Below, in pieces: positions 1 through 64,000 of a stretch of DNA of 64,000 nt; the first letter of the stretch is position 1; every line of letters starts with the position of its first letter. The notes under the pieces were generated by a model. That model saw nothing but the letters and a program-made list of their open reading frames with translations, did no database searches and had not been told where the DNA came from. Made by a program: the position numbers and the translations under genes. This DNA comes from Candidatus Aenigmatarchaeota archaeon. Its GTDB lineage: Archaea > Aenigmatarchaeota > Aenigmatarchaeia > CG10238-14 > SCSR01. Location of the stretch: assembly GCA_039000165.1 (NCBI GenBank), contig JAWBTW010000002.1, positions 3,245 through 67,244 on the forward strand, written 5' to 3'.

Positions 1-889
1 TTTTGGTCTGCTTGGACCGAACGGAGCAGGAAAAACAACTTTTATTTCAATGCTTTGTACTCTATTGAAACCAACAAAAGGAACAGCAAAAGTTAACGGT
101 TTTGATATAATTAAAGAGCAAAGGAATGTTAGAAAATCTATAGGTATAGTTTTTCAAGACCCTAGCCTAGATAACAGATTAACAGCAAAAGAAAACTTAG
201 AAATGCATGCTCGCTTGTATAGCGTGCCAAAAGAAGAAAGAAAGAAGAGAATAGAAGAAGTTTTAAAATTAGTTGGACTTTATGAAAGAGCTAACGAGCT
301 TGTTAGAAATTATTCTGGAGGAATGAAAAGAAGGTTAGAAATAGCAAGGGGTTTGATACATTACCCAAAAGTTCTTTTTTTAGACGAGCCTACTTTAGGT
401 TTAGACCCTCAGACAAGAGAACACATTTGGGAATACATAAAGAAACTAGCTGAAAAAGAAAACATTACAATTTTACTAACAACTCATTACATGGAAGAAG
501 CTGATGCTTTGTGTGATAGAGTGGCTATAATGGATTATGGAGAAATAAAAGTTTTAGATACTCCTGAAAATTTGAAAAATAGTTTGGAAGGAGATGTCAT
601 AACCTTAGAAGTAAAAAATGCTGAAAAATTTTTGGAAAAAGTTAAAAAGTTAGATTCGATAAGGAAAGTTCAAGTTACAGAAAAGAAAATTAGTATGACC
701 GTTAAAAATGCTGAAAAGTTTACACCAAAGTTATTAGAATTTGCTAGGAAGAATAAATTTTTTGTCGAGTCTATAAGCATAAGAAAACCTAGCCTTGGAG
801 ACGTTTTTCTCCATTATACAGGAAGAGAAATCAGAGAAGAAACAGAAGAAAGCAAAGAAATGATGAAAAGGAGAGCGAGAATGATATGA
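1..889 (+). CDS. ABC transporter ATP-binding subunit (5'-truncated at window edge)
   Basis: The frame is already open at nt 1 inside the Walker A motif (FGLLGPNGAGKTT). It carries the ABC signature YSGGMKRR and Walker B LFLDEPT. Its stop overlaps the start of the downstream permease (ATGA). Confidence 0.85.
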   Translation, partial: FGLLGPNGAGKTTFISMLCTLLKPTKGTAKVNGFDIIKEQRNVRKSIGIVFQDPSLDNRLTAKENLEMHARLYSVPKEERKKRIEEVLKLVGLYERANELVRNYSGGMKRRLEIARGLIHYPKVLFLDEPTLGLDPQTREHIWEYIKKLAEKENITILLTTHYMEEADALCDRVAIMDYGEIKVLDTPENLKNSLEGDVITLEVKNAEKFLEKVKKLDSIRKVQVTEKKISMTVKNAEKFTPKLLEFARKNKFFVESISIRKPSLGDVFLHYTGREIREETEESKEMMKRRARMI

Positions 890-1629
890 GTGAGCTTGAA
901 GGAATTTACACAATATGGCTAAGAGAAATTAAAAGGTACTTGAGAGATAGAGCAAGAATTGTTAGTTCTATAGTTCAACCTTTGCTTTTCTTGGTTGTTT
1001 TGGGTGGTGGCTTTTCTTTTGTTAGGATAAGCGAGTTAAACTATCAAACTTTTTTGTTTCCTGGTATAGTTGTAATTTCCTTAGTTGGTGTTTCAATAGC
1101 TTCAGGAATTTCTGTTATATGGGATAGAGAATTTGGCTTTCTAAAGGAAATTCTCGTTTCTCCTATTTCAAGAACTTCCATATTTGCTGGAAAAGCTTTG
1201 GGAAGTTGTACAGTAGCTTTAATTCAAGGTATTATCATCCTAAGCCTATCATTTATCTTAGGAATTCATGTTACTTTCTACTCATTCTTAATTACCATAG
1301 CTCTAATGGCTGTAATTTCCTTAGGCTTAGTAAGTGTTGGTTTAATAATAGCTTCTTTGATAGAAACGATGGAAAGTTTTGGGTTGATAATGAATTTCAT
1401 AATATTTCCGTTAATTTTCTTAAGTGGTGCTTTTTTCCCTATACAAGAAGCTCCTGAGTGGCTTAAGTTTATCTCTTATTTAAACCCTTTAACTTATGGA
1501 GTAGAGGCTGTAAGGTTTATTTTAATCGGTTTATCTTCTATTCCATTTTATACAAGCTTAGTTGTTATTTGTACTTTTTCTTTTACCATGATTTTACTAG
1601 GTGGAGTTGCGTTTAGCAAGCAAAAATAA
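886..1629 (+). CDS. ABC-2 family transporter permease
   Basis: About six predicted TM helices. Translationally coupled to the upstream ATPase. Typical ABC-2 length of 247 aa. Confidence 0.7.
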   Translation: MSELEGIYTIWLREIKRYLRDRARIVSSIVQPLLFLVVLGGGFSFVRISELNYQTFLFPGIVVISLVGVSIASGISVIWDREFGFLKEILVSPISRTSIFAGKALGSCTVALIQGIIILSLSFILGIHVTFYSFLITIALMAVISLGLVSVGLIIASLIETMESFGLIMNFIIFPLIFLSGAFFPIQEAPEWLKFISYLNPLTYGVEAVRFILIGLSSIPFYTSLVVICTFSFTMILLGGVAFSKQK

Positions 1630-1639
1630 CTTTATTTGT

Positions 1640-2059
1640 TTAACTTTCTATTCTTATTTTCTTCGAAACAGAAGCCAAAAGTGTGTTGTTGTAAACAAGC
1701 TGTACGTTTATTTCATGTTCTCCAGGAGCAATTCCTGTACAAGCGCTACAATAAGGTGCTCTAAAATAAAAATCGAACAAATTTTCTCCTTTTCTCAAAT
1801 TAACAACCTGGTTTGAAGAAATATAGTCTCCATACCTTCCTTTAATTCCAAAAACTTTTATTTCCACATCTTCCAAATCCTTGGAAGAAAAGAATGAAAC
1901 ATTTACTTTAATTTCTTCGCCTTGAGTATAAGCTTCTTTATCAGTAAAGATTTCTAACTTGTTTTCAAATTTTTCGGTTAAATTTTCTTCTGGCTTTAAA
2001 AAATACACTAGCAAAAAGAGCGAAACAAAAAATAAAAGTATTGTAGCTAAGACTTTCAT
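1640..2059 (-). CDS. small secreted/membrane-anchored protein (N-terminal hydrophobic signal)
   Basis: The N-terminus MKVLATILLFFVSLFLLVYFL is signal-like. No recognisable domain. Confidence 0.4.
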   Translation of the reverse strand: MKVLATILLFFVSLFLLVYFLKPEENLTEKFENKLEIFTDKEAYTQGEEIKVNVSFFSSKDLEDVEIKVFGIKGRYGDYISSNQVVNLRKGENLFDFYFRAPYCSACTGIAPGEHEINVQLVYNNTLLASVSKKIRIES

Positions 2060-2064
2060 AAAAT

Positions 2065-3066
2065 TTATTTATCTTGAAGAGCTATTAAAGTTGGTTTTTC
2101 TTTTCTCAAAAAGCCTAAGCTACATTCTATATCTGTAAGCAAATCGCGTAAGTGATTTTCCAAACTTTTTTCTTCCTCTTTTTCCAGTTCACTCAACTTT
2201 TCATTTACACCAAGAGCTTCTGAAAAGTTTTCAAAAATTTTTAAGGATTTTTCATACAAATCCCTTAGCCCAAAATTTTTTAGAAGCTTGTTCAGAGGTT
2301 CCCAACTTAACTTGTACTCCCTAAAATTACTGTCAAAAGCTAAGGCTGACTTTAATTTCTCGTAATATTCTTCAATTTCGCTTACATCTTTTGGCTTTAC
2401 CAAAGCATACTCTCCTGACTCTAAGTAAAGGGAAAGAATCTCATCATAACCTAAAAATTTCTGGCTTAACTTTCTTAAAAATAAGCTCGGGTTACTTTCT
2501 CTGCTTATATTCTTTATAAGAACTCTTATAACTTTTTGATGAATTTTTTCAAGCTCAAGAGGTTTACCACTTATGCCAAAAGTTTGTATGGTTAGTTTCT
2601 TTACATTTTCCCAAAGCTCTTGACAAACCTTAAATCCTTCTAAGCTTCTGTAATCTTCGAAGCTTGATTTTATCTCATGATCAAAAACATAGCCTAAATT
2701 TTCCAAGTAGTTTAAAGTCGTTCTTTCGACCCACTTTCCTATCCCAGTAAAAACTTCTCTCGTTTCTTTTAAATTTTCATCTTCTCTAAAAGGGTTTTCA
2801 ACATTCTCAAGGTAGAACGCATAAGGCTGAAAAAAAGAAATTACACAAGCGCTATACTGTTTTAATCTTCTCTCATCCAAGCTGTAAGAATTTATAAAAA
2901 TTTTAAACTCTCTCTCGTCGAAGTAACCAAAAGTATTTTCAAACTCGCTATTACTTAAATCAGCAAGAATTACTTTTGAAGTATTGGTAAGAGAAAGAAT
3001 GCCTGAAGTAAATGAAAGAACATCATTCTTCACTTTATTTACTAGGTCTTCCGTAAAACTCACCAT
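2065..3066 (-). CDS. hypothetical protein
   Basis: Long ORF with coding-like composition and no motif recognised. Confidence 0.35.
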   Translation of the reverse strand: MVSFTEDLVNKVKNDVLSFTSGILSLTNTSKVILADLSNSEFENTFGYFDEREFKIFINSYSLDERRLKQYSACVISFFQPYAFYLENVENPFREDENLKETREVFTGIGKWVERTTLNYLENLGYVFDHEIKSSFEDYRSLEGFKVCQELWENVKKLTIQTFGISGKPLELEKIHQKVIRVLIKNISRESNPSLFLRKLSQKFLGYDEILSLYLESGEYALVKPKDVSEIEEYYEKLKSALAFDSNFREYKLSWEPLNKLLKNFGLRDLYEKSLKIFENFSEALGVNEKLSELEKEEEKSLENHLRDLLTDIECSLGFLRKEKPTLIALQDK

Positions 3067-4339
3067 CTATTTTACTTTTTGTTAGTTCTTCAATTTTATC
3101 CAAAAAATTTTTCTTTACTACTTCTTTCTCATCCAACTCAGGAACTTTTTCTTTCAACCTAAGATAGATAGAAGAAGCTAAACTTTTAATTTTTTCTTCC
3201 TCAGTTGCGAGTTTAAGCTTCAATACATACTCGTCTAAACCAAAAAAGCTTTTAGAATAGATTGGAGAAAGGATTGAAAGCAGACTTTCTACATAATTGA
3301 GAAACTTTAATTTATTTCCAACCAGATCTTTCCCTTTTTGGATTTCTCTTTCTGTTTCACTTAAACTTAAGCACAGTTTAATAATTTCCATCTCATTTTC
3401 TGGTACCCTTAAGAAATAAGTTATATTCAATAAATCCCATCTTTTAAGGAAGTGTGCAACTATCTTCATGCCCTCGTATCCATTGTAATTCTCTCCCTTT
3501 CTTCTAACCTCAGGTAAACAAACAAAAAATTCATCAAAAACTTCAGGTTTATCAGAAACAAAAATTCTAAAACCAGCTTGTGAGGAAGGAGCTGAATCGC
3601 TTCTTGGATTATCTGTCATAAAAATTGAAAACTTACTTTTGCACCTATAAAAATTTAAAAATTTTTCAAAAGCTTCGGCTTTCTTAAAGTTAAGTCTTGG
3701 TAAAATTATTCCTGTAAACCTATTGTTCTTGTCAAAATTGTAAACAGAACCGAAACAATTTTCTTTTAAAATTCCCAACCTTTCAGCTAAGTATCTCACA
3801 GCTTCTAAGTAAGCTCCAGAGTTAAGTCCTACAGAATAACCTAAGTCTTTGATTTCATTCAAACCTTCAAAAGAATAAGGAATTTTTTCAAATTCTTTTG
3901 CAGCATTTTTTGCAGCCTCGTTCAAATCTTCTTTTTTTAAGTTAAGCTCAGCTAACCTTTTGCCGAATTTTTTGACTAACTTTTTAATGTCTAATTCGCT
4001 TACGTTTAAAAAAGAAGAAACTTTGCCGATTTGACCCATGAGCTCTTTCAATTCGTTTATTTCTTTGCTTTGAAGTGGTAAGCCTTCCAACCATAACGTT
4101 GAAAGATTTTTTGAACCTTCTGGGTTAAGTGTATCATCAACGTCAAACATTATTGCTTTTAAAGAGTTTGAAAAAGTCCCACCCCAACTCTTTTCAATAA
4201 AAAATACAGAACTTAAACTTGGGTCAAAAAATAAGTCTTTCTCAAGATAAAGCTCGCTTAAGACTTTTTTATAATTTTCTCTTTCATTAAAACTTGAAAG
4301 GCTCTGCATTTTTCCACAAACTTTTGAGGTAAACATCAA
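3035..4339 (-). CDS. hypothetical protein with N-terminal HAD-like DxDxT motif
   Basis: IMFDVDDTLNP matches HAD motif I (hhhDxDxT). The rest is unassigned. The start may be an internal Met, since the first 50 nt overlap the TrmB gene. Confidence 0.35.
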   Translation of the reverse strand: MMFTSKVCGKMQSLSSFNERENYKKVLSELYLEKDLFFDPSLSSVFFIEKSWGGTFSNSLKAIMFDVDDTLNPEGSKNLSTLWLEGLPLQSKEINELKELMGQIGKVSSFLNVSELDIKKLVKKFGKRLAELNLKKEDLNEAAKNAAKEFEKIPYSFEGLNEIKDLGYSVGLNSGAYLEAVRYLAERLGILKENCFGSVYNFDKNNRFTGIILPRLNFKKAEAFEKFLNFYRCKSKFSIFMTDNPRSDSAPSSQAGFRIFVSDKPEVFDEFFVCLPEVRRKGENYNGYEGMKIVAHFLKRWDLLNITYFLRVPENEMEIIKLCLSLSETEREIQKGKDLVGNKLKFLNYVESLLSILSPIYSKSFFGLDEYVLKLKLATEEEKIKSLASSIYLRLKEKVPELDEKEVVKKNFLDKIEELTKSKIDGEFYGRPSK

Positions 4340-5075
4340 AAACTTTAACTAAGGAGGCATCACTAGACCATACTGAAGTAAACCTAAAACTTTCTTTTTT
4401 CATTTCGGTATCAAGTCTTAGCAAAATTTCCCTACCATCTATATCAATCATTCTTGGGTGCAAATTTGTCTTAAAAACTCTTATCTCTACTCCATGATCG
4501 TTAAACCATTTTGCTCTTCTGTAGTTTGACTCGTTTATTCCCCCTATCGCAATAGTTCTAATTTTTACTCCTCTTCTTATACAAGAATCAACAGCCTCAG
4601 CAAGGTTAGAAGTCCAAGAAAAATCTCTGCTTACAACATAAGCATAACTTTTTGCTCTATCAAACATATCACAAAGCCTATCTATGAAATCTTTCCATCC
4701 TTTTCCTTGAGAAGTCCAGATTCCATTCAAAACTTGACTCTCAATTCTTGGCTTAAGAATAAAAGAAATTTTTTCTACTTTTTCTTTAGCTTCTCTTATT
4801 TTTCTTTCGTTCTCTTCTATTAAATTTCTAAGCGAAACTTCTGGACTAACTGCCTTAAATTCTTTCGGTCTTATACTATAAACTTCTACCAATTGCCTTT
4901 CGGCTAGCCTCTCAAGAACTTCATAAATTTTTGATTGAGGAACTTTTGACTCTCTACTTATCTCACTTGCTTTAGAAGGACCAAGAAAAACTAAAGCGGA
5001 ATAAACTTTGGCTTCATAATCGTTCATACCAAAGTTTTTAAGTAAATTCACAAGTTCTTCGCTACTTATCTCCAC
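4287..5075 (-). CDS. TrmB-family transcriptional regulator
   Basis: N-terminal wHTH (NDYEAKVYSALVFLGPSKASEISRESKVPQSKIYEVLERL), typical of TrmB, plus a C-terminal effector-like domain. Confidence 0.65.
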   Translation of the reverse strand: MEISSEELVNLLKNFGMNDYEAKVYSALVFLGPSKASEISRESKVPQSKIYEVLERLAERQLVEVYSIRPKEFKAVSPEVSLRNLIEENERKIREAKEKVEKISFILKPRIESQVLNGIWTSQGKGWKDFIDRLCDMFDRAKSYAYVVSRDFSWTSNLAEAVDSCIRRGVKIRTIAIGGINESNYRRAKWFNDHGVEIRVFKTNLHPRMIDIDGREILLRLDTEMKKESFRFTSVWSSDASLVKVFDVYLKSLWKNAEPFKF

Positions 5076-5118
5076 AAATTAAAAGTAAACTCAAGAATAT
5101 AAAAATCTTTTGAATTTT

Positions 5119-5167
5119 ACCACTTGAGTGGTGAATCTAAGAAAACTACAGAAGTGGTAAATTCCAC
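5119..5167. promoter_or_regulatory. two inverted repeats (ACCACTTGAGTGGT and GTGGTAAATTCCAC) in the divergent promoter region between the TrmB-family gene and gene 5236
   Basis: Palindromes seen directly in the sequence. Candidate operator for the adjacent TrmB-like regulator. Confidence 0.35.
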
Positions 5168-5235
5168 GAGTTTTTGTCAAACTATAGTACCATAACTATA
5201 TCATACTTCTTCTTTCAAGCTTAAGTCGTGAGAAA

Positions 5236-5538
5236 ATGAAAGTTGTCAAATTTTTGAAAGGCTACTTTAAACCTTTACCATTATTGGGTGGACTTCTTGG
5301 GTCTGGAGCACTTTACTGGGCAGGTTTTTGTGTGGGCTTTTTGAAAGAAAGTATACCAAACCTTTTACCAAGTTTGGCTAGCGGAAACTATCATCAACTT
5401 TTTTATAATTCCTTTCAAACTGCTTACAACTACGCTGCCCAACTTGGCTTGATTGGGGGAATAAGCGGAACCATTCTCACAAGACATGGTTTGGATTATC
5501 TTGGCAAAAAAATTTGGAAGAAAAAGGAGGTGAAATAA
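5236..5538 (+). CDS. small membrane protein (Gly-rich TM segments)
   Basis: ORF with hydrophobic glycine-zipper-like stretches. First of four co-directional small genes. Confidence 0.35.
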   Translation: MKVVKFLKGYFKPLPLLGGLLGSGALYWAGFCVGFLKESIPNLLPSLASGNYHQLFYNSFQTAYNYAAQLGLIGGISGTILTRHGLDYLGKKIWKKKEVK

Positions 5539-5843
5539 TGGGAATAATTGATTGGTTAAAAACTCCTGAAGGAGCTTTTGTTATTGCTTTGCCTATAGGC
5601 TACTTTGGAGGGAAATGGCTAGAAGGAAAAATTACAGATTACTTACAAAAAAACAGAGAAGTGATGAGAGAAAATATAAAACAGGCTATAAGAGAAGGTT
5701 TAAGTGGTAACCCTGAACCAACCTATTCTTTAATCACGAAAGAAATCCAAAAATTGGAAAACAAACTTGAAAACTTGATTTTAAGCCAATACCAAGAGCT
5801 TAGCTCAAGAATTTCGAAACTTGAAAAATATAAGAAAGAGTGA
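5514..5843 (+). CDS. small membrane/coiled-coil protein
   Basis: One TM segment followed by a coiled-coil-like tail. Overlaps its neighbours. Confidence 0.3.
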   Translation: MEEKGGEIMGIIDWLKTPEGAFVIALPIGYFGGKWLEGKITDYLQKNREVMRENIKQAIREGLSGNPEPTYSLITKEIQKLENKLENLILSQYQELSSRISKLEKYKKE

Positions 5844-6205
5844 TAAAATTGAACAAAAACTTGAAAGATCTAGAAAAAACTCTTTATGTTTTTTCTAGGA
5901 TAAAGGAAATTTTGCCCCAAGTAATAAAAGAATTTGAAGAAGATAAGACAAACTATAACCTAACAGAAGATTTCAAGAAAAACTTTGACTTTTCTTTAGA
6001 TGGCTTTATTGATTTTTTCTTCCCGAATAGCGAAGTTAGCAATTATCTGAAAGCTATGAAAAATGTAGAATGGCCTATTGCCATAAAATTCCTTTCACAA
6101 TTTCTTGAAGGCTATCTAGAAGCTAAGTACAGCAAAGAAAAAACTGTAGAAGAAGTTGTTAAGGACTTTATTGTTAGAAAATTTTTTGATTACATAAAGG
6201 GATAA
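5840..6205 (+). CDS. hypothetical protein
   Basis: Start overlaps the upstream stop by 4 nt. No motif. Confidence 0.3.
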   Translation: MIKLNKNLKDLEKTLYVFSRIKEILPQVIKEFEEDKTNYNLTEDFKKNFDFSLDGFIDFFFPNSEVSNYLKAMKNVEWPIAIKFLSQFLEGYLEAKYSKEKTVEEVVKDFIVRKFFDYIKG

Positions 6206-6207
6206 AG

Positions 6208-6600
6208 TTGAATTTCTTTAAAGAGCTAAGTTACGAAGAAGAATTAATTAAGTTAAGATTAACCGATAACCTAATCAAATACTATCAAGAAAACCCAGAA
6301 AAAAGAGAAGAAGTAGTTAACAAACTTAAATCGCTTAGGAATAAAATAGTGAGCGATGACGAGATTAGAAGCTTCTACAAAGAAAACTTTCTAGCATGGA
6401 TAGAAAAAAATATTAAACGCTTAGAAAACGATAAAAACTTAAGCCTTTTAGAGTTTGGCATTCCGTTCTTCACTTTTCTCCTCGGTTTTGAAACAAGAGA
6501 TAAGCTTGGGAATTTTCTCGAGAAGTATAACAGAGAAATTGCTGCAGATGTTGCTCAAACTATAAAGGAAGAATTAGGTAGAAAGTATGGACAAAGGTGA
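6208..6600 (+). CDS. hypothetical protein
   Basis: Co-directional small ORF. No motif. Confidence 0.3.
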   Translation: MNFFKELSYEEELIKLRLTDNLIKYYQENPEKREEVVNKLKSLRNKIVSDDEIRSFYKENFLAWIEKNIKRLENDKNLSLLEFGIPFFTFLLGFETRDKLGNFLEKYNREIAADVAQTIKEELGRKYGQR

Positions 6601-7051
6601 AAAGTTCGAAATCTTAATCGAAAAACTCTACAGAAAAATGGGCTATAAAGTTGAGAGAAGAAAAGTTTTAAGAGGAATGAGCGGAGCTTATCATGAAATT
6701 GACTTATACGCTTACAAAAATTTTTTGAGCAAAAAAATAGCAATAGAGTGCAAATGGAGAGAAAACTTAGAAGTTGGTAAAAAAGAACTTGCGAACTTTT
6801 TCTTAGTTTTACAAGACACAAAAATTAAAGAAGGGCATATGGTAACAAACTCTTTCTACTCTAAACAAGCAAAAGTTTTGGCAAAAAGTTATGGGATAAA
6901 ACTTATTGATGGGGGAATGCTGAAAAAACTCTTGAAGAAATATTCGCTAGATGCTGAGCTTCCCTTACAAGACTTTTCCTTCACAAAAATTTTAGAGAGT
7001 TTAATTTTTCCTGCGATTGATTTTCTTAACTACAACGGAATAATCTACTAA
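6587..7051 (+). CDS. Mrr-like restriction-endonuclease-fold (PD-(D/E)xK) domain protein
   Basis: YHEIDLYAY...IAIECKWRE matches the Mrr_cat D...(E/D)xK pattern. A paralogous domain occurs in gene 19361. Confidence 0.5.
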   Translation: MDKGEKFEILIEKLYRKMGYKVERRKVLRGMSGAYHEIDLYAYKNFLSKKIAIECKWRENLEVGKKELANFFLVLQDTKIKEGHMVTNSFYSKQAKVLAKSYGIKLIDGGMLKKLLKKYSLDAELPLQDFSFTKILESLIFPAIDFLNYNGIIY

Positions 7052-7482
7052 GCAATACTTTTGAAAGACTCTTCTAAACTTTCTATCTTTTTCTTTATAA
7101 CATTCATTTGTTTTTGGACTTCTGACTTTCTCTGAAGCAAAGCTGCTTTTTTCTCTTCTAACGTTTTAATCGACTGTTCTACTTTTGCTTTTTCGTTTCT
7201 TAATTTTTTTAGCTCTTCTAGCGTTTGATTCAAGTTTTTAAGTATGTCAGAAGAAAGTTCTTTTTCCAATTTTTTCCCTGTTTCTTTCAGAACTTTTATT
7301 TGCTTTTTTATTTCCTTAACAAAAGTTTCCATACCTTTTATTTTTTCTACTTTTGGTTTAGCCACTTTCTTCTTCTCTTTTTTCTTCTCTGTTTTTTTAA
7401 CTTCTGCTTTCTTTTCTTCTTTAACCTCTATTTTTTCTTCTTTCTCCTCCTTTTTTAAGGAAGGAGCTGGAATTTCAAACAT
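7048..7482 (-). CDS. Lys/Glu-rich coiled-coil protein
   Basis: Highly charged heptad-like sequence. Overlaps the upstream membrane protein gene by 8 nt. Confidence 0.4.
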   Translation of the reverse strand: MFEIPAPSLKKEEKEEKIEVKEEKKAEVKKTEKKKEKKKVAKPKVEKIKGMETFVKEIKKQIKVLKETGKKLEKELSSDILKNLNQTLEELKKLRNEKAKVEQSIKTLEEKKAALLQRKSEVQKQMNVIKKKIESLEESFKSIA

Positions 7483-8929
7483 TTTTCACCTCCTTAATCT
7501 CCAGATACTTTCTTCCATCCTCTTCTTTAACTACAGCTTCAACCCAATAAGTGCCTCTATCAATTAGTTTATCATAAGTTCCGTAAATTATTGCACTATC
7601 ATCTTCTAACTTGTAAATATGAGGAATTCCGATAGCATGAAGTGCAACGCTAGCTTTTACTCTTACTATATCTCCAACGTTAAACTTCTTAACTATATCT
7701 TCTATTTTCTTTACTTTTATTTTCTTTGGAACAGCCAACTTAAGAACTTCAGGCTTAACTTCCACTTTTGGAACTTCAAGCCTAACCTCTTCAGGTTTAA
7801 TTTCAGGTTTGGTTGGCTTTTCTTCTAGCACAACTTTTTCCTTCAAAGCCTCTTCTGGCCTGACAATTCTCGGTTTTTCCTCTTCCTCTTTTGGTCTTGG
7901 TGGTTTTGGCTTTGGAAGTTTTATCGGCTTAAAAACAACTTTTTGCTTAACAAAAATTCCTATCAAAGCAATTGCTAGAGCAATTACTACTCCTAAGTAA
8001 ATGAAAGTGAAATCCAAAGCTCTTTCTACTTCGCAACTTCTTTTTTCAACTATTGGCAAGCAAACATAACCAGTTTCATTCCCGCAAACGTACCTTATTC
8101 TGCTTTGCTCATTATTCACGCAAGCAGTCCAATCAGTATCGGAAGGACAAAGAGGACAAGAGGGAATTGGTATAGCCACTTCTTCTTTGTAAGTTCCTAT
8201 TGAAAATAAACTTAAACCCCAACATTGTGAATAGTAATAATAGTAATCAGAATCTTCGTGAATTAGCATTGTAAAAAGTTTTTCCCAACTTTTTTCCTTG
8301 AATTTAAACATAGAAATAATAGAAGCGTTATTTATTCCTTTTTCTCTGAACCAACTCTTTTCAACCTTGAACTTAAACTTTAGCCTGAAAATATCTTGAG
8401 AACTTGAAATAATTTGAATGTAAGTGTAATCGTTTTCGGAAGAAGAGTTAACGTAAGCTGGTTTTTCAAAAAGTCTTTCTATAGTAAGGTTAAGCTCGTT
8501 CAAGTTTGTTTTTGTTTCGACTATTAGAGCAATTATGCTTAGACTTTTTTCAGAAGGAATTTCAACATAAACTGGAATAAAAGAGGAGAGATTTTTAAGG
8601 ACTAAGGAAAAATTGTAAGGCGAAATTGAAATGTTGGGAGGAATATAAATTGTTGGTCCTCCGCCTCCTGGTGGACCTGGGCAAATACCACAGTCTTGTG
8701 GACAATTGCTACAAGTTTCTCCATTTTCACAAACCTCATTGCCACACACATTTGGTTCGAAAACTTTAACGTTTATAGGTGTTTGACCTGAATGAAAAAG
8801 TTGAGCGTAAACTGAAGATGGTACTGTAAGAAATAGTATCAAGAAAAACAAAATGGTTTTTTTCATAATTATATTTTCTCCTTTGAGGTTAAAATAATTA
8901 AAAAACCAAAACGCATATAAGCTACTCAT
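7475..8929 (-). CDS. single-pass membrane protein with Cys-rich extracellular domain and Pro/Lys/Glu-rich cytoplasmic tail
   Basis: Signal peptide, a Cys cluster (CGNEVCENGETCSNCPQDCGICPG), a TM segment at about aa 310-330, KPE repeats and a roughly 75-aa C-terminal domain. Confidence 0.5.
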   Translation of the reverse strand: MSSLYAFWFFNYFNLKGENIIMKKTILFFLILFLTVPSSVYAQLFHSGQTPINVKVFEPNVCGNEVCENGETCSNCPQDCGICPGPPGGGGPTIYIPPNISISPYNFSLVLKNLSSFIPVYVEIPSEKSLSIIALIVETKTNLNELNLTIERLFEKPAYVNSSSENDYTYIQIISSSQDIFRLKFKFKVEKSWFREKGINNASIISMFKFKEKSWEKLFTMLIHEDSDYYYYYSQCWGLSLFSIGTYKEEVAIPIPSCPLCPSDTDWTACVNNEQSRIRYVCGNETGYVCLPIVEKRSCEVERALDFTFIYLGVVIALAIALIGIFVKQKVVFKPIKLPKPKPPRPKEEEEKPRIVRPEEALKEKVVLEEKPTKPEIKPEEVRLEVPKVEVKPEVLKLAVPKKIKVKKIEDIVKKFNVGDIVRVKASVALHAIGIPHIYKLEDDSAIIYGTYDKLIDRGTYWVEAVVKEEDGRKYLEIKEVKNV

Positions 8930-8943
8930 TCGAATTATAAAAA

Positions 8944-9534
8944 GTGAGAGATGTTAAAAAGTCTATTTTTTTACTATTAACTTTCTTTTCTTTAATAAGT
9001 TATCCAGCAAAAGCAGGGCTAATGGTTGTTAAAGGAAGTTTACAACTTAAACCCTTAGATTCCATAGAAGTTTGTGATGCTGCTTGCGTGTTCTCAACCT
9101 ATTCTTCTCCAATAAGTTGTAGAGTAGAAGGAAGTAAAGAAATAAATAAATTTTTAGAACCTTTAGAGTCTTTTCAGTTAACCGAAAATATTCTGGATTG
9201 TCCTTCGGAGCCTGAAGCAAGAAGGGAATGTATAGCTTCAAATTGCTCTTTAACTTCAAACAAAGCAAGGCTTGTTTGCTTAAAGTTTAAGGGTCCTCTT
9301 GAGTTCACTTTCAAGCCTAGCTTTGAACTTTACCCAGAAAAAATAGAATACAGAGGGGCTATAAAAGCAGTTTGTCAGGCTGGAGCTGCCACAACAGTAG
9401 AGCCTTTAGATTTTTGGGTTAATTTCTATCCATTAAATTTATTCCCACTACTTTTAGGAATATGTACAATTGTTTTAGTGTTAATTCTACTATTCTTTTT
9501 AGTAAAAAAAGGTAAAGTAAAAATTGTTCCTTAA
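8944..9534 (+). CDS. secreted protein with C-terminal TM anchor
   Basis: Signal peptide ending AKA, Cys-containing ectodomain, C-terminal hydrophobic anchor plus a basic tail. Confidence 0.45.
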   Translation: MRDVKKSIFLLLTFFSLISYPAKAGLMVVKGSLQLKPLDSIEVCDAACVFSTYSSPISCRVEGSKEINKFLEPLESFQLTENILDCPSEPEARRECIASNCSLTSNKARLVCLKFKGPLEFTFKPSFELYPEKIEYRGAIKAVCQAGAATTVEPLDFWVNFYPLNLFPLLLGICTIVLVLILLFFLVKKGKVKIVP

Positions 9535-9540
9535 GTTATC

Positions 9541-10116
9541 TTACTCACAAATAGCGTTTCCTGCTGTTGCGTTGACACAGTACCAATATGTAGTCTCGTA
9601 AGTTCCGCTTGGAATTCCTGCAGGCACATCTAACCAAAACGCTAAGTAACAAGCATCGTTTTGGTTAAGTCCATGACAAGGTGTAGAAGCTCCACCGATA
9701 GGCTCATAGGTAGTTGTTAATGGATAGTTCCCATCTGTGTTGTAAAGATTTTCTCCGCTTTGAGTGGTATTTGCTTCGTGTGTCAGATTGCCCAAACCTA
9801 TCTTGTAGGTATTAAAGGATAAATCTCCGGTAGCTTTATGCCACAGGTTCACAGGACTTGTAGCGGCAGTAATAGTGATAGAATAATTTGTTGGTGTTCC
9901 AGAATTACCAATAGCTTTATTGTTGTTTGTGCCAGGAGAAACTTGACCGAACCTTATTCCGCCTCCAAGCTCGGGAGATAAGGTTATCGAAATGATTTGG
10001 CCTACTGTTGCATTTATTTTTACACTACTTGAATATACGTCGGATTTTACTGCATAAGCTAGTACCAGAAATACAATTGCTGGAATAATATATCTAAGTT
10101 TTATTTCTACTACCAT
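9541..10116 (-). CDS. secreted Cys-containing surface protein (paralogue of 10161)
   Basis: N-terminal TM/signal, many N-x-S/T sequons. The C-terminal module CYLAFWLDVP...YWYCVNATAGNAICE is shared with the next gene. Confidence 0.45.
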   Translation of the reverse strand: MVVEIKLRYIIPAIVFLVLAYAVKSDVYSSSVKINATVGQIISITLSPELGGGIRFGQVSPGTNNNKAIGNSGTPTNYSITITAATSPVNLWHKATGDLSFNTYKIGLGNLTHEANTTQSGENLYNTDGNYPLTTTYEPIGGASTPCHGLNQNDACYLAFWLDVPAGIPSGTYETTYWYCVNATAGNAICE

Positions 10117-10160
10117 GAATAAAATTTGGTTTTTTTATCTTATAAGGATTATCACTAATG

Positions 10161-11021
10161 TTAACAATCACCACAAATGGAAGAACCTCCTCCTTCATAG
10201 ACAGCACAAAAACAATACCTTCTTTCAAAGTATTGGGAAGAAGTACCTTGTTCTACATCTATAAAATACCTCACCCAGCAACTATTTCCTGGAAATATTG
10301 CACTACAATTTACCGAAGAATTACCCATAATTTTCCATTCACTTGATAAAGTAGTGTTGGAAGAAAACCCTTCAAGCTCGCTTGTTCTACTTGAAGATTC
10401 ATTTATGTATATACTTGAATGAGTTTCGTTTATTCTGTGGTAAAAATCAGCGTTTATGTTTGAGGAAGTACCAAGTGTTAGGTTATACTGCGTTCCGCCA
10501 TTAGGCAAACCTGAGTTGTTCAAAGCAGGTTTACCCACAGTTCCAGGATTAACCAAACCAAAGGATATGCCTTCTATCAAAGCTTGGGAAATTGTTAGCT
10601 CAATATACTTGCTAACATTAAAAGTTGTTGAATTGGTAGCAATATTTCCAGAAGTATCGTTTGCTGTAACATTAATAACCCAGATTCCAGCAGGCTCCCC
10701 TCCAGCTAGAGTATAATTTTTCTCCCAAACAGAACAATTTTCACCACAAGATATAAGAGTATTAAACATAAGTTCATTTGTTAAAACCAGTGTTCCATTA
10801 CTAGCGGTTAGGTTTAACCAAACGTATTGAACATCATTTTCTGTATCACTAACATTTACTCTTATTATAACTTTTTCATTTATTTTGAAGACTGAAATCT
10901 CTACCAAAGATTCGTTAAACGTTAGTGGGATTTCAACAAAAGGAATAGCGTTTATGCTTACAAAAAAAATAAATGAAAAGAATAAGACGAAAAATAAAAG
11001 CTTTTCTTTCATACCACTCAA
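10161..11021 (-). CDS. secreted Cys-containing surface protein (paralogue of 9541)
   Basis: Signal peptide, many N-glycosylation sequons. The C-terminal module CWVRYFIDVE...YCFCAVYEGGGSSICGDC is paralogous to that of 9541. Confidence 0.45.
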   Translation of the reverse strand: MSGMKEKLLFFVLFFSFIFFVSINAIPFVEIPLTFNESLVEISVFKINEKVIIRVNVSDTENDVQYVWLNLTASNGTLVLTNELMFNTLISCGENCSVWEKNYTLAGGEPAGIWVINVTANDTSGNIATNSTTFNVSKYIELTISQALIEGISFGLVNPGTVGKPALNNSGLPNGGTQYNLTLGTSSNINADFYHRINETHSSIYINESSSRTSELEGFSSNTTLSSEWKIMGNSSVNCSAIFPGNSCWVRYFIDVEQGTSSQYFERRYCFCAVYEGGGSSICGDC

Positions 11022-11118
11022 TTTTAATTATTTTTTTGCTCAGAAATATATTTGCGTTTTAAACTCCAATAAATATATGAGAGTTATTCAGGTTATTTAA
11101 CTTATAAAGTGAAAAGTA

Positions 11119-13602
11119 ATGACTTGTATAACAAGACTAACTTTACAAGGTTTTAAAAGTTTCAACAAGAAGATTTCAATTCCTTTTCTTAGGGGTTTCA
11201 ATATAATTTGTGGCCCAAACGGAAGCGGAAAATCTAACATAGTAGATTCTGTATGCTTTGTTTTAGGAAGAATTTCGGCTAAAAGTTTAAGAGCAGAAAG
11301 GCTTCATGAACTTATTTTTCACGGTGGAAATGGAAAGGCTCCTGCTCAGTACGCTTCTGTAACTTTATACCTTGACAATTCAAATAAAGAATTTCCTTTT
11401 GATGAGCCAGAAATTTCTATAACAAGAAAAGTTAACAGAAAAGGAGTTTCCGTTTACAAGCTTCAGGGAAGAACTACAACAAGAGAAAAAATTCTAGAAA
11501 TTCTTTCAGCAGCAAGAATTAGACCAGATGGACATAATATAATACTGCAAGGTGATGTAACAAATATAATAGAAATGAGCCCAATAGAAAGAAGATTTAT
11601 AATAGACGAAATTTCTGGCATAGCCGAATATAACGATAAAAAAGAAAAAGCTCAAAGAGAATTGGAAGCTGTAGATCAAAAGCTCAAGGAAGCAGAAATA
11701 ATAATAACAGAAAGATATGAGATTTTTAAAAAGCTAGAAGAAGAAAGAAATACTGCCATAAAATATCAAACTTTACAAAAACAGCTACAAACTCTCAAAG
11801 CTTCCTTAATTTTTAGAAAAATAAAGAATTTTGAAGAAATGATAAAAACTTTAGATCAAGAAATAGCAAAAGGGGAAGAAGAAAATAGAAAAGTTCAGGA
11901 AGAACTTGAAAGAATAGAGGAAGAGCTTGAGAAAAAAGAAAGAAGTATAAGAGAGCTTGCTGACAAGCTAATTCAGTTATCAAAAAAGGTTGAAATAGAA
12001 AAAGAAATTTCTTACCTGAGAACGAAAATTCTTTTCAACAAGGATAAGCTTGACTCAAACTTGAAAGAAATCGAAAGGTTGGATAGATTAATAGAGAAGC
12101 TACAGGCTTTTGAGGTTAGAGAAGAAGAAATACCCGCAAGTATAAAAGCAATTTTAAGTCTTAACTTGAAGGGAGTGCTCGGAACCTTGAGAAACTTAAT
12201 AAAAACTTCTCAAGAATATCAGCTTGCTGTAGAAATTGCAGCAGGCCATCATCTTAACGATATAATAGTAGAAAATGACGAGATAGCAAGTTTTTGTATA
12301 GACTACCTTAAAAGGGAAAAAATAGGAAGAGCGACTTTTATTCCTTTGAATAAAATAAAACCGAAAAAGCTTGATGAAAAATCTTTTAAAATAAAAGGAG
12401 TTTTGGGAAGCGTTTCAAAAGTTGTTAAATGCGATCAAAAAATTTTACCTGCGATAGAATTTGTTTTTGGAGATACCCTTCTAGTTGAAAATTTAGAAGT
12501 TGCGAAAGCTGTGGGAATAGGAAAAGTTAGAATGGTAACTCTAGACGGTGATTTGATAGAAAGAAGTGGAGCGATGACAGGAGGTTATTTGATAAGAAAA
12601 CATCCTAGAATAGCTGTAGAAACTGCTAAGGAAGAGGTTGAAGAATATATCAAACTTAAAAAAAAGTTGGAAGAAGAAAATGAAACCTTAAAAAAAGAAA
12701 TAAAAGAACTGGAAGAAAAATTGAAAAACTATTCTCAAGCGGAGGAAACCAAAGAAATAATCAATTTAGAAAAAATTAAAATAGATTCCGAGTTTGAGCT
12801 CGACAAGCTTAGAAACGAAAGAAAAAGAGCTTATGAAAAAAGACTTAATATCCAAACAAAGCTAAACAAACTAAAAATTCAAAAAGCAAAGGTTGAAGCT
12901 GAGCTTGAAACTCTAAAAGTAGAAGCTTTACAATATGGTGATATCAAACCTATAGAAAAGGGAATAAAAGCTTTAGAGGAAGCTATAGAACAAACCATAA
13001 GGGAACTTAACTCTTTGGGCGCAGTAAACTTTAAAGCCATAGAACAATACGAGAAATTTAAAGCTGAGTTCGACGAATATAAGAGAAAGTACGAGAAGAT
13101 ACTTGAAGAGAAAAAAGCTGTTTTGGATATGATTGAAAAGATAGAAGAAAAAAGAAGAGAAGTTTTTAATAAATGTCTAAAAGAATTGAGCGAGAAGTTT
13201 AATCAAATATTTAAGAAAATGACAGGTGGTAGCGCAAGTCTTGAGTTAGAAAATCCTTTAGACCTAGAGTCAGGACTTATAATTCAAGCAAACCCAGGAG
13301 GGAAAACCTTACTGAACATAGACTCGCTTTCAGGAGGGGAAAAGACCCTAACTGCTTTAGCTTTTATCTTTGCAATTCAAAGCTATAGACCTGCTCCTTT
13401 CTACATTTTAGATGAGGTTGATGCTGCTTTGGATAAAGAGAATTCTAAAAAAGTTGCTGAACTCATAAAATCTCTTTCAAAAGAAGCTCAGTTTATTGTT
13501 ATAACTCATAACGATGAGACTATTAAATATGGTGATAGGGTTTATGGTGTGACTATGGACAAGGGAGAGTCAAAAATATTAGGGTTGGAGATGCCAGGAT
13601 GA
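11119..13602 (+). CDS. smc: SMC chromosome segregation ATPase (short form, 827 aa)
   Basis: Walker A GPNGSGKSN, hinge-like segment around aa 340-480, signature LSGGEKTLTALAF, Walker B FYILDEVDAALD. ScpA follows directly. Confidence 0.85.
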   Translation: MTCITRLTLQGFKSFNKKISIPFLRGFNIICGPNGSGKSNIVDSVCFVLGRISAKSLRAERLHELIFHGGNGKAPAQYASVTLYLDNSNKEFPFDEPEISITRKVNRKGVSVYKLQGRTTTREKILEILSAARIRPDGHNIILQGDVTNIIEMSPIERRFIIDEISGIAEYNDKKEKAQRELEAVDQKLKEAEIIITERYEIFKKLEEERNTAIKYQTLQKQLQTLKASLIFRKIKNFEEMIKTLDQEIAKGEEENRKVQEELERIEEELEKKERSIRELADKLIQLSKKVEIEKEISYLRTKILFNKDKLDSNLKEIERLDRLIEKLQAFEVREEEIPASIKAILSLNLKGVLGTLRNLIKTSQEYQLAVEIAAGHHLNDIIVENDEIASFCIDYLKREKIGRATFIPLNKIKPKKLDEKSFKIKGVLGSVSKVVKCDQKILPAIEFVFGDTLLVENLEVAKAVGIGKVRMVTLDGDLIERSGAMTGGYLIRKHPRIAVETAKEEVEEYIKLKKKLEEENETLKKEIKELEEKLKNYSQAEETKEIINLEKIKIDSEFELDKLRNERKRAYEKRLNIQTKLNKLKIQKAKVEAELETLKVEALQYGDIKPIEKGIKALEEAIEQTIRELNSLGAVNFKAIEQYEKFKAEFDEYKRKYEKILEEKKAVLDMIEKIEEKRREVFNKCLKELSEKFNQIFKKMTGGSASLELENPLDLESGLIIQANPGGKTLLNIDSLSGGEKTLTALAFIFAIQSYRPAPFYILDEVDAALDKENSKKVAELIKSLSKEAQFIVITHNDETIKYGDRVYGVTMDKGESKILGLEMPG

Positions 13603-14285
13603 ATCAAGAAGAAAATATTTTGGAGTTAATTCTTAAGAAAGAAAGTTGGGAAGAAGTTATTTACCACATAGTGAGCATAGAAAATCTTAATCCTTGGGAT
13701 ATAGATTTGGTTAGACTTGCGGATAGCTTTTTAAGGTATATCCAAAAGATTCAGGAACTTGATTTCAGAATTCCTGCGAAAATTGTTTTTGTCGCTGCAG
13801 TCCTCTTGAGACTTAAAGCTGATTACTTATCATTATTCGAAGAAGAAGAAAGTGTAGAAGAGATTGCTAAAGCCGAACCTTTCGTTGACTTAGGGATAGA
13901 TCCAAATTTAATTCAATTAGGTTTACCTATGAAAAGAATACCAAAGAGACAAGTAACGCTAGAAGAACTTATCAATGCTTTAAGGAAGGCTTTAGCGGTA
14001 AGGGAAAGAAAGATTGAAAGAAAGATTATGTGGAGAGCTAGAATTCAGGCCCAAATAAGCGAAGAAGACATAACAAAAAAGATTAATCATGTAATGAACG
14101 AAATCGACGAGCTTATCCAGAAATTAAAAGTTAATAAAATAAAGTTTAGCCAGATAGTTGAAGATTGGAACAGAGATCAAATAATCGACCATTTTGTTCC
14201 CTTGCTTCATTTAGAGCAAAATGAAAAAGTAGTTACTGAGCAAGAAGATTTTTTTAAGGATATTTTCATAACCAAAAAATCATGA
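13599..14285 (+). CDS. scpA: segregation and condensation protein A (kleisin)
   Basis: Start overlaps the smc stop. ScpA-like N-terminus (LELILKKESWEEVIYHIVSIENLNPWDIDLVRLADSFLRYI). Confidence 0.7.
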   Translation: MNQEENILELILKKESWEEVIYHIVSIENLNPWDIDLVRLADSFLRYIQKIQELDFRIPAKIVFVAAVLLRLKADYLSLFEEEESVEEIAKAEPFVDLGIDPNLIQLGLPMKRIPKRQVTLEELINALRKALAVRERKIERKIMWRARIQAQISEEDITKKINHVMNEIDELIQKLKVNKIKFSQIVEDWNRDQIIDHFVPLLHLEQNEKVVTEQEDFFKDIFITKKS

Positions 14286-14347
14286 GTAAGCTTAAGTTAG
14301 TAAGTTAATTTAAGCTTAAAGTTCATTATATAAGTTCAGGTGAGCAA

Positions 14348-14635
14348 ATGAGTTTTCTTAAAGAATTCATCGATTTTATGAAAAAACAAAACGTAATAGC
14401 AGTAGCTTTAGCTTTTGTCTTAGGTATTGCAACAGCCCAACTAGTTCAAGCACTAGTAACAGACATAATAACTCCAATATACGCTCCGTATCTTGATTTT
14501 TTAAACCCAGAATTGGCCATAGAGATAGGAAAATCTAAGTTTTTAATAGGAGATTTTATAAGACAGCTAGTTAATTGGGTTGTTATTTTGCTAGTAGTTT
14601 TCATAATAGGAACAAAAATAGCAAAAACTAAGTAA
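14348..14635 (+). CDS. mscL: large-conductance mechanosensitive channel
   Basis: MSFLKEFIDFMKKQNVIAVALAFVLGIATAQLVQALVTDIITP has the MscL TM1 signature. Length 95 aa. Confidence 0.8.
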   Translation: MSFLKEFIDFMKKQNVIAVALAFVLGIATAQLVQALVTDIITPIYAPYLDFLNPELAIEIGKSKFLIGDFIRQLVNWVVILLVVFIIGTKIAKTK

Positions 14636-14814
14636 TTTTTTCTTGTTTTTTTAATTTTTTTGAAAAAAAATCAAATAACTCTACCAGTTTCAAGTTCCGA
14701 GAAAAAAGCTTCCTTTTTTTGCTTATTGGATTTACTTTAAATATTAATTAATTATCCAAAAAAGGAGAAAACAATTATTTTAATTTTATATTAATTGACT
14801 CATATAAAAAATCT

Positions 14815-15969
14815 TTAATTTTTAAGAATTAAGGAGATTTGCCTTCCTCTAATTGCTTGAAACTTTTCTTCTGCCTCTTTATTTAATTTTTTAATCTTTT
14901 TTGTCATTTCTTTCACCATTTGCCGGATTTGTTCTGCCGCCTCTTTCATTTGTTTTTCTCTTTCTTTCTCTATTTCTTTTGTTAACATTTCAGTTTTGTA
15001 TCTTAATCCATATTCTTTGAGTAATTTTGGGAAACTAGTGTATTCGCTATCTATATGAGCTCCACCAACAATAACCATAGATCTAGCTTTAGGATTATTC
15101 GCATGAATTTTTGCTATCAAACGAGCCCAATGTTTTTCTCTTTCGTTAAAATAAATATTCCTAAGTTCTTCATTCTCGTAGAATTCTAACTTTTCCTCTA
15201 ATTCTTTTCTCTTTTTATCAGCTAAACCATAAATCTTCTCTAAATTTTCAGGACTAACTTCCCCTACTCCTAAAAGTTTCGAAAGATAAATTCTTCCTAC
15301 TCTTTCAAATTCATAAATAGGTATAGGTTTGTAAAACAACTCTCTAACTCTTTCAAGTTGTTTTTCAGCTATGTCTACATAACCTCTATCCAAGTAGTGC
15401 TTAGCTTGTATCATTAAGAAAAGAAACTCATTAATTCTTTGGATAATCATTTTTAAACTTATAGTTTTTTCAAAAATTTTAACAGCATTCTGTAACGAAT
15501 AAGGTTCCTCCATAGGCACAATTTTACAGCCAACTTTTCTTGCTAGTTCATAAATTTTTTTAAACTTCTCACTTATTTCCTTATCTTCTTCGAAACCTTT
15601 TTCGTCAATTTCCAAAAAAAGATAATCAGGTTTATTTTTTTCAATTAAGTACAATTCCTTTTCTATTTCTTTTTGGTACAGTTGTGGTGGACCACTGAAA
15701 GACATATCTTGAGCATACTCGTGAACCTCTCCTACAAGTAGGATATCATAAGGCTGAGAATACTTAAATACCTTTTTAGCTTTTCCAACAATTTTTGAAC
15801 TTTTTGAAAGAATCCCAACAACAAAAAACAAGAAAAACACAAAAATGCTCAAGATTAGGTTTTGATTTTGAAAAAAACTATTATGAAGAACAAAAAAACT
15901 TGTAAAGCTAGAGAAAAAAACTATAAAAATCAAAAAGAAACATAACAAAACTAGTAGAACTTTTTTCAT
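14815..15969 (-). CDS. TraB/GumN-family membrane protein (tentative)
   Basis: N-terminal TM helices. ILLVGEVHE, LFLEIDE and VIVGGAHI resemble TraB family motifs. Confidence 0.4.
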   Translation of the reverse strand: MKKVLLVLLCFFLIFIVFFSSFTSFFVLHNSFFQNQNLILSIFVFFLFFVVGILSKSSKIVGKAKKVFKYSQPYDILLVGEVHEYAQDMSFSGPPQLYQKEIEKELYLIEKNKPDYLFLEIDEKGFEEDKEISEKFKKIYELARKVGCKIVPMEEPYSLQNAVKIFEKTISLKMIIQRINEFLFLMIQAKHYLDRGYVDIAEKQLERVRELFYKPIPIYEFERVGRIYLSKLLGVGEVSPENLEKIYGLADKKRKELEEKLEFYENEELRNIYFNEREKHWARLIAKIHANNPKARSMVIVGGAHIDSEYTSFPKLLKEYGLRYKTEMLTKEIEKEREKQMKEAAEQIRQMVKEMTKKIKKLNKEAEEKFQAIRGRQISLILKN

Positions 15970-16219
15970 TTTTTCACTTTTCTATTCCAAACCTTTCTAA
16001 ACTTTTGTAATTTTTGATTATTTTTTCAGCTTCGCAACAAATTTTTTCTGCTTTTTTATAAAAATGTTCACTTCCAAAGAGAAATTTTTCAATCGAATGT
16101 AACTTCTCGTAGAAAATTATCAAGAATTTGTAAACTCTCAGTTTTGTTAGTTCCATCATAATTAAAATTTTGATTTCTATGCTTAAATTTTTCAAAAAAA
16201 ATTAAATATTTAAGAGAAA

Positions 16220-16726
16220 ATGAACCTAAAAGCTTTACTTGAAGCTGCACTATTCGTTTCTGACAAACCTTTAAGCCTGGAAAAACTTTCAAAAGTAGTT
16301 GGAATATGCTCAGAAGAAGAAGTTAAAAAGCTTTTAGAGGAGTTAAAAAAAGAGTTAAGTAAAGAAGAGAGAGGTATAGAATTGGTTGAAACACCAGAAG
16401 GCTTTGAGTTGAGAGTTAAAAAAGAGTATAGGGAAAAAGTTGCTAAGCTTGCTCCTTTTGCTGATTTAAGTAATGGAATGATGAGAACTTTAGCAATAGT
16501 TGCTGTGAAGCAGCCTATAAAACAGTCTTTAATAGTAAAGTACCAAGGAAACAAGGCTTATGGTTATGTAGAAGCTCTAGAAAAAAAAGGTTTAATTAAA
16601 ACAGAAAAAGCCGGAAGAACAAAAATTATCACAACTACACCTGAATTTGAAAGATATTTTGGAAAAAGTACAGAGGAATTAAAAAAGATTCTAGAAGAAA
16701 AAGTTTTAAGGGAAAAGAAAATATGA
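16220..16726 (+). CDS. scpB: segregation and condensation protein B
   Basis: LLEAALFVSDKPLSLEKLSKVV plus wHTH repeats typical of ScpB. 168 aa. Confidence 0.7.
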   Translation: MNLKALLEAALFVSDKPLSLEKLSKVVGICSEEEVKKLLEELKKELSKEERGIELVETPEGFELRVKKEYREKVAKLAPFADLSNGMMRTLAIVAVKQPIKQSLIVKYQGNKAYGYVEALEKKGLIKTEKAGRTKIITTTPEFERYFGKSTEELKKILEEKVLREKKI

Positions 16727-16730
16727 AAAA

Positions 16731-17222
16731 TTATTCTTGGTCTGGATACTTTTCCACTTCTTTTTTCTTTATTTCAAGCTTAACTCCTGCTTTTTTAAAG
16801 AATTTTTTTGTCAAAGCTGAGTCGTGATAGTCTTTTTCTGCTACCACTCTTTTAATTCCTGCATTTATTATCATCTTTGCGCAGGTAAAGCAAGGTACAA
16901 ATTTCACGTACAGAGTTGCATCTTTCGTGGAAACACCATGCAAAGCAGCTTGAACTATTGCGTTTTGTTCAGCATGAGTAGTTCTTATACAATGTTTTTT
17001 CTTTTTCCCTGTTACTGGATCTATAGTTTCAGTTAATAAGTGCCCAACATCATCGCAATGTGGTAAACCAGAAGGTGCCCCTACATAGCCTGTAGTTAAA
17101 ATTCTTTTATCCTTGACTATAACTGCCCCGTTTCTTCCTCTATCGCATGTTGCTCTTGTGCCAACAACTTTCGCAATCTCCAGAAAATAATCATCCCAGC
17201 TTGGTCTTTTATATTTCTTCAT
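16731..17222 (-). CDS. dCMP/cytidine deaminase family protein
   Basis: Zinc-binding HAEQNAI and PCFTCAKMIINAGIKRV motifs. Confidence 0.8.
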   Translation of the reverse strand: MKKYKRPSWDDYFLEIAKVVGTRATCDRGRNGAVIVKDKRILTTGYVGAPSGLPHCDDVGHLLTETIDPVTGKKKKHCIRTTHAEQNAIVQAALHGVSTKDATLYVKFVPCFTCAKMIINAGIKRVVAEKDYHDSALTKKFFKKAGVKLEIKKKEVEKYPDQE

Positions 17223-17301
17223 AATCTTTTTTTAAGAAAAAAGAATTATTTAAAACTTTGCTTAGGTCAAAGCTTTAACTTTATTTTTTCTCAAATTTTA
17301 T

Positions 17302-19200
17302 TTGATTAAAATGAGTGGAGAAATAACAAGTTTGGATTTGAGGTTTTTGGTAAAAGAGCTTAAAGAAGCCTTAGAAGGAGGAAAAATTCAAGGGATTAAA
17401 CAAGAAGGCAAAACATTTTTATTCGAAATATACAAAAAAGAAAGGTTTTTTCTTAAAGTTTTGCTTGATAAAGCAATTTATTTAACCAAAAAGAAGGAAA
17501 AATTCGAAAAAGCAACGAGTTTTTGTATGCAACTTAGAAAACATTTGTTAGGAAAAACTATAAGGAACGTTTTCCAAGTTGGTTTTGATAGAATTGTTGA
17601 GTTGGAAATTGATGGCTTAAGCTTAATTTTTGAAATTTTCGGGAATGGAAACTTAATTTTAGCAAATTCTTCTGGCTTGATAATAACTGCTTTCGAAAAA
17701 AGAGAGTGGAAAGATAGAAAAATAATACCAAAAGCTCTGTACAAGTACCCACCTTCTTGTATAAATCCTTTCGATAAAAACTTTTTTGATTTCCAAAAGT
17801 TTTTGAAAGAAAAAAAGAGCGAAATAGTCAAGGTTTTAGCTTCGGATTTTGGTTTATCAAGAAAGTACGCAGAAGAAATTTGTGAGAGATTAGGGTTTAA
17901 AAAAGAAAAAATCTGCTCAGAATTGGATCAAAGTGAAATTGATAAGCTGTTTAGATTTTTTGAAGAACTTAAAAATGTTGAGATTAAGCCACATGTTATT
18001 CTAGAAAATAAAAAAATTATCGATTTTTTTCCTTTTGAAACAGAGAAATTTAAAAAAAATGAAAAAATTTACTTTGAAAACTTTAACCAAGCTATCGAAA
18101 GTTATTTCGAATTTTCCTTAGAATCTAAAAAGTTGGAAGAAAGATTAGAAGAATTTATGAAAAAAGAAGAAAAAATTAGAAGAATTTATGAAAAACAAGT
18201 AGCTCAGCTTGAAAAATTGAAAAAAAATTACGAAAAATACAGCAAAATTGGGAAAATCCTTTACGAAAAATATCAGTACTTCGATGTTTTTCTAAAGAAA
18301 ATCGCTGAATTTATAGAAATGAAGCTAGGTTGGGAAGAGATTAAAGCAAAAATTAAGGCCTTCGATACAGAAAAAATTCTAAAAGAAATCGATGAAACCA
18401 AAGCTACCATAAACTTTTTAATCGATGGAAATGAAATCCAGCTCGATTTTAGAAAAAGTTTAGAGGAAAATGCAAACTTTTATTTTGAAAAAGCAAAAAA
18501 AGTGAAAGAAAAGATTGAAAAATTGAAAAAAGCTCTTGAAAAAATAGAAATTGAAAAAGGGAAAAAAGAGGAAGAGAAGAAAAAAGAATGGTATGAAAGG
18601 TTTAGATGGTTTATAAGTAGTGATAATTTCTTAGTTATAGCCGGTAAAGATGCTAAAACTAACGAGGAAATAGTGAAAAAATACGCTAAAGAACAAGATA
18701 TAATCCTTCATGCAGACATTCATGGAGCACCTTTTGTTCTGATAAGAAATGAAAAGAAAAAAGAAGTACCATTAGAAACTATAATGGAAGCAGCAGAGTT
18801 TGCTGCCAGCTATTCAAAAGCATGGTTTTTGGGTTTGGGTAGCACAGATGTTTTTTATGTAAAGCCTGAACAAGTTGTAAAGGAAGCTTTACCCTTAGGA
18901 AGTTTCAAGATTAGAGGAAAAAGAGAATGGCTTAAGAAGGTTCCACTCAGGGTTTCGATTGGGCTAAAAATTGAAGATGGTATAAAAATCATAGCCGGAC
19001 CAGTAACAGCAATAAAAAAACAAACTCCTTATATAGTTACTCTTTGTCCAGGAGATATTAACTCAGAGAAGTTAGCTAAGGAAATAAAGAGGGAGTTTTT
19101 ATTAAAAGTTCCTTTTGAAGTAAAAAGCTTGGTTGAAAAAATAGATCTGGAAGAAATTAAAAGGCATATTCCTTACGGAAAGGGAAAATTGGTTCTATGA
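17302..19200 (+). CDS. NFACT-family protein (archaeal Rqc2/NEMF/FbpA homologue)
   Basis: NFACT-N like N-terminus, long coiled coil, NFACT-R/DUF814 signature DIILHADIHGAPFVLIR. Confidence 0.75.
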   Translation: MIKMSGEITSLDLRFLVKELKEALEGGKIQGIKQEGKTFLFEIYKKERFFLKVLLDKAIYLTKKKEKFEKATSFCMQLRKHLLGKTIRNVFQVGFDRIVELEIDGLSLIFEIFGNGNLILANSSGLIITAFEKREWKDRKIIPKALYKYPPSCINPFDKNFFDFQKFLKEKKSEIVKVLASDFGLSRKYAEEICERLGFKKEKICSELDQSEIDKLFRFFEELKNVEIKPHVILENKKIIDFFPFETEKFKKNEKIYFENFNQAIESYFEFSLESKKLEERLEEFMKKEEKIRRIYEKQVAQLEKLKKNYEKYSKIGKILYEKYQYFDVFLKKIAEFIEMKLGWEEIKAKIKAFDTEKILKEIDETKATINFLIDGNEIQLDFRKSLEENANFYFEKAKKVKEKIEKLKKALEKIEIEKGKKEEEKKKEWYERFRWFISSDNFLVIAGKDAKTNEEIVKKYAKEQDIILHADIHGAPFVLIRNEKKKEVPLETIMEAAEFAASYSKAWFLGLGSTDVFYVKPEQVVKEALPLGSFKIRGKREWLKKVPLRVSIGLKIEDGIKIIAGPVTAIKKQTPYIVTLCPGDINSEKLAKEIKREFLLKVPFEVKSLVEKIDLEEIKRHIPYGKGKLVL

Positions 19201-19407
19201 ACTCTTCTTGGATTCTAAGAATAGAGGTCCTCTATAGCCACATTTTCTACATTCATAGACTTGACCTAACCAAGGCAAATAGTTTAACTCTTTACTTTTA
19301 CAAAAAGCACATCTCAAAACTCTTTTAAGCATATTTATTAGTTGAAAGTTAAAGATTAATTTGATGGTTTTCGTAGTAAAAGCTGATGGAAGAAAGGAAG
19401 AGTTCAA
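19195..19407 (-). CDS. small zinc-ribbon protein
   Basis: CAFCKS...CRKCGY four-Cys arrangement in 70 aa. Overlaps both neighbours, so uncertain. Confidence 0.3.
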   Translation of the reverse strand: MNSSFLPSAFTTKTIKLIFNFQLINMLKRVLRCAFCKSKELNYLPWLGQVYECRKCGYRGPLFLESKKSS

Positions 19408-20191
19408 AAAAGAAAAAGTTATAAGAACATGTTTAAGGATGGGAGCTTCTCAAGAACAGGCAGAAATAATAGCTAGAGAAATCGAGAAAAGAATCCGTGA
19501 AGAAATAGAAACAAGAAAAATCCTTAAGATGATTTTCAAGTTCTTACAAAAATTTAAACCAGAAATAAAGCATCAAATAGACTTGAGAGAGGCTATTTCT
19601 CTACTTAATCCTAAACCCGATTTTGAGAGGTTTGTTCAACTTCTTTTAAAAGAGCACGGTTATGAAGTTATTCCAAATCAAATAGTTGAAGGATATTGCG
19701 TTGACCATGAAATTGATGCTATAGCAAAAAGAGACGGTCAAACATTCTTAGTTGAGATTAAACATCATGTTAACCACCATGGTTACACTGGAAAAGATGT
19801 TTTTCTTGAGGCCCAAGCTATTCTTGAAGATTTGAAAGAAGGAAGAAAAGTAGGCAAAAATTCTTTAGATTTAACCAAAATTTTAATAGTTTGCAATACT
19901 AAATTTTCTGACCATGCAAAAAAGTACGCTTTATGCAAAGGGATTGATTTTATAGGCTGGAATTATCCAGAAGAAAAAGGCCTTGAAAGGCTTATAGAAG
20001 AGAAAAAACTTTATCCTATAACCATTCTGAAAGGCCTGGATGAAAGGACAAAAGAAAAAATAACAAACGCAGGAATAATTTTGCTCAAACAACTCATTGA
20101 AGAAAGAATAGAAGAGCTTAGAAATAAAACAAAAATACCCAAGAAAAAATTGCTAGTTTTAAGACAGAAAGCTAAGGAAATCTTAACTTGA
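19361..20191 (+). CDS. ATP-cone domain fused to Mrr-like restriction-endonuclease-fold domain
   Basis: N-terminal ATP-cone pattern (VVKADGRKEEFKKEKVIRTCLRMGASQEQAEIIAREIEKRI) followed by GYCVDHEIDAIAKRDGQTFLVEIKHH, a PD-(D/E)xK pattern. Confidence 0.55.
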   Translation: MMVFVVKADGRKEEFKKEKVIRTCLRMGASQEQAEIIAREIEKRIREEIETRKILKMIFKFLQKFKPEIKHQIDLREAISLLNPKPDFERFVQLLLKEHGYEVIPNQIVEGYCVDHEIDAIAKRDGQTFLVEIKHHVNHHGYTGKDVFLEAQAILEDLKEGRKVGKNSLDLTKILIVCNTKFSDHAKKYALCKGIDFIGWNYPEEKGLERLIEEKKLYPITILKGLDERTKEKITNAGIILLKQLIEERIEELRNKTKIPKKKLLVLRQKAKEILT

Positions 20192-20226
20192 TAAATTTTA
20201 ATTTAACTTAAAAAAATAATTAAATT

Positions 20227-20688
20227 ATGGAAAAAAGCTTCTATCTGGTAATTATTTTAACCATAATTATTACCGCCTTTTTTGAAATAATATTTCAACT
20301 AACCTATAAAACGAATCCTGCCATTTCTTATATACAATTCTACTCAACTTTTACGGTCCTTGGTTTTTTAGCTTCCTTTACATCTTTGAGGATGTATAAA
20401 GTTTTTTTCAAAACTAAAGAAATTTCTACAGTTAACTTTATGCTAGAACCTAAAAAGCTAAAGGAAGAAATTAAATTTTTACGTAGTTCGCTAATCGTAG
20501 TTTTTATAGGTTGGATTTGTTATGTTGTAGAAATGTGTGTAGAGAATGTTTTCCCAGAGTTATTTTTTAAGTACGAAATAGTTTTTTCAATCTTGTACAA
20601 TTCCTACATTTTTTCCTCTATTTTGCTAGCTCTTACTCTTATTGCCATCTTAAACAATTGGAGGAGGAGGATTTCGGCTTATGCTTGA
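20227..20688 (+). CDS. polytopic membrane protein
   Basis: Four to five hydrophobic helices. Confidence 0.35.
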   Translation: MEKSFYLVIILTIIITAFFEIIFQLTYKTNPAISYIQFYSTFTVLGFLASFTSLRMYKVFFKTKEISTVNFMLEPKKLKEEIKFLRSSLIVVFIGWICYVVEMCVENVFPELFFKYEIVFSILYNSYIFSSILLALTLIAILNNWRRRISAYA

Positions 20689-21124
20689 AAAAGTAAAGAG
20701 TTTTACTTTTTTCAACTTAATTTTTATGCTCGCTATTATTGTGATAAGCGCATTGATAGAATATTACAATGTTCGGTATTTTTTCAACTTCTTAGCTTCT
20801 TTTGCCATTATAATTATTTCAAGTATAGCAGCATACTTCGGTAAAAAGTTTTTAGAAAATTTTGAAAAAAATGAACAGTATGTAGCTACTCTAATATTCA
20901 TACACCCAAAGATTAGAGAAAGTTTTAAGATAATGTTTTTAGCTACTTTTGTTTTCGGAATAATGTGGAGCTTTTTACTATTGAGATTTGTTTTTTCCTT
21001 ACAGAACATTTTTCAACATTTAATTGTGATACTAGATATAGCTCACCTGTTTTCAACTTACTTTGTGCCTCTTTCTATAGCTTATTTTTTCAAAAACCTT
21101 TATGAAATAACAAAAAGTGATTGA
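20681..21124 (+). CDS. polytopic membrane protein
   Basis: Hydrophobic helices. Overlaps the upstream gene by 8 nt. Confidence 0.35.
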   Translation: MLEKVKSFTFFNLIFMLAIIVISALIEYYNVRYFFNFLASFAIIIISSIAAYFGKKFLENFEKNEQYVATLIFIHPKIRESFKIMFLATFVFGIMWSFLLLRFVFSLQNIFQHLIVILDIAHLFSTYFVPLSIAYFFKNLYEITKSD

Positions 21125-21496
21125 ATGGAATTAAAAAGCGAATTAGAAGGGGTGTTAAAGGAAATAAAAATGATAGAAGGAGTTAGAGGAGCAATAATAG
21201 CTAAAAATGATGGACTACTGATAGCTTCTTACCTTCCTTCTGGTCTTAACGCTAAGCTTCTAGCTGCTTTGGCTGCAGCAATAACAAAAAGCTCTTTCGT
21301 ATCGACAAAAGAACTTGGAATGGGAAGCTTTACTCATACAATAGTAAAAGCTTCTAACGGTTATTATGTGTGTTTCCCTGTTGATAGCGAGATGATTTTA
21401 GCATGTTTACTTGAAAAAGATGCTAACTTAGGGATGGTTTTGATAAAGATGGAAAAGAGTATAAAGGAAGTGGTGAATGTACTAAGAAGTATTTAA
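21125..21496 (+). CDS. Roadblock/LC7 domain protein
   Basis: GVRGAIIAKNDGLLIAS...AALAAAI is the typical Roadblock/LC7 pattern. 123 aa. Confidence 0.6.
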   Translation: MELKSELEGVLKEIKMIEGVRGAIIAKNDGLLIASYLPSGLNAKLLAALAAAITKSSFVSTKELGMGSFTHTIVKASNGYYVCFPVDSEMILACLLEKDANLGMVLIKMEKSIKEVVNVLRSI

Positions 21497-21679
21497 TAAA
21501 CTGAAACATTTACACTTGCTATTTTTCCTTCTTCTATCTTAACTTTTCCAATAAAATAAAAATTTTCTCTTTGGTTTGGAGAAATTTTTGGGAAAAAGGC
21601 TGTGAGGGAAGAAAAAAAGTTTAGTATTAGTAAAAAAAGAAAAACAAACAAAATTACGAGCAAGAGTTTCATGTTATCA

Positions 21680-22084
21680 CTAGAACTTTGCTATAACATC
21701 ATAGCTCCCAGCATAAGCTAAGCCGCAGAAGCTTCCGTTTTCTTGTATTTGAGAAGGAAGTACTTTGAAAGCATAGCCCCAAGTGTCGTTGTAGTAAACA
21801 GAAGTTTTACAAGTGCTGAAAGTAATGTTTTCTGGGATCTCAAGATAAGTCCCAGTTGATTTGTAGTAGCTAGGTAAAGTGCCTTCTGGAACTAACCATA
21901 TTTCTTTTGGTGGCCATACGTATTCTCCAAGCTTAAAATTTATACTCCCTCTTATCATTCCAAAAGAAGCTAACAATTCCTTGTTCCCTATCTCTACTAT
22001 TTCGCCTTCCCTTATGCTAGCTTTAAGGGAATGTACCGCTGGTATCAACAAAAGAAAAAACAAAGCCAAACTTATCCTTTTCAT
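21680..22084 (-). CDS. secreted protein
   Basis: Signal peptide MKRISLALFFLLLIPAVHS. Confidence 0.4.
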   Translation of the reverse strand: MKRISLALFFLLLIPAVHSLKASIREGEIVEIGNKELLASFGMIRGSINFKLGEYVWPPKEIWLVPEGTLPSYYKSTGTYLEIPENITFSTCKTSVYYNDTWGYAFKVLPSQIQENGSFCGLAYAGSYDVIAKF

Positions 22085-22128
22085 ACTTTATGAGTTTATT
22101 GGAAAATGGATAAAAGTTTCTTACCTCT

Positions 22129-22755
22129 TTAAGTAGTAAATTTCAAATTTTTTGATTCATACTTACAAAATTTCACGATTGGACACAAATAGCATCTTGG
22201 TTTTGCTCTACAAATTTCTTTACCAAATTCAACAAAAAGACTATTTATTATTAGCCTATACTTTTGGGGAACAATTTTGTGTAAATCTTCCCTTATTTTT
22301 TCTGGTTTATCATTTTTTGTCCATCCTAATCTTTTTGAAATTGTAGCTACATGCGTATCAACAGCAATTACTGGCATACCGAAAGAATAAGAAAGAACAA
22401 CATCAGCAGTTTTTGGACCAACTCCTGGAAGTTTCATAAGTTCATTTCTTGAAGAAGGAACCTTTCCCTCATACTTTTCAATAATAATCTTGCTCACTTC
22501 CTTGATTCTCTTTGCTTTTTGTCTGTAGAAACCTACTTCTTTAATCAAATTTGCAATTTCTTTTTCATCCAACTTCAAAATTTTTTCTGGGGTATCTGCT
22601 TTTGAGAAAAGTTTTCGCCAGGCTTGAGAAGTTTTCTCATCCCTAGTTCTTTGTGAAAGAATAGTACCGATAAGAAGCTTAAAAGGCTCTTCTCTCCAAG
22701 GCTTAATCTTGTATTTTTCGTTGAGTATGGTAATTATTTTCTCAACACTGCTCAC
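22129..22755 (-). CDS. nth: endonuclease III (HhH-GPD DNA glycosylase with 4Fe-4S cluster)
   Basis: HhH motif LMKLPGVGPKTADVV, catalytic D, and C-x6-C-x2-C-x5-C cluster (CRAKPRCYLCPIVKFC). Confidence 0.85.
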   Translation of the reverse strand: MSSVEKIITILNEKYKIKPWREEPFKLLIGTILSQRTRDEKTSQAWRKLFSKADTPEKILKLDEKEIANLIKEVGFYRQKAKRIKEVSKIIIEKYEGKVPSSRNELMKLPGVGPKTADVVLSYSFGMPVIAVDTHVATISKRLGWTKNDKPEKIREDLHKIVPQKYRLIINSLFVEFGKEICRAKPRCYLCPIVKFCKYESKNLKFTT

Positions 22756-22763
22756 AAGAATAA

Positions 22764-23054
22764 TTATTGTTCAGAATATAAAATTTGCATCATTTGATGA
22801 TATATCTTGAGAAATCTTTTTCCTTTTTCTGTTATTTGGTAAGTTATAGGTGAATTTTTCTGCTCGAGTAAACCACAGCTTAAAACCCTTCTAAGGTAAC
22901 GTTCAAGTTGAGTAAAGCTTAAGTTGGCCTTGTACATTATATGTGTTTTGTTTATTGGTCTTGAGGCGAGAGATAGTATATCTGCTATTATTTTAAATTC
23001 TTCTCTACGCGTTTCTTTCTCTTCTTTTGCAAGATTGTTTTTTAAATAAAGCAT
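22764..23054 (-). CDS. small winged-helix DNA-binding protein
   Basis: 96 aa with wHTH-like pattern. Weak. Confidence 0.3.
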   Translation of the reverse strand: MLYLKNNLAKEEKETRREEFKIIADILSLASRPINKTHIMYKANLSFTQLERYLRRVLSCGLLEQKNSPITYQITEKGKRFLKIYHQMMQILYSEQ

Positions 23055-23179
23055 TTTTTGAATTTGGGTTCAAAGATTTTTAAGCTTTTTGGGTAAAAAA
23101 GATTTAAGAGCAAGACTTATTTTATTATTATTGTTTTTATGGTTAAGCAAATCTATATTATATTCTCCAGAAATGTTTA

Positions 23180-25987
23180 GTGGTAATTATGGTTTTTGAG
23201 CTACTCAATCCCCAACTGAGAAAAATTATAGAAAAAAGGTTTAAGCAACCAACCTTACCACAAAAACTTGCAATTCCACCTATTTTAGAAGGAAAAAATG
23301 TCTTAGTTATTGCGCCTACAGGTACAGGAAAAACTGAAAGTTGCATGCTTCCTTTATTTCATTTTCTTATGGAAAAAAAACCTAAGCCTATAAGTATTCT
23401 TTACATTACTCCCCTAAAAGCCCTTAATCGAGACCTCCTTGAAAGGCTTTTATGGTGGTGTAATGAAATTGGAATAGAGGCTTCTGTTAGACATGGTGAT
23501 ACAAGCTCTTATGAAAGAAAGTTGCAAGTAGAGTTTCCTCCTTCTCTACTTATAACAACTCCGGAAACTTTACAAGCAATTTTGCCTGGGAAAAAAATAA
23601 GGGAACATTTGAGTAATGTAAAATGGGTAGTAATAGATGAAGTGCATGAAATAGCTGACTCAAAAAGAGGAACGCAATTGAGTCTAGCCCTAGAAAGATT
23701 GAGAGAAATTTGTAAAGACTTTCAGGTTATAGGGTTAAGCGCAACCGTAGGTTCACCAGAAAAAGTTGCAAAGTTCATATCGCCTAACAAACCGATAGAA
23801 ATTATAAAAGCGACTTTTCCAAAAGGGATGAAAATAAAGGTAGTATATCCAAAGCCTGAGCTTAAAGACAAAAAAATAAGCGAGAAAATAGTTGCTTCTC
23901 CAGAAACTGCTGCAAGACTTAGGTTTATAATGGAAATGATCAAAAAATCACGTTCAGCTTTGACCTTTACTAACACAAGAGAGTTTGCTGAAATTTTAGC
24001 ATCAAGAGTTAAAGCAATAGATAAAAACTTTCCCGTAGGTGTTCATCATTCAAGCCTGAGCAAAGAAGTTAGAATCAAAACTGAGAAAGAATTCAAGCAA
24101 GAAAAAATAAAAGCAATAATCTCAACAAGCTCTTTACAACTTGGAATAGATGTGGGTAGCGTGGATTTAGTTCTTCAGTACATGAGCCCTAGACAAGTAA
24201 CACAACTAATTCAAAGAGTTGGAAGAAGCGGACATGAAGTTGAAAGAATGGCTAAAGGTATAGTAATTTCAACAGATGAAGATGATATTTTTGAGTCTGC
24301 AGTAATAGCAAGAAAAGCCTTAAAAGAAGAGCTTGAAGAATTGAAGTTTTATGAAAATTCTTACGATGTTTTAGCTCATCAAATAGTTGGCCTAACCCAT
24401 GATTTCTGGAAAATAGAAGTAGAGAAAGCTTACCAAATAGTAAAAAGAGCATTTCCTTACAGGAATTTGAGCTACACAGAATTTTTAGAAGTTTGTAAGC
24501 AACTTCAACAACTCGGTTTGATATTCTTAGATAAAGAAATAAGGAAGAAAAGAAGAGGTTTTGAATATTACTTTTCACAACTTTCAACGATTCCTGACGT
24601 GAAACAATACAAAATATTTAACGCCTTAGACAACAGTTTTGTTGGAGTCTTAGACGAGGAATTTGTTGCCTTGCATGCTCAAGTCGGGAATAGTTTTATA
24701 GTTAAAGGTGAGGCTTGGAGAATTCTTGATATTAAAGAGGATAAGATATTGGTAGAGCCAACTGTTGATGTAGAAGCTGCCATTCCTGCATGGGAAGGTG
24801 AGCTGATTCCTGTACCTTTTGAAGTTGCTCAAGAAGTTGGAAGGTTAAGAAGCCTAATTGCAAACCTGCTTGAAAAAGGAGAAGAAGAAACAACCAAAAA
24901 AATTTTGGAGCTTTATCCTGTGGATGAAAATTGCGCTAGGGAGATGATAGAAACAATAAAAAAACAGCTAAATTATGGTGTTATTCCAGATGATCGAACA
25001 ATTCTTGTAGAAGATTATGAGAATACTATAATAATTCATGCTTGTTTTGGTTCCTTAATTAACGAAACTCTTGGTAGGTTTATTTCTGCCTTATTAGCAC
25101 CAAGGATTGGCTCGGTAGGTTTGAAAACTGATCCGTACAGAATAATCCTTCAGCTACAGATTAAAAATCTTGAAGTTATTAAAGAAATAATTTTCAATTC
25201 CAATCCGAAATTATTAAGAAGTTACCTAGAAATTAGTCTGACAAAAAGTGATTTGTTCGAGTGGAAGTTTGTTCACGTGGCAAAAAGGTTTGGTGTAATA
25301 GCAAAAGATGCAGAATATGGAAAAACTACAATAAAAAGAATAATAGAAGATTATGTTGGTTCACCTATATTCAAAGAAACATTAAAAGAATTGGAAACAG
25401 AGAAGCTTGATATAGAGAAAACCAAAGAAATACTCAAAAAAATCCAAACTGGAGAAATAAAAGTGGTTTTTAAGCAAGGATTATCATTCTTAGGAAAAGT
25501 TGGTTTAAGACATAAGTATTTGGAAGTTCTTGGTCCCTCAAAACCCGAGCAAGAAATTTTTAGACTTTTTAAACAAAGACTTCTAAGCACCAAATTAAGA
25601 TTTGTTTGTTTGAATTGTGGAGAATGGAGCCAAACTTTTGTTTTAAAGAATGTTCCTGAAGACTTGAAATGTAAAAAATGTGAAGCTAGATTGCTTGGAA
25701 TAACTAGAAGTACTAATCAAAAAATATTGAAGATAGTAAAGAAAAAGTTAAGAAACCTTGGGATAACAAAAGATGAGGAAAAACAACTTGAAAGAATAAG
25801 AAAAACTGCAGATTTGTTCTTAACTTATGGTAAAAAAGCTGCTTACTGTTTGGCAGGGAAAGGTATAGGTCCGGACACCGCAATAAAAATATTGTCAAAG
25901 TTTCATAAAAATGAAGAGGAACTTTTCAAAAGCATATTGGAAGCGGAAAGGAATTACTTAAAGACAAGAAGGTACTGGAGTGTTTAA
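23180..25987 (+). CDS. lhr: Lhr-like ATP-dependent DEAD/DEAH helicase
   Basis: Q motif plus Walker A APTGTGKT, DEVHE box, SAT, QRVGRSGH (motif VI). Roughly 930 aa Lhr-core architecture with a Cys4 near the C-terminus. Confidence 0.8.
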   Translation: MVIMVFELLNPQLRKIIEKRFKQPTLPQKLAIPPILEGKNVLVIAPTGTGKTESCMLPLFHFLMEKKPKPISILYITPLKALNRDLLERLLWWCNEIGIEASVRHGDTSSYERKLQVEFPPSLLITTPETLQAILPGKKIREHLSNVKWVVIDEVHEIADSKRGTQLSLALERLREICKDFQVIGLSATVGSPEKVAKFISPNKPIEIIKATFPKGMKIKVVYPKPELKDKKISEKIVASPETAARLRFIMEMIKKSRSALTFTNTREFAEILASRVKAIDKNFPVGVHHSSLSKEVRIKTEKEFKQEKIKAIISTSSLQLGIDVGSVDLVLQYMSPRQVTQLIQRVGRSGHEVERMAKGIVISTDEDDIFESAVIARKALKEELEELKFYENSYDVLAHQIVGLTHDFWKIEVEKAYQIVKRAFPYRNLSYTEFLEVCKQLQQLGLIFLDKEIRKKRRGFEYYFSQLSTIPDVKQYKIFNALDNSFVGVLDEEFVALHAQVGNSFIVKGEAWRILDIKEDKILVEPTVDVEAAIPAWEGELIPVPFEVAQEVGRLRSLIANLLEKGEEETTKKILELYPVDENCAREMIETIKKQLNYGVIPDDRTILVEDYENTIIIHACFGSLINETLGRFISALLAPRIGSVGLKTDPYRIILQLQIKNLEVIKEIIFNSNPKLLRSYLEISLTKSDLFEWKFVHVAKRFGVIAKDAEYGKTTIKRIIEDYVGSPIFKETLKELETEKLDIEKTKEILKKIQTGEIKVVFKQGLSFLGKVGLRHKYLEVLGPSKPEQEIFRLFKQRLLSTKLRFVCLNCGEWSQTFVLKNVPEDLKCKKCEARLLGITRSTNQKILKIVKKKLRNLGITKDEEKQLERIRKTADLFLTYGKKAAYCLAGKGIGPDTAIKILSKFHKNEEELFKSILEAERNYLKTRRYWSV

Positions 25988-26018
25988 AGATAAATACCTA
26001 GTTTGATTAAATTAAATT

Positions 26019-26423
26019 ATGGAAGAACTTGAGATGATACTTAAGTTGCTTCTCTCTGTTTTTCTTGGTAGTTTGATTGGTTATGAAAGACAAATAAGGG
26101 CAAAGCCTGCAGGTTTAAGAACTCATATGCTGATTTGTTTGGGTTCAACTCTTTTAACGATAATGTCTTTAACTGCTTTTCCTAATGCTGACACTTCAAG
26201 AATGGCAGCTTATATAATAGTTGGAATAGGTTTTATCGGTGGTGGCACAATTTTCCAGTTCAAAGATAAGGTTATTGGTCTAACCACAGCAGCCTCTTTA
26301 TGGGTTGTTGCTTCGATAGGAATAGCTGTAGGTGTGGGTTATTATTTGTTAGCAAGTATATCCACTTTGATAGTTTACATAATTCTAAGACTTAGTGTGA
26401 TAGAAAACGGAATAAAAGGATAA
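26019..26423 (+). CDS. mgtC: MgtC/SapB family membrane protein
   Basis: LLLSVFLGSLIGYERQ...AGLRTHMLICLGSTL is the conserved MgtC N-terminal signature. Confidence 0.7.
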   Translation: MEELEMILKLLLSVFLGSLIGYERQIRAKPAGLRTHMLICLGSTLLTIMSLTAFPNADTSRMAAYIIVGIGFIGGGTIFQFKDKVIGLTTAASLWVVASIGIAVGVGYYLLASISTLIVYIILRLSVIENGIKG

Positions 26424-26454
26424 AAATTTATTTATCCCATGCCTTAAAAAAAAT

Positions 26455-27099
26455 ATGGCTGTTTTTGTTGTAAGCATAGATGGACCAGACTTTTGTGGAA
26501 AAACTACTATAGCTAATATAGTCACTGAACTTTTGAGAAGGAAGTATAAGAACTTGAAGATAAAAAGAACCGAATTACCAACAAGCTTTGTTACGGGAGC
26601 TTTTACTGATATCTTAAGAAGTATGAAAGAAACTCCTGCCCAAGAAGTGTTCGCATTAATATATGCAGCAGACCACCTATTTCACTACTTAAACACGATC
26701 AAACCTTTAGAAGAGTTGAAAGAAAATTTTCTTGTCATTCAAGAAAGATCTTTACTCACTACTTATATCTATCAAGGAATTTTAGGAAAAGTAGATTTTT
26801 CTTGGTTGGACGAGATAAATAAGTATGACAAGAATTTACCAATCTTAACTCTAATACTTAAAGTTCCTACAGAGGAGCTTAAAAACAGAAAATACTTGAG
26901 TAAAAGGTTATTCGACTTTTTTGAGGAAGTAAATTATCTTGAAAAACAAGCTGAAATTTACTACAACCTTCCAGAGGAATTGGTCAAAAAGTTTAACGTA
27001 GAGTATGTAGAAGCTAATGTTGAACCCTTAGAAGTAGCAGAAAGATGTACAAAAATAATAAGCGAAAAAATTGAAAAATTATTTAACTTCAAGGCTTGA
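26455..27099 (+). CDS. thymidylate kinase-like P-loop kinase
   Basis: P-loop IDGPDFCGKTT and tmk-like region IYAADHLFH. Family-level only. Confidence 0.5.
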   Translation: MAVFVVSIDGPDFCGKTTIANIVTELLRRKYKNLKIKRTELPTSFVTGAFTDILRSMKETPAQEVFALIYAADHLFHYLNTIKPLEELKENFLVIQERSLLTTYIYQGILGKVDFSWLDEINKYDKNLPILTLILKVPTEELKNRKYLSKRLFDFFEEVNYLEKQAEIYYNLPEELVKKFNVEYVEANVEPLEVAERCTKIISEKIEKLFNFKA

Positions 27100-27513
27100 C
27101 CAAAAAGTTCTTTTCTTTTTCAACCATTTATAGTAATCCTTGATAATTTTTGCATGATCAAAAGCGAGGTTTTTTAAGTTTATTTTTTTAAGTTCGTACC
27201 AGTCAACATCTTGAGCATCTCCTCCTGCTTCTAGTTCGCCACCGGCAACTTCAGCAACAAAAACTATTGAAACTGTATGTCCTCTAGGATCTCTTTCTGG
27301 ATCTGAATACACACCTAAAATCTCTTTCGGTTTGACAACAAGAGAAGTTTCCTCCTCAACCTCTCTTATCAAAGCTTGTTCAACTTTTTCTCCCTCTTCA
27401 ACCAATCCGCCAGGAAGAGCGAGCATTCCTTCAAAAGGTTCTGAAGCTCTTGTTATCAAAAGAATTTTATTTCCTTTTTCAACTATCGCATCAACTGCTA
27501 AATTAATTCCCAT
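27079..27513 (-). CDS. NUDIX hydrolase
   Basis: Nudix box GGLVEEGEKVEQALIREVEEETSL. Confidence 0.8.
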   Translation of the reverse strand: MGINLAVDAIVEKGNKILLITRASEPFEGMLALPGGLVEEGEKVEQALIREVEEETSLVVKPKEILGVYSDPERDPRGHTVSIVFVAEVAGGELEAGGDAQDVDWYELKKINLKNLAFDHAKIIKDYYKWLKKKRTFWSSLEVK

Positions 27514-27535
27514 ATTTTATATTTTGATTTTTAAT

Positions 27536-27892
27536 TTAAAATCGTTTAGTTTCGAACTTCTTGAATTTTTTTTCATTTTTCATCATTTTTTTCAGGTACT
27601 CCTTTTCAATGTCTAGGTTTAGAAGTTGGTCCGCAAGTTTAAGGAAGTAGACGAAAACATCTATTATTTCTTCTTTCAATTTGTTGTATTCTTTTTTTGG
27701 GATTTCTTTTGAGAAGTTGAACTCTCTTAAAATTTTTTTAACAGTATTAGCAAATTCCCCAACTTCTCCTGCTAAAGCTATTGTACCATACTGCAAATGC
27801 TTAATTTTTTCTTCTTTCAAAGATTTAGACCAGTCCCAGCCATGTTTTCTATCAAAATCTCTTTGAAACTTTGCAATTTCTTTCAAATTCAT
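27536..27892 (-). CDS. MazG-like nucleotide pyrophosphohydrolase
   Basis: MazG NTP-PPase motif ALAGEVGEFANTVKK in about 118 aa. Confidence 0.65.
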   Translation of the reverse strand: MNLKEIAKFQRDFDRKHGWDWSKSLKEEKIKHLQYGTIALAGEVGEFANTVKKILREFNFSKEIPKKEYNKLKEEIIDVFVYFLKLADQLLNLDIEKEYLKKMMKNEKKFKKFETKRF

Positions 27893-27893
27893 A

Positions 27894-27964
27894 TGGGCCC
27901 GAGGAGAGTCGAACTCCTTTCTTCGCCGCGTCAGGGCGACGTCCTACCGTTAGACTACGGGCCC
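27894..27964 (-). tRNA. tRNA-Val (anticodon GAC)
   Basis: Reverse complement folds as a cloverleaf: acceptor GGGCCCG/CGGGCCC, anticodon loop CUGACGC, T-arm AGGAG-UUCGACU-CUCCU. No encoded CCA. Confidence 0.85.
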
Positions 27965-28021
27965 ATAATATCTCTTAATTATTCATAATCGCGATTCTTT
28001 AAAAAAATTTCTATGACAAAT

Positions 28022-28846
28022 TTAAACAAAATTTTTTATTAGCATTCCTTTCTTCTTTCTTTTATCATAACAGTAAATTTTTTTAAACCCAACTTCTTTC
28101 AATCTTTCTAAAGCTTCTTTTATCCTATCTCCAGTCCTTTCTGGTAAATGAGCATCTGAACCTATTGTTACAATTTTTACACCAGAATCTAAACAAAGTT
28201 TGAGAAATTCGTAACTTGGAAAGAAATCGTTAACTCCATGAAAAAACCCAGAAGTATTAATTTCAATTCCTGTATCGTTAGTAAGTAAAGCTTCTATTAC
28301 TTTCTCTACAAACTTTCTGTATTTCTCAAAAGGTAACTCTTTTCCGAAAAATTTTGTTGCATTTTTTCTTATGCAATCTGGATGAGCTAAAACATCGAAA
28401 AGATTACTTTCCACAGTTTCGATAACCCTATCGAAGTATATTCTATAAGCTTCTTGTAAGCTCTTGTTCTTAAAAAACCTAATAGAATCTTCAAGACTAC
28501 CAGCTATTAAAATATTGCCAACATAATGAACAGAACCCAAAAGAAAATCGAACTCATGCTCGCCCAAAACTTTTTCTATTTTTTCATGTTCAGAAGCCCA
28601 ATAATCCACTTCTAACCCAAATTTTATTTTCACTCTAAATTCTTTTTTTGCCTTTTCTATGTTCTCAAAATGTTCTGGTATTTGATGAAGAAGTATGCTT
28701 TCCCCTGGAGAGTTAAGTTTAAATATGTTGAAATGATTCGTGAAAGCGATTTCCTTAAGATTCTTTTCATTAGCGACTTTGCAGTAATCTTCAACTTTGC
28801 CTTTGGCATCTTGAGTATAATCTGTGTGAATATGATAATCTATCAT
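28022..28846 (-). CDS. PHP-domain phosphoesterase (histidinol-phosphatase family)
   Basis: N-terminal MIDYHIHTDYT metal-binding motif and PHP-domain histidines. Confidence 0.65.
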   Translation of the reverse strand: MIDYHIHTDYTQDAKGKVEDYCKVANEKNLKEIAFTNHFNIFKLNSPGESILLHQIPEHFENIEKAKKEFRVKIKFGLEVDYWASEHEKIEKVLGEHEFDFLLGSVHYVGNILIAGSLEDSIRFFKNKSLQEAYRIYFDRVIETVESNLFDVLAHPDCIRKNATKFFGKELPFEKYRKFVEKVIEALLTNDTGIEINTSGFFHGVNDFFPSYEFLKLCLDSGVKIVTIGSDAHLPERTGDRIKEALERLKEVGFKKIYCYDKRKKKGMLIKNFV

Positions 28847-28888
28847 TAATTATTTCTGCTGATTAAGAAATAATAAAACTTATAAACA

Positions 28889-28974
28889 CGCCCGGGGCGG
28901 GATTTGAACCCGCAAGAGCCAAAAGGCTCCCTAGCTTAGCAGGCTAGTGCACTACCAGGTTGTGCGACCCGGGC
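28889..28974 (-). tRNA. tRNA-Ser (anticodon GCU)
   Basis: Reverse complement: acceptor GCCCGGG/CCCGGGC, anticodon loop CUGCUAA, long variable arm, T-arm GCGGG-UUCAAAU-CCCGC. Confidence 0.85.
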
Positions 28975-29096
28975 TTAAACGATATTTACCTAATTCAATT
29001 TTTAATTTTTTCACTGAAATTTAAATTTGTTTAAGCTTTTTAAAAATAAGAATCCTTATATTATTTTAAATACAAATTTTATAAGGAGGAATAAAA

Positions 29097-29399
29097 ATGC
29101 CTATAACAGTTAAAGATATTCAAGAGATGTTTGGAAAGGATGTTTTCACAGGAAAGGGTTTTTATTGTGGAAAAGTTTCAGACGTTGAGCTTGACCTTTC
29201 AAGGTTCAAGATTAGAGCTTTAGTAATAGAAGCTGCAAAAGAATCTTTTCTTGCTAAATTGGTTGGGAGTAAAAAAGGCTTAGTAGTTCCTTACAGTATG
29301 GTTCAAGCAGTTGGTGACATAGTAATTATCAAGCACATTCAGACACCAGAAGTTAGCGAAGAAGGAGAGATGGCCGAAACACAAACTGGAGCTGTATGA
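29097..29399 (+). CDS. PRC-barrel domain protein
   Basis: 100 aa with an archaeal PRC-barrel-like pattern (VSDVELDLSRFKIRALVIE...VPYSMVQAVGDIVIIKH). Preceded by a GGAGG RBS. Confidence 0.6.
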   Translation: MPITVKDIQEMFGKDVFTGKGFYCGKVSDVELDLSRFKIRALVIEAAKESFLAKLVGSKKGLVVPYSMVQAVGDIVIIKHIQTPEVSEEGEMAETQTGAV

Positions 29400-29662
29400 A
29401 CGAAGGAAAAAAACCACAAAGAACAAAGGATTTAATTTGGAGTAAAGCTGGAGATGTTTATCTCCTTCTTGATAAGGATACTAACGAAACTTATACTCTT
29501 GATCCAATAGCTTTTCTTGTTTGGATTCAGTGTGATGGAAAATCCGACATAGAGCAAATAGTTGACGTTTTCTCAGTAAACGGAAATAGAGATATAGTTA
29601 AGGCTGCTATTCTCGGGATTTTGGAAAAATTACAAAAATCTGGTTTAATCAAGTGGGTTTAA
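29396..29662 (+). CDS. PqqD-family (RiPP recognition element-like) protein
   Basis: 88 aa. YLLLDKDTNETYTLDPIAFLVWIQCDGKSDIEQIV...LQKSGLI matches the PqqD/RRE pattern. Start overlaps the PRC-barrel stop (ATGA). Confidence 0.6.
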   Translation: MNEGKKPQRTKDLIWSKAGDVYLLLDKDTNETYTLDPIAFLVWIQCDGKSDIEQIVDVFSVNGNRDIVKAAILGILEKLQKSGLIKWV

Positions 29663-29798
29663 AAAAAATAAAAAGAAAAAGGAAGAATCACCAAAACTCT
29701 TCTTCCTCTTCCTCATCCCAGTCGGCATCTTCTAATGGGTCTGGTATATCCTCGTCCATACCATCGCCCCTTTTTAAATGCACCAAAAAAGGTGCATT

Positions 29799-30947
29799 TT
29801 ATCTAATTATATCGATTCCCAATGTTTCGCTGACTTCCTTGACAACTGGTCTTTCGTAAGTTACTGGACCTAGAATGTAAGGTGATTTTACTCCTGTAAT
29901 TATTGCAATAACTTGAACCTTTCCTTCAAATTCTGGTAAAATTCTAGCTCCCCAGAAGACTTGGGCGCTTGGGTCTAAGTGTTGAGAAACAGTTTCTCCT
30001 ATTATGTTTACTTCTTCTAGCTTAAGATCTGGCCCACCTGTGATGTGAATCAAAGCTCCGGTTGCTCCTGTGTAATCAACTTCTAACAAAGGATTGAGCA
30101 AAGCTTTTGTTATAGCGTCTCTTGCTCTATCTGAGCTGTTACTTTCACCAACACCTATTGCAGCAACTCCTCCTGTGTGCATTACTGCTTTAACGTCTGC
30201 GTAATCTAAGTTCACTAGGCTTGGTAAAGTAATGGTTTCGGTTATTCCTTTGACCATGCTTGCTATTAGTTCATCAGCTACCGCAAAAGCTTGCTGTATG
30301 GATAAGTTACCAGCATACTTCAAAAGTTTATCGTTCTCTATTACTATAACGGTATCTGTAACTTGTCTAAGAGCAGCCAAGCCTTGCTCTGCTTTTGAAA
30401 TTCTTGCCCCTTCTAGCTTGAAAGGCATAGTAACTACTGCTATAACAATTGCCCCCATACTTTTAGCAATCTCACAAACTACTGGTATACTTCCTGTACC
30501 TGTTCCTTTTCCCAATCCTGCTATGGCAAAAACTAGGTCGGCTCCTTCCAAAGCTTCTTTAATTTCGTTTCTTGATTCTTCTGCACACTTTCTTCCAATT
30601 TCTGGATAACCACCACAACCTAAACCTTTTGTTAACTCCTTTCCTATCAAAATTTTCTTGTCAGCTTTTCCTACTGCTAAATGTTTTGCGTCTGAATTTA
30701 AAGAAACAGTTGTTGCTCCTTCTATTCCCATTTCTGTTAATCTTGTCACAGCATTTTGACCTGCTCCTCCGCATCCTACTACAACAATTTTCGCTTTCTT
30801 AACTGAAAATCCAAACTCTTGCTCTGCTAGTTTATAATAATCAACACTAGAAAACGTTGCTCCTGAAGTTGATTCTAACCTAAACCTGGTTTGAGGAGAA
30901 TCCTCGCCGAATGTTCTCTTCAAAGCGCTTTGAACAATACTTTCCAT
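29799..30947 (-). CDS. ftsZ: cell division GTPase FtsZ (tubulin/FtsZ family)
   Basis: N-terminal GTP-binding motif VVVGCGGAGQNAV, tubulin signature AGLGKGTGTGS, T7 loop region. About 50-aa N-terminal extension. Confidence 0.85.
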   Translation of the reverse strand: MESIVQSALKRTFGEDSPQTRFRLESTSGATFSSVDYYKLAEQEFGFSVKKAKIVVVGCGGAGQNAVTRLTEMGIEGATTVSLNSDAKHLAVGKADKKILIGKELTKGLGCGGYPEIGRKCAEESRNEIKEALEGADLVFAIAGLGKGTGTGSIPVVCEIAKSMGAIVIAVVTMPFKLEGARISKAEQGLAALRQVTDTVIVIENDKLLKYAGNLSIQQAFAVADELIASMVKGITETITLPSLVNLDYADVKAVMHTGGVAAIGVGESNSSDRARDAITKALLNPLLEVDYTGATGALIHITGGPDLKLEEVNIIGETVSQHLDPSAQVFWGARILPEFEGKVQVIAIITGVKSPYILGPVTYERPVVKEVSETLGIDIIR

Positions 30948-31059
30948 TCCAATCCTCCCATTTTCAACAAAATATATTTTGTTTCATCGAAAACCATTTA
31001 TAAAGGTTTTCCACTATTTTATCTTAGAATTAGTCAAGTCTAAGTTGTAACTAATTCAA

Positions 31060-31114
31060 ACCCGTACAAGACCCGTAATTTAACCCGTAAATTTTAACCC
31101 GTGTTTAAACCCGT
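31060..31114. promoter_or_regulatory. array of five phased ACCCGT motifs (11-14 bp period) upstream of ftsZ
   Basis: ACCCGT at 31060, 31071, 31083, 31097 and 31109, each in an A/T-rich context, 113-167 bp upstream of the ftsZ start codon. Confidence 0.4.
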
Positions 31115-31404
31115 AAAATTCTTTTATTCTAAGTTATTTAAATTGATTATTGTAGAATTTTCTATATTTTTTTGTAACTATTTTTGTTAAACTTTTATGT
31201 TAAGCAAAAATTTTTTTGAAAAAATTTCCCACATAAGTTTAAAGATTTTTGAGGAGGAAAATCTAAAAAAGGTGAGAAGGTTGGGCAACCGTCAAAACTT
31301 TGAAGCAAGAGGATGAAGATTTCTTTAGTTTTATCGCTATTCTTGACGATCGCGGAAGAATTGATGCAATTTGTTTGCGAAGAAGTGAAAAAATGCAAGA
31401 AAGA

Positions 31405-31452
31405 ACTTAAAATTTTTGGGAGGGAAAGGGGTTCAAATCTCCCCCAGAGCGT
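31405..31452 (+). other. orphan tRNA 3'-half-like element (T-arm plus acceptor 3' strand)
   Basis: GGGAG..AGGGGUUCAAAUCUCCCCCAGAGCG has a canonical T-loop with flanking stem and acceptor strand. No complementary 5' acceptor, D-arm or anticodon arm in cis. Confidence 0.3.
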
Positions 31453-31483
31453 AAAAATTTAACTATATTATTAAAAAAATTAA

Positions 31484-32791
31484 GTGATGGAGATGGAATT
31501 TACTGAGATAGAAGAAGTGTTGAAAAAGGGGAAGGAAGGAAAAGTTTTTATTAGAGGTTGGGTTTATGGAAAGAGAAGCTCTGGAGGGATACTGTTTTAT
31601 ATAGTAAGAGATGGTTCTGGCTTCATTCAATGCACTCTTAAAAAAGAAAAGTTTGATGAAAAAACTTTTAAAGATTTGGAAAAACTAACTTTGGAATCAG
31701 TAGTTGAAATAGAAGGAACCTCTAAAAAAGAGCCAAGAGCACCTGGAGGTTATGAAATTGCTGTTGAAAAAGTTAAGGTTATCCACAAATCCTTAGAGGG
31801 ATTTCCTATCGCAAAAAAATACCACGGGCCAGAATTTTTGCTTGATTATAGACACTTATGGTTAAGAAGCGAGAAAATGCAAACGATTCTTAAAATAAGG
31901 TCAAAAGTCTTACAAATAGCAAGAGAGTGGCTTCTTTCTCATGGCTATAAGGAATTTCATTCACCAAGTCTAACAGGAGCAGCATGCGAAGGAGGAGCAA
32001 CACTCTTTGAGGTAAATTATTTTGGAAAGAAAGCTTACTTAACTCAAAGCTGGCAACTTTATGCTGAGGCTGCAATCTCAAGCCTAGGAAAAATTTTTAC
32101 TGTAGCTCCTTCATTTAGAGCTGAAAAGTCAAGGACAAGGAGACATTTAACAGAGTTTTGGCATCTTGAAGTTGAAGAGCCATTTTGTGATTTGGAACAA
32201 ATTATGAAAGTACAAGAAGAATTTATAACCCATATTTGTCATACTCTTGCAAAGGAAATGCCTGAAGAGTTAAAGAAGCTTGGAAGAGACCCTCAAGACT
32301 TACTTAAGATCAAACCACCTTTTCCAAGGATAACTTATGATCAGGCAATAGAAATGCTTCAAAAAGATGGAGTTAAAATTAAGTGGGGTGATGACATAAC
32401 ATGGGTTTTGGAAAAAAAGTTAGCTAGCAAGTTTGATGTTCCTTTCTTCTTAACTCATTTTCCGAAAGGAGTTAAAGCTTTTTACCATAAACCTGATCCT
32501 AAAAGGCCTGAAGTTACTTTAAGTGCAGACATGCTTGCTCCAGAAGGTTATGGAGAAATTATTGGAGGTGGCCAAAGAATTCATGATTTAGAAGAATTGA
32601 TTCAAAGAATAAAAGAAGAAAAACTTGACCCAAAAGCCTACGAGTGGTACATAGATTTAAGAAGATACGGCTCAGTACCGCATGCAGGTTTTGGTTTGGG
32701 AATAGAAAGGTTTATAATGTGGATCTGCAAGCTCAAACATATAAGAGATGCTGTACCATTTCCAAGGTTAATAAACAGAATTTATCCTTAA
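31484..32791 (+). CDS. asnS: asparaginyl-tRNA synthetase (class IIb; AspRS not fully excluded)
   Basis: OB-fold N-terminus, LLDYRHLWLR, motif 2 PSFRAEKSRTRRHLTEFWHLE, motif 3 GFGLGIERFIMW, and a C-terminal ...AVPFPRLINRIYP tail as in archaeal AsnRS. Confidence 0.75.
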   Translation: MMEMEFTEIEEVLKKGKEGKVFIRGWVYGKRSSGGILFYIVRDGSGFIQCTLKKEKFDEKTFKDLEKLTLESVVEIEGTSKKEPRAPGGYEIAVEKVKVIHKSLEGFPIAKKYHGPEFLLDYRHLWLRSEKMQTILKIRSKVLQIAREWLLSHGYKEFHSPSLTGAACEGGATLFEVNYFGKKAYLTQSWQLYAEAAISSLGKIFTVAPSFRAEKSRTRRHLTEFWHLEVEEPFCDLEQIMKVQEEFITHICHTLAKEMPEELKKLGRDPQDLLKIKPPFPRITYDQAIEMLQKDGVKIKWGDDITWVLEKKLASKFDVPFFLTHFPKGVKAFYHKPDPKRPEVTLSADMLAPEGYGEIIGGGQRIHDLEELIQRIKEEKLDPKAYEWYIDLRRYGSVPHAGFGLGIERFIMWICKLKHIRDAVPFPRLINRIYP

Positions 32792-32826
32792 ATTTTCTTT
32801 AATCATAAAAACAAATTGATAATTAA

Positions 32827-32910
32827 GGGCTCGTCCGGTAACCTGGATAGCCGACTGCGCTTCGGTTTTGAGGAAACGCAGTAGTGAGGGTTCAAATCCC
32901 TCCGAGCCCA
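32827..32910 (+). tRNA. tRNA-Arg (anticodon UCG) with a 10-nt intron at 37/38
   Basis: Acceptor GGGCUCG/CGAGCCC, T-arm GAGGG-UUCAAAU-CCCUC, anticodon stem CUGCG/CGCAG enclosing 17 nt. Exon CUUC pairs with intron GAGG, leaving an AAA bulge and a 6-nt loop (BHL). The intron is at 32866-32875. Confidence 0.75.
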
Positions 32911-33755
32911 CTTTTTATTCTTTCTTTCAACCTGCAAAAGCTACATATTCTCATGCTTGTTGGTTCTTTGCAGATTTCACACTCTTTTAAATCAAAAGAT
33001 AAGTTATTCTGTAAAATTCCTGCAACTGAAATTACGCTTTGTAAAAAGTTTTCTCTAAAGTTTGGTTGCCAGCTTGAAATTTCTTTAATAAGCTTGTACC
33101 ATTTTTCTCTTTTTCTGTCCATTTTTTGTTTAAGGATTACGTAAGGACAAACATCTTCTTCAACAAAAGGGATTCCTTCTTTCTTGCAAAAATCTTTTGT
33201 TTCTTCTTGGCTAACAAAGAACAAGGGTCTTATTCTAGTTAATTGCTTATTTCTGCCTTCAAGCTTAGGTAAAAACTTTGAAATCCAAAAGATGTTTTTG
33301 CTTAGCATGTTTTTAAAGAAGAAAACCAAAAAATCATCTGCATTATGTCCTGTACAAAGCTTTGTTGCTCCTTCCTCTCTTGGAATTTTGTTCATAAGAT
33401 ATCTTTTAACCATTCCGCAAAAGCTACAAATTGGTCTTTCTAAATTTGTTAATTTTTCGAAATCTATCCCAAAATTTTTAACATTATAAACCTTGAGCTT
33501 AACCTTGCATATGCTTGCTTGTTTTTTCACTATGTTAAGAACAGTTTTTGGTATAAAATCGCCAAGAATTAAATGAAAAGCGTTTATCTCACAATCTATT
33601 TTATTTTCTTTTACGTATTTTGAAAGCAAAAAGCAAACAGTAGCGCTGTCTTTTCCTCCGCTTAAAGCAACAAAAATTTTGTCTTTGTTCTCGATTAGCT
33701 TGTATTTTGAAATTGTTCTGAAAACCTTTTTCTCTATTTCAAGCATAACTCTCAT
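32892..33755 (-). CDS. PP-loop ATPase, tRNA thiolation family (TtcA/TtuA/NcsA-like)
   Basis: PP-loop SGGKDS, plus N- and C-terminal Cys pairs (CSFCG...; CEICKEP...CSFC). Its 3' end overlaps the tRNA-Arg 3' end on the opposite strand. Confidence 0.65.
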   Translation of the reverse strand: MRVMLEIEKKVFRTISKYKLIENKDKIFVALSGGKDSATVCFLLSKYVKENKIDCEINAFHLILGDFIPKTVLNIVKKQASICKVKLKVYNVKNFGIDFEKLTNLERPICSFCGMVKRYLMNKIPREEGATKLCTGHNADDFLVFFFKNMLSKNIFWISKFLPKLEGRNKQLTRIRPLFFVSQEETKDFCKKEGIPFVEEDVCPYVILKQKMDRKREKWYKLIKEISSWQPNFRENFLQSVISVAGILQNNLSFDLKECEICKEPTSMRICSFCRLKERIKSGLGGI

Positions 33756-33848
33756 AATAAATTACAGACAAAGAAATTAATGTGTTTAAGTTAGATTATA
33801 AAAGGGGAGCTTAAAAATTTTAAAAAATCTTTTTAAATTATAAGTAAG

Positions 33849-33923
33849 GCCCCTGTAGTCTAGCCCGGTCAAGGATACTGGCCTCTCGAGCCGGAGACCC
33901 GGGTTCAAATCCCGGCGGGGGCA
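33849..33923 (+). tRNA. tRNA-Glu (anticodon CUC)
   Basis: Acceptor GCCCCUG/CGGGGGC, anticodon stem-loop CUGGC-CUCUCGA-GCCGG, T-arm CCGGG-UUCAAAU-CCCGG. Confidence 0.85.
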
Positions 33924-33954
33924 TTTAAGATAACAAAAAAACTAATTCTAATTA

Positions 33955-34521
33955 ATGAAAAAGAAAGATAGAAGGAATGTTGCTGGTATCCTAATTTTTG
34001 TAGCAAGCGCGCAATTCATCATAGCTCTAAAGATTGCAGAAGCTTTATACCCTAACTATAACGTTTCTTCAAATTATATCAGTGATTTAGGAGTTGGGCC
34101 TTCTGCTTTCATTTTTAACTCTTCCGTTTTTCTGCTCGGCTTTTTAGCTTTAATTTCTGCTTATTTTCTTTTAATAGAAAAAGAACGAAAAGATTTTCTA
34201 TTTTGCTTAGTTTTGGCGGGAATCGGTGCTATGGGGGTTGGAATTTTTACTGAAGACTTTGGCTTATTACATACCATCTTTTCTTTCATCACATTTTTCT
34301 TTGGAGCTCTAGCTTCTATCTTTTCTTACAAAACCCAAAAATCAACCTTTTCTCTCCTATTTTTATTGCTTGGTTCTATTTCCCTTATTTCCTTGATTCT
34401 TTTTGGTTTAGGAGCTGACCTTGGTTTAGGAAAAGGTGGAATGGAAAGGATGATAGCCTATCCTATTTTAATCTGGGCTTTAGGTTTTGGTGCTTATACA
34501 GCTAAGGAAAAATACTTTTGA
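33955..34521 (+). CDS. polytopic membrane protein
   Basis: Five to six TM helices. No catalytic motif recognised. Confidence 0.4.
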   Translation: MKKKDRRNVAGILIFVASAQFIIALKIAEALYPNYNVSSNYISDLGVGPSAFIFNSSVFLLGFLALISAYFLLIEKERKDFLFCLVLAGIGAMGVGIFTEDFGLLHTIFSFITFFFGALASIFSYKTQKSTFSLLFLLLGSISLISLILFGLGADLGLGKGGMERMIAYPILIWALGFGAYTAKEKYF

Positions 34522-34595
34522 AGAAGTTTAAATTTTTTGACAAAATATTTTTAAAGGATAAAACGATTTATTAATTTGACTTGAGTTAGATTTAG

Positions 34596-34691
34596 GCAGG
34601 GGTCGCCTAGCCTGGTCGATGGCGCAGGGCTTAGAAAATTAGGAAACCCTGTGGCTTAGTGCCTTCCTGGGTTCAAATCCCAGCCCCTGCA
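34596..34691 (+). tRNA. tRNA-Leu (anticodon UAG) with a 10-nt intron at 37/38
   Basis: Acceptor GCAGGGG/CCCCUGC, long variable arm, T-arm CUGGG-UUCAAAU-CCCAG. Anticodon stem CAGGG/CCCUG encloses 17 nt. Exon CUUA pairs with intron UAGG, with an AAA bulge (BHL). The intron is at 34636-34645. Confidence 0.8.
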
Positions 34692-34725
34692 CAAAAATAA
34701 GATTAACAGTAAGAATTAACTACAC

Positions 34726-35709
34726 TTAGCTACTAAAACTTCTCCAGTATTTTATGGCTATGCATTCGTTTAGTTCAAAATTTTTAAAAACTTCAAAAGT
34801 TTCCAATAGTTTTCTTAGTGGTGTTTTTAAACAATTTCCAACAACCAACTTTGGAAAAAAACCGCAAGGACTAACATCCCCATTCGCATAAATTGAAAAA
34901 ACACCATCGCCCATAGGACATTTGAGACGATAAAACTGATCCATAACATTTCCGAACCTTAATTTTTTTAACTTACGATAAATCCATCTTTCTTCTTTAG
35001 GGCTAAGCATTATCTCCAAACTTTCTTTGTTTTCTGGAATAAACCTCATTATTTTCCAAGCGCTTGGTTTAATTTTTTTCTTTATAAACTTAGCAAGTTT
35101 AGGAATCTCTCTGTAATTTAACTTTGTAGGGACGGTTATTATTCTTACTCTTATTCCATTTTCTTTAAGTATTTTAATACTTTCCAAGACCCTATCCCAA
35201 ATATCAGCATTTCTCATCAAGTTATGTCCTTTTTTCATCCCATCTAAACTGACACTTACATAACTTACACAATTTTTTAGTTGGTTTGCCAACTCTTCGG
35301 TCATAGTAGTTCCGTTAGTTGTTATGGAACATGAAGCTCTTTTATAAGTGTATTTCAGAATTTTAATCAAATCTTTTCTTAAAGTTGGTTCACCACCACC
35401 AAAGCTTATGTGTAGTACACCAACCCCAAATACTTGATTAAGGATTTTTGAGAAAGAATTGAAAGGTAGTTCAAAAGGTCTATACCTGTTATGACAATGT
35501 CTGCATTTTAAGTTACACTTATAAGTTAAATCGATAAAAGCTTCGAAAAAATTATTTTCAAATTTAGGCTTAATTATCTTCACTCTGTTTGTACGAAGAA
35601 ATTTAATTAGTTGGTTTTTGTTCAAAAGAAAAAATTCAAAACAGGAGGGGTCATAGCCAATTCCCCCTTCCTTTAAAAGTTTTACCCATTTAGTTTCCCC
35701 ATTTTTCAA
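34726..35709 (-). CDS. radical SAM protein with C-terminal SPASM/twitch-like Cys cluster
   Basis: CNLKCRHC (Cx3Cx2C) with GGGEP. C-terminal CPMGDG...SPCGF...GNC auxiliary cluster pattern. About 55-aa N-terminal extension. Confidence 0.75.
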   Translation of the reverse strand: MKNGETKWVKLLKEGGIGYDPSCFEFFLLNKNQLIKFLRTNRVKIIKPKFENNFFEAFIDLTYKCNLKCRHCHNRYRPFELPFNSFSKILNQVFGVGVLHISFGGGEPTLRKDLIKILKYTYKRASCSITTNGTTMTEELANQLKNCVSYVSVSLDGMKKGHNLMRNADIWDRVLESIKILKENGIRVRIITVPTKLNYREIPKLAKFIKKKIKPSAWKIMRFIPENKESLEIMLSPKEERWIYRKLKKLRFGNVMDQFYRLKCPMGDGVFSIYANGDVSPCGFFPKLVVGNCLKTPLRKLLETFEVFKNFELNECIAIKYWRSFSS

Positions 35710-35768
35710 CAGCTTTCACCTTGCTCTTTTTCTCTTTGAAAACAAGCGGCGAACAACATCTCTTCATT

Positions 35769-36404
35769 TTACCTCACCTGTTTTTTAAATTTTTTAAGGT
35801 CATCGAAAGTATCTATCTCCAATATTGTATGGGGAGTATAAAAATAAAAAATGCTATAGTTATGCGCTAGCAACAGGATTGCTAAGTCTGAATATTCAAA
35901 ATTATCTTCTATTTTCTCTTCTATTTTTTTCAAAATACTTACGTTCCATATGGAAAGTGAAGTCGTAGGTTTAATATATTTCAGAGAACTTACTTTAACA
36001 GTTCTTCTCCTACCTTTTGCATGAAACAAGCAAGCTGGCTGGAGCTTTTTGTAAACTTTTATGCTTTCTCTTATTACCTCACTTGGTTGGATTATGTCAG
36101 AAGGTAGGACTAAAACATCTTTCCCAGACTTAATATTTATTATTTCAAGCATATTACGAACACAATAATCAGAACTTCCTACAAAATAGTTTATCTTTTT
36201 TTGTTGTAAGTAGGGAATGAAAGCTTCATGCCTATATCTGAGGCAAACTACTATGTTTGATTTTTTAATTCCACTTTCTAACAAACTATCAAGAGCATAA
36301 TCTATCAATTTTTTGTTGTTGATTTCAATTAAAGGCTTTGGTATTTCATAAGTAAGTGGTCTTAATCTTTCCCCTTTTCCACCTGCCATTAAAATTGCCA
36401 GCAT
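35769..36404 (-). CDS. nucleotidyltransferase (sugar-phosphate NTP-transferase / MobA-like fold)
   Basis: N-terminal LAILMAGGKGERLRPLT signature. Confidence 0.55.
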   Translation of the reverse strand: MLAILMAGGKGERLRPLTYEIPKPLIEINNKKLIDYALDSLLESGIKKSNIVVCLRYRHEAFIPYLQQKKINYFVGSSDYCVRNMLEIINIKSGKDVLVLPSDIIQPSEVIRESIKVYKKLQPACLFHAKGRRRTVKVSSLKYIKPTTSLSIWNVSILKKIEEKIEDNFEYSDLAILLLAHNYSIFYFYTPHTILEIDTFDDLKKFKKQVR

Positions 36405-36418
36405 AACTTATCTTAACC

Positions 36419-36889
36419 CTATTTATACACTACTATTTTTGTTGTCTCAAAAGCATCTTCCACAACTTTTTTGGGTTCTATTCCCCATTCTTTAATTAAG
36501 TCATGCGTTATATAGATGAAATATCCTTTATCCATTAGGTTTAGAGCTATAGTTACAAGATAGTAGGGATTAAAATTCACCAAAATTGCCTTGTTTAAAA
36601 GTTCTCCTGCGTATTCAGTAGGAAAGATTATTAGTTTCAACCTGTGCTTTGAGTATGGTGCAGGGATTTCAATTTCTTTTATGAAATCATCTATTGCCTT
36701 CTTCAATTTTTTACCTTCAAACACATCGATATAAATCTTAGCAACGTTTACTCTAAACCAATAGCCTTTCCATTCAGCATCAAAATGTGTCTTGCTTATA
36801 TCTTCGAACCTTATTCCTGGGAATTTTTTTCTTAAATTTTTTTTAACAAGATTTTTAATTAACATCTTCCCAATTAAAGTTAGATACAA
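36419..36889 (-). CDS. hypothetical protein
   Basis: ORF co-directional with the NTP-transferase. No motif. Confidence 0.3.
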   Translation of the reverse strand: MYLTLIGKMLIKNLVKKNLRKKFPGIRFEDISKTHFDAEWKGYWFRVNVAKIYIDVFEGKKLKKAIDDFIKEIEIPAPYSKHRLKLIIFPTEYAGELLNKAILVNFNPYYLVTIALNLMDKGYFIYITHDLIKEWGIEPKKVVEDAFETTKIVVYK

Positions 36890-36985
36890 AAAAAGATAAA
36901 AAATTTTCTTTTGATTTGAGAGTTAAACTTAAATCTCAATCTTTAAGTTAAATTATTTGTTTACCAATTTATTAGAGGTGAGAAA

Positions 36986-37756
36986 TTGCCAAGAAGAAAG
37001 GGCTTGCCTGAATGGGGAGAGCTCGTTTTATGTACTGTTCAAAGAATCTCACCTTATGCTGCTTGGTGCAAGCTTGAAGAGTATCCAGAAGCTGAAGGGA
37101 TGATTCATGTCTCTGAAGTTAGCGGAAAATGGGTTCATGATATTAGAGAATTTGTCAAAGTTAATAAGCAATATGTTGCTAAAGTTGTGAAGATAGACTA
37201 TCAAAAAAAGTTTGTAAATTTAAGCCTGAAAAGAGTCAGCGATGAAGAAAAAAAGGAAAAAATGAATTCTTACAGAAAAGAACAAAGAGCAGAAAAAATT
37301 TTAGAACAAGTAGCAAAAGAGTTTGGAAAAACTCTGGAGCAAGCTTATCAAGAGGTTGGATTTCTTTTGCAGGAAAAGTTTGGCAGCATTTATTCTGCTT
37401 TTGAGGAAGCAAGAAAAACACCTGAAATTCTTGAGAAAAAAGGAGTAGCTAAGGAATGGGTAGAAGCTTTAACTAAAGCTATAGAGAAGAGTTTCAAGGA
37501 AAAAGAAGTTAAGATAAAGGCTGAGCTTGAACTCAAAAGCTATGCAAGCGATGGAATAAAAAGAATTAAGGAAATTCTTTTGAACTTACAAAAAAACGGA
37601 ATAAAAGTGAAGTACATAAGCGCTCCTCGCTATAGAGTTGAAATTGAAGGCAAAAACCCGAAAAATCTTGAGAAAAAGCTTGTAGAAAACTTGGAAAACG
37701 CTTTAAGGGAAATAAAGAAAGCAGAAGGAGAGGGGAACTACAGGTTAATAAAATGA
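36986..37756 (+). CDS. eif2a: translation initiation factor aIF-2 alpha subunit
   Basis: S1 domain (LPEWGELVLCTVQRISPYAAWCKLEEYPEAEGMIHVSEVS) and conserved downstream helical and alpha-beta domains. Followed by nop10 as in most archaea. Confidence 0.9.
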   Translation: MPRRKGLPEWGELVLCTVQRISPYAAWCKLEEYPEAEGMIHVSEVSGKWVHDIREFVKVNKQYVAKVVKIDYQKKFVNLSLKRVSDEEKKEKMNSYRKEQRAEKILEQVAKEFGKTLEQAYQEVGFLLQEKFGSIYSAFEEARKTPEILEKKGVAKEWVEALTKAIEKSFKEKEVKIKAELELKSYASDGIKRIKEILLNLQKNGIKVKYISAPRYRVEIEGKNPKNLEKKLVENLENALREIKKAEGEGNYRLIK

Positions 37757-37908
37757 AGATGAGAAAGTGTAATTCTTGCAAAACCTATACTTTTAAGGAA
37801 AACTGCCCAAAATGTAATCAAAAAACTGTTTCGCCTCTACCGCCTCCTTATTCGCCAGATGACAAGTATGGAAAATACAGAAGAAGGTTAAAGAGTGAAA
37901 TGATTTAA
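37753..37908 (+). CDS. nop10: H/ACA ribonucleoprotein subunit Nop10 (51 aa; absent from ORF track)
   Basis: MKMRKCNSCKTYTFKENCPKCNQKT...PPPYSPDDKYGKYRRRL has the Zn-ribbon and DKY..YR motifs. ATG overlaps the eif2a stop (ATGA). Confidence 0.8.
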   Translation: MKMRKCNSCKTYTFKENCPKCNQKTVSPLPPPYSPDDKYGKYRRRLKSEMI

Positions 37909-37940
37909 ATATATTTGTTAAAAAGAAAATATGTGATATT

Positions 37941-38735
37941 ATGGCAACTTGGATAAGAGAACTTGAAAAACCAAAGCTGAAAAATCCTTTGTTTATCGAA
38001 GGTCTGCCAGGAGTAGGTAATGTTGGAAGAATCGCAGCAGGTTACTTAGTAGAAGAATTGAAAGCAAAAAAATTTGCAGAACTTTATTCTTCACATTTCA
38101 TGCCTTTTGTTCTGCTTCATCAAAGCTCTGCAGTGCATGTTTTAAAAAACGAATTTTACTACTGGAAGGCTAAGGAAAAAAACCAAAGGGACTTGATAAT
38201 ATTAATAGGAGATAGTCAAAGTGTTGACCCAGAAGGACATTATGAAATTGTTAACACTATCCTAGACTATATTGAGAAGTTTGGGGTAAAAGAAATAATA
38301 ACTTTGGCAGGCCTAAGCATAGGAGAAATGGTAGAAAAACCAAAGGTTGTGGGAGCAGTAAGTGATGAGGAAATGATTAAAAAATATCGAAAGTACGAGA
38401 TTGACTTCGAGGCAGGAAGTAGAATCGGAACAATAGTTGGTGCTTCTGGCTTGATGATAGGTTTGGGAAAAATAAGAGGGATGAAAGGGGTTTGTCTTTT
38501 GGGAGAAACAGTAGGCTTCCCCATAATTCCAGACCCGAAAAGCGCAGAAGCTTTGTTAAGAGTTGTAGTTAAAATACTGAACGTAAAAATAGACACGAGC
38601 AAAATAGAGAAGAAAGTGAAGGAAATGGAAGAGTTTATAAAGAAAATTGAAGATGTGCAGAAAAGGGCTTTAGGACAACTTCTTAAGCCTATGGAAAAAC
38701 CAGGAAAAGAAGAGAAGCTTAGTTATATAGGTTAA
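37941..38735 (+). CDS. PAC2-family proteasome assembly chaperone-like protein (COG1938)
   Basis: LFIEGLPGVGNVGRIAAGYLVEEL is the PAC2 N-terminal signature. Conserved position after nop10. Confidence 0.7.
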   Translation: MATWIRELEKPKLKNPLFIEGLPGVGNVGRIAAGYLVEELKAKKFAELYSSHFMPFVLLHQSSAVHVLKNEFYYWKAKEKNQRDLIILIGDSQSVDPEGHYEIVNTILDYIEKFGVKEIITLAGLSIGEMVEKPKVVGAVSDEEMIKKYRKYEIDFEAGSRIGTIVGASGLMIGLGKIRGMKGVCLLGETVGFPIIPDPKSAEALLRVVVKILNVKIDTSKIEKKVKEMEEFIKKIEDVQKRALGQLLKPMEKPGKEEKLSYIG

Positions 38736-38739
38736 GAAA

Positions 38740-39330
38740 ATGGCAACAAAACTTTTAATACCTAGAGAGCAATATTTGGCATCTGGAATTCATATAGGAA
38801 TGAAGCAAAAGACTAAGGATATGAAGGAGTTTATATACAAAATAAGAGAAGATGGTCTATGCATTCTAAACCTAAAAAAGGTTGATGAAAGGATAAGAGT
38901 TGCCGCAAAATTTCTAGCCAGGCATAGAAAAATTCTTGTAGTAAGCAGAAAATCTGCAGTCCAAGAAGGAATAAAGAAGTTTGCAGAAATTATAGGAGCA
39001 AAAGCCATTGTTGGAAGGTTCATGCCAGGAACTTTAACGAACCCTTCTTACAAAGAATACTATGAAGCAGAGGTTGTTTTTATTTTTGACCCTTTGATAG
39101 ACTATCAAGCTTTGAAAGAAGCAGTAAAGGCAAGAATTCCTGTAGTTGCTCTTTGTGACACTATAAACGAAACTAAGAATATTGACTTAGTAGTTCCTGC
39201 TAACAACAAAGGGAAGAAGGCCTTGGCAACTATTCTTTGGCTTTTGGCAAGAGAAATACTCAAAGAAAGGAAGGAGATAAAAGCTGACTCAGAGTTTACT
39301 TACAAAGTTGAGGATTTTGCCAAAGCTTAA
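38740..39330 (+). CDS. rps2: 30S ribosomal protein S2 (uS2)
   Basis: LLIPREQYLASGIHIGMKQKTKDMKEFIYKIREDGLCILNL is the archaeal uS2 N-terminus. 196 aa. Confidence 0.9.
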   Translation: MATKLLIPREQYLASGIHIGMKQKTKDMKEFIYKIREDGLCILNLKKVDERIRVAAKFLARHRKILVVSRKSAVQEGIKKFAEIIGAKAIVGRFMPGTLTNPSYKEYYEAEVVFIFDPLIDYQALKEAVKARIPVVALCDTINETKNIDLVVPANNKGKKALATILWLLAREILKERKEIKADSEFTYKVEDFAKA

Positions 39331-40040
39331 ACTCTTAGAACTTCTATCCCGTTTTCTCTTATAACAAAAGGGTGAATCAAAGTAGAATGCTTGCTTCTTC
39401 TCATCTTTCTTATGGTCAAAGTTCTTTGATACTCTTTTGCGATATAAACAAAATCAAGCTTAATTATAGTATCGACAACAAATTCTAGAAATTGCAACCT
39501 GCTTACTCCTGCTTCTGACTCTGGAACTTCTGAGATAAAAATTGTGGTCACACCTCTTTCTTTTAAAGCATCTACTAGCGAAACAACTTCAGAGCGTATC
39601 ATATATTTATCTTTAAACATCATCTCTATTGCTGAGATGGAATCTATAACAAGTCTTTTCGCCTTAATTTTATCCACAGCCTCAAGAATTTTTTGAACTA
39701 TTTGATAAAACCCCATTGAAAGAACTTCCTTTTTCTCCACAGGATGCCAAACCCTTTTTATTCTTAAAGGAAGCCATAAAAGCTTGTTCTTTTTTTCAAA
39801 AGGCTCTAAATCCCAGCCAAAAGTTTCTTCTATATCTTTTTTTATATCCTCGACTCTCTCCTCAAAAGTTACGTAGACTGCAGGCTCGTTTTTTAGCAAG
39901 CCATCGTACAAAAATTGAACTGAAAAAAGAGTTTTACCGCTTCCTGTTTTTCCACTAACCATTATAGAAGAAGAGCGAATAAAGCCTCCTCCCATTAGTT
40001 CGTCCAAACCTTTAATTCCTGAGGAAACTCTTTCTGCCAT
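39327..40040 (-). CDS. KaiC-like RecA-superfamily ATPase
   Basis: GIKGLDELMGGGFIRSSSIMVSGKTGSGKT Walker A plus a KaiC/RadB-like core. Single domain, 237 aa. Confidence 0.75.
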   Translation of the reverse strand: MAERVSSGIKGLDELMGGGFIRSSSIMVSGKTGSGKTLFSVQFLYDGLLKNEPAVYVTFEERVEDIKKDIEETFGWDLEPFEKKNKLLWLPLRIKRVWHPVEKKEVLSMGFYQIVQKILEAVDKIKAKRLVIDSISAIEMMFKDKYMIRSEVVSLVDALKERGVTTIFISEVPESEAGVSRLQFLEFVVDTIIKLDFVYIAKEYQRTLTIRKMRRSKHSTLIHPFVIRENGIEVLRV

Positions 40041-40118
40041 AATATTAATTTCTTTTTCCTTTCTCTTATTTTTAAACTAAAAGAAAAATTTATAAGTTGT
40101 TGGGCTAATAAAAATATA

Positions 40119-40376
40119 GGCGAGCTAGCCAGGTAGCTTCGGCTTTGCATCAAAGCAAAGCTGAGGAAGTTCCCTCCATCCCTTAAGGTGCTGCGCAAGC
40201 AGCAGGCTGAGAAGCCTCTGCCAGAATCAGAAACGAGACCTTTTAGCTTCGCTAACCATGATGCGAAAGCTGAGTTGGGGCTAAAAGGATGAAACGGTCT
40301 GGCAGGCCTGGGATGCAAGTTTGAAACGCTTAGACAAATGCTACCAAAACATAAGAGGGGCTATGGCTAGCACGCC
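40119..40376 (+). ncRNA. rnpB: candidate RNase P RNA (minimal form)
   Basis: GC-rich noncoding island. The 5'/3' ends pair (GGCGAGCUAGCC / GGCUAGCACGCC, P1), followed by a P2-like strand and a P3 hairpin GCUUUGC-AUCAAA-GCAAAGC. Then comes a CR-I-like GAGGAAGUUCCCUCCAU, a GNRA-capped hairpin UGCUGC-GCAA-GCAGCA, and a CR-V-like CAGAAnC region near the 3' side. Confidence 0.5.
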
Positions 40377-40466
40377 TTTCTTTTTTCAATTTTAAAAAGA
40401 AAAAAAGCTAAAAATTTTTAAATTCTTTAAAAAACCTTTTTAAACTCATTTTTCCTACTCATTTTA

Positions 40467-41123
40467 ATGAGTCTTTCGATAATGGGAATACTTTACGATT
40501 TTGACGGAACCATAGTAAAATCAGATAAGTTTATAAGAGAAACTTATTACGAGATTTGTAAAGAAATGGGAATAAAACCTAGCTTGAGTTACAGAATGTT
40601 GCAACGCTTACACTATGACTGGAAAAAATTTTTGAGAAGGCAAAAAATAGATCCAGAAAAAGCAGAAGAAGCTTATAAAAATAAAACTGATAAAATAAAA
40701 GTCATACCAGAAGTGAAAAAGGTTCTGAAGTACAATAAAAAACATGGAAAAATTCAAGGTATAGTAACTCATTCTCCAAGAAGTGCTGTTGAGGAAATAG
40801 CCAGAAAAAATAAAATTGAAGAGTATATAGACGGAATGATAACTTGGGATGAAATAGAGGAAAGAAACTTAAGACCAAAACCTGAGCCTGATGCTTTGGT
40901 TTGCTTGGCAAGAGACTTAAATTTAGAAACAAAAAAATGTCTTTATGTGGGAAACAGCAAGGAAGATATTATCGCTGGAAAAAGGGCTGGCATGTTAACC
41001 TTAGGGTTTTGTTGTGAACGTGATTTAAGAGTTATAGCAAGATTAAGAGCAGCAAACCCGTACTTTGGTGTTATAACTTCGCCTCAACATCTTTATATAT
41101 ATTTCCAACGTCTAATTTTTTAG
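40467..41123 (+). CDS. HAD-superfamily hydrolase (phosphoglycolate phosphatase-like)
   Basis: Motif I LYDFDGTIV, motif II VTHS, motif IV LYVGNSKEDIIAGKRAG. Confidence 0.7.
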   Translation: MSLSIMGILYDFDGTIVKSDKFIRETYYEICKEMGIKPSLSYRMLQRLHYDWKKFLRRQKIDPEKAEEAYKNKTDKIKVIPEVKKVLKYNKKHGKIQGIVTHSPRSAVEEIARKNKIEEYIDGMITWDEIEERNLRPKPEPDALVCLARDLNLETKKCLYVGNSKEDIIAGKRAGMLTLGFCCERDLRVIARLRAANPYFGVITSPQHLYIYFQRLIF

Positions 41124-41242
41124 TATGAAAAGAAAAAATTTGGAAGAACTTGAGTTTGTAAAGTTCCTGAGAATTTCTGAAGAATTCATCCAAAACTTTA
41201 TGGAGGAAGAAAACGTTTATTATTACCCAAACTAGTGGTGCT

Positions 41243-41407
41243 ATGGCAAGAAGAGAAAAACTATACATGCCTATGGGGGCAGGAGGTTTACTCAGATATC
41301 CTGAAGAGGAAAAAGAAGTTATAAAGATAAAACCTGAACATGTTGTTTACATAGTTATTGCTATAATTCTTATGGAAATAATTCTCAGGATTGTTTTTCC
41401 AATTTAG
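41243..41407 (+). CDS. secG: preprotein translocase subunit Sec61beta/SecG-archaeal (54 aa; absent from ORF track)
   Basis: MARREKLYMPMGAGGLLRYPEEEKEVIKIKPEHVVYIVIAIILMEIILRIVFPI has the conserved GAGLIRY..E motif, then a single TM. Confidence 0.65.
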   Translation: MARREKLYMPMGAGGLLRYPEEEKEVIKIKPEHVVYIVIAIILMEIILRIVFPI

Positions 41408-41445
41408 CAAAAATTAATTCTTTTAAAACTTGAAAATAAATTAGT

Positions 41446-42276
41446 ATGATTTGGCTTGGTCCTGCTGGAATTCCTACAGTAGCAAAGGATAGAAGCACAC
41501 TAGGAGGAATTAGAACTGTTTCTGAGCTTAAGCTTAACGCTATGGAAATAGAGTTTGTTAGAAACGTTTATTTGAGCGAGAAAGCTGCAGAAGAAGCTGG
41601 AGAATTAGCAGAAAGCTTAGGAATAAAGCTTTCTGTTCATGCTCCTTACTTTCTTAACCTTTGCTCAGCAAAAAAGCAAACTGTAGAAGCGAGCAAAAAA
41701 TTTATTCTTGATTCCATGGATAGAGCTGAAAGGCTTAAAGCTGAGGTTGTGGTTGCTCACTTAGCTTATTATTCTGGTTTAGAAAAGGAAAAGGCTTTTG
41801 AAATAGTAGAAAGAGAAGTTAAAGATATTTTGGAAAAAGCAAAAGAAAAAGGAATAAAAAAAGTTTTGCTTGCAGGAGAAACTACAGGAAAAGTAAGTCA
41901 GTTTGGAACTTTGGAAGAATTGGTTAAGTTGAGCAAAAGAGTTAAAGGTTTCACTTTAGTTCTAGATCCTGCTCATATATTTGCGAGAAATTGCGGAAAA
42001 ATAGATTACAAGAGAATTTTTGATGAAGTAGAAGAACTAAAACTTAAGCACTTGCACATGCATTTTTCTGGCATAAAGTTCACTCCTGTTAAAGCGACAG
42101 GTTTTGGTAACGAGAAAGAGCATGTTCCTATGGATAATTCACCACCTTTTGAGCCTTTAGCAAAAGAAATTTTGAAAAGAAAGCTTAACGTTACCATAAT
42201 TTCTGAATCGCCGATATTAGAGCAAGACAGCTTAAAGATGAAAAAAGTATTTGAAAGTTTGGGTTATAAGTTTTAG
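41446..42276 (+). CDS. nfo: endonuclease IV-like TIM-barrel (AP endonuclease family 2)
   Basis: HAPYFLNLCS, E/H metal-ligand pattern, 276 aa. Confidence 0.6.
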   Translation: MIWLGPAGIPTVAKDRSTLGGIRTVSELKLNAMEIEFVRNVYLSEKAAEEAGELAESLGIKLSVHAPYFLNLCSAKKQTVEASKKFILDSMDRAERLKAEVVVAHLAYYSGLEKEKAFEIVEREVKDILEKAKEKGIKKVLLAGETTGKVSQFGTLEELVKLSKRVKGFTLVLDPAHIFARNCGKIDYKRIFDEVEELKLKHLHMHFSGIKFTPVKATGFGNEKEHVPMDNSPPFEPLAKEILKRKLNVTIISESPILEQDSLKMKKVFESLGYKF

Positions 42277-42277
42277 T

Positions 42278-42787
42278 ATGAAAAGTAAGCTAGAAGAATT
42301 GATTGAGAGATTTAGCGAAGAGGTTTTTAAACCATCTCTTTATGATAGCAAGTTGGTAGAAGAAATAATTGAAAAATCAAGAAGCGAAAGTTTTGATAAA
42401 TTTTCAAAGTATTTTGAAAAGAGTGGATTAAAAAAAGAGGAGAGAAAAGCAGTAAAAGATTTTCTTGAAAAATTTTGTAAAAAAACTGGCTATGCTTGGA
42501 AGCCTGGGTTATGTAGATACATTCCGAAAGTTGTTGAGCTAGCAAAACAAACTTTGAAAGAGTCTTGTGCAAAAAATTATTTTTATGAAATTGTCTTGAA
42601 AAATTATGATGATAGGCATTTCTTCTTGCTGATGCTTTCTTTTGAAGGAAAAAAATTTGTTGTTGACCCTACAGGAGTTCCTGAAAAAGAAAGGACATGG
42701 GCTTTTCCAGACGATATAAAACCTTATTTTGGTTTAATAGAAAAGGCAAAGGGTTTTCATAAAGTAGTTTATCAAAATTCACTCTGA
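42278..42787 (+). CDS. hypothetical protein
   Basis: ORF directly after nfo. The start is taken at the first ATG after the nfo stop. Confidence 0.3.
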   Translation: MKSKLEELIERFSEEVFKPSLYDSKLVEEIIEKSRSESFDKFSKYFEKSGLKKEERKAVKDFLEKFCKKTGYAWKPGLCRYIPKVVELAKQTLKESCAKNYFYEIVLKNYDDRHFFLLMLSFEGKKFVVDPTGVPEKERTWAFPDDIKPYFGLIEKAKGFHKVVYQNSL

Positions 42788-43471
42788 GAATTTTTTGAGA
42801 ATTAAAGTGAAAAGAAAGCCGAAGATAAAGCCACCAACATGGGCAAAAAATGCTATACCACTTCCTATTCCTCCAAGAAAGCTTATAGTACCAAAGAGAA
42901 ACTGAATAAAAAACCAAAAGCCTATGACTATGAAAGCTGGGATTCTTACAAACATATAGCCAAACCTTGTTAAAATCGTTTCTCTTGGGAAAAGAAGCAA
43001 GTAAGAGCCTAGAATTCCTGAAATTGCTCCGGAAGCTCCTATTGCAGGAATTTCTGAGTTTAAGTTTGTTATGTAGTGAAGGAAAGTTGCTCCTATTCCT
43101 GAGAGAAAGTAGAGCAAAAGAAACTTTATTTTTCCTAGCTTATCCTCAACGTTATCACCAAAAATCCAAAGGTACCACATGTTTCCAAAAATGTGGTCTA
43201 TGCCGCCATGCAAAAACATAGAAGTGAAAATCATTGCTATCGATGAAAAAGAGAAAAAAGAAAATTTTGCTGGAATAAAACCATACCTTATGTAAACTTC
43301 TGGAATTAATACACGCTCGCCTTCAATAACATAAGGAACTTCTTCTGAAGTTAGGCTCCAGATAAAAATCGAAACGTTTAGAATTATTAAAAGAATTGTT
43401 AAAATTGGGAAAGTTTTTCTTGGAGCTGAGTCTGCAAAAGGAAAGAATTGACCTTTTTTGCTTTTAACCAT
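42779..43471 (-). CDS. rhomboid-family intramembrane serine protease
   Basis: Catalytic GASGAISG (GxSG) and the H in a C-terminal TM, plus the MFLHGGIDHIFGNMWYLWIFG motif. Confidence 0.8.
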   Translation of the reverse strand: MVKSKKGQFFPFADSAPRKTFPILTILLIILNVSIFIWSLTSEEVPYVIEGERVLIPEVYIRYGFIPAKFSFFSFSSIAMIFTSMFLHGGIDHIFGNMWYLWIFGDNVEDKLGKIKFLLLYFLSGIGATFLHYITNLNSEIPAIGASGAISGILGSYLLLFPRETILTRFGYMFVRIPAFIVIGFWFFIQFLFGTISFLGGIGSGIAFFAHVGGFIFGFLFTLILKKFSE

Positions 43472-43612
43472 ACTGTAGATTTGCTTTTCAAAAATAAAAA
43501 TTTTAAAAATTTGTTACAAGTTTGCGTCGTAAGAATTTTAAAGTAAAAGGAAGTTAACCTTAAAAAAAGAAAGATTTTAATACATTTTTTTTAAAATTAT
43601 TTTAGGGAGAAA

Positions 43613-44134
43613 ATGTCGATAAGAAGTACTTTTTACGAGGAATTAGTAAGATACGGAATAGATCCTTTAGAAGTGGTTAAAATCGAGTTTAAGAAAAGTA
43701 GGAAAGGAACTAAAGTAGTTGTTCATACAACGAACAAACCGATTAATATATCCGACCCCTATTTTGTAACGCTAGCTAAAGCGACAGCCTTACAAGTTCC
43801 GTTAGAAAAACTTTTTTCCAGGGATTACTTACTTAAAAGGCTTTACGGAATAATCACCGTTTTTGAAGGAAAGGAAATGCCGTTTTCTGAATTTCTCCTT
43901 TTGAACGCAAAGGTATCAACAGAAGAAATAGCCAAAAGGTTGGAAGAGTTAGAAAGAAAGTATTCCGTGGATAAGCATTTGAAAGATTACAAGGAAGGGT
44001 TGAAAATAAGAATTTATAAAAAATTAGCCTTAACTTGCGGTATATCCTTTAGAGATTTCGAAAAAGATAACGAAGACAGCACTACTGAAAACCTGATAGA
44101 TGTTTTAGCCCATTACTATTATCAAAGCACGTAA
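43613..44134 (+). CDS. hypothetical protein
   Basis: ORF. No motif. Confidence 0.3.
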   Translation: MSIRSTFYEELVRYGIDPLEVVKIEFKKSRKGTKVVVHTTNKPINISDPYFVTLAKATALQVPLEKLFSRDYLLKRLYGIITVFEGKEMPFSEFLLLNAKVSTEEIAKRLEELERKYSVDKHLKDYKEGLKIRIYKKLALTCGISFRDFEKDNEDSTTENLIDVLAHYYYQST

Positions 44135-44997
44135 GACAAATAATCCAAGAAACCGCTAAGCTTAAGGATTTCTTCGATATAATTTTTAAAATTCTCTCTT
44201 TCGGCCCTTATTTTCAAGGAATTCCCCACACTTAGAAGTTCTCTGTATGTTCTTTTCATCAAAGACTCTTCTATTTTCTTTTTTTGGCCGTTTGAGGCAA
44301 GCACTATTCTTTTTATTCCCTCTTCTGGAATCTCGTTCAATAAAATTTGCTTTGTTTCTTTATTTCTTAGAAGTTTTTGTAAGATTGAAGGATCGTTATA
44401 AGAGTCAATAACGCAGAAAGTTAGGAAACCAAGCTCCTCACTAGAATTTGGAGAATACTTAAATTCCCAAGCCTTTGTGAAAGTTATCAAAGCTTCTTTA
44501 AAACTTTTAACCAAATTCTTCATTTGCTCGTTGTTAACAAAGTACCAATACCTGAGAAGGTTTGCTCCGTTCCTGTAATCAAGGTAGGTTTTAACTCGAG
44601 AAAGGCTGTCGCTTACTTCAATCCATTCCTGAGGCAGAAAAATTAACTTGTTTTCCCTTTGATTTTTGATGCTTGGAATCGTTTCGTAAATCATTTTCTT
44701 TACTGGTTGAAGAAAGTTTTCATATAAGTTATGCATTACAAAAAGTTCTTTTTGCATTGCTGGAATCTCTGTTACAAGTTGGGATGTTAGTTCTTCCAAC
44801 TTTTTGAACTGAGTTGAAATGCTTTCGTACAAGGGTAAAGAGACTTCATAGCCTCTATCTTCGCTTAGGTAAGCGTCAAGCCATGTTCTGTCCCAAAAAA
44901 CATCCAAAGAAGAAATTATCTGGTAAAAGCTTCTTTCATCTTCCAAGTATTTCTCCAGCAAACCCCAATTTTCAAACTTTATTTTTTCTTCTTTCAT
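44122..44997 (-). CDS. hypothetical protein
   Basis: ORF. No motif. Confidence 0.3.
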   Translation of the reverse strand: MKEEKIKFENWGLLEKYLEDERSFYQIISSLDVFWDRTWLDAYLSEDRGYEVSLPLYESISTQFKKLEELTSQLVTEIPAMQKELFVMHNLYENFLQPVKKMIYETIPSIKNQRENKLIFLPQEWIEVSDSLSRVKTYLDYRNGANLLRYWYFVNNEQMKNLVKSFKEALITFTKAWEFKYSPNSSEELGFLTFCVIDSYNDPSILQKLLRNKETKQILLNEIPEEGIKRIVLASNGQKKKIEESLMKRTYRELLSVGNSLKIRAERENFKNYIEEILKLSGFLDYLSYVL

Positions 44998-45092
44998 TCT
45001 TTAACCTTTTTTAAAATGAAAAAGATAACTCTTTTTTAACTTATATAAGGAAGTAAGTTTTTTAAAAGTTTCTGTTTGCTGACTTTTTTTAA

Positions 45093-45108
45093 TGTTAGAC
45101 GTCTAACA
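45093..45108. repeat. 16-bp perfect palindrome TGTTAGACGTCTAACA, copy 1
   Basis: Exact copy. Sits in the divergent intergenic region between genes 44122(-) and 45194(+). Confidence 0.9.
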
Positions 45109-45193
45109 GAAAAGCAGCCAACAAACATTTCATAGATTTTTTTGGAATATTCCATACATAACTTATAAATACTTTATGGAATATCCTTAAATT

Positions 45194-45490
45194 ATGGAAA
45201 AAACCTTTGAAGAAATGCTTGAAAGCGTAAGAGTAAAGAAAGTCTCTCAACTTACAGCAAAAGTTTTTGAAATTATTCATTCTAGATGGCCCACAAATCC
45301 GCTAGAAGTTGCTGAGATTTTAGGAGATAAAGGAAAAGAGAAAACGCTTTCTGCAAAGTACCTTTACCATTTTCGCAAGCTTAAGGAAATGGGGTTAATA
45401 GACATGAAAAAAGTTGGAAACACTTACATAGCATGGCCTACTGAGATTGAAAAGCTTAGGGTTGTGCATGAATTATTAAAAGGGTTGTGA
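45194..45490 (+). CDS. small winged-helix protein (putative regulator)
   Basis: 98 aa with a wHTH-like pattern. First gene after palindrome copy 1. Confidence 0.4.
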   Translation: MEKTFEEMLESVRVKKVSQLTAKVFEIIHSRWPTNPLEVAEILGDKGKEKTLSAKYLYHFRKLKEMGLIDMKKVGNTYIAWPTEIEKLRVVHELLKGL

Positions 45491-45499
45491 GGTGAGAGA

Positions 45500-46036
45500 A
45501 TGGGGATAGCTGTTATGTTGAAAAAACTTTTGCTTGGAAGGGCTTTTTCTGCTGAAGAAGGAAGGGTTACGATTTTGGGAAGATATAACGTAACTTTAGT
45601 GGAAAGTTGTGGATTTGCGTATCTTCATCAGAAAATATTTGAAGAACTTGGAGAAAAAAAGGCTTTTAAAATTTTAATGGAAGCTACAGAAATTGCAATC
45701 GAAAACGCAACAAAAGCATTTGGACTAGTACCTTTTTTTATGAGCATAGAAAAACTTTTACCTTTAACAGATTTTTATGGATTAGGGAAATTTAGCGTAA
45801 TTCACAAAGAAGAAAATGAAAAAAAAGTTGTATTGTTAATTAAAGTTGAAAATTCTCCACTTACAGAATATGCCAAACAAAAATGGGGAAAGAATTCAAA
45901 AATATGTAAAATAGTAGAAGCAAATTTAATTGTGACGGCTAAACTTATCTACAAAAAAACACCAAAAGTAGAGGAAATTTCCTGCTACACTAAAGGTGCT
46001 CCTTATTGTACATTTCGTGTAGAAATAGAAAAGTGA
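45500..46036 (+). CDS. V4R-domain (small-molecule binding) protein
   Basis: About 178 aa with a C-terminal CYTKGAPYCTFRVE Cys pair typical of V4R domains. Confidence 0.45.
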   Translation: MGIAVMLKKLLLGRAFSAEEGRVTILGRYNVTLVESCGFAYLHQKIFEELGEKKAFKILMEATEIAIENATKAFGLVPFFMSIEKLLPLTDFYGLGKFSVIHKEENEKKVVLLIKVENSPLTEYAKQKWGKNSKICKIVEANLIVTAKLIYKKTPKVEEISCYTKGAPYCTFRVEIEK

Positions 46037-46041
46037 TTTCT

Positions 46042-47493
46042 ATGATTGAAAAAATAGCATCTTGGTATGTTAAAAGAAAAAGAAATGAAATAGCAAAAAA
46101 AGTGAGAAAAGCAATGCTTTCCATTCCATTCTACAAACAACAAATTAAAAAAAATTCAATCGATTTACATGAAGTAAGAGAAATCAACTCAATAGAAAAA
46201 CTTGATAAATTTCTTCAAAAACATAAAATAAATTGGTTAGAATCTACCGAACTAATGAGAAATGATTTTTCTTCTCATTTAAGTCTCGCTCCTACAAATA
46301 AAAGAATATGGGTGCAAGTATCTTCTGGCTATAGTTTGGTAGAAAAATTGAGAAGTGGAGAAAATTTTTTAGAAAGTGTACAAAAATTTAAAAGAAAAAA
46401 AGTAGCCTTTACTCAAAAAGATTTAGAACTTGTGATAAAAGAAGTTTATCTACGTGGGGCTAAAAGAATAGCCTCAAATGATTCGATACCAACTATTTCT
46501 ATTTTTTCCAGAATGTATATTTATGGTGGTTCAGGAACATATCCTTTTGCAGCTCTTGTAAGAGTATCACAGAAGTTTCCTTTAAGAATTTTACCCTACG
46601 GTGAACCGTTAAGCCAGGAACAACTTTGTGATTATGTACTTGATTCCGTAGAGAATAACACTAACTGGATAATCACTACACCATCAATTTTAAGCGACAT
46701 AGGTAGATTTATGGTAGAAAATAATCTAAGGTACAGGAATCTAAGGTATGTAGGTATGGGTGGATTTAAACCAAGTAAAGAAGTTGTAAATCTAGGACAT
46801 GAAATAGGAGCTAAAATAATTATAGACGCTTACAGTGTTCAAGAATGTATGCCACTCGGTTGTATAGCCTCTGGAACTATATCAAGTGAAGACAAAAATT
46901 GGGAAACTAATGAAGGATTAATGGTTATGGGAAATTTGTGTCATGTAAGAGTAGTCGATAAAAATGGGGAAAACGTTAGTGAAGGTGAAGAAGGAGAAAT
47001 AAGAATAACTTCACCCTTTGAAGGAACGTTTTTAATTGACTATGCTCCTGGTGATATCGGTAAACTTTTAAGTTATACTTCTAGTGTCAGTTTAGATAGT
47101 TCTAGGGTAAATCTTCCTTTTCCTTTACTTTCCTATGACATAAGAAGAAAAGAAGAAAATGAATATGTAAAGATAAAAGAGTATCCAGTTTCTGTTGGCA
47201 TTCTAAAAGAAATCTTAACATCTTATGTTGATTATAATTTTGCGATTTGCAAGCCACAAACAAAGGGAGAACTGCTAATATTAATTCCAAGTAATATTGA
47301 AGAGAGAAATTATGAAGAAATGTGTAAAAAGATAAGATATACAGTTTGCCCTTTACGATATAGCCTCCTTAGATTCAAAAAAATAGACGAGAGTAAACTT
47401 AAAAAAATTGTTTTCCCAAGTTTACACCACAAGCCACACAATCTTATCCTCTCGCCCTCAAAAGAACTAGAAAGTGAGCTCTATGCCAGCTAG
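46042..47493 (+). CDS. divergent adenylate-forming enzyme (PaaK/F390-synthetase/LuxE-like ANL superfamily), tentative
   Basis: SSG.. P-loop remnant (VQVSSGYS), YAPGDIG (Y.TGD-like) and GEIRITSP. The start is chosen at ATG 46042 after the V4R stop; the ORF track starts at 46006. Confidence 0.4.
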   Translation: MIEKIASWYVKRKRNEIAKKVRKAMLSIPFYKQQIKKNSIDLHEVREINSIEKLDKFLQKHKINWLESTELMRNDFSSHLSLAPTNKRIWVQVSSGYSLVEKLRSGENFLESVQKFKRKKVAFTQKDLELVIKEVYLRGAKRIASNDSIPTISIFSRMYIYGGSGTYPFAALVRVSQKFPLRILPYGEPLSQEQLCDYVLDSVENNTNWIITTPSILSDIGRFMVENNLRYRNLRYVGMGGFKPSKEVVNLGHEIGAKIIIDAYSVQECMPLGCIASGTISSEDKNWETNEGLMVMGNLCHVRVVDKNGENVSEGEEGEIRITSPFEGTFLIDYAPGDIGKLLSYTSSVSLDSSRVNLPFPLLSYDIRRKEENEYVKIKEYPVSVGILKEILTSYVDYNFAICKPQTKGELLILIPSNIEERNYEEMCKKIRYTVCPLRYSLLRFKKIDESKLKKIVFPSLHHKPHNLILSPSKELESELYAS

Positions 47494-48187
47494 CTTAACT
47501 GATTTGCTCTGGGAAATCTATCCATTTTTTTACGACTCCCTAAACAACTTTGCTCCATACAAAAAAATGATAAGAGATACTGCTGAAAGCTTAAACTTTA
47601 GTAAAGGGAAGAAATTTCTTGACGTTGGTTGCGGAACAGGAAATTTGATTCAATATCTAGTTAAAAATTCTAAGGAAATCGAGGTTTGGGGTATAGATGC
47701 TTCAGAGCAAGCGCTTAAAATTGCCTCAAAAAAAATTAAAAATTCAAACGCTAACGTCAAGCTTTGCCAGTACTATTTTGAAGAAAAGCTTCCTTTTAAT
47801 GATAACTACTTTGACGGAATCGCTGCTGTTAACTTTATAAACTACTTAAGCCCAAGCTCTTTACAAAATTTTGTAAGGGAAGCGAGGAGAATTTTAAGAA
47901 AGGGGGGAAGGCTAAGCTTAGTCTACACAAGCGAAGTAGAATACTTTAAGGGAAAAAGCGGCTTTAAGTACTCTTTAAAAGAAAAACCGAAACAAACGAT
48001 TTTATCCCTTCCTTTCTGCGTGGCTGTTGGCTTGATGAACATTCCCATGAAATTAAAAGTCAACCTTATCCCTTATTCTAAAACTTATGTAGAAAAACTT
48101 CTTGAGGAAAACAACCTCAAGATCCTTAACACAAAAACAACTTATTATTCTCATAGTACCTTGCTAACAACTAGCGAAAAAATTTAA
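47474..48187 (+). CDS. class I SAM-dependent methyltransferase
   Basis: Motif I LDVGCGTGNL. Motif post-I and II spacing is typical. Confidence 0.75.
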   Translation: MSSMPASLTDLLWEIYPFFYDSLNNFAPYKKMIRDTAESLNFSKGKKFLDVGCGTGNLIQYLVKNSKEIEVWGIDASEQALKIASKKIKNSNANVKLCQYYFEEKLPFNDNYFDGIAAVNFINYLSPSSLQNFVREARRILRKGGRLSLVYTSEVEYFKGKSGFKYSLKEKPKQTILSLPFCVAVGLMNIPMKLKVNLIPYSKTYVEKLLEENNLKILNTKTTYYSHSTLLTTSEKI

Positions 48188-48194
48188 AAAACTT

Positions 48195-48827
48195 TTGGAA
48201 TATTCCAATTTATCTTTTAACAAACAAATTAATTATATGTTTGAACCTCCAAAAGGTTATGAAAAATATTGCGAACCAACTTTTTTGTGCGAATCTAACC
48301 TGCCAGAAATAAAAGAGCTAGCCCAAGCTTTAGCAAAAGATAAAAAAACTCCTGAAGAAGCTGCTAGAGCATTTTTTTATTGGGTAAGGGATAATGTTGC
48401 TTGGAAAGTAGAAGAGATAGTTGGTGCTAAGGAAACGCTAAAAAGAAACCCTATGCATGGAGTATGTGCAGATAAAGCTAATCTCTTCATAGCTCTTTGC
48501 AGAGCTGTTGGAATTCCTGCAAGGTATCTTTTAATATTTAGATGTCAGCTTAACGCTAAGGTAAAGGATTTTCCAAAAAAAGTTGGGCATGTAGCTGCTA
48601 AAGTTTACTTAAACAATGAATGGAAAGTTGTAGATCCAACTTTTGGAAAGGATACGGAAAAGCTAATTCCTTTAAGTGAGTTTGACAGACCAAGCTGGAA
48701 AAGAATTGCTGGAGTCTTGAGAGTAAGAGAGCTTTCTGTTTCCTTAGCTTTATTTTCCATGCTTATTCTAAGGTTTAGTCGCTCTAGCCTAAAGATGAAA
48801 GAATTGATAGAAAGTTTGAGAAAATGA
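48195..48827 (+). CDS. transglutaminase-like cysteine protease-fold protein
   Basis: GVCADKANLFIALCRAVGIPARYL has the catalytic Cys context. Downstream GHVAAKVYL...WKVVDPT supplies His and Asp. Confidence 0.6.
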   Translation: MEYSNLSFNKQINYMFEPPKGYEKYCEPTFLCESNLPEIKELAQALAKDKKTPEEAARAFFYWVRDNVAWKVEEIVGAKETLKRNPMHGVCADKANLFIALCRAVGIPARYLLIFRCQLNAKVKDFPKKVGHVAAKVYLNNEWKVVDPTFGKDTEKLIPLSEFDRPSWKRIAGVLRVRELSVSLALFSMLILRFSRSSLKMKELIESLRK

Positions 48828-48839
48828 AAAGGTTGTTAA

Positions 48840-48855
48840 TGTTAGACGTCTAACA
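48840..48855. repeat. 16-bp perfect palindrome TGTTAGACGTCTAACA, copy 2
   Basis: Exact copy, 13 bp after the transglutaminase-like gene stop. Confidence 0.9.
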
Positions 48856-48990
48856 ATTTCTAAACTAACCACTTCCACAAAGGTTTGAAAACAATTTTTT
48901 TGTTTTCTATTTTTAATTGATCTTCATAATCCCAGGTTATCACTAGCAAATCCTTGCATTTAAGCAAGGAGGATGCTTTAAAATTGTTAA
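48856..48990 (-). pseudogene. 5'-truncated 3'-terminal fragment of a COG1373/DUF4143 AAA ATPase paralogue
   Basis: Reverse strand translates in frame to KASSLLKCKDLLVITWDYEDQLKIENKKIVFKPLWKWLV*. This matches the C-terminus of gene 50356-51639 (KASKELKCKDLLVITWDYEGQQKIKNKKIVFKPLWKWLLVDFF*). About 85% nt identity over roughly 110 bp. Confidence 0.6.
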
Positions 48991-48999
48991 ATGTCTAAC
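48984..48999. repeat. degenerate copy (13/16) of the TGTTAGACGTCTAACA palindrome
   Basis: TGTTAAATGTCTAACG, 12 bp downstream of the serS stop. Confidence 0.5.
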
Positions 49000-49010
49000 G
49001 TATAAAAAAC

Positions 49011-50291
49011 TCATTCACCCAAAACCTCAATTCCGTTCATGTAAGGAACCAAAACTTTTGGAATTTTCACGCTCCCGTCTTTTTGCTGGAAGTGTTCGAG
49101 AATGGCTAGCATGGTCCTGCTTGTCGCTAAGGCAGTAGAGTTTAAAGTATGGACAAAACCTTTTGGTTTTTCTCCTTCCTTTTCTCTAAACCTAATGTTA
49201 AGCCTTCTTGCTTGGTAATCTGTGCAATTAGAGTTTGAGCCTATTTCCCTAAACTTTCCGTCAACCATCCAAACCTCTGTATCGTACTTTTTTGCCGCTA
49301 CTGTTCCTATATCTCCTGTGCAAACGTTTACTACACGGTAATGCAAACCTAAAGCTTGATAGAGCTCCTCACAATTTCTTTGCAGCTCTTCGTGCAAATC
49401 CCAGGAATCTTCTGGCAAGCAAAAAATGAATTGCTCAACCTTGTTAAACTGATGCATCCTGAAAAATCCTTTCGTGTATTTTCCGTGCGTACCTATTTCT
49501 TTTCTAAAACATGGACTTATTCCAACAAACTTCAAAGGCAAGTCTTTTTTATTTAAAATTTCATTCATGAACATTGCTCCTATAGGATGCTCAGAAGTTG
49601 CTATCAAGTATAAATCTTCATTCTCTATTTTGTAAGTTACCATTTCAAAATCGCTTGGGTCTATCATTCCTTCGTAAGCTTTTCTGTTTATCATGAAAGG
49701 AGGCTCTACAGGAATATAGCCTTTTTTAATCATAAAATCTAGAGCAAACTTTTGAATGGCTAGATCGAGCAAAACCAATTCTTTTTTTAAGTAGAAAAAG
49801 CCTGCCCCAGCAACTTTTGCTGCCCTTTCTTGATCTACCAAACCCAACTCTAAAGCAATTTCTAGATGATTTTTTGGTTTAAAGTTAAACTTTGGTGGGG
49901 AACCAACTCTTCTTATTTCAACATTATCGTTTTCATCTTTACCAAAAGGTACAGAATCGTGCAAAATGTTCGGTAGCTTGAGCAAAATATCCCTTACTTC
50001 TTTTTCCAGTCTGCTCGACTCTTCTTCCATTCTTTTTATTTCGTCATGGATTTTCTTAGCTTCGTTTAAGATTTTGCTTGTATCCTTGTTTTCTTTCTTC
50101 AACCTTGAAATTTCTAAAGTAAGTTTGTTCCTTCTGTTTCTCAGCTTGTTTATTTCTGTTTTGAGGCCACGCAATTTCTTGTCAAGCTCTAAAAGCCTTT
50201 CGAACATTTTCAATTTTTCCGGGTCTTGCCTCTTTTCCAAATTTTTCCTTACAAACTCTGGCCTCTCTCTTATCAATTTAATGTCAAGCAT
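49011..50291 (-). CDS. serS: seryl-tRNA synthetase
   Basis: N-terminal coiled-coil arm (MLDIKLIRERPEFVRKNLEKR...), class II motifs FRKE and GSNSNCTDYQARRLNIRF. 426 aa. Confidence 0.9.
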   Translation of the reverse strand: MLDIKLIRERPEFVRKNLEKRQDPEKLKMFERLLELDKKLRGLKTEINKLRNRRNKLTLEISRLKKENKDTSKILNEAKKIHDEIKRMEEESSRLEKEVRDILLKLPNILHDSVPFGKDENDNVEIRRVGSPPKFNFKPKNHLEIALELGLVDQERAAKVAGAGFFYLKKELVLLDLAIQKFALDFMIKKGYIPVEPPFMINRKAYEGMIDPSDFEMVTYKIENEDLYLIATSEHPIGAMFMNEILNKKDLPLKFVGISPCFRKEIGTHGKYTKGFFRMHQFNKVEQFIFCLPEDSWDLHEELQRNCEELYQALGLHYRVVNVCTGDIGTVAAKKYDTEVWMVDGKFREIGSNSNCTDYQARRLNIRFREKEGEKPKGFVHTLNSTALATSRTMLAILEHFQQKDGSVKIPKVLVPYMNGIEVLGE

Positions 50292-50339
50292 GTTTTTACC
50301 TTAATTTCAATTAATTAAAGGTTGCTCAAATATTTTCTT

Positions 50340-50355
50340 TGTTAGACGTCTAACA
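50340..50355. repeat. 16-bp perfect palindrome TGTTAGACGTCTAACA, copy 3
   Basis: Exact copy. Abuts the AAA ATPase stop codon and lies 49 bp upstream of the serS start. Confidence 0.9.
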
Positions 50356-51639
50356 TTAAAAAAAGTCAACCAATAACCATTTCCACAAAGGCTTAAAAAC
50401 AATTTTTTTGTTTTTTATCTTTTGTTGACCTTCATAATCCCAGGTTATCACTAGCAAATCTTTACATTTAAGTTCTTTGCTTGCCTTTATTAAAGACCTA
50501 ATTTCCCTTTTCTCAACCTCATCTTTACTAGAAGCATAAGTAACTTGAATTAGTTGATTGATTTTTAAACCTTTTTTCACGGCAAAATCTACCTCAAAAT
50601 CGTTCGATTTGAAGTAAAAAATTTCATCAACTTTTCCTTCAAACTTTTTTCTCAAAAGAGAAATAGCTACCAAGTTTTCCATTTTTTTCCCAAAATCTTT
50701 TGAAAACCTTGGTTCAATCGCAAAGTAAACATTATCTACCAAATAAATCTTTGCAGGATACTTTGCTCTTTCTCTGTACTTTAAAGAAAATCTTTTTATC
50801 GGAAAAACAAACAAAGCCTCTTCCACATACCTCAAATAATTCGCTAAGGTTTTTTTGCTAACTTTCAAGCCGATCGATTTCAATTCTTTTTCAATTTTTG
50901 TTAATGAGATATAGGAGGAAGAGTTTGCTATGCAATACCTAACAAAATAATCCATAAGTGTAACATTTTTTATTTTAAACCTTTCTATCAAATCCTTAAA
51001 AAATACGGTAGTAAAATAGGTTCTTGCTATTTCAATTTTCTTGTTTTTCTCGTCAGCAAGAAGAATTTCAGGATACCCTCCAAAATCAAGAAATTCTTTC
51101 AAAAGCATTAAAATTTCACCAACCTTTGCCTTAGAAATTTCTTCCCTAACTACAAACTTTTTTAGCTTAAGAAACTCTTTAAAGGTAAAAGGAAAAATTA
51201 TATAAGGAATACACCTTCCCCTTAGCTCGGTTGAAATCTCTCTGCTTAAAAGTTTTGAAGAAGAACCAGAAATTATTATTTTATATTTTTGGAAATTGTG
51301 CAAAGTTCTAACGAACGAAGGCCATTCTTCTAACTCTTGAATTTCGTCCAAGAAAAGAAAAACTTGATTTTTAAACAGTGAATTTACTTCCTTTAAAAAC
51401 TCAGAAACACCAATTTTTCTTACTCTTGGGTCGGTAAAATCTATGTAAACAACATTATCTTTGGAATTATTCTTTTCAAAGAGCTCTTTTATTAGCTGGA
51501 ACATAAAATAGGTTTTACCAGCTCTTCTTGGTCCTATAAGGGAAACTATGTGCTTGTTTATCCATACCTTTAAATCTCTCTCGATTATATCTTGCGGTAG
51601 TTCTTTCTCTTTCCACTCTAGTAAAACCTCTCTTAGCAT
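50356..51639 (-). CDS. AAA+ ATPase, COG1373/DUF4143 family
   Basis: Walker A GPRRAGKT, Walker B FLDEIQ, C-terminal DUF4143-like region. 427 aa. Confidence 0.75.
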   Translation of the reverse strand: MLREVLLEWKEKELPQDIIERDLKVWINKHIVSLIGPRRAGKTYFMFQLIKELFEKNNSKDNVVYIDFTDPRVRKIGVSEFLKEVNSLFKNQVFLFLDEIQELEEWPSFVRTLHNFQKYKIIISGSSSKLLSREISTELRGRCIPYIIFPFTFKEFLKLKKFVVREEISKAKVGEILMLLKEFLDFGGYPEILLADEKNKKIEIARTYFTTVFFKDLIERFKIKNVTLMDYFVRYCIANSSSYISLTKIEKELKSIGLKVSKKTLANYLRYVEEALFVFPIKRFSLKYRERAKYPAKIYLVDNVYFAIEPRFSKDFGKKMENLVAISLLRKKFEGKVDEIFYFKSNDFEVDFAVKKGLKINQLIQVTYASSKDEVEKREIRSLIKASKELKCKDLLVITWDYEGQQKIKNKKIVFKPLWKWLLVDFF

Positions 51640-51709
51640 AAAAGAAATATAGGAAACAAAAATATATATTTTTTGTTTCCCTTAGGGAAATTTTAGAAAG
51701 TTGGTTTTT

Positions 51710-51725
51710 TGTTAGACGTCTAACA
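51710..51725. repeat. 16-bp perfect palindrome TGTTAGACGTCTAACA, copy 4
   Basis: Exact copy, 71 bp upstream of the AAA ATPase start codon. Confidence 0.9.
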
Positions 51726-51754
51726 CAAAAAATCCTTATTTATACTTTTAAATG

Positions 51755-51991
51755 CTAACTTTCGTTTAAATTTTCATAATTTTTATTCTCTCCAAATTTC
51801 TTTTTTCCTAATAAATAGCCTAGAATAGCTCCATAACAAAAAGCAAAATCTTTTTCTTTTCCTTCTGCTAGCTTTATTCCGAACTTTAAGCCTTTGATAA
51901 AAGAATCCAAGTATTCTTTTCCTTCTGCCTCTTCAAAAAATTTTTCCATCAAAACTTTTGTAAAATTTAAGTATCTTTTTTCTTCTTCCAC
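51755..51991 (-). CDS. hypothetical small protein
   Basis: 78-aa ORF. No motif. Confidence 0.25.
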   Translation of the reverse strand: MEEEKRYLNFTKVLMEKFFEEAEGKEYLDSFIKGLKFGIKLAEGKEKDFAFCYGAILGYLLGKKKFGENKNYENLNES

Positions 51992-52040
51992 AAAGAAAAA
52001 ATGAAAGAAAAAGTATTTAAGTACTTGAAAAAACTCAAAA

Positions 52041-52346
52041 TTATTCCATCTTTTTCCCTTCTTTATATCCTCTTAAAAGCTTCTCCATCTCTTTTTCATA
52101 TTCTTTTCTAAGCTCAGAAATCTTGCCCAAATAATCTAGCGTTAAAGACCTTATTTTTTCCTGAGCTTCGCTTCTACCTTCTAAAAACTCCCTAAACAAA
52201 GAATAAGCTATGTTACCAGCCAGAAGAGAAGAAATCAGACTTTCCCAATTCCTCACGTAATCCAAATCCTTCTTTATTTCTTCAAAACTTCTCATACTTT
52301 TAAAATAAAGAATAAATTTTAAAAAACTATTCTTTCTTAACAACAA
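52041..52346 (-). CDS. hypothetical small protein
   Basis: 101-aa ORF, overlapping the upstream KaiC-like gene end by 20 nt. Confidence 0.3.
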   Translation of the reverse strand: MLLRKNSFLKFILYFKSMRSFEEIKKDLDYVRNWESLISSLLAGNIAYSLFREFLEGRSEAQEKIRSLTLDYLGKISELRKEYEKEMEKLLRGYKEGKKME

Positions 52347-53055
52347 TTCCTTTATTAGTAATTTCTATGGGATAAATGTCAGTTCCATGCTTAGTGTGAC
52401 GCATCTTTCTTATAAGCAAGCTTCTTGGTGTTCCTCCTCCTGTAAATTCCAAATAATGCAAAACTATTACTGCATCTACTATAAATTCCTCAAAACCAAA
52501 TCTTGATAAGGCTTTTGTTGCTTCTGGTATCTCTCCAACTATCAAGCTTGTTACTCCATACTGTTTTAACCTCATTATTAGCTCGAAAACCTTTGCCCTT
52601 AGCTCAGTAGGGTCAGAAGCCTTTGCAGCAAAAGCTACCAAGCTTAAACCATCTAGAACAAAACGAGTAGCGTTTACTTCCTTTATCCTCTTAAAAATTT
52701 CATAATCCAAATCATCACAAGATTTAGGAAAAACATACTCTATTATACATCTTCCTTGTTGAATGTAAGGCCTGAAGTCCATCCCAAACTGCAAAGCTTG
52801 CGAGATTATATCTTCTGCTGGCTCTTCCAAGGTTATGTAAACTACATTTTCACCCTTTTGCAAGCCATGCCAAATGTATTGAGTACAAAAAATCGTTTTT
52901 CCTGTTCCTGTTTCTCCTGCTATCAAAACTGCTGAGCCTTTAACAAAACCTCCTTCTATTAGTCTATCCAAACCAGGAATTCCTGTTTCTACCCTTTCAG
53001 GTTTTCCTTCCTCTTTTGGTTTTTCAGAAACTTTTTTCATCTTTTTCTTCATCAA
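52327..53055 (-). CDS. KaiC-like RecA-superfamily ATPase (second copy)
   Basis: GIPGLDRLIEGGFVKGSAVLIAGETGTGKT Walker A plus a KaiC-like core. 242 aa. Confidence 0.75.
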   Translation of the reverse strand: MMKKKMKKVSEKPKEEGKPERVETGIPGLDRLIEGGFVKGSAVLIAGETGTGKTIFCTQYIWHGLQKGENVVYITLEEPAEDIISQALQFGMDFRPYIQQGRCIIEYVFPKSCDDLDYEIFKRIKEVNATRFVLDGLSLVAFAAKASDPTELRAKVFELIMRLKQYGVTSLIVGEIPEATKALSRFGFEEFIVDAVIVLHYLEFTGGGTPRSLLIRKMRHTKHGTDIYPIEITNKGIVVKKE

Positions 53056-53151
53056 AATAAAATTTAGTTTTTTGGGTTAATAAATTTAAAGAAAAAAGAA
53101 AAGAAAGATAATCTTGATTATTTATTTTTAGGCTTTGGATAATTCAACTGT

Positions 53152-53643
53152 TTATGCTGATTCTACAGGACCTGTAATTCTTGCTGTAAAGTCGTGAGAT
53201 ACGTCACCTGTAGTATAATACTTCCCTGATACGTCAATTGTGTAGCAATCACCAACAGCTACGGAATCTGGATCTGCGCTGGTTATGTCTACTGTTATCT
53301 CTGCGGTTTGACCTGTCTGTAAAGTTGTATCTGCACCTGGCCAAGTTGCTGTATCACCTGTTGGCGACATACTAAAAGTTAGAGGAGAAGCAGCCTTAAA
53401 AGTTATAGCCTCTGGCAAACCATTCGTTATTCTCATCTGCAATCTATTTCCGTTTGCTATCTGTGTTACTTTTATATAACTTCTATCAGTAGAAAAACCT
53501 CCTGGAACAGTTACTTGTGTTCCTGTCCATCTGCAAGGCTTTGTTAGCCCTAGAGCATACAAAGCAGCTACTACGATTATCACTATTAGGATTGCCCATC
53601 CATAAGTCATCAAATACTCCAAAGCGGTTTGTCCTTTCCTCAT
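53152..53643 (-). CDS. archaeal type IV pilin-like protein (class III signal peptide)
   Basis: MRKGQTALEYLMTYGWAILIVIIVVAALYALG has the KG|Q prepilin-peptidase site plus a hydrophobic helix (DUF361-like). Confidence 0.65.
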   Translation of the reverse strand: MRKGQTALEYLMTYGWAILIVIIVVAALYALGLTKPCRWTGTQVTVPGGFSTDRSYIKVTQIANGNRLQMRITNGLPEAITFKAASPLTFSMSPTGDTATWPGADTTLQTGQTAEITVDITSADPDSVAVGDCYTIDVSGKYYTTGDVSHDFTARITGPVESA

Positions 53644-53685
53644 TTTCTCACTAAAATTGAATTTCTTTTTCTTTAAATATAAGCT

Positions 53686-54684
53686 TTATGCTGGCAAGAA
53701 AAACAGGTTTGCTAACAAAAGCCTTGCTCCAATAAAAACCAAAAGCCCTACAGCGATTAAAGCAAAAACAAATTTTATTCCTGCCTTTTCCTTTCCTGCC
53801 TCTATTAAACCAATAATTATTCCTCCAAAAGTTGTTGTTATGATAATGGCTGCCATGGAAAAGTTAAAGATAAATTGAGGATCAATAGAAGGAGCAGCAA
53901 ATTTAATTATGCTTAATCCTCCTACTGCAGAAGTTTCAGGCATCTCTATTCCTGCGCTAACCCTTATTATCATCTCTACTAAATGAGTTGAAATTGCATA
54001 AAGCAAAGGAGCACCAATAGCTACAGCAAAAAGAATAAACATTCCGTACATAGCAACATTAGCCCTTACTTCTTTTCTTAAAGATTGAGTTTGTCTTGCA
54101 TCGTTTGCAGTTTCATCAAGCAAAGTAGCTAGTTCTCCTCCTGAACGCAAGCCTTCAACTATAAGCCTTATAGCTCTGTTAAGCATTTTCGACTCAATCC
54201 TCTTAGGAATTTCAAGCAAAGCGTCCTCTATGGTTCTTCCTGTTAAAGCTTCCTTTGCCGCCCTTTTTATTTCTATTTCTAAGGGCCCAAACTCAGGTCT
54301 TGCAGCAAGAAGCAAAGCTCGATCAGGAGTAATTCCTGCCCTAATGTTTGCTGCCATTAGTTGCAAGGCATCTGGTAAAATTTCATCAACAAAAGAAGCC
54401 TTCCTGTCAGCTATTAGAATTAGAATAGCATGCTCAACCAAAACAAAAACACAGAGAAAACCAAGAAAAGCAATTATAAAGTAGAGAAAATTTATGAAAC
54501 CGATCAAGAAAAGGGAAAGGCTTATTATGAAGCTGAGGAAAATTTCTACCAATAAAGTAAAGCCGATAAAAATATCAACGCTAGTTGGAATTCCACAACA
54601 AACAAGTTTTCTTTCTAGATATTCTCTATAACCTTTTGGCATCGCTCTTCCGATTTTCCTGTAAATCTTAACAAAACTTATCAT
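53686..54684 (-). CDS. TadC/FlaJ-like pilus assembly membrane protein (T2SSF domain), C-terminal half-equivalent
   Basis: T2SSF-type cytoplasmic domain between TM blocks. Separated from the upstream T2SSF gene by 1 nt. Confidence 0.65.
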   Translation of the reverse strand: MISFVKIYRKIGRAMPKGYREYLERKLVCCGIPTSVDIFIGFTLLVEIFLSFIISLSLFLIGFINFLYFIIAFLGFLCVFVLVEHAILILIADRKASFVDEILPDALQLMAANIRAGITPDRALLLAARPEFGPLEIEIKRAAKEALTGRTIEDALLEIPKRIESKMLNRAIRLIVEGLRSGGELATLLDETANDARQTQSLRKEVRANVAMYGMFILFAVAIGAPLLYAISTHLVEMIIRVSAGIEMPETSAVGGLSIIKFAAPSIDPQFIFNFSMAAIIITTTFGGIIIGLIEAGKEKAGIKFVFALIAVGLLVFIGARLLLANLFFLPA

Positions 54685-54685
54685 C

Positions 54686-55594
54686 TTATACCTCCAGGCT
54701 TGGCCTCCTAACTTTTATCAAACCAATAAACATGAATTGGAAGATTATCAAGAATCCCAAAATTAGGTATAGGAAAATGTCTAAGGGCAGGAATGAAAGA
54801 CCAAAGAAAGAAGAAAGAATTATTATGAAAGTTATTCCTAGAGTTGGAATAATAACTGCAGTCATCAAATACATCAAAGCCATAGGATTAAGCTGAGCTC
54901 CATACCTTCTAATCTCAATTCTCTGGTCTATTGCTAAGCCATTAACTATTTCTCTTAAAGTTGTTGCTATGTCTGAGCCAGCTCTCATTCCATTAACTAG
55001 TTGCCAAATAACCCTTCTAAAGTAGAGAGAAGGATTCCTAAAAGACATGTTTTCCAAAGCTTCTATCTCAGAAACTCCTGCGTTTATTTCCTTTACTGCT
55101 TCTTCAAATTCTTCTGAAACCAAACCATAATCTCCTGCAGCAACAGAAACCATAGCGTTAAAAAGAGTAACTCCTGACCTAACTTGAATCAGCAAATGCC
55201 TTAAAGCATAGAGCAAATCTCTTTCCAAAAGCCTTATTTTCTTAATCAAGAGCATTTTTGGGTAAAGAATTACGTAATAAAAAACAAAGAAAGTTATTCC
55301 TATATCTAGGGAAAGCATGGTAACAAGATAAGTTGGAGTAAAGGCAGCTAAAGGATTTAAAGGATTAGAAATTATCCCCAAGAAAATTGTTATGAAAATC
55401 ATTAGAGCAAAATAAAAAAATGCGGTAAAAATTGCTAAGGCAATGTATTCCCTAGGGTTCAAATCAACCTTTGCTTGTTTAAGCTCATAACTTAAAGAAG
55501 GAAAAAGCTTTGCCATCTCTTTGCTTACTCCAAAAAACTTCCTTGCATAATTCAAAGCTACTTCTGTTTTGAAAGGAAGTAGGGGAATCCTCAA
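54686..55594 (-). CDS. TadB/FlaJ-like pilus assembly membrane protein (T2SSF domain), N-terminal half-equivalent
   Basis: T2SSF-like domain plus TM helices. Start overlaps the ATPase stop by 4 nt. Confidence 0.65.
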   Translation of the reverse strand: MRIPLLPFKTEVALNYARKFFGVSKEMAKLFPSLSYELKQAKVDLNPREYIALAIFTAFFYFALMIFITIFLGIISNPLNPLAAFTPTYLVTMLSLDIGITFFVFYYVILYPKMLLIKKIRLLERDLLYALRHLLIQVRSGVTLFNAMVSVAAGDYGLVSEEFEEAVKEINAGVSEIEALENMSFRNPSLYFRRVIWQLVNGMRAGSDIATTLREIVNGLAIDQRIEIRRYGAQLNPMALMYLMTAVIIPTLGITFIIILSSFFGLSFLPLDIFLYLILGFLIIFQFMFIGLIKVRRPSLEV

Positions 55595-58500
55595 GTTTTC
55601 AACTCCTTCATCAAATCTCCTAACAATCTCTCTGGACTAATATTAGCTTTTATTGCACTTATTATTTTTTCTGGTTCAGAATAATACTCAGAAATAACAA
55701 AACCAACAGTATTGACAGTATTAATATTGTGCCTAACTAACCAATCAAGAACCATTTGCCTTTGAGCAAGCTCTTGAGCTATTTCTTGATCTGTCATTCC
55801 TGTGTAAAGCCTTAAGTCGTCCATTATTCTCATGCTTGTCTTGAAAGGAATAATTTCATCCTTATCTGCTCTCCACCTAAACAAAGTGTTAAGCTGAACT
55901 CCTCTTTCACTTGGAATAATTTCAGAAACTTGAAAAACTCTCCTTATTCCTTTTCTTCTGTCTCTGTGCATTGCTAGTATAATATGCAAAGCTTCTAAGA
56001 GCATTTCTGGCACGTTTATCGGTGGATTAACTAATCTTCTAACAGTTTGCTCTGCAGTGTCTGCATGCAAGGTTGAATAAACTGAATGACCAGTGTGCAT
56101 AGCTTCGAACAAAACTTCTGCTTCCCTTGCCCTTCTTATTTCTCCTACTATTATTCTGTCTGGCCTCATTCTCAAAGCGTTTACCATTAAATCTAACATA
56201 GAAACTTCTCCCTTTCCTTCAGGGTTCGGCTCTCTTGTTGTTAGAGGGACCCAGTGCAAGAAATCTGGCAACTGAATTTCTCTTGTGTTGTGCGCTATTA
56301 TATTGTTACAAACAAAACTTTCATTTCCTGGAACACTTATATCATAAACATAACCTTCAAACTCTCTTTCCTTTATTTCCTTTACTCTATCCCAAAAGAT
56401 GTCGTTACTAGCTAACTTTATTAAAATTTCATTTCCACCATCGTTTGCAATCTTACTCACAATTTCTTTCAACAATTCTCTCCCTATGTTAGATTTCATG
56501 TAATTTCTGTGCCAAGATTTCCATCCCTTATAACTTCTTTTTACTCCAACCTCTTCTTTTAACAATTTTTTAAGTCTGAGATAAAAGTGCTTTGGCAAAG
56601 GAACTACATCAGAAACATCATGGACTTTTTTATGCAACAAACTAAAAAGTTTTTCGTTGTTTTTCTCTTGCAAAAATCCAACTTCATAAAAGAAAGTTTT
56701 TAAAAATTTTGAACCAGAGATTGTTGCTTGATAAGTATTATCCTTAAACTTTTTTCCTATTCTTAAAGGAATTCCAAACCTTAGCAAAAGTGTTTGAATA
56801 TCTTTTAGAAGATTGAATGAAACAGAAGAAACTGCAACATCCTTTGACCTTACCCAACCATCTCCTGAAAAGTATCCTTTTAAAAATGCTGCTAGCTCTT
56901 CTTTTTCCAGACCAAAAACCCAACTTGGAACTCTTTTAGTATAGACATTTCCTTCTAACCCTAAAACTTCTTTGAAAAATGTTTTAAACAGTTTTGAATT
57001 AAGCATCAAGGAAATTTTATCACTATGCAATTTACAACCCATTCTAAACCTTTTTGCAATTTTCCTAATAATTTTTTTACTTTCCTCATCAGTAACAGAA
57101 AAAATAACAGAATTTCTATCGTAACAGCCATCTGCAAGCCAAAGCCCAGCTACTAATGCTAAATCTTTATTTACGCTAACTTTTAAAGGTAAGAAAGAAC
57201 CGCTTCTAGATTTTATTTTTCCTTTTCTTGGTTTAACGTTTAGCTTCTGCAGCACTTCAGCTTTCAAAACTCCTTTTTTTAAGTAATAGTAAGCTTGTTG
57301 CTTTGATAAAAGTTTTGATTCTACCAGCTTTTTAAAGTTTTTTCTAATAAATTCTTTGTCCACTTCAACAAAACATCCTTTGAATTTCTCAAGCTCTAAG
57401 GAAAGGTCAAAAACTTTCTTTTTTCCTTCATAAGGGAGTATTCTTGGTACTGCAATAAAACTTCCAACTTTTATTTCTTTTCCAGGAATTGGCACTATTT
57501 CACCGTTTTCGTTCAAACCAAAAAGAGAATGATCTTCTGTAACTGAAATCTTTCTTCCGCTAGCTAAAATTATATCTAAAACTTTCTTTTTTACTTTATG
57601 CCTAATAAAGTGGGAAGGTAGAGCAAGCTTAATTTTTCCATCTTTATCCATGGAAAAAATTTTTATGTTATCTTTGTTTTCAACTTTTTCTTCACCATCG
57701 GGGAGTAAAGAATCTATTAGTTCGCCAATAGCCTTTCTAAAGATTTCTCCTTTCCTTTCAAAAAGGATTTCACAATCGCCAGTGACGCTATCCTCTATCG
57801 AAACAATTCTATGGTTTGGTGGAATGAAAGTTGTTAAAACGTTCAGAATAGAAGTTTTTCCTGTTGCAGTCCCCCCAGAAACTATTATGTTCATTTCATA
57901 ATGAATGGCAAGCCAAAGCAAGGAAGCTACCTCTTTGTTTATTGTATTGTTTCTTATCAAGTCAGTTATCGTCCAAGGTTTTCTCGCAAATTTTCTTATC
58001 GTAATAGTATTTCCTTTTGTTGAAATCGGGAATAAAGTTGCGTTAACTCTGTCTCCTGTTGTTAGGTGCGCATCCATCAAAGGGTTTAAACTAGTTATTT
58101 GCCTTCCAACTTTCCTTCCTATCATGCTTGCATAGTTGTAAATTTCCAAATCACTTTTTATTACTATGTTAGTCTTAAGCCAACCATACTTTTTATGATA
58201 AACCCACAAAGGCTCTTGAGAATTGTTTATAACTATTTCTTCCAGATTTTCATCCTTAAGCAAAACTTCAACTTTTCCCAAGCCTAGCATCTCATGAACT
58301 AAAGTACCTGCCAAAATTCTTTTTTCTTCCTCAGAAATTCTTGGTAATTGTCTTTGAATTAGTTCTAAAGCCTTGTTGAAAAACCTTTGCTTCAAATCTT
58401 CCATCACTCTTGGGTCAAGAATTTCCTGAACTTTCACTCCAACTTCAGTTATTAACCTTTCCCTTATAGCAGATAAAACTGCTAGGGTTGCTTCCTCAAA

Positions 58501-58611
58501 CTTTGGTAAAGAAACTTCATAAATGGGAACAAATTCACCTTCTATTTTAACTATGTTAACCTCTGCAGGCACACCTTCTGCAACAAGCTTATAGCTATCC
58601 AATATTCTCAT
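55591..58611 (-). CDS. type IV pilus/archaellum-type secretion ATPase (TadA/FlaI/KlbA-like) containing an intein
   Basis: Walker A GGTATGKTS. Extein Asp box RIVSIED|TREIQLP is interrupted. Walker B DRIIVGEIR and a His box are present. The 505-aa extein is normal for the family. Confidence 0.85.
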   Translation of the reverse strand: MRILDSYKLVAEGVPAEVNIVKIEGEFVPIYEVSLPKFEEATLAVLSAIRERLITEVGVKVQEILDPRVMEDLKQRFFNKALELIQRQLPRISEEEKRILAGTLVHEMLGLGKVEVLLKDENLEEIVINNSQEPLWVYHKKYGWLKTNIVIKSDLEIYNYASMIGRKVGRQITSLNPLMDAHLTTGDRVNATLFPISTKGNTITIRKFARKPWTITDLIRNNTINKEVASLLWLAIHYEMNIIVSGGTATGKTSILNVLTTFIPPNHRIVSIEDSVTGDCEILFERKGEIFRKAIGELIDSLLPDGEEKVENKDNIKIFSMDKDGKIKLALPSHFIRHKVKKKVLDIILASGRKISVTEDHSLFGLNENGEIVPIPGKEIKVGSFIAVPRILPYEGKKKVFDLSLELEKFKGCFVEVDKEFIRKNFKKLVESKLLSKQQAYYYLKKGVLKAEVLQKLNVKPRKGKIKSRSGSFLPLKVSVNKDLALVAGLWLADGCYDRNSVIFSVTDEESKKIIRKIAKRFRMGCKLHSDKISLMLNSKLFKTFFKEVLGLEGNVYTKRVPSWVFGLEKEELAAFLKGYFSGDGWVRSKDVAVSSVSFNLLKDIQTLLLRFGIPLRIGKKFKDNTYQATISGSKFLKTFFYEVGFLQEKNNEKLFSLLHKKVHDVSDVVPLPKHFYLRLKKLLKEEVGVKRSYKGWKSWHRNYMKSNIGRELLKEIVSKIANDGGNEILIKLASNDIFWDRVKEIKEREFEGYVYDISVPGNESFVCNNIIAHNTREIQLPDFLHWVPLTTREPNPEGKGEVSMLDLMVNALRMRPDRIIVGEIRRAREAEVLFEAMHTGHSVYSTLHADTAEQTVRRLVNPPINVPEMLLEALHIILAMHRDRRKGIRRVFQVSEIIPSERGVQLNTLFRWRADKDEIIPFKTSMRIMDDLRLYTGMTDQEIAQELAQRQMVLDWLVRHNINTVNTVGFVISEYYSEPEKIISAIKANISPERLLGDLMKELKT
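56287..57789 (-). mobile_element. intein (501 aa) with LAGLIDADG homing-endonuclease domain in the secretion ATPase
   Basis: Block A SVTGDCEIL (Ser1), block B TEDH, two LAGLIDADG motifs (LVAGLWLADGCY, LAAFLKGYFSGDGWV), C-terminal ...IIAHN followed by +1 Thr. Inserted at the conserved IED|T site. Confidence 0.8.
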
Positions 58612-59258
58612 TTTCTCATCCTTAGCTCAGGTTCGCCTATTGCAGGATAAAAAATTTCAGCCAAACCATGATCTTCCAAAATCTTTGCCCATTCTTCTAT
58701 AACTTCTTTGCTTACATTAAACATTTTTTCCAGCTCGCTAAACTTTACTCTTTTCTTTTCCTTTATAACAGCAAGTATTCTGTCTATATCAGTTTCCATC
58801 ATGCTCGGAACTTTTTCCACAGTAGAGACTTTTTCAGAAACTGCTTCTGCCATGAGCTTAGCAAGAGATTTTATTATATCGTCTCGAGCAATTATTCCTA
58901 CAATATTATTCTTTTTATCAACTACAGGAAGCCTTTTAACTTTGTATAAACTCATCAATAAAACAGCTCTATCTAAACCATCCTCTTCATTAGCTACTAT
59001 AACAACTTTTTTCATTATTTCCTTTACTTTTGTCACACCTTTTTCTTTTAAGGCTCCTTCATCTATTGCTAACAAATTTTTCTTTCCTACCAAATCCAAA
59101 ATGTCTGCTTCTGTTATTATTCCAACTATTTTTCCTTCTTTAACAACAGGTAAGCCTGAAACTTTTGATTCTGCAAGAATTTTTACAACTTCCATTATGC
59201 TTTGTTCAGGAGAAACTGTAATAACATTTTTTGACATAACATCCTTTACTTTAAGCAT
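58608..59258 (-). CDS. CBS-domain pair protein
   Basis: Two CBS repeats (VMSKNVITVSP...SGLPVV; VKEIMKKVVIVANEE...KRLPVV). C-terminal about 70 aa possibly wHTH. Stop overlaps the ATPase start. Confidence 0.75.
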   Translation of the reverse strand: MLKVKDVMSKNVITVSPEQSIMEVVKILAESKVSGLPVVKEGKIVGIITEADILDLVGKKNLLAIDEGALKEKGVTKVKEIMKKVVIVANEEDGLDRAVLLMSLYKVKRLPVVDKKNNIVGIIARDDIIKSLAKLMAEAVSEKVSTVEKVPSMMETDIDRILAVIKEKKRVKFSELEKMFNVSKEVIEEWAKILEDHGLAEIFYPAIGEPELRMRK

Positions 59259-59296
59259 ACTTATCTAATAATTAATTTGATTTTCTTAATTAAAAT

Positions 59297-60310
59297 TTAG
59301 CAAGGATTAAGCAAAGGATTCCCAAAAAGTTGATATTTCATTAAACGTTGCTGATCGTCAATTTCATTATCAATTCTAAACCAGTTTGGTACATCTGGGT
59401 TGTTTATCCAATAACAACTCAAATCTTCTGACCGAATCGAAGAGTTCCAGTAAAGAAAATCTACAACAGTCCTGTTTGGCTGAGGTTCTATACCTAAAGC
59501 TTTTAACTTTTGAATATTAACAAAACTTTCCAACCCTATTAACATTGAACTCTGATAATTTGCTACCAGCCTTCCTTCCAGTCTATCTAAAAAGCTTGGC
59601 CCGTATAGCGAAGAATGAAAATACCCATTTTCTGCATCGTTAGCTAAATTTTCGAAATGATAGTTTCCTGAAGAATCTTGATAAGTATGATTGCTTTCAA
59701 AAGGACACTTCCAAATTGTTTTTCTATATCTTCCATTGGTATATAAAGGTGCTAAAGGATCCTCTAAACCTTCAATAGAAATCAAAACTTCCTTTTGCCC
59801 ATTTCTATAAATCCTTATTGTTTCAGTGTTATCAGAAATGTTTATCGTGAAATTTATTCTGAAAAGGATGTTGAAACTATCAAAAGGCTTTATTTCTATT
59901 TCGCTTGTGTTTAGCTTGAATTTAAAAGTTTTGTTTGCTTTTTTCTCTATTTCTTCCATCCAGTAGGTTATGCTATTATTGTACATGATATCATTTCTGC
60001 TTCCTTCTAGGGTTCCATTTTGAGCTAGTTCAAAAATTTTTTCTATAGCTTTACCTTGTTCAAAAGGTTTTCCTCCTAAAGTAACGTTATCAACAGCTGC
60101 GATCAAAGCCCTTTTTGCTGAAATTCTTAAAGCTCTTTCTATATCCTCTTCTATATTTTTTGCAAAATAGTGCAATTGGTCAGAAATAATTTTTTCTGCT
60201 GCATCTTTCCTTAAGGAATAGGAAATGTTTAAGTAAGTGAGTAGAATTGCTACTACCGAAGCTACAATCAAAACTGAAATTATAGTATAGATTAAACCTT
60301 TCATGCCCAC
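59297..60310 (-). CDS. pilin-like/membrane-anchored protein
   Basis: N-terminal MGMKGLIYTIISVLIVASVVAILL has a KG-hydrophobic class-III-like signal. Many N-x-S/T sequons. Confidence 0.4.
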   Translation of the reverse strand: MGMKGLIYTIISVLIVASVVAILLTYLNISYSLRKDAAEKIISDQLHYFAKNIEEDIERALRISAKRALIAAVDNVTLGGKPFEQGKAIEKIFELAQNGTLEGSRNDIMYNNSITYWMEEIEKKANKTFKFKLNTSEIEIKPFDSFNILFRINFTINISDNTETIRIYRNGQKEVLISIEGLEDPLAPLYTNGRYRKTIWKCPFESNHTYQDSSGNYHFENLANDAENGYFHSSLYGPSFLDRLEGRLVANYQSSMLIGLESFVNIQKLKALGIEPQPNRTVVDFLYWNSSIRSEDLSCYWINNPDVPNWFRIDNEIDDQQRLMKYQLFGNPLLNPC

Positions 60311-63213
60311 ACCTTTATTTCAAGATTAGTCAAACCCCAAAGAGAAGGAACTGCTGCAACGTACAAAGTTTCGAACAAAATCTCTGGAGTTATCATTATG
60401 TCTATTGGGTTATTCTCGGTTCCTGGCCACCAATTTCTATCACTAATATCTAAGGGATTTTCTGGCAAGTCAGGTGGTCTGATAAAGTTCAATTGGTTTA
60501 AAAGCATAAGAAAAGCATAGTCAACTGCGTTATGTGTAACGTTTAAATCTTGAACTCTTCCCAAAGTTGCGTTAAATTTAGGAACGTTTCTTCCTATTAC
60601 TACCGCATAAGAACCGTCTGCAGTTCCATCATGATCTCTATCATAGTAAACAGTTATGTTTCTCCCTTCTATGTAAGGAAAAACGATTGAGGAATAAGCT
60701 GTATAAGACTTAAAGCTTGCTGTATAAATTACTCTATCACGAGAGGAGCAAATGCTACTAGTATTAGTTGGGCCTAAGCCTAAAACAAGCCCAACAGTAT
60801 TGTTTTCACCAGATTTTATATAGCTAGGAGAAAACTGAATGCTGAAAGGATCACCAAGGTAAACGTAATTGCTTCCAAAAGAGTCTAAACTCCAAGTAAT
60901 ATTCCAGTTATGAGCTGAGTTGTTAACATAAACCTTTCTTGACCAGAAATCAGAAGAATAGGAAGTTCTTATTACATCTAAAACTTTTACTTGTTGAGGA
61001 ACAAAAAATGTTCCATTACAACCAAAAGGGTTTGTTTCAACTTTTAAAGAAATTTCCCCGTATTCTTCTTTTGCTTCAGGTTCGTAGTAGAATTCTATGT
61101 AAGAGTCTGGATAAAGATAATTTCCTTTAAAAACTTCCCCTGTTATGTTTATTCTTTGAGCGACATAAGCTCCTGCAAAATATTCTGCAAACTGCTTGTA
61201 AATTCTTTTTAGTTCTTCATAATCATTACTTTGAGCGTATCTTACTGCTCTACAATCAGCTGTACTTCCATTTGGTAGTGTTACTTGACCTATCCAAGTA
61301 TTTGAAGAACAATTCCAACAGGCTATTCTTTGAAGAGTATATTCGTCTGCCTCGTCGCCAAAAGCAACAGCAAAAACTACATAACCTTTATTTCTTGCTT
61401 CACACGCTTTATATACACTACAATTTACAGGATTATCCCATGGTGATGGACAAGAACCGCAAGATGTCATTCTATTTGCAATACCGTCGCTCATCACTAA
61501 CATACCTCTAAACTTTTCAGAAGAACTTAAAGTATCTAGCATTTGGATTGCCATATTTATTCCGCAACATATACAAGTGGTAGACAAAGGCCTATAAGAA
61601 TTAATTTGATTAATAAGCTGAGTTGTATTATTAGTCAAACTAAGCACTCGGTCTACATCCTGGCTATAACTTACTAACCCAACTCTATTACCAGAGACAT
61701 TTAAAACTGTATAAACAAAATCTCTATCAACTTCCCTTGCCATATCCATTTTTTGTCGACAATATCTTCTTTGAACGTCGCAATTTGGAAAACCTATATA
61801 TGGGCATCTTCCTCGACTATACCTGCAATAATAACTCCAGCAAAAGTTGCCAATAAATCTTATACCGCACCATTCGTTTGTATAATTGAAATTAGTAGAA
61901 TCGCCTAAGACATCAACGCCTTCCATACTTCCTGAAACATCAGTTATCAAAACAGCATCAGCCAATCCTACACCACCATAAGCTTGAAACTCTTCACTTC
62001 CAAACCTTATCGGCACAGTTCTGTTGCTAACATTTCCTTTCAAAGCATTTATTCCACCAAATTTTTCAGAAATATTTTCAAAACTTAAATCAATAGTTAC
62101 TTCACCAGTAGCGTTCGTTCTGTTAAGTTCTATTCCACCTATGTTTAAAAACATCTCAATTCCTATTCCATCGGGAGTTGTTAAGTTACTATAATAGTGT
62201 AAATGAATTCTCATTCCATTAGTTTCATCTAAGGTTCCTGGCAAGTAAAAAGAATCATAAAGGTTTATCAAACCATAAATTCCTGGGAAATAATACCTAT
62301 AAACATTTTTTCTAGGAGAAGCAAATTCCGTAGTATCATAAGTAACTTTTATATAGCCACCTCCGATAAACTGCTCGTTTATATCAGGAGAGGTAAAGTT
62401 TATGTCAAAAGCAGTCTCATTGCCATAACCTTTGTTTATTTGGTTCAAACAGTGTTGCCCGTTACTTTCATTAATAACAAAGCTATCTACTGCAAAATAA
62501 CCAGAAGAAGTTTTGTTAAAAATCCCACAAAAAGTTTTGTTCACATAAAGAGTAAAATTGCTCCCAAAAGTCCCCTCTATATAAATTGAGGAAATGTTAG
62601 CATCCAAAGGAATATCTCTAATTATTGCTGTTATGTTTCCTTGACCAACAAAACCTCCAAAGTAAAAGTAAGAAGCTGTGTTTTTCCCTAAAATTTTTTC
62701 CAAATAAGCCCTTGCAGTATATCCTTCTACTGGTTTGCCAACAGCATAACCTGAAACTGTTGTTTTTGAAACCGAAAGCAAGCTTTTTACTGGTTTGCTC
62801 CTATTTGCTAAAGAAGTTCCATCCATAGAAACTTCATAACCCAAATTCTCAGGAATAGTTAGGTTAAGAATCGATTCTGTTATGTTTTTTGCCATGTTTT
62901 TTGCTTCTTCAGTTCCGTTAACCCACAAGCTTCCTATAACATCTAGCAAACTTTTATCCATATCTTCCTCTCTCAAAATTCCTTGATCTTTCAAATCCTT
63001 TATCGCAGGAAACTTATCTACAACATAAGAAACTTTTGTTTTTGTTAAGAGTTCTAAGGAATCTTGTGCAAGGTAGTGAAACCTTTCATAAGTTTGATGC
63101 TGAACAAAAGAAGTCGTTCCTATAAAAGAAACAACTATAGCAAAAATTACTAATAAAGAAATTGCCAGAATTGCCTCTAATGAAAAAACCTGACCTTTCA
63201 TTTTTATCGCCAT
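60301..63213 (-). CDS. large pilin-like protein with von Willebrand factor A domain (candidate tip adhesin)
   Basis: N-terminus MAIKMKGQVFSLEAILAISLLVIFAIVV is a class III signal. MIDAS motif LITDVSGSMEG. 970 aa with numerous glycosylation sequons. Confidence 0.6.
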   Translation of the reverse strand: MAIKMKGQVFSLEAILAISLLVIFAIVVSFIGTTSFVQHQTYERFHYLAQDSLELLTKTKVSYVVDKFPAIKDLKDQGILREEDMDKSLLDVIGSLWVNGTEEAKNMAKNITESILNLTIPENLGYEVSMDGTSLANRSKPVKSLLSVSKTTVSGYAVGKPVEGYTARAYLEKILGKNTASYFYFGGFVGQGNITAIIRDIPLDANISSIYIEGTFGSNFTLYVNKTFCGIFNKTSSGYFAVDSFVINESNGQHCLNQINKGYGNETAFDINFTSPDINEQFIGGGYIKVTYDTTEFASPRKNVYRYYFPGIYGLINLYDSFYLPGTLDETNGMRIHLHYYSNLTTPDGIGIEMFLNIGGIELNRTNATGEVTIDLSFENISEKFGGINALKGNVSNRTVPIRFGSEEFQAYGGVGLADAVLITDVSGSMEGVDVLGDSTNFNYTNEWCGIRFIGNFCWSYYCRYSRGRCPYIGFPNCDVQRRYCRQKMDMAREVDRDFVYTVLNVSGNRVGLVSYSQDVDRVLSLTNNTTQLINQINSYRPLSTTCICCGINMAIQMLDTLSSSEKFRGMLVMSDGIANRMTSCGSCPSPWDNPVNCSVYKACEARNKGYVVFAVAFGDEADEYTLQRIACWNCSSNTWIGQVTLPNGSTADCRAVRYAQSNDYEELKRIYKQFAEYFAGAYVAQRINITGEVFKGNYLYPDSYIEFYYEPEAKEEYGEISLKVETNPFGCNGTFFVPQQVKVLDVIRTSYSSDFWSRKVYVNNSAHNWNITWSLDSFGSNYVYLGDPFSIQFSPSYIKSGENNTVGLVLGLGPTNTSSICSSRDRVIYTASFKSYTAYSSIVFPYIEGRNITVYYDRDHDGTADGSYAVVIGRNVPKFNATLGRVQDLNVTHNAVDYAFLMLLNQLNFIRPPDLPENPLDISDRNWWPGTENNPIDIMITPEILFETLYVAAVPSLWGLTNLEIKVWA

Positions 63214-63713
63214 ACTATCATCTGCATCATAGCCAAATCTCTATTTCCGTTAAAGTCTATCAGGAAATACCTCTTTATTGAAACTACAATTTTTGGGTTG
63301 TTCGGAAAGCTTCCTATCTCATAAGGGTTTGCTGGGTCGAAATCCTCTCCTGTAATGTTAGCAAATCTTATGTATAAATTGTAGCCACCAAAACCAAGAC
63401 TACTTTTAATTTTATCTATACCTGCACTCAAAAATTTTGAAATTTTCTCTTCGCTCACTATATATTCTGTATCTCCTGCCAAACCAAAAGCTTTCACGTT
63501 ATTTGAATCCCAATCTTCTGGTACTCCTTTGCTTCTTATAAGCAGGTCAGAAGCCCTTTGCAATTTTTTATCGAGCATGTTAATTTCATAAGCATAACTT
63601 GCCTGTTCAACTAACTGATTGGTTATCAAAAGCCAAATTGTAAAAACACTAACAAAAAATATTAAGCTCATGAAAACATCAAAAGTGAAAACTTGAGCTT
63701 TTTTCTTAAGCAC
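63204..63713 (-). CDS. pilin-like protein (class III signal peptide)
   Basis: MLKKKAQVFTFDVFMSLIFFVSVFTIWLLI is a KKA|Q-type prepilin-like N-terminus. Confidence 0.5.
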   Translation of the reverse strand: MLKKKAQVFTFDVFMSLIFFVSVFTIWLLITNQLVEQASYAYEINMLDKKLQRASDLLIRSKGVPEDWDSNNVKAFGLAGDTEYIVSEEKISKFLSAGIDKIKSSLGFGGYNLYIRFANITGEDFDPANPYEIGSFPNNPKIVVSIKRYFLIDFNGNRDLAMMQMIVWR

Positions 63714-64000
63714 TTATGTTCACCATCCCATTAATATTTTTAATTAAATTTTTTCCAAAAGTAAAGTTTCCATTAATATTGCTTGTGATTAATGCAACGG
63801 AATAGGAAGTTTTTGTTGTGTTTATGGTTAAAACATTTCCGTAAATGGTTATGTTATAAATAAACGTCCCTATTTTTTCAGGCAAGTAATATTCTTTTGA
63901 AAATCCGTCTCCACTTAAATGAGCTAAATTTATTTGATTTGCAGCCTCATCACCTATTCTCTGAACCTCAAAAATCATGCTTTGCTCTTGAATTTGAGTA
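63706..64000 (-). CDS. pilus-operon protein, 5' end beyond window (partial)
   Basis: The ORF frame remains open to the window edge. Co-directional with the pilin genes. Confidence 0.3.
   Translation of the reverse strand, partial: TQIQEQSMIFEVQRIGDEAANQINLAHLSGDGFSKEYYLPEKIGTFIYNITIYGNVLTINTTKTSYSVALITSNINGNFTFGKNLIKNINGMVNISA

Follow-up and report, generated by a model that had tools for sequence, protein, structure and literature searches.

Our analyses have identified two tRNA genes, tRNA-Arg(UCG) and tRNA-Leu(UAG), in the window (i.e., the whole stretch of 64,000 nucleotides of DNA that was analysed), both of which, judging from comparisons of sequences and predicted folds, are very probably functional and are each interrupted, at the canonical position 37/38, by a 10-nt archaeal intron of the protein-spliced type. 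These introns are of the ordinary archaeal kind, but their length falls at the lower extreme of what is known, and they show rapid turnover between close relatives. They are part of a population of mini-introns of 10–15 nt that are quickly gained, lost or relocated in Aenigmatarchaeota-like genomes. A direct sequence match places both intron-bearing genes in a hot-spring archaeon of the DPANN lineage Aenigmatarchaeota; the introns are not needed to deduce the lineage. The same population is present in the hot-spring communities of the samples SRR21619498 and SRR21619490.

Intron-containing tRNA genes of the window

The features of the window described in this work are all located on the forward (+) strand and their boundaries are computed coordinates. 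The tRNA-Arg(UCG) gene (positions 32827–32910) is 84 nt long, corresponds to a mature tRNA of 74 nt and does not encode the CCA end. It consists of a 5' exon of 39 nt (tRNA positions 1–37; 32827–32865), the 10-nt intron UUUUGAGGAA at position 37/38 (32866–32875) and a 3' exon of 35 nt (tRNA positions 38–73; 32876–32910). The tRNA-Leu(UAG) gene (34596–34691) is 96 nt long, with a mature length of 86 nt, and comprises a 5' exon of 40 nt (34596–34635), the 10-nt intron AAAUUAGGAA, again at 37/38 (34636–34645), and a 3' exon of 46 nt (34646–34691); in a three-way alignment its intron is an exact 10-nt indel relative to an intron-less orthologue in a close relative (L003, see below). The two genes flank a tRNA-Glu(CUC) gene (33849–33923; ARAGORN and Rfam), the middle gene of a conserved Arg-Glu-Leu cluster, which has no intron here and contains introns of 13–15 nt in some relatives.

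The tRNA-Arg and tRNA-Leu genes score 46.6 and 44.3 bits, respectively, against the Rfam family RF00005, compared with its gathering score of 29; the tRNA-Leu gene was found only in Rfam searches with an "evalue" threshold and was absent from a gathering-mode scan of the whole window. In the Rfam alignments the anticodon loop of both genes is locally enlarged by an insertion, and all four arms of both form a perfect cloverleaf (Rfam and ARAGORN). When the cuts are placed by the bulge-helix-bulge (BHB) rule and the proposed 10 nt are removed in silico, the anticodon loops become CUUCGGA and CUUAGAA and ARAGORN identifies the products as tRNA-Arg(tcg) and tRNA-Leu(tag). The variable arms, viz. 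a short one of 4–5 nt in tRNA-Arg and a long one in tRNA-Leu, fit these identities.

A common fold with a single bulge

The anticodon stem of each gene has 5 bp (CUGCG/CGCAG in tRNA-Arg and CAGGG/CCCUG in tRNA-Leu) and encloses 17 nt (CUUCGGUUUUGAGGAAA and CUUAGAAAAUUAGGAAA, respectively). The folds reported here are RNAfold minimum-energy (MFE) or centroid structures, computed both for the complete genes and for the arms in isolation, and in both kinds of structure nucleotides 32–35 (CUUC at 32860–32863 in tRNA-Arg; CUUA at 34630–34633 in tRNA-Leu) are paired with intron nucleotides 5–8 (GAGG at 32870–32873; UAGG at 34640–34643) in a 4-bp central helix, H. Between this exon-intron helix and the anticodon stem is a 3-nt bulge, AAA (32874–32876 in tRNA-Arg and 34644–34646 in tRNA-Leu), which contains the predicted 3' splice site (between 32875 and 32876 in tRNA-Arg) and whose third A is position 38. 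The same arrangement of 5-bp stem, helix H, 3-nt bulge and loop is common to the MFE and centroid structures of the two window genes, of a tRNA-Leu gene from the relative L119 and of a tRNA-Arg gene from the relative L090. The 5' splice site falls in a hairpin loop of 6 nt; in the MFE structure of tRNA-Arg an additional fifth pair (G36-U) reduces this loop to 4 nt, and the centroid structure retains the 6-nt loop.

The second bulge and the h' helix of the strict hBHBh' motif are absent, because the 10 nt of the intron do not suffice to form them. The structure consists of h, one bulge and H, with a loop replacing the second bulge, which is the relaxed hBH or BHL form as defined in earlier work (PMC5829648, PMC3239211). 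The initial annotation of this DNA had proposed introns of 10 nt at 37/38 in both genes, the 17-nt enclosure, the pairing of nucleotides 32–35 with the intron, the AAA bulge ending at position 38, a 5' site in a 6-nt loop (BHL rather than BHB), the two restored anticodon loops and the agreement of the variable arms, and the coordinates, folds and comparisons presented here bear out this description, with the 4-nt loop in the MFE structure of tRNA-Arg as a nuance.

The 27-nt arms give folding z-scores of only -1.5 and -2.1, which is in line with the small size of these hairpins. By hand arithmetic, the chance that a random 10-mer of 33% G+C has all four pairs in register as well as a terminal AA is ~1e-3 per gene. 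Given this low chance, and the recurrence and covariation of the same architecture in relatives, a chance origin of the insert pattern is excluded.

Covariation among related mini-introns

The covariation of the helix was examined in 14 distinct introns of 10–15 nt from related contigs, which interrupt Leu, Arg, Ala and Glu genes and one ambiguous tRNA (L084). The helix between nucleotides 32–35 and the intron is paired in 85.7% of the cells and shows compensatory changes in three of its four pairs (14 introns, the rows of which are not phylogenetically independent), so that the mini-intron helix covaries with the anticodon. The structure as a whole is 93.7% paired, vs. 62.7% in shuffled controls, and this value is reached in none of 500 shuffles. 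When the register is slid, pairing ranges from 37 to 59%, and the canonical register ranks first among the seven tested. The inserts of many different genes are constrained to pair with nucleotides 32–35 and to carry AA at their end.

Variation at the same loci in close relatives

In the relative L003, whose genome is ~90% identical, the syntenic tRNA-Leu(UAG) gene lacks the 10 nt, possesses the predicted loop CUUAGAA and attains a higher Rfam score (62.3 bits). A third relative, L004, has instead a 19-nt intron at position 30/31 of its tRNA-Leu(UAG) gene. Analysed by hand, this insert yields a bulge-helix-bulge with a perfect 3-4-3 geometry, and the cut sites of this motif match the alignment gap. 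The motif is absent from the local MFE fold predicted for the L004 arm, and it rests on rule-based pairing together with the match to the gap. The Leu(UAG) locus thus occurs in three states among close genomes, viz. with a 10-nt intron at 37/38, with no intron, and with a 19-nt intron at 30/31. The tRNA-Leu(UAG) gene of L119 carries a 10-nt intron (AGUUUAGGAA) that differs from that of the window only at two loop positions.

The tRNA-Arg gene is identical, intron included, in L001 and L003; in L003 the flanking DNA is 90.7% identical to the window, while the tRNA-Arg gene with its insert is 100% conserved. A homologous intron is present in more distant relatives: the syntenic tRNA-Arg(UCG) genes of L090 and L123 (75% nucleotide identity in FtsZ) are interrupted by an intron of 12 nt (UUUUUAGGAGAA) that has the same architecture.

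Rearranged DNA directly adjoins the tRNA-Leu gene of the window, and a 2.2-kb insertion is located beside the gene. A search for repeats that might bound this insertion, including an att-like one of the 3' end of tRNA-Leu, found none, and neither a recombinase nor a tRNA fragment was found beside the gene. A single metagenome scan was carried out with an exact 25-mer of the tRNA-Leu gene as the query. A degenerate pattern for the 3' ends of the Arg and Leu genes, searched on viral contigs, matched unrelated bacterial tRNAs and tmRNAs and was dropped.

Proposed splicing and the splicing machinery

In the unspliced precursor tRNA, the anticodon stem of 5 bp would stack on the 4-bp helix formed by nucleotides 32–35 and intron nucleotides 5–8, intron nucleotides 9–10 and A38 would form the 3-nt bulge presenting the 3' splice site, and the 5' splice site (after nucleotide 37) would lie two nucleotides beyond the other end of the helix, in the 6-nt hairpin loop. 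From established knowledge we infer the exact cut positions, and that the splicing endonuclease EndA would cleave both sites and an RtcB-type ligase, aided by Archease, would join the exons (39 + 35 nt in tRNA-Arg and 40 + 46 nt in tRNA-Leu) to give the 7-nt anticodon loops stated above.

No EndA or RtcB gene was detected in the window by Pfam scans of 58 ORFs or in the precomputed annotation of L001, nor was an EndA gene detected by tblastn with a Methanocaldococcus jannaschii EndA sequence, which is 92% identical to the EndA of M. fervens. An Archease gene, encoding the RtcB cofactor, is located ~2 kb outside the window on a contig that is 99.95% identical to it. Protein searches showed that EndA is encoded by other Aenigmatarchaeota MAGs. 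The best 120 of 1134 and the best 120 of 1310 EndA matches are proteins of 165–220 aa with the domains PF02778 and PF01974, and among the matches listed, 17 clusters named Aenigmarchaeota or Aenigmatarchaeota are single-unit enzymes of 172–208 aa. In the Aenigmatarchaeota EndAs retrieved, a Lys-rich insertion of 6 residues, such as KGPKEA, lies beside the catalytic His, and another residue stands in place of the canonical catalytic Lys; among full-length structures that have been solved, the nearest is that of the alpha4 enzyme of M. jannaschii (1A79). With regard to the source genome's own EndA, all five of the proteins looked up sit in other Aenigmatarchaeota assemblies and not in GCA_039000015.1, GCA_044343625.1 or GCA_038997495.1.

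The initial annotation had taken the BHL substrates to imply an endonuclease of relaxed specificity with a heterotetrameric or epsilon2-type architecture, and of this the architecture is too specific, as a BHL substrate alone does not point to either type. Kaneta et al. (2018; PMC5829648) reported alpha4-type EndAs with an extra loop from DPANN lineages in which tRNA genes are disrupted, and since the Aenigmatarchaeota EndAs retrieved are single-unit proteins of 172–208 aa, an epsilon2-type EndA appears unlikely for the source genome, which may have a separate EndA beta subunit. The other part of that proposal is retained: a broad-specificity EndA in this lineage is plausible, because the relative L004 also has a non-canonical intron at 30/31. 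A more specific and speculative proposal, which we consider possible but rather doubtful, is that a single-subunit (alpha4-like) EndA processes these fast-turnover hBH introns of 10–15 nt and that the Lys-rich insertion confers its broad specificity. If this is the case, substrate range would not be set by the subunit architecture of EndA, and no natural substrate of EndA smaller than the Aenigmatarchaeota mini-introns would be known.

Alternative explanations

The presence of the inserts could also be accounted for if they were retained, with the genes being either pseudogenes in decay or tRNAs that are functional despite an anticodon loop of 17 nt. The absence of an EndA gene from the window is consistent with such retention; however, the cloverleaves of both genes are perfect in all four arms, the tRNA-Arg gene and its insert are fully conserved between flanks that have diverged by ~9%, the inserts of many genes are held to pair with nucleotides 32–35 and to end in AA, and EndA is present in Aenigmatarchaeota genomes. 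An anticodon loop of 17 nt is not known to us from any functional tRNA, and we regard retention as very improbable. It is similarly hard to credit that the introns are real but are cleaved elsewhere than at 37/38, for instance one position away, or at sites set in the eukaryotic manner by the body of the mature tRNA instead of by the BHL structure. For tRNA-Leu the exact cut positions are not readable from the sequence, since they fall in a run of A residues and the registers 36/37, 37/38 and 38/39 yield one identical product; moreover, a 5' site in a loop is less defined than one in a bulge, and in the 12–13-nt "GAAGAA" Leu introns the helix has just three of its four pairs in the canonical register. 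Against this, for tRNA-Arg only the register 37/38 gives the loop CUUCGGA, with G37 and the anticodon UCG, the mini-intron set as a whole fits the canonical register better than any other of the seven, and the same BHB rule exactly predicts the 30/31 boundaries in L004.

A different identity for the two genes is suggested by ARAGORN, a tRNA finder of the kind that the initial annotation had named as a check. Under its -i option the program does detect both genes, each with a 10-nt intron, whereas in its default mode it detects neither of them in the window, and the -i labels, SeC(tca) i(38,10) and Ser(tga) i(38,10), place the introns inside or just after the anticodon and would make the genes tRNA-SeC(UCA) and tRNA-Ser(UGA). 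However, ARAGORN does not use the bulge-helix-bulge rule, and its cut sites fall within the 4-bp helix rather than in a bulge. The gene labelled SeC has an ordinary 7-bp acceptor stem, a 5-bp T stem and a short variable region of 4–5 nt in place of a long-armed SeC fold, and its UCA anticodon arises only from the arbitrary placement of the intron, for which reasons a tRNA-SeC was rejected. The tRNA-Leu gene has the discriminator A, in contrast to the G of the window's own tRNA-Ser, and its syntenic intron-less orthologue in L003 is a Leu(tag) gene with the loop CTTAGAA, by which the Ser reading is already refuted for this gene. The SeC and Ser identities are thus extremely improbable, and the interpretation of both genes as tRNA-Arg(UCG) and tRNA-Leu(UAG) with introns at 37/38 is preferred.

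Significance and comparison with known systems

Both genes are missed by tRNA finders run in default bacterial mode, and ARAGORN, when set to allow introns, calls them SeC and Ser; due to such misannotation, genomes of this kind would seem to lack tRNAs for Arg(UCG) and Leu(UAG) or to possess a suppressor or SeC tRNA. The splicing endonuclease would need little RNA, viz. a helix of 4 bp, a bulge of 3 nt and a small loop. For studying the gain and loss of tRNA introns in DPANN archaea, a compact natural series is provided by the three states in which the Leu(UAG) locus occurs among genomes that are ~90% identical, together with the variable introns of the Arg, Glu and Leu genes in syntenic relatives.

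The introns of the window resemble canonical hBHBh' introns at 37/38 (Marck and Grosjean, 2003, summarised in PMC4090602) in their position, in the location of the 3' site in a 3-nt bulge and in the pairing of the first two anticodon bases with the intron in a central 4-bp helix (PMC4090602), and they differ from them in the absence of the second bulge and the h' helix and in their length. Published archaeal tRNA introns range from 11 to 129 nt (Yoshihisa, 2014; PMC4090602); an intron of 10 nt, which the initial annotation had placed at or near the archaeal minimum, lowers this limit by one nucleotide. By our count, the geometry of the hBH motif would allow introns down to ~7 nt. A comparable minimal length is known from the nuclear tRNAs of Cyanidioschyzon merolae, which have anticodon-loop introns of 11 bp (PMC3728597), although host and enzyme are eukaryotic in that case and the lineage is unrelated.

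[quoted passage not shown] The introns described here differ in their canonical position at 37/38 and length of 10 nt, and occur in a group whose retrieved EndAs are single-unit; they share with the ARMAN-2 intron their shortness, a single 3-nt bulge, a central helix, a loop replacing the second bulge and a DPANN host. With respect to turnover, Sugahara et al. (2012; PMC3293823) observed intron heterogeneity at one tRNA locus within a natural population of Caldiarchaeum. The present lineage belongs to DPANN and not to TACK, and no recombinase, tRNA fragment or att repeat lies beside the window gene; nevertheless, as in Caldiarchaeum and in the intron turnover of the Thermoproteales, close genomes differ in the introns of one and the same tRNA gene.

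Identification of introns in the tRNA-Arg and tRNA-Leu genes

Our analyses indicate that two genes in the window, tRNA-Arg(UCG) (positions 32827–32910, plus strand) and tRNA-Leu(UAG) (34596–34691, plus strand), are each interrupted by a 10 nucleotide (nt) intron. Both genes match the Rfam tRNA model (46.6 and 44.3 bits, the latter listed only with the 'evalue' threshold), and each alignment leaves 12–13 nt within the anticodon loop unmatched by the model. Neither gene was reported by ARAGORN run on the window with default settings; when introns are allowed both are detected, with a 10 nt intron in each. The accompanying labels, viz. SeC(UCA) and Ser(UGA), were rejected because ARAGORN places introns arbitrarily. 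The terminal 19 nt of tRNA-Arg (32892–32910) also form, on the opposite strand, the 3′ end of a PP-loop ATPase ORF (ATP_bind_3, 32892–33755, minus strand).

The initial annotation placed 17 nt within each anticodon stem, and this was confirmed at its exact coordinates in both genes: CUUCGGUUUUGAGGAAA within the stem CUGCG/CGCAG of tRNA-Arg and CUUAGAAAAUUAGGAAA within CAGGG/CCCUG of tRNA-Leu. [quoted passage not shown] The helix is CUUC/GAGG in tRNA-Arg and CUUA/UAGG in tRNA-Leu, each with a U33-G wobble, reproducing the proposed pairing of nt 32–35 with the intron followed by the AAA bulge. The 6 nt loop that had also been proposed was recovered as well, except that an extra G36-U pair in the tRNA-Arg minimum free energy structure leaves a loop of 4 nt. 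According to the established BHB rule, cleavage occurs two nt 3′ of each end of the 4 bp helix (summarised in PMC4090602). These cuts fall after nt 37 and before A38, and therefore the predicted introns are 32866–32875 (UUUUGAGGAA) in tRNA-Arg and 34636–34645 (AAAUUAGGAA) in tRNA-Leu, where the exact cut positions are ambiguous because of a run of A residues. After in silico excision, ARAGORN reads the two genes as tRNA-Arg(tcg) and tRNA-Leu(tag), both folding into normal cloverleaves, in agreement with the identities first assigned, and the loop of a related Leu gene, CTTAGAA (locus L003, described below), agrees with the Leu assignment.

The window is an archaeal sequence of 33% G+C that also carries an archaeal RNase P RNA (40120–40375). 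It is 99.95–100% identical to three NCBI MAG contigs, JAWBVI010000002.1, JAWBXU010000002.1 and JAWAZG010000014.1 and to Logan contigs of SRR21619498 and SRR21619490, and its nearest named genomes are Aenigmatarchaeota. These sequence matches therefore give the lineage directly; it belongs to the DPANN, in which disrupted tRNA genes have been described before (PMC5829648). The window further encodes a type II/IV secretion ATPase (FlaI/T2SSE-like; 55591–58611, minus strand) that contains an intein bearing a LAGLIDADG homing-endonuclease domain.

Comparison with close relatives

When one genome per species was scanned with the nearby PP-loop ATPase gene, two Candidatus Aenigmatarchaeota MAG loci, L003 and L004, were identified at 91% protein identity, and the window DNA is colinear with both at about 90% identity. 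The syntenic tRNA-Leu of L003 is without an intron (Leu(tag) by default ARAGORN; Rfam score, 62.3 bits), and its alignment with the window gene shows a clean gap of 10 nt, while its tRNA-Arg, including the intron, is identical to that of the window. The orthologous Leu(UAG) gene of L004 (2004–2110, minus strand), which is missed by the Rfam tRNA model and mislabelled Pro(agg) by ARAGORN, has no insert at 37/38 and carries 19 nt, AAGUUUAAGAACUUGCCAU, within the 5′ strand of the anticodon stem. Examined by hand, this insert forms a perfect 3-4-3 BHB (H = GGCA/UGCC, bulges GGA and AUG, h′ of 4 bp), and the cut sites predicted for it match the gap seen at 30/31 in the alignment. This is an independent case in which the BHB rule gives the right boundaries, and the L004 gene suggests that non-canonical introns are processed by the Aenigmatarchaeota lineage to which L004 and the window belong. 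At the L004 site syntenic to window 32827–32910 (about 3380–3540, reverse-complement) there is no tRNA-Arg, and unrelated AT-rich sequence adjoins the conserved downstream flank (CTTTTTATTCTTTC...).

Immediately 3′ of tRNA-Leu, about 2.2 kb of the window (34726–36889; a radical-SAM/SPASM protein, a nucleotidyltransferase and a 156 aa ORF) is missing in both L003 and L004, and a search there for an att-like repeat of the tRNA end was negative. Isolated copies of tRNA-Leu 3′ ends are present in two metagenome loci, L134 (5355–5385, 31 nt) and L102 (5666–5690, 25 nt), 1.3 kb and 0.5 kb downstream of the full genes, and look like att duplications that integrating elements left behind.

Mini-introns in metagenome loci and their covariation

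A single metagenome scan, for which the query was the exact 25-mer covering the T-arm and acceptor of the Leu gene, yielded 66 loci, and FtsZ, tRNA-Glu or eIF2-alpha shows several of these to be syntenic with the window. In the Arg(UCG), Glu(CUC) and Leu(UAG) genes of the conserved Arg-Glu-Leu cluster, intron lengths are 10, 0 and 10 nt, respectively, in the window; 10, 0 and 0 in L003; 12, 0 and 0 in L090; and 12, 15 and 0 in L123. L004 lacks the Arg gene and has lengths of 0 and 19 (at 30/31) in Glu and Leu. The contigs of L119, L079 and L137 end before the Arg site, with Glu and Leu introns of 0 and 10, 0 and 0, and 13 and 0 nt, respectively. The 12 nt Arg intron, UUUUUAGGAGAA, has an unchanged architecture with another pairing strand, GGAG, and the 10 nt Leu intron of L119, AGUUUAGGAA, differs from that of the window at two loop positions only.

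For the covariation analysis we used every 10–15 nt anticodon-loop insert reported by ARAGORN in these loci whose flanking anticodon stem was paired 5/5. From L072 and L114, Leu genes with two introns each, the 13 nt introns at 37/38 were added by hand. The set comprised 14 distinct sequences, which came from genes for Leu, Arg, Ala and Glu tRNAs and from one tRNA of ambiguous identity (L084). With pairs counted under the canonical rule, 85.7% of cells in the helix between nt 32–35 and the intron are paired across the 14 sequences, and three of the four helix pairs show changes on both sides (e.g., G34-C in Leu(GAG) and C34-G in Glu(CUC)). Pairing over the entire structure amounts to 93.7% vs. 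62.7% in shuffled sequences, with none of 500 shuffles reaching 93.7%; registers slid by 1–3 columns give 37–59%. The final two intron nt are AA in 12/14.

Longer introns were also observed in the Leu genes of these loci. Leu(UAA) genes of 126–130 nt with two introns are widespread (L072, L084, L092, L097, L101, L121, L129, L130, L132, L135, L136 and others); they carry about 28 nt at about 31/32 and a 13 nt 37/38 BHL intron (AAUGACUUGGGAA), and are given assorted wrong labels by ARAGORN (Asp, Asn, Pro, His). Other Leu(CAA/UAA) introns are 26 nt (L082, L105, L107) or 33–35 nt (L091, L109, L126, L127, L134) long, have the 3′ end GAAGAA|A in common with those of 12–13 nt, and have their best nt 32–35 pairing 3 nt upstream of the 37/38-rule position. 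The 26 nt introns include CUGA-N3-GAUGA, which resembles a box D′/C′ K-loop.

The putative splicing endonuclease

Both introns are probably spliced, with the tRNA splicing endonuclease EndA as the putative enzyme. No match to EndA was found among the window ORFs. Archease (PF01951), a cofactor of the RtcB ligase, is encoded about 2 kb past the 3′ end of the window, beside a gene for polyprenyl synthase; the overlapping contig that carries it (L142, 743–1159) matches the end of the window at 99.95% identity. A 183 aa EndA homologue was met by chance in metagenome locus L080 (8059–8610, plus strand), and two protein searches started from it retrieved 1134 and 1310 proteins under the E-value cut-offs, the best 120 of each being all 165–220 aa in length with PF02778 and PF01974. 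At least 17 clusters among the matches listed are named Candidatus Aenigm(at)archaeota; these are single-unit proteins of 172–208 aa, some from the same MAG accession series. None of five EndA proteins looked up is from the window's own assemblies. The EndA gene lies in a conserved neighbourhood with r-protein S17e, a 378 aa ORF and AliA_AliB.

The closest full-length solved structure among the matches listed is the alpha4 enzyme of M. jannaschii (1A79). Compared with it, the Aenigmatarchaeota EndAs (P0100, P0113, P0018, P0078, others and the L080 protein) contain, directly ahead of the catalytic His, a conserved Lys-rich insertion of 6 residues (KGPKEA-like). In these proteins the catalytic Tyr and His are retained, as is the C-terminal acidic loop, and Ala or Thr is aligned to the catalytic Lys156 (motifs IRAK, IRTE). 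The 'specific loops' that give broad specificity to crenarchaeal and ARMAN enzymes are located near the catalytic His, and alpha4-type EndAs with extra loops have been noted in DPANN lineages rich in disrupted tRNAs (Kaneta et al., PMC5829648). A broad-specificity EndA is plausible in the window's lineage because BHL introns and a 30/31 intron both occur there. The initial annotation's 'heterotetrameric or epsilon2-type' enzyme proves too specific in view of the single-unit proteins of 172–208 aa: judged from these relatives, an epsilon2 EndA is unlikely, and a separate beta subunit encoded in the window's genome is a possibility.

Possible origins of the Leu intron and relation to known archaeal introns

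On the direction of change at the Leu locus, two lines of evidence point opposite ways. Gain of the intron in the window's lineage is favoured because the locus is intron-less in the more distant syntenic relatives L090, L123, L079 and L137. An older origin followed by loss, or transfer, is argued for because the near-identical L119 intron sits in a gene with the 5′ half sequence of L003. The tRNA-Leu genes of the window and L003 have 5 differences (window 34596–34621), all in the D-arm, with identical 3′ halves; in the 5′ half, the window gene is the same as a Leu(CAG) gene from metagenome locus L128, and the L003 gene is the same as that of L119. Leu isoacceptor bodies seem, from these sequences, to be homogenised within genomes, and the presence of an intron does not follow the type of body.

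The main value of these 10 nt introns is for annotation and as a compact example of how introns turn over. The view that 10 nt is at or near the archaeal minimum holds, this being one below the published range of 11–129 nt (medians 12–25 nt; PMC4090602), and no shorter intron occurs among 96 ARAGORN-predicted tRNAs from L003, L004 and the 66 metagenome loci. A 4 nt pairing strand, two bulge nt and at least one loop nt would set a geometric minimum of about 7 nt, and 10 nt would be well above this limit. Relaxed hBH/BHL introns are a described class, and cleavage in vitro has been reported for the 13 nt intron of ARMAN-2 pre-tRNA-Cys (PMC3239211). A population of Caldiarchaeum offers an earlier example of a single tRNA locus that varies in its introns (PMC3293823).

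Follow-up and report, generated by a model that had tools for sequence, protein, structure and literature searches.

Positions 40120-40375 (plus strand) of the 64,000-nucleotide (nt) stretch of archaeal DNA analysed here, henceforth the window, encode, with a probability that we put at roughly 0.93, the RNA subunit of RNase P (RPR) of a DPANN, Aenigmatarchaeota-like host, an RNA of structural type M with helix P8 that would function as part of a ribonucleoprotein. The gene is an ordinary, conserved housekeeping gene that belongs to a known family and to a structural variant already on record; what is new about it is only the host lineage. Its location and typing account for what had appeared to be a non-coding island.

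An RNase P RNA gene in a GC-rich interval

A scan of the whole window with Rfam 15 (cmscan) matched 40120-40375 on the plus strand, 256 nt in all, to the archaeal RNase P RNA family RF00373 (RNaseP_arch), with a score of 135.8 bits (gathering score 84) and an E-value of 6e-38. The match is full-length, covering model positions 1-288 of 288. The MFE of the segment is -104.9 kcal/mol, versus -81.1 +/- 5.0 for shuffled sequences (z = -4.74), and none of the 200 shuffles was as stable.

The initial annotation had described the locus as a GC-rich island lying between a KaiC-like gene and a HAD hydrolase gene, a description that proved accurate. The GC content in 200-nt windows over 40100-40399 is 0.46-0.50, as opposed to 0.26-0.38 in the flanks, and reaches 0.52 in the RPR itself. 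Pfam identifies a KaiC-family ATPase gene on one side (39327-40040, minus strand; PF06745) and a HAD hydrolase gene on the other (40467-41123, plus strand; PF00702/PF13419). In the two NCBI MAG contigs and the two Logan contigs that carry an identical locus, the interval has no gene call. The locus is also present in SRR21619498 and SRR21619490. The RPR sequence is the same in four independent assemblies, and the nearby gene for ribosomal protein S2 is identical in GCA_044343425.1 and GCA_039091995.1. A second KaiC-family ATPase gene lies at 52327-53055 (minus strand). Elsewhere, the window contains two Mrr_cat restriction-endonuclease-like genes, at 6587-7051 and 19361-20191 (both plus strand); the second additionally carries an ATP-cone and an AF1548-like C-terminal domain, and upstream of the first lie four small co-directional open reading frames (ORFs; 5236-6600) with no Pfam match.

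The RPR is flanked by putative transcription signals. A TATA box (TTTATAA, 40089-40095, plus strand), preceded by an A-rich, BRE-like stretch, is centred about 28 nt 5′ of the RPR start, and a T-run (TTTCTTTTTT, 40377-40386, plus strand), a signal of the archaeal terminator type, directly follows P1. In most of 20 relatives the RPR has a TTTATAA/TTTAAAT box at the same upstream distance and a T-rich run at its 3′ side. From their sequence and position, these elements would constitute the promoter and the terminator of an independent transcription unit. The dinucleotides AG and CU that respectively precede and follow the Rfam boundaries (..AG/G...C/CU..) are conserved in relatives and can lengthen P1 by two pairs, so that the transcript may begin at 40118 or 40119, in keeping with the limits first assigned to the interval (40119-40376), and may include G40119/A40118 and C40376/U40377.

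Helices and conserved regions

The RPR and its relatives (18 sequences) were aligned with MAFFT and folded with RNAalifold without prior assumptions. The program recovers P1, P3, P4, P5, P9, P10/11 and P12, with compensatory changes in 44 of 63 pairs. The alignment was then annotated with the complete canonical structure, P4 being entered as a pseudoknot, and the pairs were counted. Standard pairs fill 94.2% of the pair cells, compared with 35-41% after displacement of the 3′ partners by 1-3 columns, and 60 of the 79 pairs show compensatory change; none of 500 shuffles matched the observed pairing and compensation values. Covariation or pairing backs every helix; this applies also to P2, to P7, to P8 in the sequences that have it and to the closing pairs of the tiny P15. 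The columns of CR-I to CR-V are almost entirely invariant.

Two helices proposed by RNAalifold were rejected. An extension of P3 (columns 18-20 with 45-47) makes use of CR-I and of the P2 strand, which covaries with GCUACC. An AAG/CUU helix enclosing the P15 stub (columns 208-210 with 223-225) involves six columns that are all invariant; it was discarded because the same columns are J5/15 and CR-IV, which are kept in type A RNAs with the full P15-P17 between them.

The elements are described here in 5′ to 3′ order, all on the plus strand. P1 pairs 40120-40130 with 40365-40375, from G40120-C40375 to C40130-G40365, through ten Watson-Crick pairs (seven of them compensatory in relatives) and one A-A mismatch. 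G40119-C40376 can add one further pair, which makes up the twelve positions of the 12-bp P1-like terminal helix recognised in the initial annotation. The 5′ strand of P2 (GGUAGC, 40132-40137) pairs with GCUACC (40340-40345) in 99% of cells, two pairs being compensatory. The P3 hairpin (40140-40163) has 9 bp, seven of them compensatory, and a loop of sequence AUCAAA. It leads into CR-I, GAGGAAGUUCC (40163-40173), which, extended to include the 5′ strand of P4, reads GAGGAAGUUCCCUC (40163-40176) and consists of invariant columns. The succession P1-P2-P3-CR-I, with the P3 hairpin followed by GAGGAAGUUCC, had thus been read correctly and is backed by covariation.

P4 is a pseudoknot in which 40168-40176 pair with the CR-V strand, ACAUAAGAGGGGCUAU (40349-40364). 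Its eight pairs are formed in 100% of cells, four with compensatory changes. U40171 is invariant and is the counterpart of the bulged U that is universally conserved in P4; the bulge was placed at the next U because the neighbouring column pairs (51/257; UG in 16 sequences, CG in two). The long-range CR-I/CR-V helix with a bulged U that characterises RNase P RNA is therefore present. CR-V reads ACAUAA here as against the usual ACAGAA, at a position where relatives have G, A or U.

The 5′ strands of P5 (CAUCCC) and P7 (AGGU), joined by J5/7 (UUA), occupy 40177-40189; their partners, GCCU and GGGAUG, lie at 40306-40315. P5 is paired in 100% of cells with two compensatory pairs, and P7 in 81-83% with three. 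The P8 hairpin (GCUGC-GCAA-GCAGC, 40190-40203) has 5 bp, occupies the P8 columns of RF00373 and shows compensatory changes at all five pairs in the sequences that have the helix. It is followed by P9 (AGGCU-GAGA-AGCCU, 40204-40217), with a conserved GNRA loop, 100% pairing and four of five pairs compensatory. The single GNRA hairpin noted originally is thus one of two, the loops being GCAA in P8 and GAGA in P9. The 5′ strand of P10/11, CUGCCAGA (40218-40225), forms eight contiguous, uninterrupted pairs with UCUGGCAG (40298-40305), all eight of them compensatory. CR-II (J11/12) is AUCAGAAACGAG (40226-40237), in which nearly all columns are invariant and which aligns to ACAGAAACGA of RF00373. 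The initial annotation had taken the CAGAAnC motif of this element for a CR-V-like sequence; it is CR-II, and the true CR-V, the 3′ strand of P4, lies farther downstream.

P12 (40239-40288) has a proximal stem of 12 bp, all compensatory, and is flanked on its 3′ side by CR-III (J12/11), AUGAAACGG (40289-40297), of which UGAAACGG is invariant and the residue before it is A or G. In P9, P10/11 and P12 pairing stands at 93-100%, and 24 of the 25 pairs of these helices are compensatory. The specificity domain of an RNase P RNA, with its P7-P10 junction and with CR-II and CR-III on either side of P12, is therefore present. J5/15 (GCAAG, 40315-40319) precedes the P15 stub (GUU-UGA-AAC, 40319-40327), a 9-nt mini-hairpin of 3 bp with a 3-nt loop whose closing pairs covary (column 212/220: CG in 14 sequences, UA in three, GC in one). 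CR-IV (J15/2) is CGCUUAGACAAAU (40327-40339), of which CGCUUAG and AAUGCU are invariant.

Above its stem, P12 contains a 3-nt bulge (GCU), a 3-bp helix (AAC/GUU), a second 3-nt bulge (CAU), tandem G-A/A-G pairs (G40260-A40273 and A40261-G40272) and a GC-GAAA-GC cap. This layout matches the double K-turn of P12 that binds L7Ae in euryarchaeal RPRs (PMC5499556), and the motif CUAAC-NAUGA...UGAGUUG is kept in most relatives. The distal K-turn is of canonical form; in the proximal one, sheared G-A pairs are missing at the expected positions, which makes the stoichiometry of L7Ae uncertain. By analogy, the module is presumed to be an L7Ae site.

The prevalence of compensatory substitutions indicates purifying selection on the structure of the RPR, and so bears on the proposal that the gene is a decaying relic, a protein-only RNase P (HARP) having assumed the maturation of tRNA 5′ ends and the RNA having lost its function. 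RNase P RNA has been lost from some reduced archaea, and HARP is present in some archaea; moreover, P8 and P12 are progressively lost among relatives (see below), and none of the five RNase P protein (RPP) genes was found among 40 scanned ORFs of the window (78-291 aa, Pfam) or among the annotated genes around the locus. Yet the positions of the catalytic core are all intact and invariant across relatives, the substitutions overwhelmingly preserve pairing, and the promoter and terminator signals are conserved. We consider it very unlikely that the RPR is a relic.

A type M RNA with P8

The traits of type M RNAs are defined in PMC4919922 and PMC1874661. The L15/P16/P17 module, about 37 nt in type A RNAs, is missing from the window RPR, where the [37] insert of RF00373 is replaced by [1]. 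Only 7 nt separate GCAAG from CGCUUAG (GCAAG-UUUGAAA-CGCUUAG), as against about 45 nt in RF00373, leaving room for nothing but a hairpin of 3 bp with a 3-nt loop. The P6 pseudoknot cannot form, since there is no L17 and J5/7 is just UUA, so that no strands are available to pair. The RNA therefore lacks L15, P16 and P17, in whose place stands the 9-nt hairpin, and lacks P6; its P10/11 is elongated and free of interruptions, which is likewise a type M trait (PMC1874661).

One feature departs from type M in the strict sense. Absence of P8 has been called the most significant feature of the type (PMC1874661), yet the window RPR has a 5-bp, covarying P8. The conflict is resolved by the variant of type M described in Archaeoglobus profundus, A. 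veneficus and Ferroglobus placidus (Chan et al. 2012, PMC3579882), in which a typical P8 coexists with the absence of L15, P16, P17 and P6. The window RPR shows exactly this combination and is an instance of the already described, P8-retaining variant. The presence of P8 might also suggest an ordinary type A RNA, with L15, P16/P17 and P6, of which the 3′ part had been misread. This is highly improbable given the short distance between GCAAG and CGCUUAG, the want of any partner for P6 and the uninterrupted P10/11, and the assignment to type M with P8 stands.

The tRNA genes agree with this assignment. The window has four tRNA genes (Val, Ser and Glu, and one with an intron, at 32827-32910), all without an encoded CCA, consistent with the loss of the CCA-binding L15 loop from the RPR. 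Absence of tRNA-encoded CCA is known to correlate with absence of the CCA-pairing L15 loop (PMC4919922). The intron-containing gene (plus strand; Rfam score 46.6 bits) has a 13-nt insertion in the anticodon loop and is the one missed by ARAGORN, which reports the other three.

Other readings of the interval

The initial annotation had named the archaeal SRP (7S) RNA as the main alternative to RNase P RNA and had proposed an Infernal/Rfam comparison to decide between them. As reported above, RF00373 scores well above its threshold; in contrast, no SRP family matches the window at gathering thresholds or the region 39900-40600 in a permissive Rfam scan (E<=10), which returned nothing notable beyond RF00373, and the segment has no covariance-model match to archaeal SRP RNA (RF01857). 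What an SRP RNA would share with the segment is generic, namely a GC-rich, structured RNA of about 260 nt in an AT-rich archaeal genome, whereas the five conserved regions of RNase P RNA are all present and the P4 pseudoknot covaries. The SRP reading can be set aside with near certainty in favour of RNase P RNA.

A 107-aa ORF on the minus strand (39995-40318), which runs antisense over most of the RPR gene and could misguide automatic gene callers, exists mechanically, but it is not called in the two NCBI MAGs or the two Logan contigs, overlaps the start of the KaiC-like gene and lies opposite an RNA whose substitutions obey base-pairing rather than codon logic, so that a protein-coding interval is extremely improbable and the ORF almost certainly spurious.

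Relatives and reduction across DPANN

The search for relatives of the RPR covered each GTDB species by a single genome and used a pattern composed of J5/15, CR-IV and CR-V that allowed only a short P15. The signature occurs at no fewer than 120 genome loci, that is, at least 120; as the pattern is biased towards short-P15 forms, such counts yield neither frequencies nor the fraction of DPANN archaea that have type A RNAs. The labels among the matches listed comprise about 63 Micrarchaeota, seven Aenigmatarchaeota, three Iainarchaeota, two Woesearchaeota, one Altiarchaeota, three Archaeoglobales/Archaeoglobaceae, two Methanolliviera, five Thermoplasmata with longer inserts of 16-24 nt, and a few chance bacterial matches. 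The genome to which the window belongs was not among the matches listed. Among the matches listed, those closest to the window RPR by nhmmer come from "uncultured archaeon" MAGs (L084, L111, L010 and L071) and from Candidatus Aenigmatarchaeota MAGs (L015, L026, L050, L047, L099 and L045).

Gene order points in the same direction. The succession aIF2-alpha-PAC2-S2-RPR is shared with Aenigmatarchaeota MAGs L047 and L050 and also with L024 and L077; relative to these four, the KaiC-like gene at 39327-40040 is an insertion between S2 and the RPR. Identity to the window genes is 73% for PAC2 and 70% for S2 (L047/L050) and 63% for aIF2-alpha (L047). From these sequence comparisons we infer that the host is an Aenigmatarchaeota-like DPANN archaeon.

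The relatives differ in the number of hairpins between P7 and P10. Forms with P9 only have a CR-I to CR-II spacing of 52-55 nt in Micrarchaeota and of 54 nt in L099 and L045; in forms with both P8 and P9 it is 63-66 nt in the window and its nearest relatives and 69-71 nt in Archaeoglobaceae. The Micrarchaeota-labelled RPRs apparently have the single P9 hairpin. Within Aenigmatarchaeota-labelled MAGs P8 is polymorphic, being absent in L099:4809-5057(-) and L045:5697-5944(-), only 3 bp long in L047:3979-4229(+) and L050:5918-6168(-), and 5 bp long in the window and its nearest relatives. This variation parallels the presence or absence of P8 reported within Archaeoglobaceae.

Reduction goes further in a group of DPANN MAG RPRs of about 210-230 nt in which P12 is a hairpin of 3-4 bp, with CR-II and CR-III kept. 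They are L077:3629-3845(-) (217 nt, 92.7 bits), L102:2766-2975(+) (210 nt, 90 bits), L019:4699-4908(-) (210 nt, 75.6 bits), L073:2-197(+) (64.9 bits, cut by the contig end) and L036:7244-7474(+), the scores of L019 and L073 lying under the RF00373 gathering score of 84. These RNAs also have the P15 stub and a reduced or absent P8; a P12 of this size leaves no K-turn or L7Ae site. L077 shares synteny with the window (PAC2 72% identical), so that the loss of P12 is a recent one. The L019 contig (CAYZYZ010000047.1) sits in a bin titled "Candidatus Saccharibacteria bacterium", its RPR being of the archaeal type (RF00373, E 2.4e-19); it is probably a mis-binned DPANN contig.

We tentatively suggest that the window RPR is one member of a large, undescribed DPANN radiation of type M-like RPRs, a proposal that we hold as possible rather than probable. 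No paper linking RNase P RNA with these DPANN phyla was found in the literature searched, which is weak evidence of absence. Should such a radiation exist, L15, P16, P17 and P6 would have been lost independently of Methanococcales and Archaeoglobales, or their loss would be ancestral to much of DPANN. A single clade, the Aenigmatarchaeota-like one, would then offer a series in which P8 is intact (window), shortened (L047 and L050) or lost (L099 and L045) and P12 is lost as well (L077 and L019; about 210 nt), some of the reduced forms falling below the Rfam threshold. Recurrent loss would, in that case, account better for the patchy occurrence of P8 than would the lateral transfer put forward for A. 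fulgidus. DPANN variants with P8 and P12 present or absent could serve to test how far the RNA can be trimmed once proteins bind the substrate, the P12-less relatives could show whether L7Ae stays an RNase P subunit, and the whole set could be used to ask how many RPR genes covariance models miss in reduced genomes. The wider interest of a type M architecture across DPANN is modest.

Proposed function and protein partners

By homology, the RPR would be the catalytic subunit of a ribonucleoprotein RNase P that removes the 5′ leaders of pre-tRNAs. It would be read from its own TATA/BRE promoter up to the T-run, and it adopts the canonical two-domain fold, as homology and covariation show. The catalytic (C) domain, comprising P1-P5, the P4 pseudoknot with its bulged U, J5/15, CR-IV and CR-V, is predicted to carry the active site and would place the metal ions by which the bond at tRNA position +1 is hydrolysed. 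The specificity (S) domain, formed by the P7-P8-P9-P10/11 cruciform, CR-II, CR-III and P12, would recognise the T/D-loop elbow of the pre-tRNA. Replacement of L15/P16/P17/P6 by the 3-bp P15 stub means that the RNA cannot pair with a 3′-RCCA. Activity of type M RNAs requires their proteins or a tethered substrate (PMC5499556); the same protein dependence is accordingly expected of the window RPR, which would be inactive alone. The expected proteins are Pop5-Rpp30 on the C domain, Rpp21-Rpp29 on the S domain and L7Ae on the P12 K-turn, presumably encoded elsewhere in the genome.

Comparison with known RNase P RNAs

The closest counterpart is the variant of Archaeoglobaceae, which has the same helices (P1-P5, P7, P8, P9, uninterrupted P10/11, P12 and a short P15) and likewise lacks L15, P16, P17 and P6. 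The RPRs of two Archaeoglobaceae MAGs, L016 and L012, score 194 and 186.5 bits with RF00373, and their filled and empty model columns are patterned as in the window RPR, with P8 filled. The two sets differ in several respects: the host of the window RPR is a DPANN (Aenigmatarchaeota-like) archaeon; sequence similarity is low, nhmmer giving only a partial 27-bit match to L012; the P15 stub of the window RPR is even shorter (3 bp and 3 nt) and its P3 longer (9 bp); and its GC content is 52%, versus 59-64% in Archaeoglobaceae. In the literature examined, type M RPRs are reported only from Methanococcales and Archaeoglobaceae.

With the classical type M RNAs of Methanococcales and A. fulgidus the window RPR shares the absence of L15, P16, P17 and P6, the elongated, uninterrupted P10/11, the P12 K-turn module, the CCA-less tRNA genes and the expected dependence on proteins (PMC1874661, PMC4919922, PMC5499556). 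It differs from them in having P8, which its close relatives L099 and L045 do not have. With type A (Pyrococcus, Methanothermobacter) it has in common the RF00373 family, CR-I to CR-V and the P7-P10 four-way junction including P8; type A RNAs have in addition the L15 internal loop, P16, P17 and the P6 pseudoknot (with the KT1 site of L7Ae), and their P10/11 is interrupted.

The RNAs of type T (Thermoproteaceae), about 200 nt long, are likewise shortened archaeal RPRs. They lack most of the specificity domain and escape detection by RF00373, whereas the window RPR has a complete S domain and is found by that model (PMC3579882). The initial annotation had seen in the segment a reduced form of roughly 260 nt, of interest for minimal RNase P. 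The RNA is indeed a shortened RPR, but of the known type M with P8 rather than a new minimal RNase P, a notion weakened by the completeness of its specificity domain and by the existence of shorter natural forms, some of them (the P12-less RNAs of about 210 nt) among its own relatives. The type T RNAs of Thermoproteaceae have undergone far greater reduction.

Follow-up and report, generated by a model that had tools for sequence, protein, structure and literature searches.

We analyzed a 64,000-nt stretch of DNA from Candidatus Aenigmatarchaeota archaeon (GCA_039000165.1, JAWBTW010000002.1:3245-67244; hereafter, the window), in which a perfect 16-bp dyad, TGTTAGACGTCTAACA, is the sole long perfect palindrome to be repeated; its consensus over variants is TGTTA-N-ACGT-N-TAACA. 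As listed in Table 1, the window contains four exact copies, all at the positions reported in an earlier note on this DNA, and one degenerate copy (TGTTAAATGTCTAACG, with 3 mismatches), which starts at 48985 rather than at 48984 as reported previously. Copies with 1 or 2 mismatches do not occur in the window, and the ortholog of the degenerate copy in the closest relative (JAVZHQ; L015 6340) has one mismatch only. All window copies are intergenic, as had been stated, and their neighbors are also those named previously: copy 1 lies in the divergent region of genes 44122 and 45194, copy 2 follows a transglutaminase gene, copy 3 lies between serS and a gene for an AAA ATPase, and copy 4 lies upstream of the latter. 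The convergent context of copy 2, which adjoins an ATPase pseudogene remnant, offers no promoter for it to serve. The recurrence is indeed far beyond chance, as 0.27 matches at ≤3 mismatches are expected in shuffled DNA and 5 matches were reached in 0/100 dinucleotide shuffles.

Table 1. Palindrome copies and associated features in the window
Feature	Position (nt)	Strand	Remarks
18-nt remnant, 3' end of AAA_14/DUF4143 ATPase gene (...LLTFF*)	45075-45092	+	directly abuts copy 1
Palindrome copy 1, exact	45093-45108	.	95 nt from ATG of 44122-44997 (-); 85 nt from ATG of wHTH gene 45194 (+)
Different palindrome, TGGAATATTCCA	45143-45154	.	immediately upstream of TATA box of wHTH gene; second copy at 48196-48207
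Palindrome copy 2, exact	48840-48855	.	12 nt 3' of transglutaminase stop
ATPase paralog remnant	48863-48979	-	aa 385-423 (3' end); 85% identity to intact gene
Degenerate copy	48985-49000	.	13/16; 10 nt 3' of serS stop
serS (seryl-tRNA synthetase)	49011-50291	-	likely regulated target of copy 3
Palindrome copy 3, exact	50340-50355	.	48 nt upstream of serS ATG (50291); abuts ATPase stop codon (50356)
AAA_14 + DUF4143 (+ Mrr_cat-like) ATPase	50356-51639	-	flanked by copies 3 and 4
Palindrome copy 4, exact	51710-51725	.	70 nt upstream of ATPase ATG (51639); 29 nt after stop of ORF 51755-51949 (64-78 aa)

The intact ATPase, which matches the PADLOC candidate defence family PDC-S01 (6e-101), is a member of a paralog array that differs between strains. 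Both ATPase remnants were missed in the earlier note. The longer one lies between copy 2 and the degenerate copy, and the 18-nt remnant and the copy-3 region are joined by a repeat pair of 39 nt that is 90% complementary. Comparison with the closest relative revealed a single structural difference, a 1680-bp indel running from palindrome to palindrome. This indel, together with the packing of five copies (one of them degenerate) into 6.6 kb, would suit the earlier proposal that the motif is a recombination site partitioning an accessory region into cassettes. However, the crossover does not fall at the palindrome but ~65-110 nt ahead of it, inside the homology shared by the 3' coding ends of the tandem ATPase paralogs. 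Further, the ORFs scanned against Pfam (~41.4 to 55.6 kb) included none with a recombinase domain, the motif occurs genome-wide and clade-wide, and most copies elsewhere have neither an ATPase nor a wHTH neighbor. A site-specific recombination or integron-like boundary is accordingly not supported. The description of the region as accessory applies to the ATPase paralogs, the only part of it that varies, but not to serS, which is a housekeeping gene, or to the wHTH-V4R genes, which adjoin palindromes in three species (full-operon synteny being seen only in the closest relative).

The three explanations offered previously also included the operator of a dimeric regulator, and this is the best-supported kind of explanation among them; the protein named as that regulator, the product of the adjacent wHTH gene at 45194, is probably the wrong one. 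The promoter of this gene has its own palindrome, TGGAATATTCCA, which argues against the wHTH protein as the reader of the 16-mer. The TGGAATATTCCA box is kept, in degenerate form and in the same place, in wHTH orthologs at 57-63% identity and is probably the wHTH regulator's own box. One ortholog (L049) does have a copy of the 16-mer 53 nt upstream, but the 16-mer is missing from the ortholog promoter in L047. Overall, we regard either local reading, i.e. a recombination or cassette-boundary site or an operator of the adjacent wHTH protein, as extremely unlikely.

Scanning 596 Gb of reference genomes yielded ~105 exact copies of TGTTAGACGTCTAACA in 85 DNA stretches. Of these copies, 81 are in 13 Aenigmatarchaeota or "uncultured archaeon" MAGs (GC 30-50%), and 24 unrelated bacterial loci have one copy each. 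The 802-kb scaffold of the closest relative alone has 17 exact copies, dispersed over more than half of its length (136-432 kb and 784-800 kb). Hence, when counted genome-wide, as the earlier note had recommended, the motif is not confined to the island, and the copies are intergenic. The palindrome is nearly invariant, with 85 exact, 8 one-mismatch and 1 two-mismatch copies in 431 kb of archaeal loci and with variation confined almost wholly to position 6/11. Nine orthologous site pairs keep 16/16 identity, whereas the identity of their 40-nt flanks is 55-88%; in one instance (window 17223-17310 versus L078), a site has been lost or turned over. The near-absence of degenerate sites would be unusual for a regulon and counts against reading the sites as one. 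The MITE-like element suggested previously is not supported either: the copies share only the 16-mer and A/T-rich flanks, and, because the flanks of 77 unique sites have only A/T-tract composition in common, with no TIR-plus-TSD structure, we find no support for a MITE or REP-like element.

The position of the copies relative to genes is far from random. Although ORFs (by our own gene calls) cover 88% of the DNA of the archaeal loci, no copies were found inside long ORFs of these loci, and the few that overlap an ORF at all do so only with ORFs of 52-159 aa, which are probably spurious. A start codon is located 33-53 nt away in 27 of 50 non-convergent intergenic regions, compared with 9.9 ± 2.7 upon random placement (0/5000 simulations reached 27), and the same phase is found in 9/14 divergent regions, where no gene end exists. 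A TATA-like box typically follows ~11 nt after the palindrome, with the ATG ~25 nt beyond the box. By our count, ~20 non-orthologous genes are served in this way, including those for TFB, TyrRS, SerRS, Cbf5, a P-type ATPase, rubrerythrin and UDG. A dyad of the ~14-20-bp class, intergenic, with a preferred position at promoters and conserved at orthologous promoters amid diverging DNA, has properties expected of an operator belonging to a regulon. In the window, one of the four exact copies has the canonical phase, namely copy 3, for which the spacing to serS is identical in L015 (d = 48), and we therefore take copy 3 to be the serS promoter site. The other three, including copy 1 in its divergent intergenic region, are outside the 33-53-nt phase.

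Not every copy can be accounted for by a promoter. Convergent intergenic regions hold 11/61 copies against a background of 102/516, and this lack of depletion implies that some copies serve no promoter. The palindrome is preceded by a T-tract and followed by an A-tract, the flanks being alike on gene-start and gene-end sides, which also fits a boundary or terminator role. We thus considered whether the palindrome, either protein-bound or as a hairpin with oligo-T on both strands, is a boundary element that stops read-through from one closely packed gene into the next, as a roadblock or terminator, with the phase reflecting nothing but genome compaction. The symmetry of the flanks in any context, the equal richness of convergent, tandem and divergent regions in copies, the many copies located 0-30 nt past stop codons, and some convergent spacers of 31-66 nt that contain little but the palindrome would all be consistent with such an element. 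Conversely, the persistence of the phase in divergent regions lacking a gene end and the copies located between a TATA box and an ATG (see below) speak against it. Moreover, a bacterial-type intrinsic terminator is argued against by the T-run, which precedes rather than follows the hairpin in each direction, and by the weak, A/U-rich stem of at most 6-8 bp. We consider the boundary element, which is partly compatible with the explanation we prefer, to be quite unlikely.

The preferred explanation, a dimeric sequence-specific protein acting at these sites, calls for a candidate reader, and sequence comparisons point most strongly to a previously uncharacterised 69-residue Cas2-fold protein. Its gene is outside the window; of the window's genome and that of the closest relative (93-94% identical), only the latter could be shown to have it (JAVZHQ010000001.1, block 312-320 kb). 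The protein belongs to a stand-alone family of 67-76 aa (e.g. NCBI QXS48_03410, referred to here as P0001), found in Aenigmatarchaeota-type and unclassified metagenomic contigs, that is small and separate, comprising 94 clusters (50% identity) at E<1e-3 among 1.84 billion representatives. The AF2 model of the protein (pLDDT 94.6) has a beta-alpha-beta-beta-alpha-beta topology, and its top fold matches are Cas2 proteins. The sequence matches are borderline: PF09827 scored 24.0 bits for one member (cut-off 23.8) and 20.7 for P0001, and TIGR01573 scored 21.1 against a cut-off of 24.5. The only domain types matched are Cas2, PaaX_M and ChrB_N, the latter two being related Pfam domains that occur in transcription regulators; no HTH, RHH or other canonical DNA-binding motif was detected in the protein. 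It is basic, with a conserved and basic helix 1 containing a near-invariant Arg (R22) in an (N/W/F)R motif. The family differs from the Cas2/VapD family (PF09827) in its shorter length, in the catalytic-position Asp, which some members have lost, and in its genomic setting, as neither cas1 nor any other cas gene lies beside it in the loci with gene calls that were examined (a set without metagenome loci L091-L107).

Across the lineages examined, the Cas2-like genes carry the palindrome at their own promoters, between the TATA box and the ATG. Of 26 distinct members, 22 have a 16-bp palindrome (no more than one asymmetric pair) in the 66 nt preceding the ATG, and for 18 of these the distance is within 10 nt, even though the neighboring genes differ; no matching palindrome was found for two atypical members, L120 and L121. 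The operator varies with the protein, distant members having variants of their own: the variants are TGTTATACGTATAACA (twice) in L107, TGATACACGTGTATCA in L113, TGTAATACGTATTACA in L116, TGTCTCACGTGAGACA in L117, TGTAACACGTGTTACA in L118, TGTCGCAGCTGCGACA in L122 and GTTACATATGTAAC at the L024 paralog. An own-promoter palindrome with subfamily-specific variants is, as far as sequence can tell, the signature of an autoregulated DNA binder that co-evolves with its operator. The Cas2-like gene has both the own-promoter site and the co-variation, and the wHTH gene at 45194 does not.

An alternative is that the palindrome is the operator of a conventional, unlinked HTH-type regulator (MarR-, ArsR- or XRE-like) and that, among the targets of this regulator, the Cas2-like gene is simply the best conserved and the most tightly repressed. 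To our knowledge, there is no precedent for the Cas2 fold as a reader of sequence-specific operators, and the bacterial occurrences indicate that HTH dimers can read the palindrome: in three Clostridia, MarR-family genes have the identical 16-mer between their -10 box and ATG, and, in high-GC phage contigs, a cro/cI-like divergent region contains it as 2-3 operators in tandem. Because unrelated bacterial HTH systems use the same 16-mer, knowing the site is not enough to name its reader. Set against this, the neighbors of the Cas2-like gene differ between lineages and include no conserved HTH gene, and the operator changes with the Cas2-like subfamily and paralog, which an unlinked factor could match only by diversifying in step. 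We consider such a factor unlikely.

The same neighborhoods could be viewed as a minimal selfish or mobile unit, in which two palindromes enclose the Cas2-like gene, solo palindromes are footprints or MITE-like derivatives, and the ATPase genes are carried or targeted similarly. Copies often stand on either side of the Cas2-like gene, amid lineage-specific neighbors, ATPase genes and their remnants are likewise flanked by copies, and, in L088, one asymmetric one-base variant is common to all four local copies. On the other hand, homology ends at the 16 bp and the A/T tracts, with no TIR-plus-TSD structures; solo sites are kept at orthologous promoters across species despite diverged flanks; several distant members have a single upstream copy only; and the 16-mer has just 5 single matches in IMG/VR, none of them archaeal-looking. 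In addition, no transposase (e.g. RAYT or IS200-type) was seen among the neighboring genes scanned or read by eye, and the Cas2-like protein is itself not a known transposase. A mobile unit is, in our view, very unlikely.

Some features of the system resemble those of known DNA-binding systems. In Thermococcales, TrmBL1/Tgr (TGM motif) and SurR bind a palindrome at many promoters, including that of their own gene, with sites upstream of BRE/TATA associated with activation and sites downstream of TATA or over the transcription start site with repression. The recurrent promoter palindrome described here, with a site at the candidate regulator's own gene, is similar; however, TrmBL1/Tgr and SurR are wHTH proteins of the TrmB and ArsR types with degenerate sites, whereas the candidate here is of the Cas2 fold and the 16-mer hardly varies, be it within one species or from species to species. 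KorB of plasmid RK2 has a dozen nearly identical OB operators (TTTAGCSGCTAAA), directly upstream of promoters or distant from them, with a similar half-site flavor (TTAG...CTAA), but it is a ParB-family protein of a bacterial plasmid, whereas no ParB is evident in the loci fetched here and the present host is an archaeon with TATA/BRE promoters. Bacterial parS (TGTTNCACGTGAAACA) forms clusters near the origin, often inside genes and without promoter phasing. The 16-mer matches the parS consensus TGTTTCACGTGAAACA at 12/16 positions, and the L117 variant matches parS at 14/16; further features in common are the 16-bp length, the perfect dyad symmetry, the TGTT...AACA ends, the ACGT center, near-invariance, clade-wide conservation and few copies per genome. 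Nevertheless, the chance of a parS-like centromere or chromosome-organisation site is close to negligible, given sites that are strictly intergenic, phased to start codons and dispersed over more than half of an 802-kb scaffold, and a Cas2-like protein unrelated to ParB. Finally, the DNA-binding domains of papillomavirus E2 and EBNA1 are small ferredoxin-like beta-alpha-beta-beta-alpha-beta monomers that dimerize to read a short palindrome (ACCGN4CGGT) with helix 1; by analogy, this fold is a structural precedent for a Cas2-fold dimer that could read TG-N4-ACGT-N4-CA.

We propose, with a probability of roughly 0.6, that the palindromes are the sites of a dimeric sequence-specific protein, most likely the Cas2-fold protein, and define a regulon of Aenigmatarchaeota-type DPANN archaea. 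The sequences themselves show the distribution, phasing and conservation of the palindrome and the co-variation of protein and operator, whereas physical binding, the direction of regulation and the choice of the Cas2-fold protein over an unlinked factor as the reader are inferred. The regulon would comprise ~17 exact sites per 0.8-Mb genome, with the site usually ending 33-53 nt before the start codon and therefore immediately before BRE/TATA at leaderless genes, where the bound protein, by analogy with TrmBL1/Tgr and SurR, may help or hinder TFB/TBP recruitment. In the window, serS would be the promoter with this geometry, through copy 3; copies 1 and 4 would be distal sites (70-95 nt), and copy 2 would be stranded beside a dead ATPase gene. 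The Cas2-like protein would repress its own gene through the copy between the TATA box and the ATG and act on other promoters from the upstream position.

More broadly, the odds are about even that a separate branch of the Cas2/VapD fold became autoregulated sequence-specific DNA binders, each subfamily with its own 16-bp TG-N4-ACGT-N4-CA palindrome, and that one member in Aenigmatarchaeota became a global regulator of, or boundary factor for, ~20 housekeeping promoters, including those of TFB and aminoacyl-tRNA synthetases. If so, the family would add a new class to the archaeal transcription factors, and the Cas2-like domains of PaaX and ChrB might likewise be suspected of contacting DNA.

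A scan of the window recovered all five occurrences of the 16-bp perfect palindrome (hereafter the 16-mer) described in an earlier note, four of them exact and one matching at 13 of 16 positions, a number far above the 0.27 matches expected at ≤3 mismatches in shuffled sequence. The 16-mer is the sole repeated long palindrome of the window, and gene calls around each copy bore out the claim that all copies are intergenic. The surrounding DNA is archaeal (GC 33%, with an archaeal RNase P RNA), and Rfam returned no match in the palindrome region. At first sight, the local layout, in which ATPase sequences lie next to the copies, resembles a gene with flanking inverted repeats, i.e. a mobile cassette. 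The features are collected in the table.

Features of the window and of the comparison loci (positions are those of the window unless a locus, L, is named; P, Cas2-fold family protein)
Feature	Position	Strand	Detail
Decayed trace of 16-mer, TTGCTTAGGTCA	17223-17310		dCMP-deaminase/NFACT divergent promoter
tRNA (Rfam)	32827-32910	+	46.6 bits, 84 nt; ARAGORN reports none there; may be an intron-containing archaeal tRNA
RNase P RNA, archaeal	40120-40375
18-nt remnant of ATPase 3' end			precedes copy 1
16-mer copy 1, TGTTAGACGTCTAACA	45093		exact
Palindrome TGGAATATTCCA	45143-45154		wHTH promoter, directly upstream of TATA box
wHTH-like 98-aa ORF	45194
V4R protein	45500
AMP-ligase-like protein, SAM methyltransferase, transglutaminase-like protein	to 48827
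Palindrome TGGAATATTCCA, second copy	48196-48207		5' end of transglutaminase ORF
16-mer copy 2	48840		exact
117-nt remnant, 3' end of another ATPase paralog			aa 385-423, 85% identity; between copy 2 and degenerate copy
Degenerate 16-mer copy	48985-49000		13/16
serS	49011-50291	minus
16-mer copy 3	50340		exact; 48 nt upstream of serS ATG; adjoins ATPase stop codon
AAA_14/DUF4143 ATPase	50356-51639	minus
29-30-nt inverted repeat GGAAACAAAAATATATATTTTTTGTTTCC	51652-51681		ATPase promoter
16-mer copy 4	51710		exact; 70 nt upstream of ATPase ATG
KaiC-like and type IV pilus genes			also around copies
Tandem ATPase copies, closest relative	L015 2018-3295, 3692-4990
dCMP-deaminase/NFACT promoter, JBBITC	L078 743-852		exact 16-mer
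Cas2-fold/TFB segment	L026 4818-6431		core group
16-mer in Clostridia MAGs	L017 5528; L030 1117; L038 1691
16-mer variants in IMG/VR phage contigs	L112 10670-10724; L109 670-719
Operator variant	L107		TGTTATACGTATAACA (two copies)
Operator variant	L102		TGTTATACGTCTAACA (two copies)
Operator variant	L088, L100		TGTTAAACGT(C/T)TAACA
Operator variant, P0024	L113		TGATACACGTGTATCA
Operator variant, P0028	L118		TGTAACACGTGTTACA
Operator variant, P0034	L116		TGTAATACGTATTACA
Operator variant, P0059	L117 732-747		TGTCTCACGTGAGACA
Operator variant, P0032	L122		TGTCGCAGCTGCGACA
Operator variant, paralog	L024		GTTACATATGTAAC
P0059-type operator plus one-mismatch copy, CAYUFF010000025.1	L065 24-39, 1039-1054		TGTCTCACGTGAGACA

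The closest relative found, the 802-kb scaffold JAVZHQ010000001.1 (JAVZHQ), is 93-94% identical to the window and has an extra 1680 bp between the ATPase gene and serS, comprising a 69-aa ORF and a second ATPase (42% identity), so that the window has one tandem ATPase unit fewer. In a three-way alignment, the window ATPase tracks JAVZHQ ATPase-1 until ~65-110 nt before the palindrome and then ATPase-2 through the stop codon. The position of this switch indicates that tandem paralogs recombined homologously within their conserved 3' ends and that the palindrome was not the site of exchange. Further, a Pfam scan of the ORFs at ~41.4-55.6 kb detected no recombinase domain. The comparison with JAVZHQ does not support the proposal that the copies are cassette or recombination boundaries, and a MITE-like element, also proposed, is rejected because homology does not extend past the 16-mer, where only flank composition is shared and no element body is present. 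The ATPase itself is not the key to the motif, as a homolog occurs in just 5 of ~62 archaeal palindrome loci; the two are associated because tandem paralog duplication takes the downstream palindrome with it. Paralog duplications in which a downstream promoter site was copied along are the best explanation of the local cluster. That the ATPase matches PDC-S01, a PADLOC candidate defence family (6e-101), is in keeping with a gene that is variable and present in several copies. We also observed that the inverted repeat at the ATPase promoter encloses a TATA-like box and is conserved in JAVZHQ; it may be a separate operator for the ATPase gene.

We scanned one genome per GTDB species (596 Gb) for exact copies and obtained 85 DNA stretches with ~105 copies, of which 81 were in 13 MAGs of Aenigmatarchaeota or 'uncultured archaeon' (GC 30-50%) and the other 24 were at loci in unrelated bacteria, one copy each. 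The JAVZHQ scaffold alone has 17 exact copies, dispersed over blocks at 136-152, 200-224, 312-328, 408-432, and 784-800 kb, and copies are densest (5) in the block that is orthologous to the window. Because it is spread over these MAGs and over the JAVZHQ scaffold, the motif is a genome-wide and clade-wide feature and not, as had been suggested, the marker of a local accessory region. A search of the accessible literature found neither the 16-mer nor its 12-nt core, and no description of such a motif or of Cas2-like DNA binders in DPANN archaea.

Across 431 kb of archaeal loci, we counted 85 exact, 8 one-mismatch, and 1 two-mismatch copies, with variation almost entirely at position 6/11 (TGTTA-N-ACGT-N-TAACA). 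Outside the 16-mer, only composition is common to the copies, namely a T-tract flanking one side and, opposite it, an A-tract (A 55-68% at +3 to +9) with T behind it at +11/+12, and this is the same at gene starts and gene ends. Long ORFs hold no copy, though ORF calls assign 88% of the DNA to genes; the few ORFs that copies do overlap are only 52-159 aa and probably spurious. The facing start codon lies 33-53 nt away in 27/50 non-convergent regions (9.9 ± 2.7 for random placement in the same spacers), and this phase is also seen in 9/14 divergent regions, where gene ends set no constraint. The order of elements (palindrome, A-rich stretch, TATA-like box, ~25 nt, ATG) matches, as read from sequence, a leaderless archaeal promoter whose BRE/TATA the palindrome closely precedes. 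By our count, the site serves ~20 non-orthologous genes, most of them housekeeping, among them those for TFB, TyrRS, SerRS, Cbf5, TatD, dCMP deaminase, UDG, rubrerythrin, a P-type ATPase, and membrane proteins. At orthologous promoters, the 16-mer retains 16/16 identity across species, and its 40-nt flanks are 55-88% identical. Sites also turn over between species, since the dCMP-deaminase/NFACT divergent promoter has an exact site in JBBITC, and the window version, ~18 nt shorter, shows no more than a decayed trace. A purely promoter-bound role is disfavored, because convergent spacers are not depleted of copies (11/61 compared with a background of 102/516). A bacterial-type terminator was rejected, as the T-run is on the wrong side. 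The 16-mer is 12/16 identical to bacterial parS; unlike parS, its sites are dispersed and promoter-phased, and we treat the resemblance as probably coincidental. We note that the operator variant of the P0059 subfamily matches the bacterial parS consensus TGTTTCACGTGAAACA at 14/16 positions and that the operator family as a whole shares with parS the frame TG-N4-ACGT-N4-CA.

The suggestion that the 16-mer is the operator of a dimeric regulator was right in kind but named the adjacent wHTH protein (gene at 45194), a poor candidate for this role, which has its own conserved box. TGGAATATTCCA occurs twice in the window, against a chance expectation of 0.14; degenerate TGGAATATTCCA occurs at the same promoter position of wHTH orthologs (57-63% identity) in two other species, and the 16-mer is missing from the ortholog promoter at locus L047. 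The wHTH and V4R proteins are probably a split MsvR-like regulator acting through TGGAATATTCCA, to judge from a weak MsvR match.

In several species, the densest palindrome cluster surrounds a 69-aa gene adjoining TFB, the product of which scores just at the Pfam Cas2 threshold. In the core group (L026, L016, L054, L076, L091-L097, and L102), this Cas2-fold gene is directly upstream of TFB, with TyrRS downstream of TFB and three or four palindromes in the Cas2-fold/TFB segment; in L026, it also adjoins a probable SUI1/aIF1 gene. The window does not contain the Cas2-like gene, which in JAVZHQ lies in the 312-320 kb block (L026). Family members were collected by sequence search, metagenome scan, and context look-ups. 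A 16-bp palindrome (≤1 asymmetric pair) is present ≤66 nt upstream of the ATG in 22/26 distinct members, and in 18 it is ≤10 nt from the ATG, between TATA box and start codon; a second copy frequently precedes the first by 32-63 bp, a third is frequent directly behind the stop codon, and no palindrome was found at the atypical members L120 and L121. Neighboring genes vary by lineage (TFB/SUI1, PIN-ATPase, aromatic lyase/Rpi, TyrRS/SerRS, MgtC, or ribosomal protein genes), and no cas1 was seen in loci with examined gene calls. The structural model is confident (pLDDT 94.6; β-α-β-β-α-β), with a basic helix 1 and a near-invariant Arg-22 within an (N/W/F)R motif, and some members have lost the Asp found at the position that is catalytic in Cas2. 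The family is small and apart from canonical Cas2 (94 clusters at E<1e-3 among 1.84 billion representatives), and its neighbors in Pfam, the Cas2-like domains PaaX_M and ChrB_N, belong to transcription regulators. An RNA-level element was rejected for the Cas2-like gene: the TATA-to-palindrome spacing sets the predicted TSS on the ATG, no further upstream than the 3' edge of the palindrome, which would place the palindrome outside the mRNA.

In the loci compared, the palindrome sequence changes along with the Cas2-fold protein. An own-promoter site that tracks the lineage of its gene is standard comparative genomic evidence for an autoregulated DNA-binding protein. We also observed that the genome of CAYUFF010000025.1 has the canonical palindrome besides the P0059-type operator, which hints at two parallel regulons with paralogous Cas2-fold readers. 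In three Clostridia MAGs, a conserved MarR-family gene has the identical 16-mer between its ATG and a consensus -10 box, where it is probably the autoregulatory operator of that MarR repressor. A viral origin was rejected: IMG/VR has five matching contigs, and the two examined are high-GC (62-65%) bacterial phage contigs with two or three tandem 16-mer variants in cro/cI-like regions, in one of them (L112) flanked by a divergent RecT-like gene and an HTH gene of cro/cI type; these arrays look like an unrelated, convergent operator use. As unrelated bacterial systems reuse the 16-mer as operator, its sequence by itself does not point to one reader.

Overall, we favor, with a probability of roughly 0.6, a regulatory site read by the Cas2-fold protein. 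That the 16-mer is a protein-binding cis-regulatory site is likely, and the Cas2-fold protein is a slightly better than even candidate for its reader. A dimer of this protein would bind the palindrome; at its own gene, where the site is between TATA and TSS (predicted at the ATG, 3-6 nt after the palindrome), the bound dimer should block RNA polymerase recruitment, giving negative autoregulation. At other genes, where the site is just upstream of BRE/TATA, the bound factor could aid or hinder TFB/TBP, by analogy with TrmBL1/Tgr and SurR. Within the window, only copy 3 (serS) has the canonical geometry, copies 1 and 4 being distal and copy 2 adjoining a dead gene. Copies also occur in convergent spacers, and the oligo-T flanks are symmetric; both features suggest that the site acts additionally, or instead, as a boundary (roadblock). 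What we infer is binding itself, whether genes are activated or repressed, and which protein reads the site.

DPANN archaea have tiny genomes with few recognizable transcription factors, and, to our knowledge, there are no genetic systems and next to nothing is known about their gene regulation. A regulator with a palindromic operator is a known type of system; new are the near-invariant clade-wide site, its target set, and a Cas2-fold candidate reader with subfamily-specific operators. The gains are a cis-element that is nearly invariant over species of 30-50% GC, defined target promoters, including those of TFB, TyrRS, and SerRS, and a candidate reader of 69 residues, amenable to recombinant production, which makes the question testable on synthetic DNA without cultivation. 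For annotation, these genes should not be named 'Cas2', nor the palindromes taken as mobile-element or cassette boundaries. Should the Cas2-fold protein prove to read the site, a fold familiar from CRISPR adaptation and toxin-antitoxin systems would gain a new DNA-recognition use, and the paired protein and operator variants would offer a natural specificity code to dissect.
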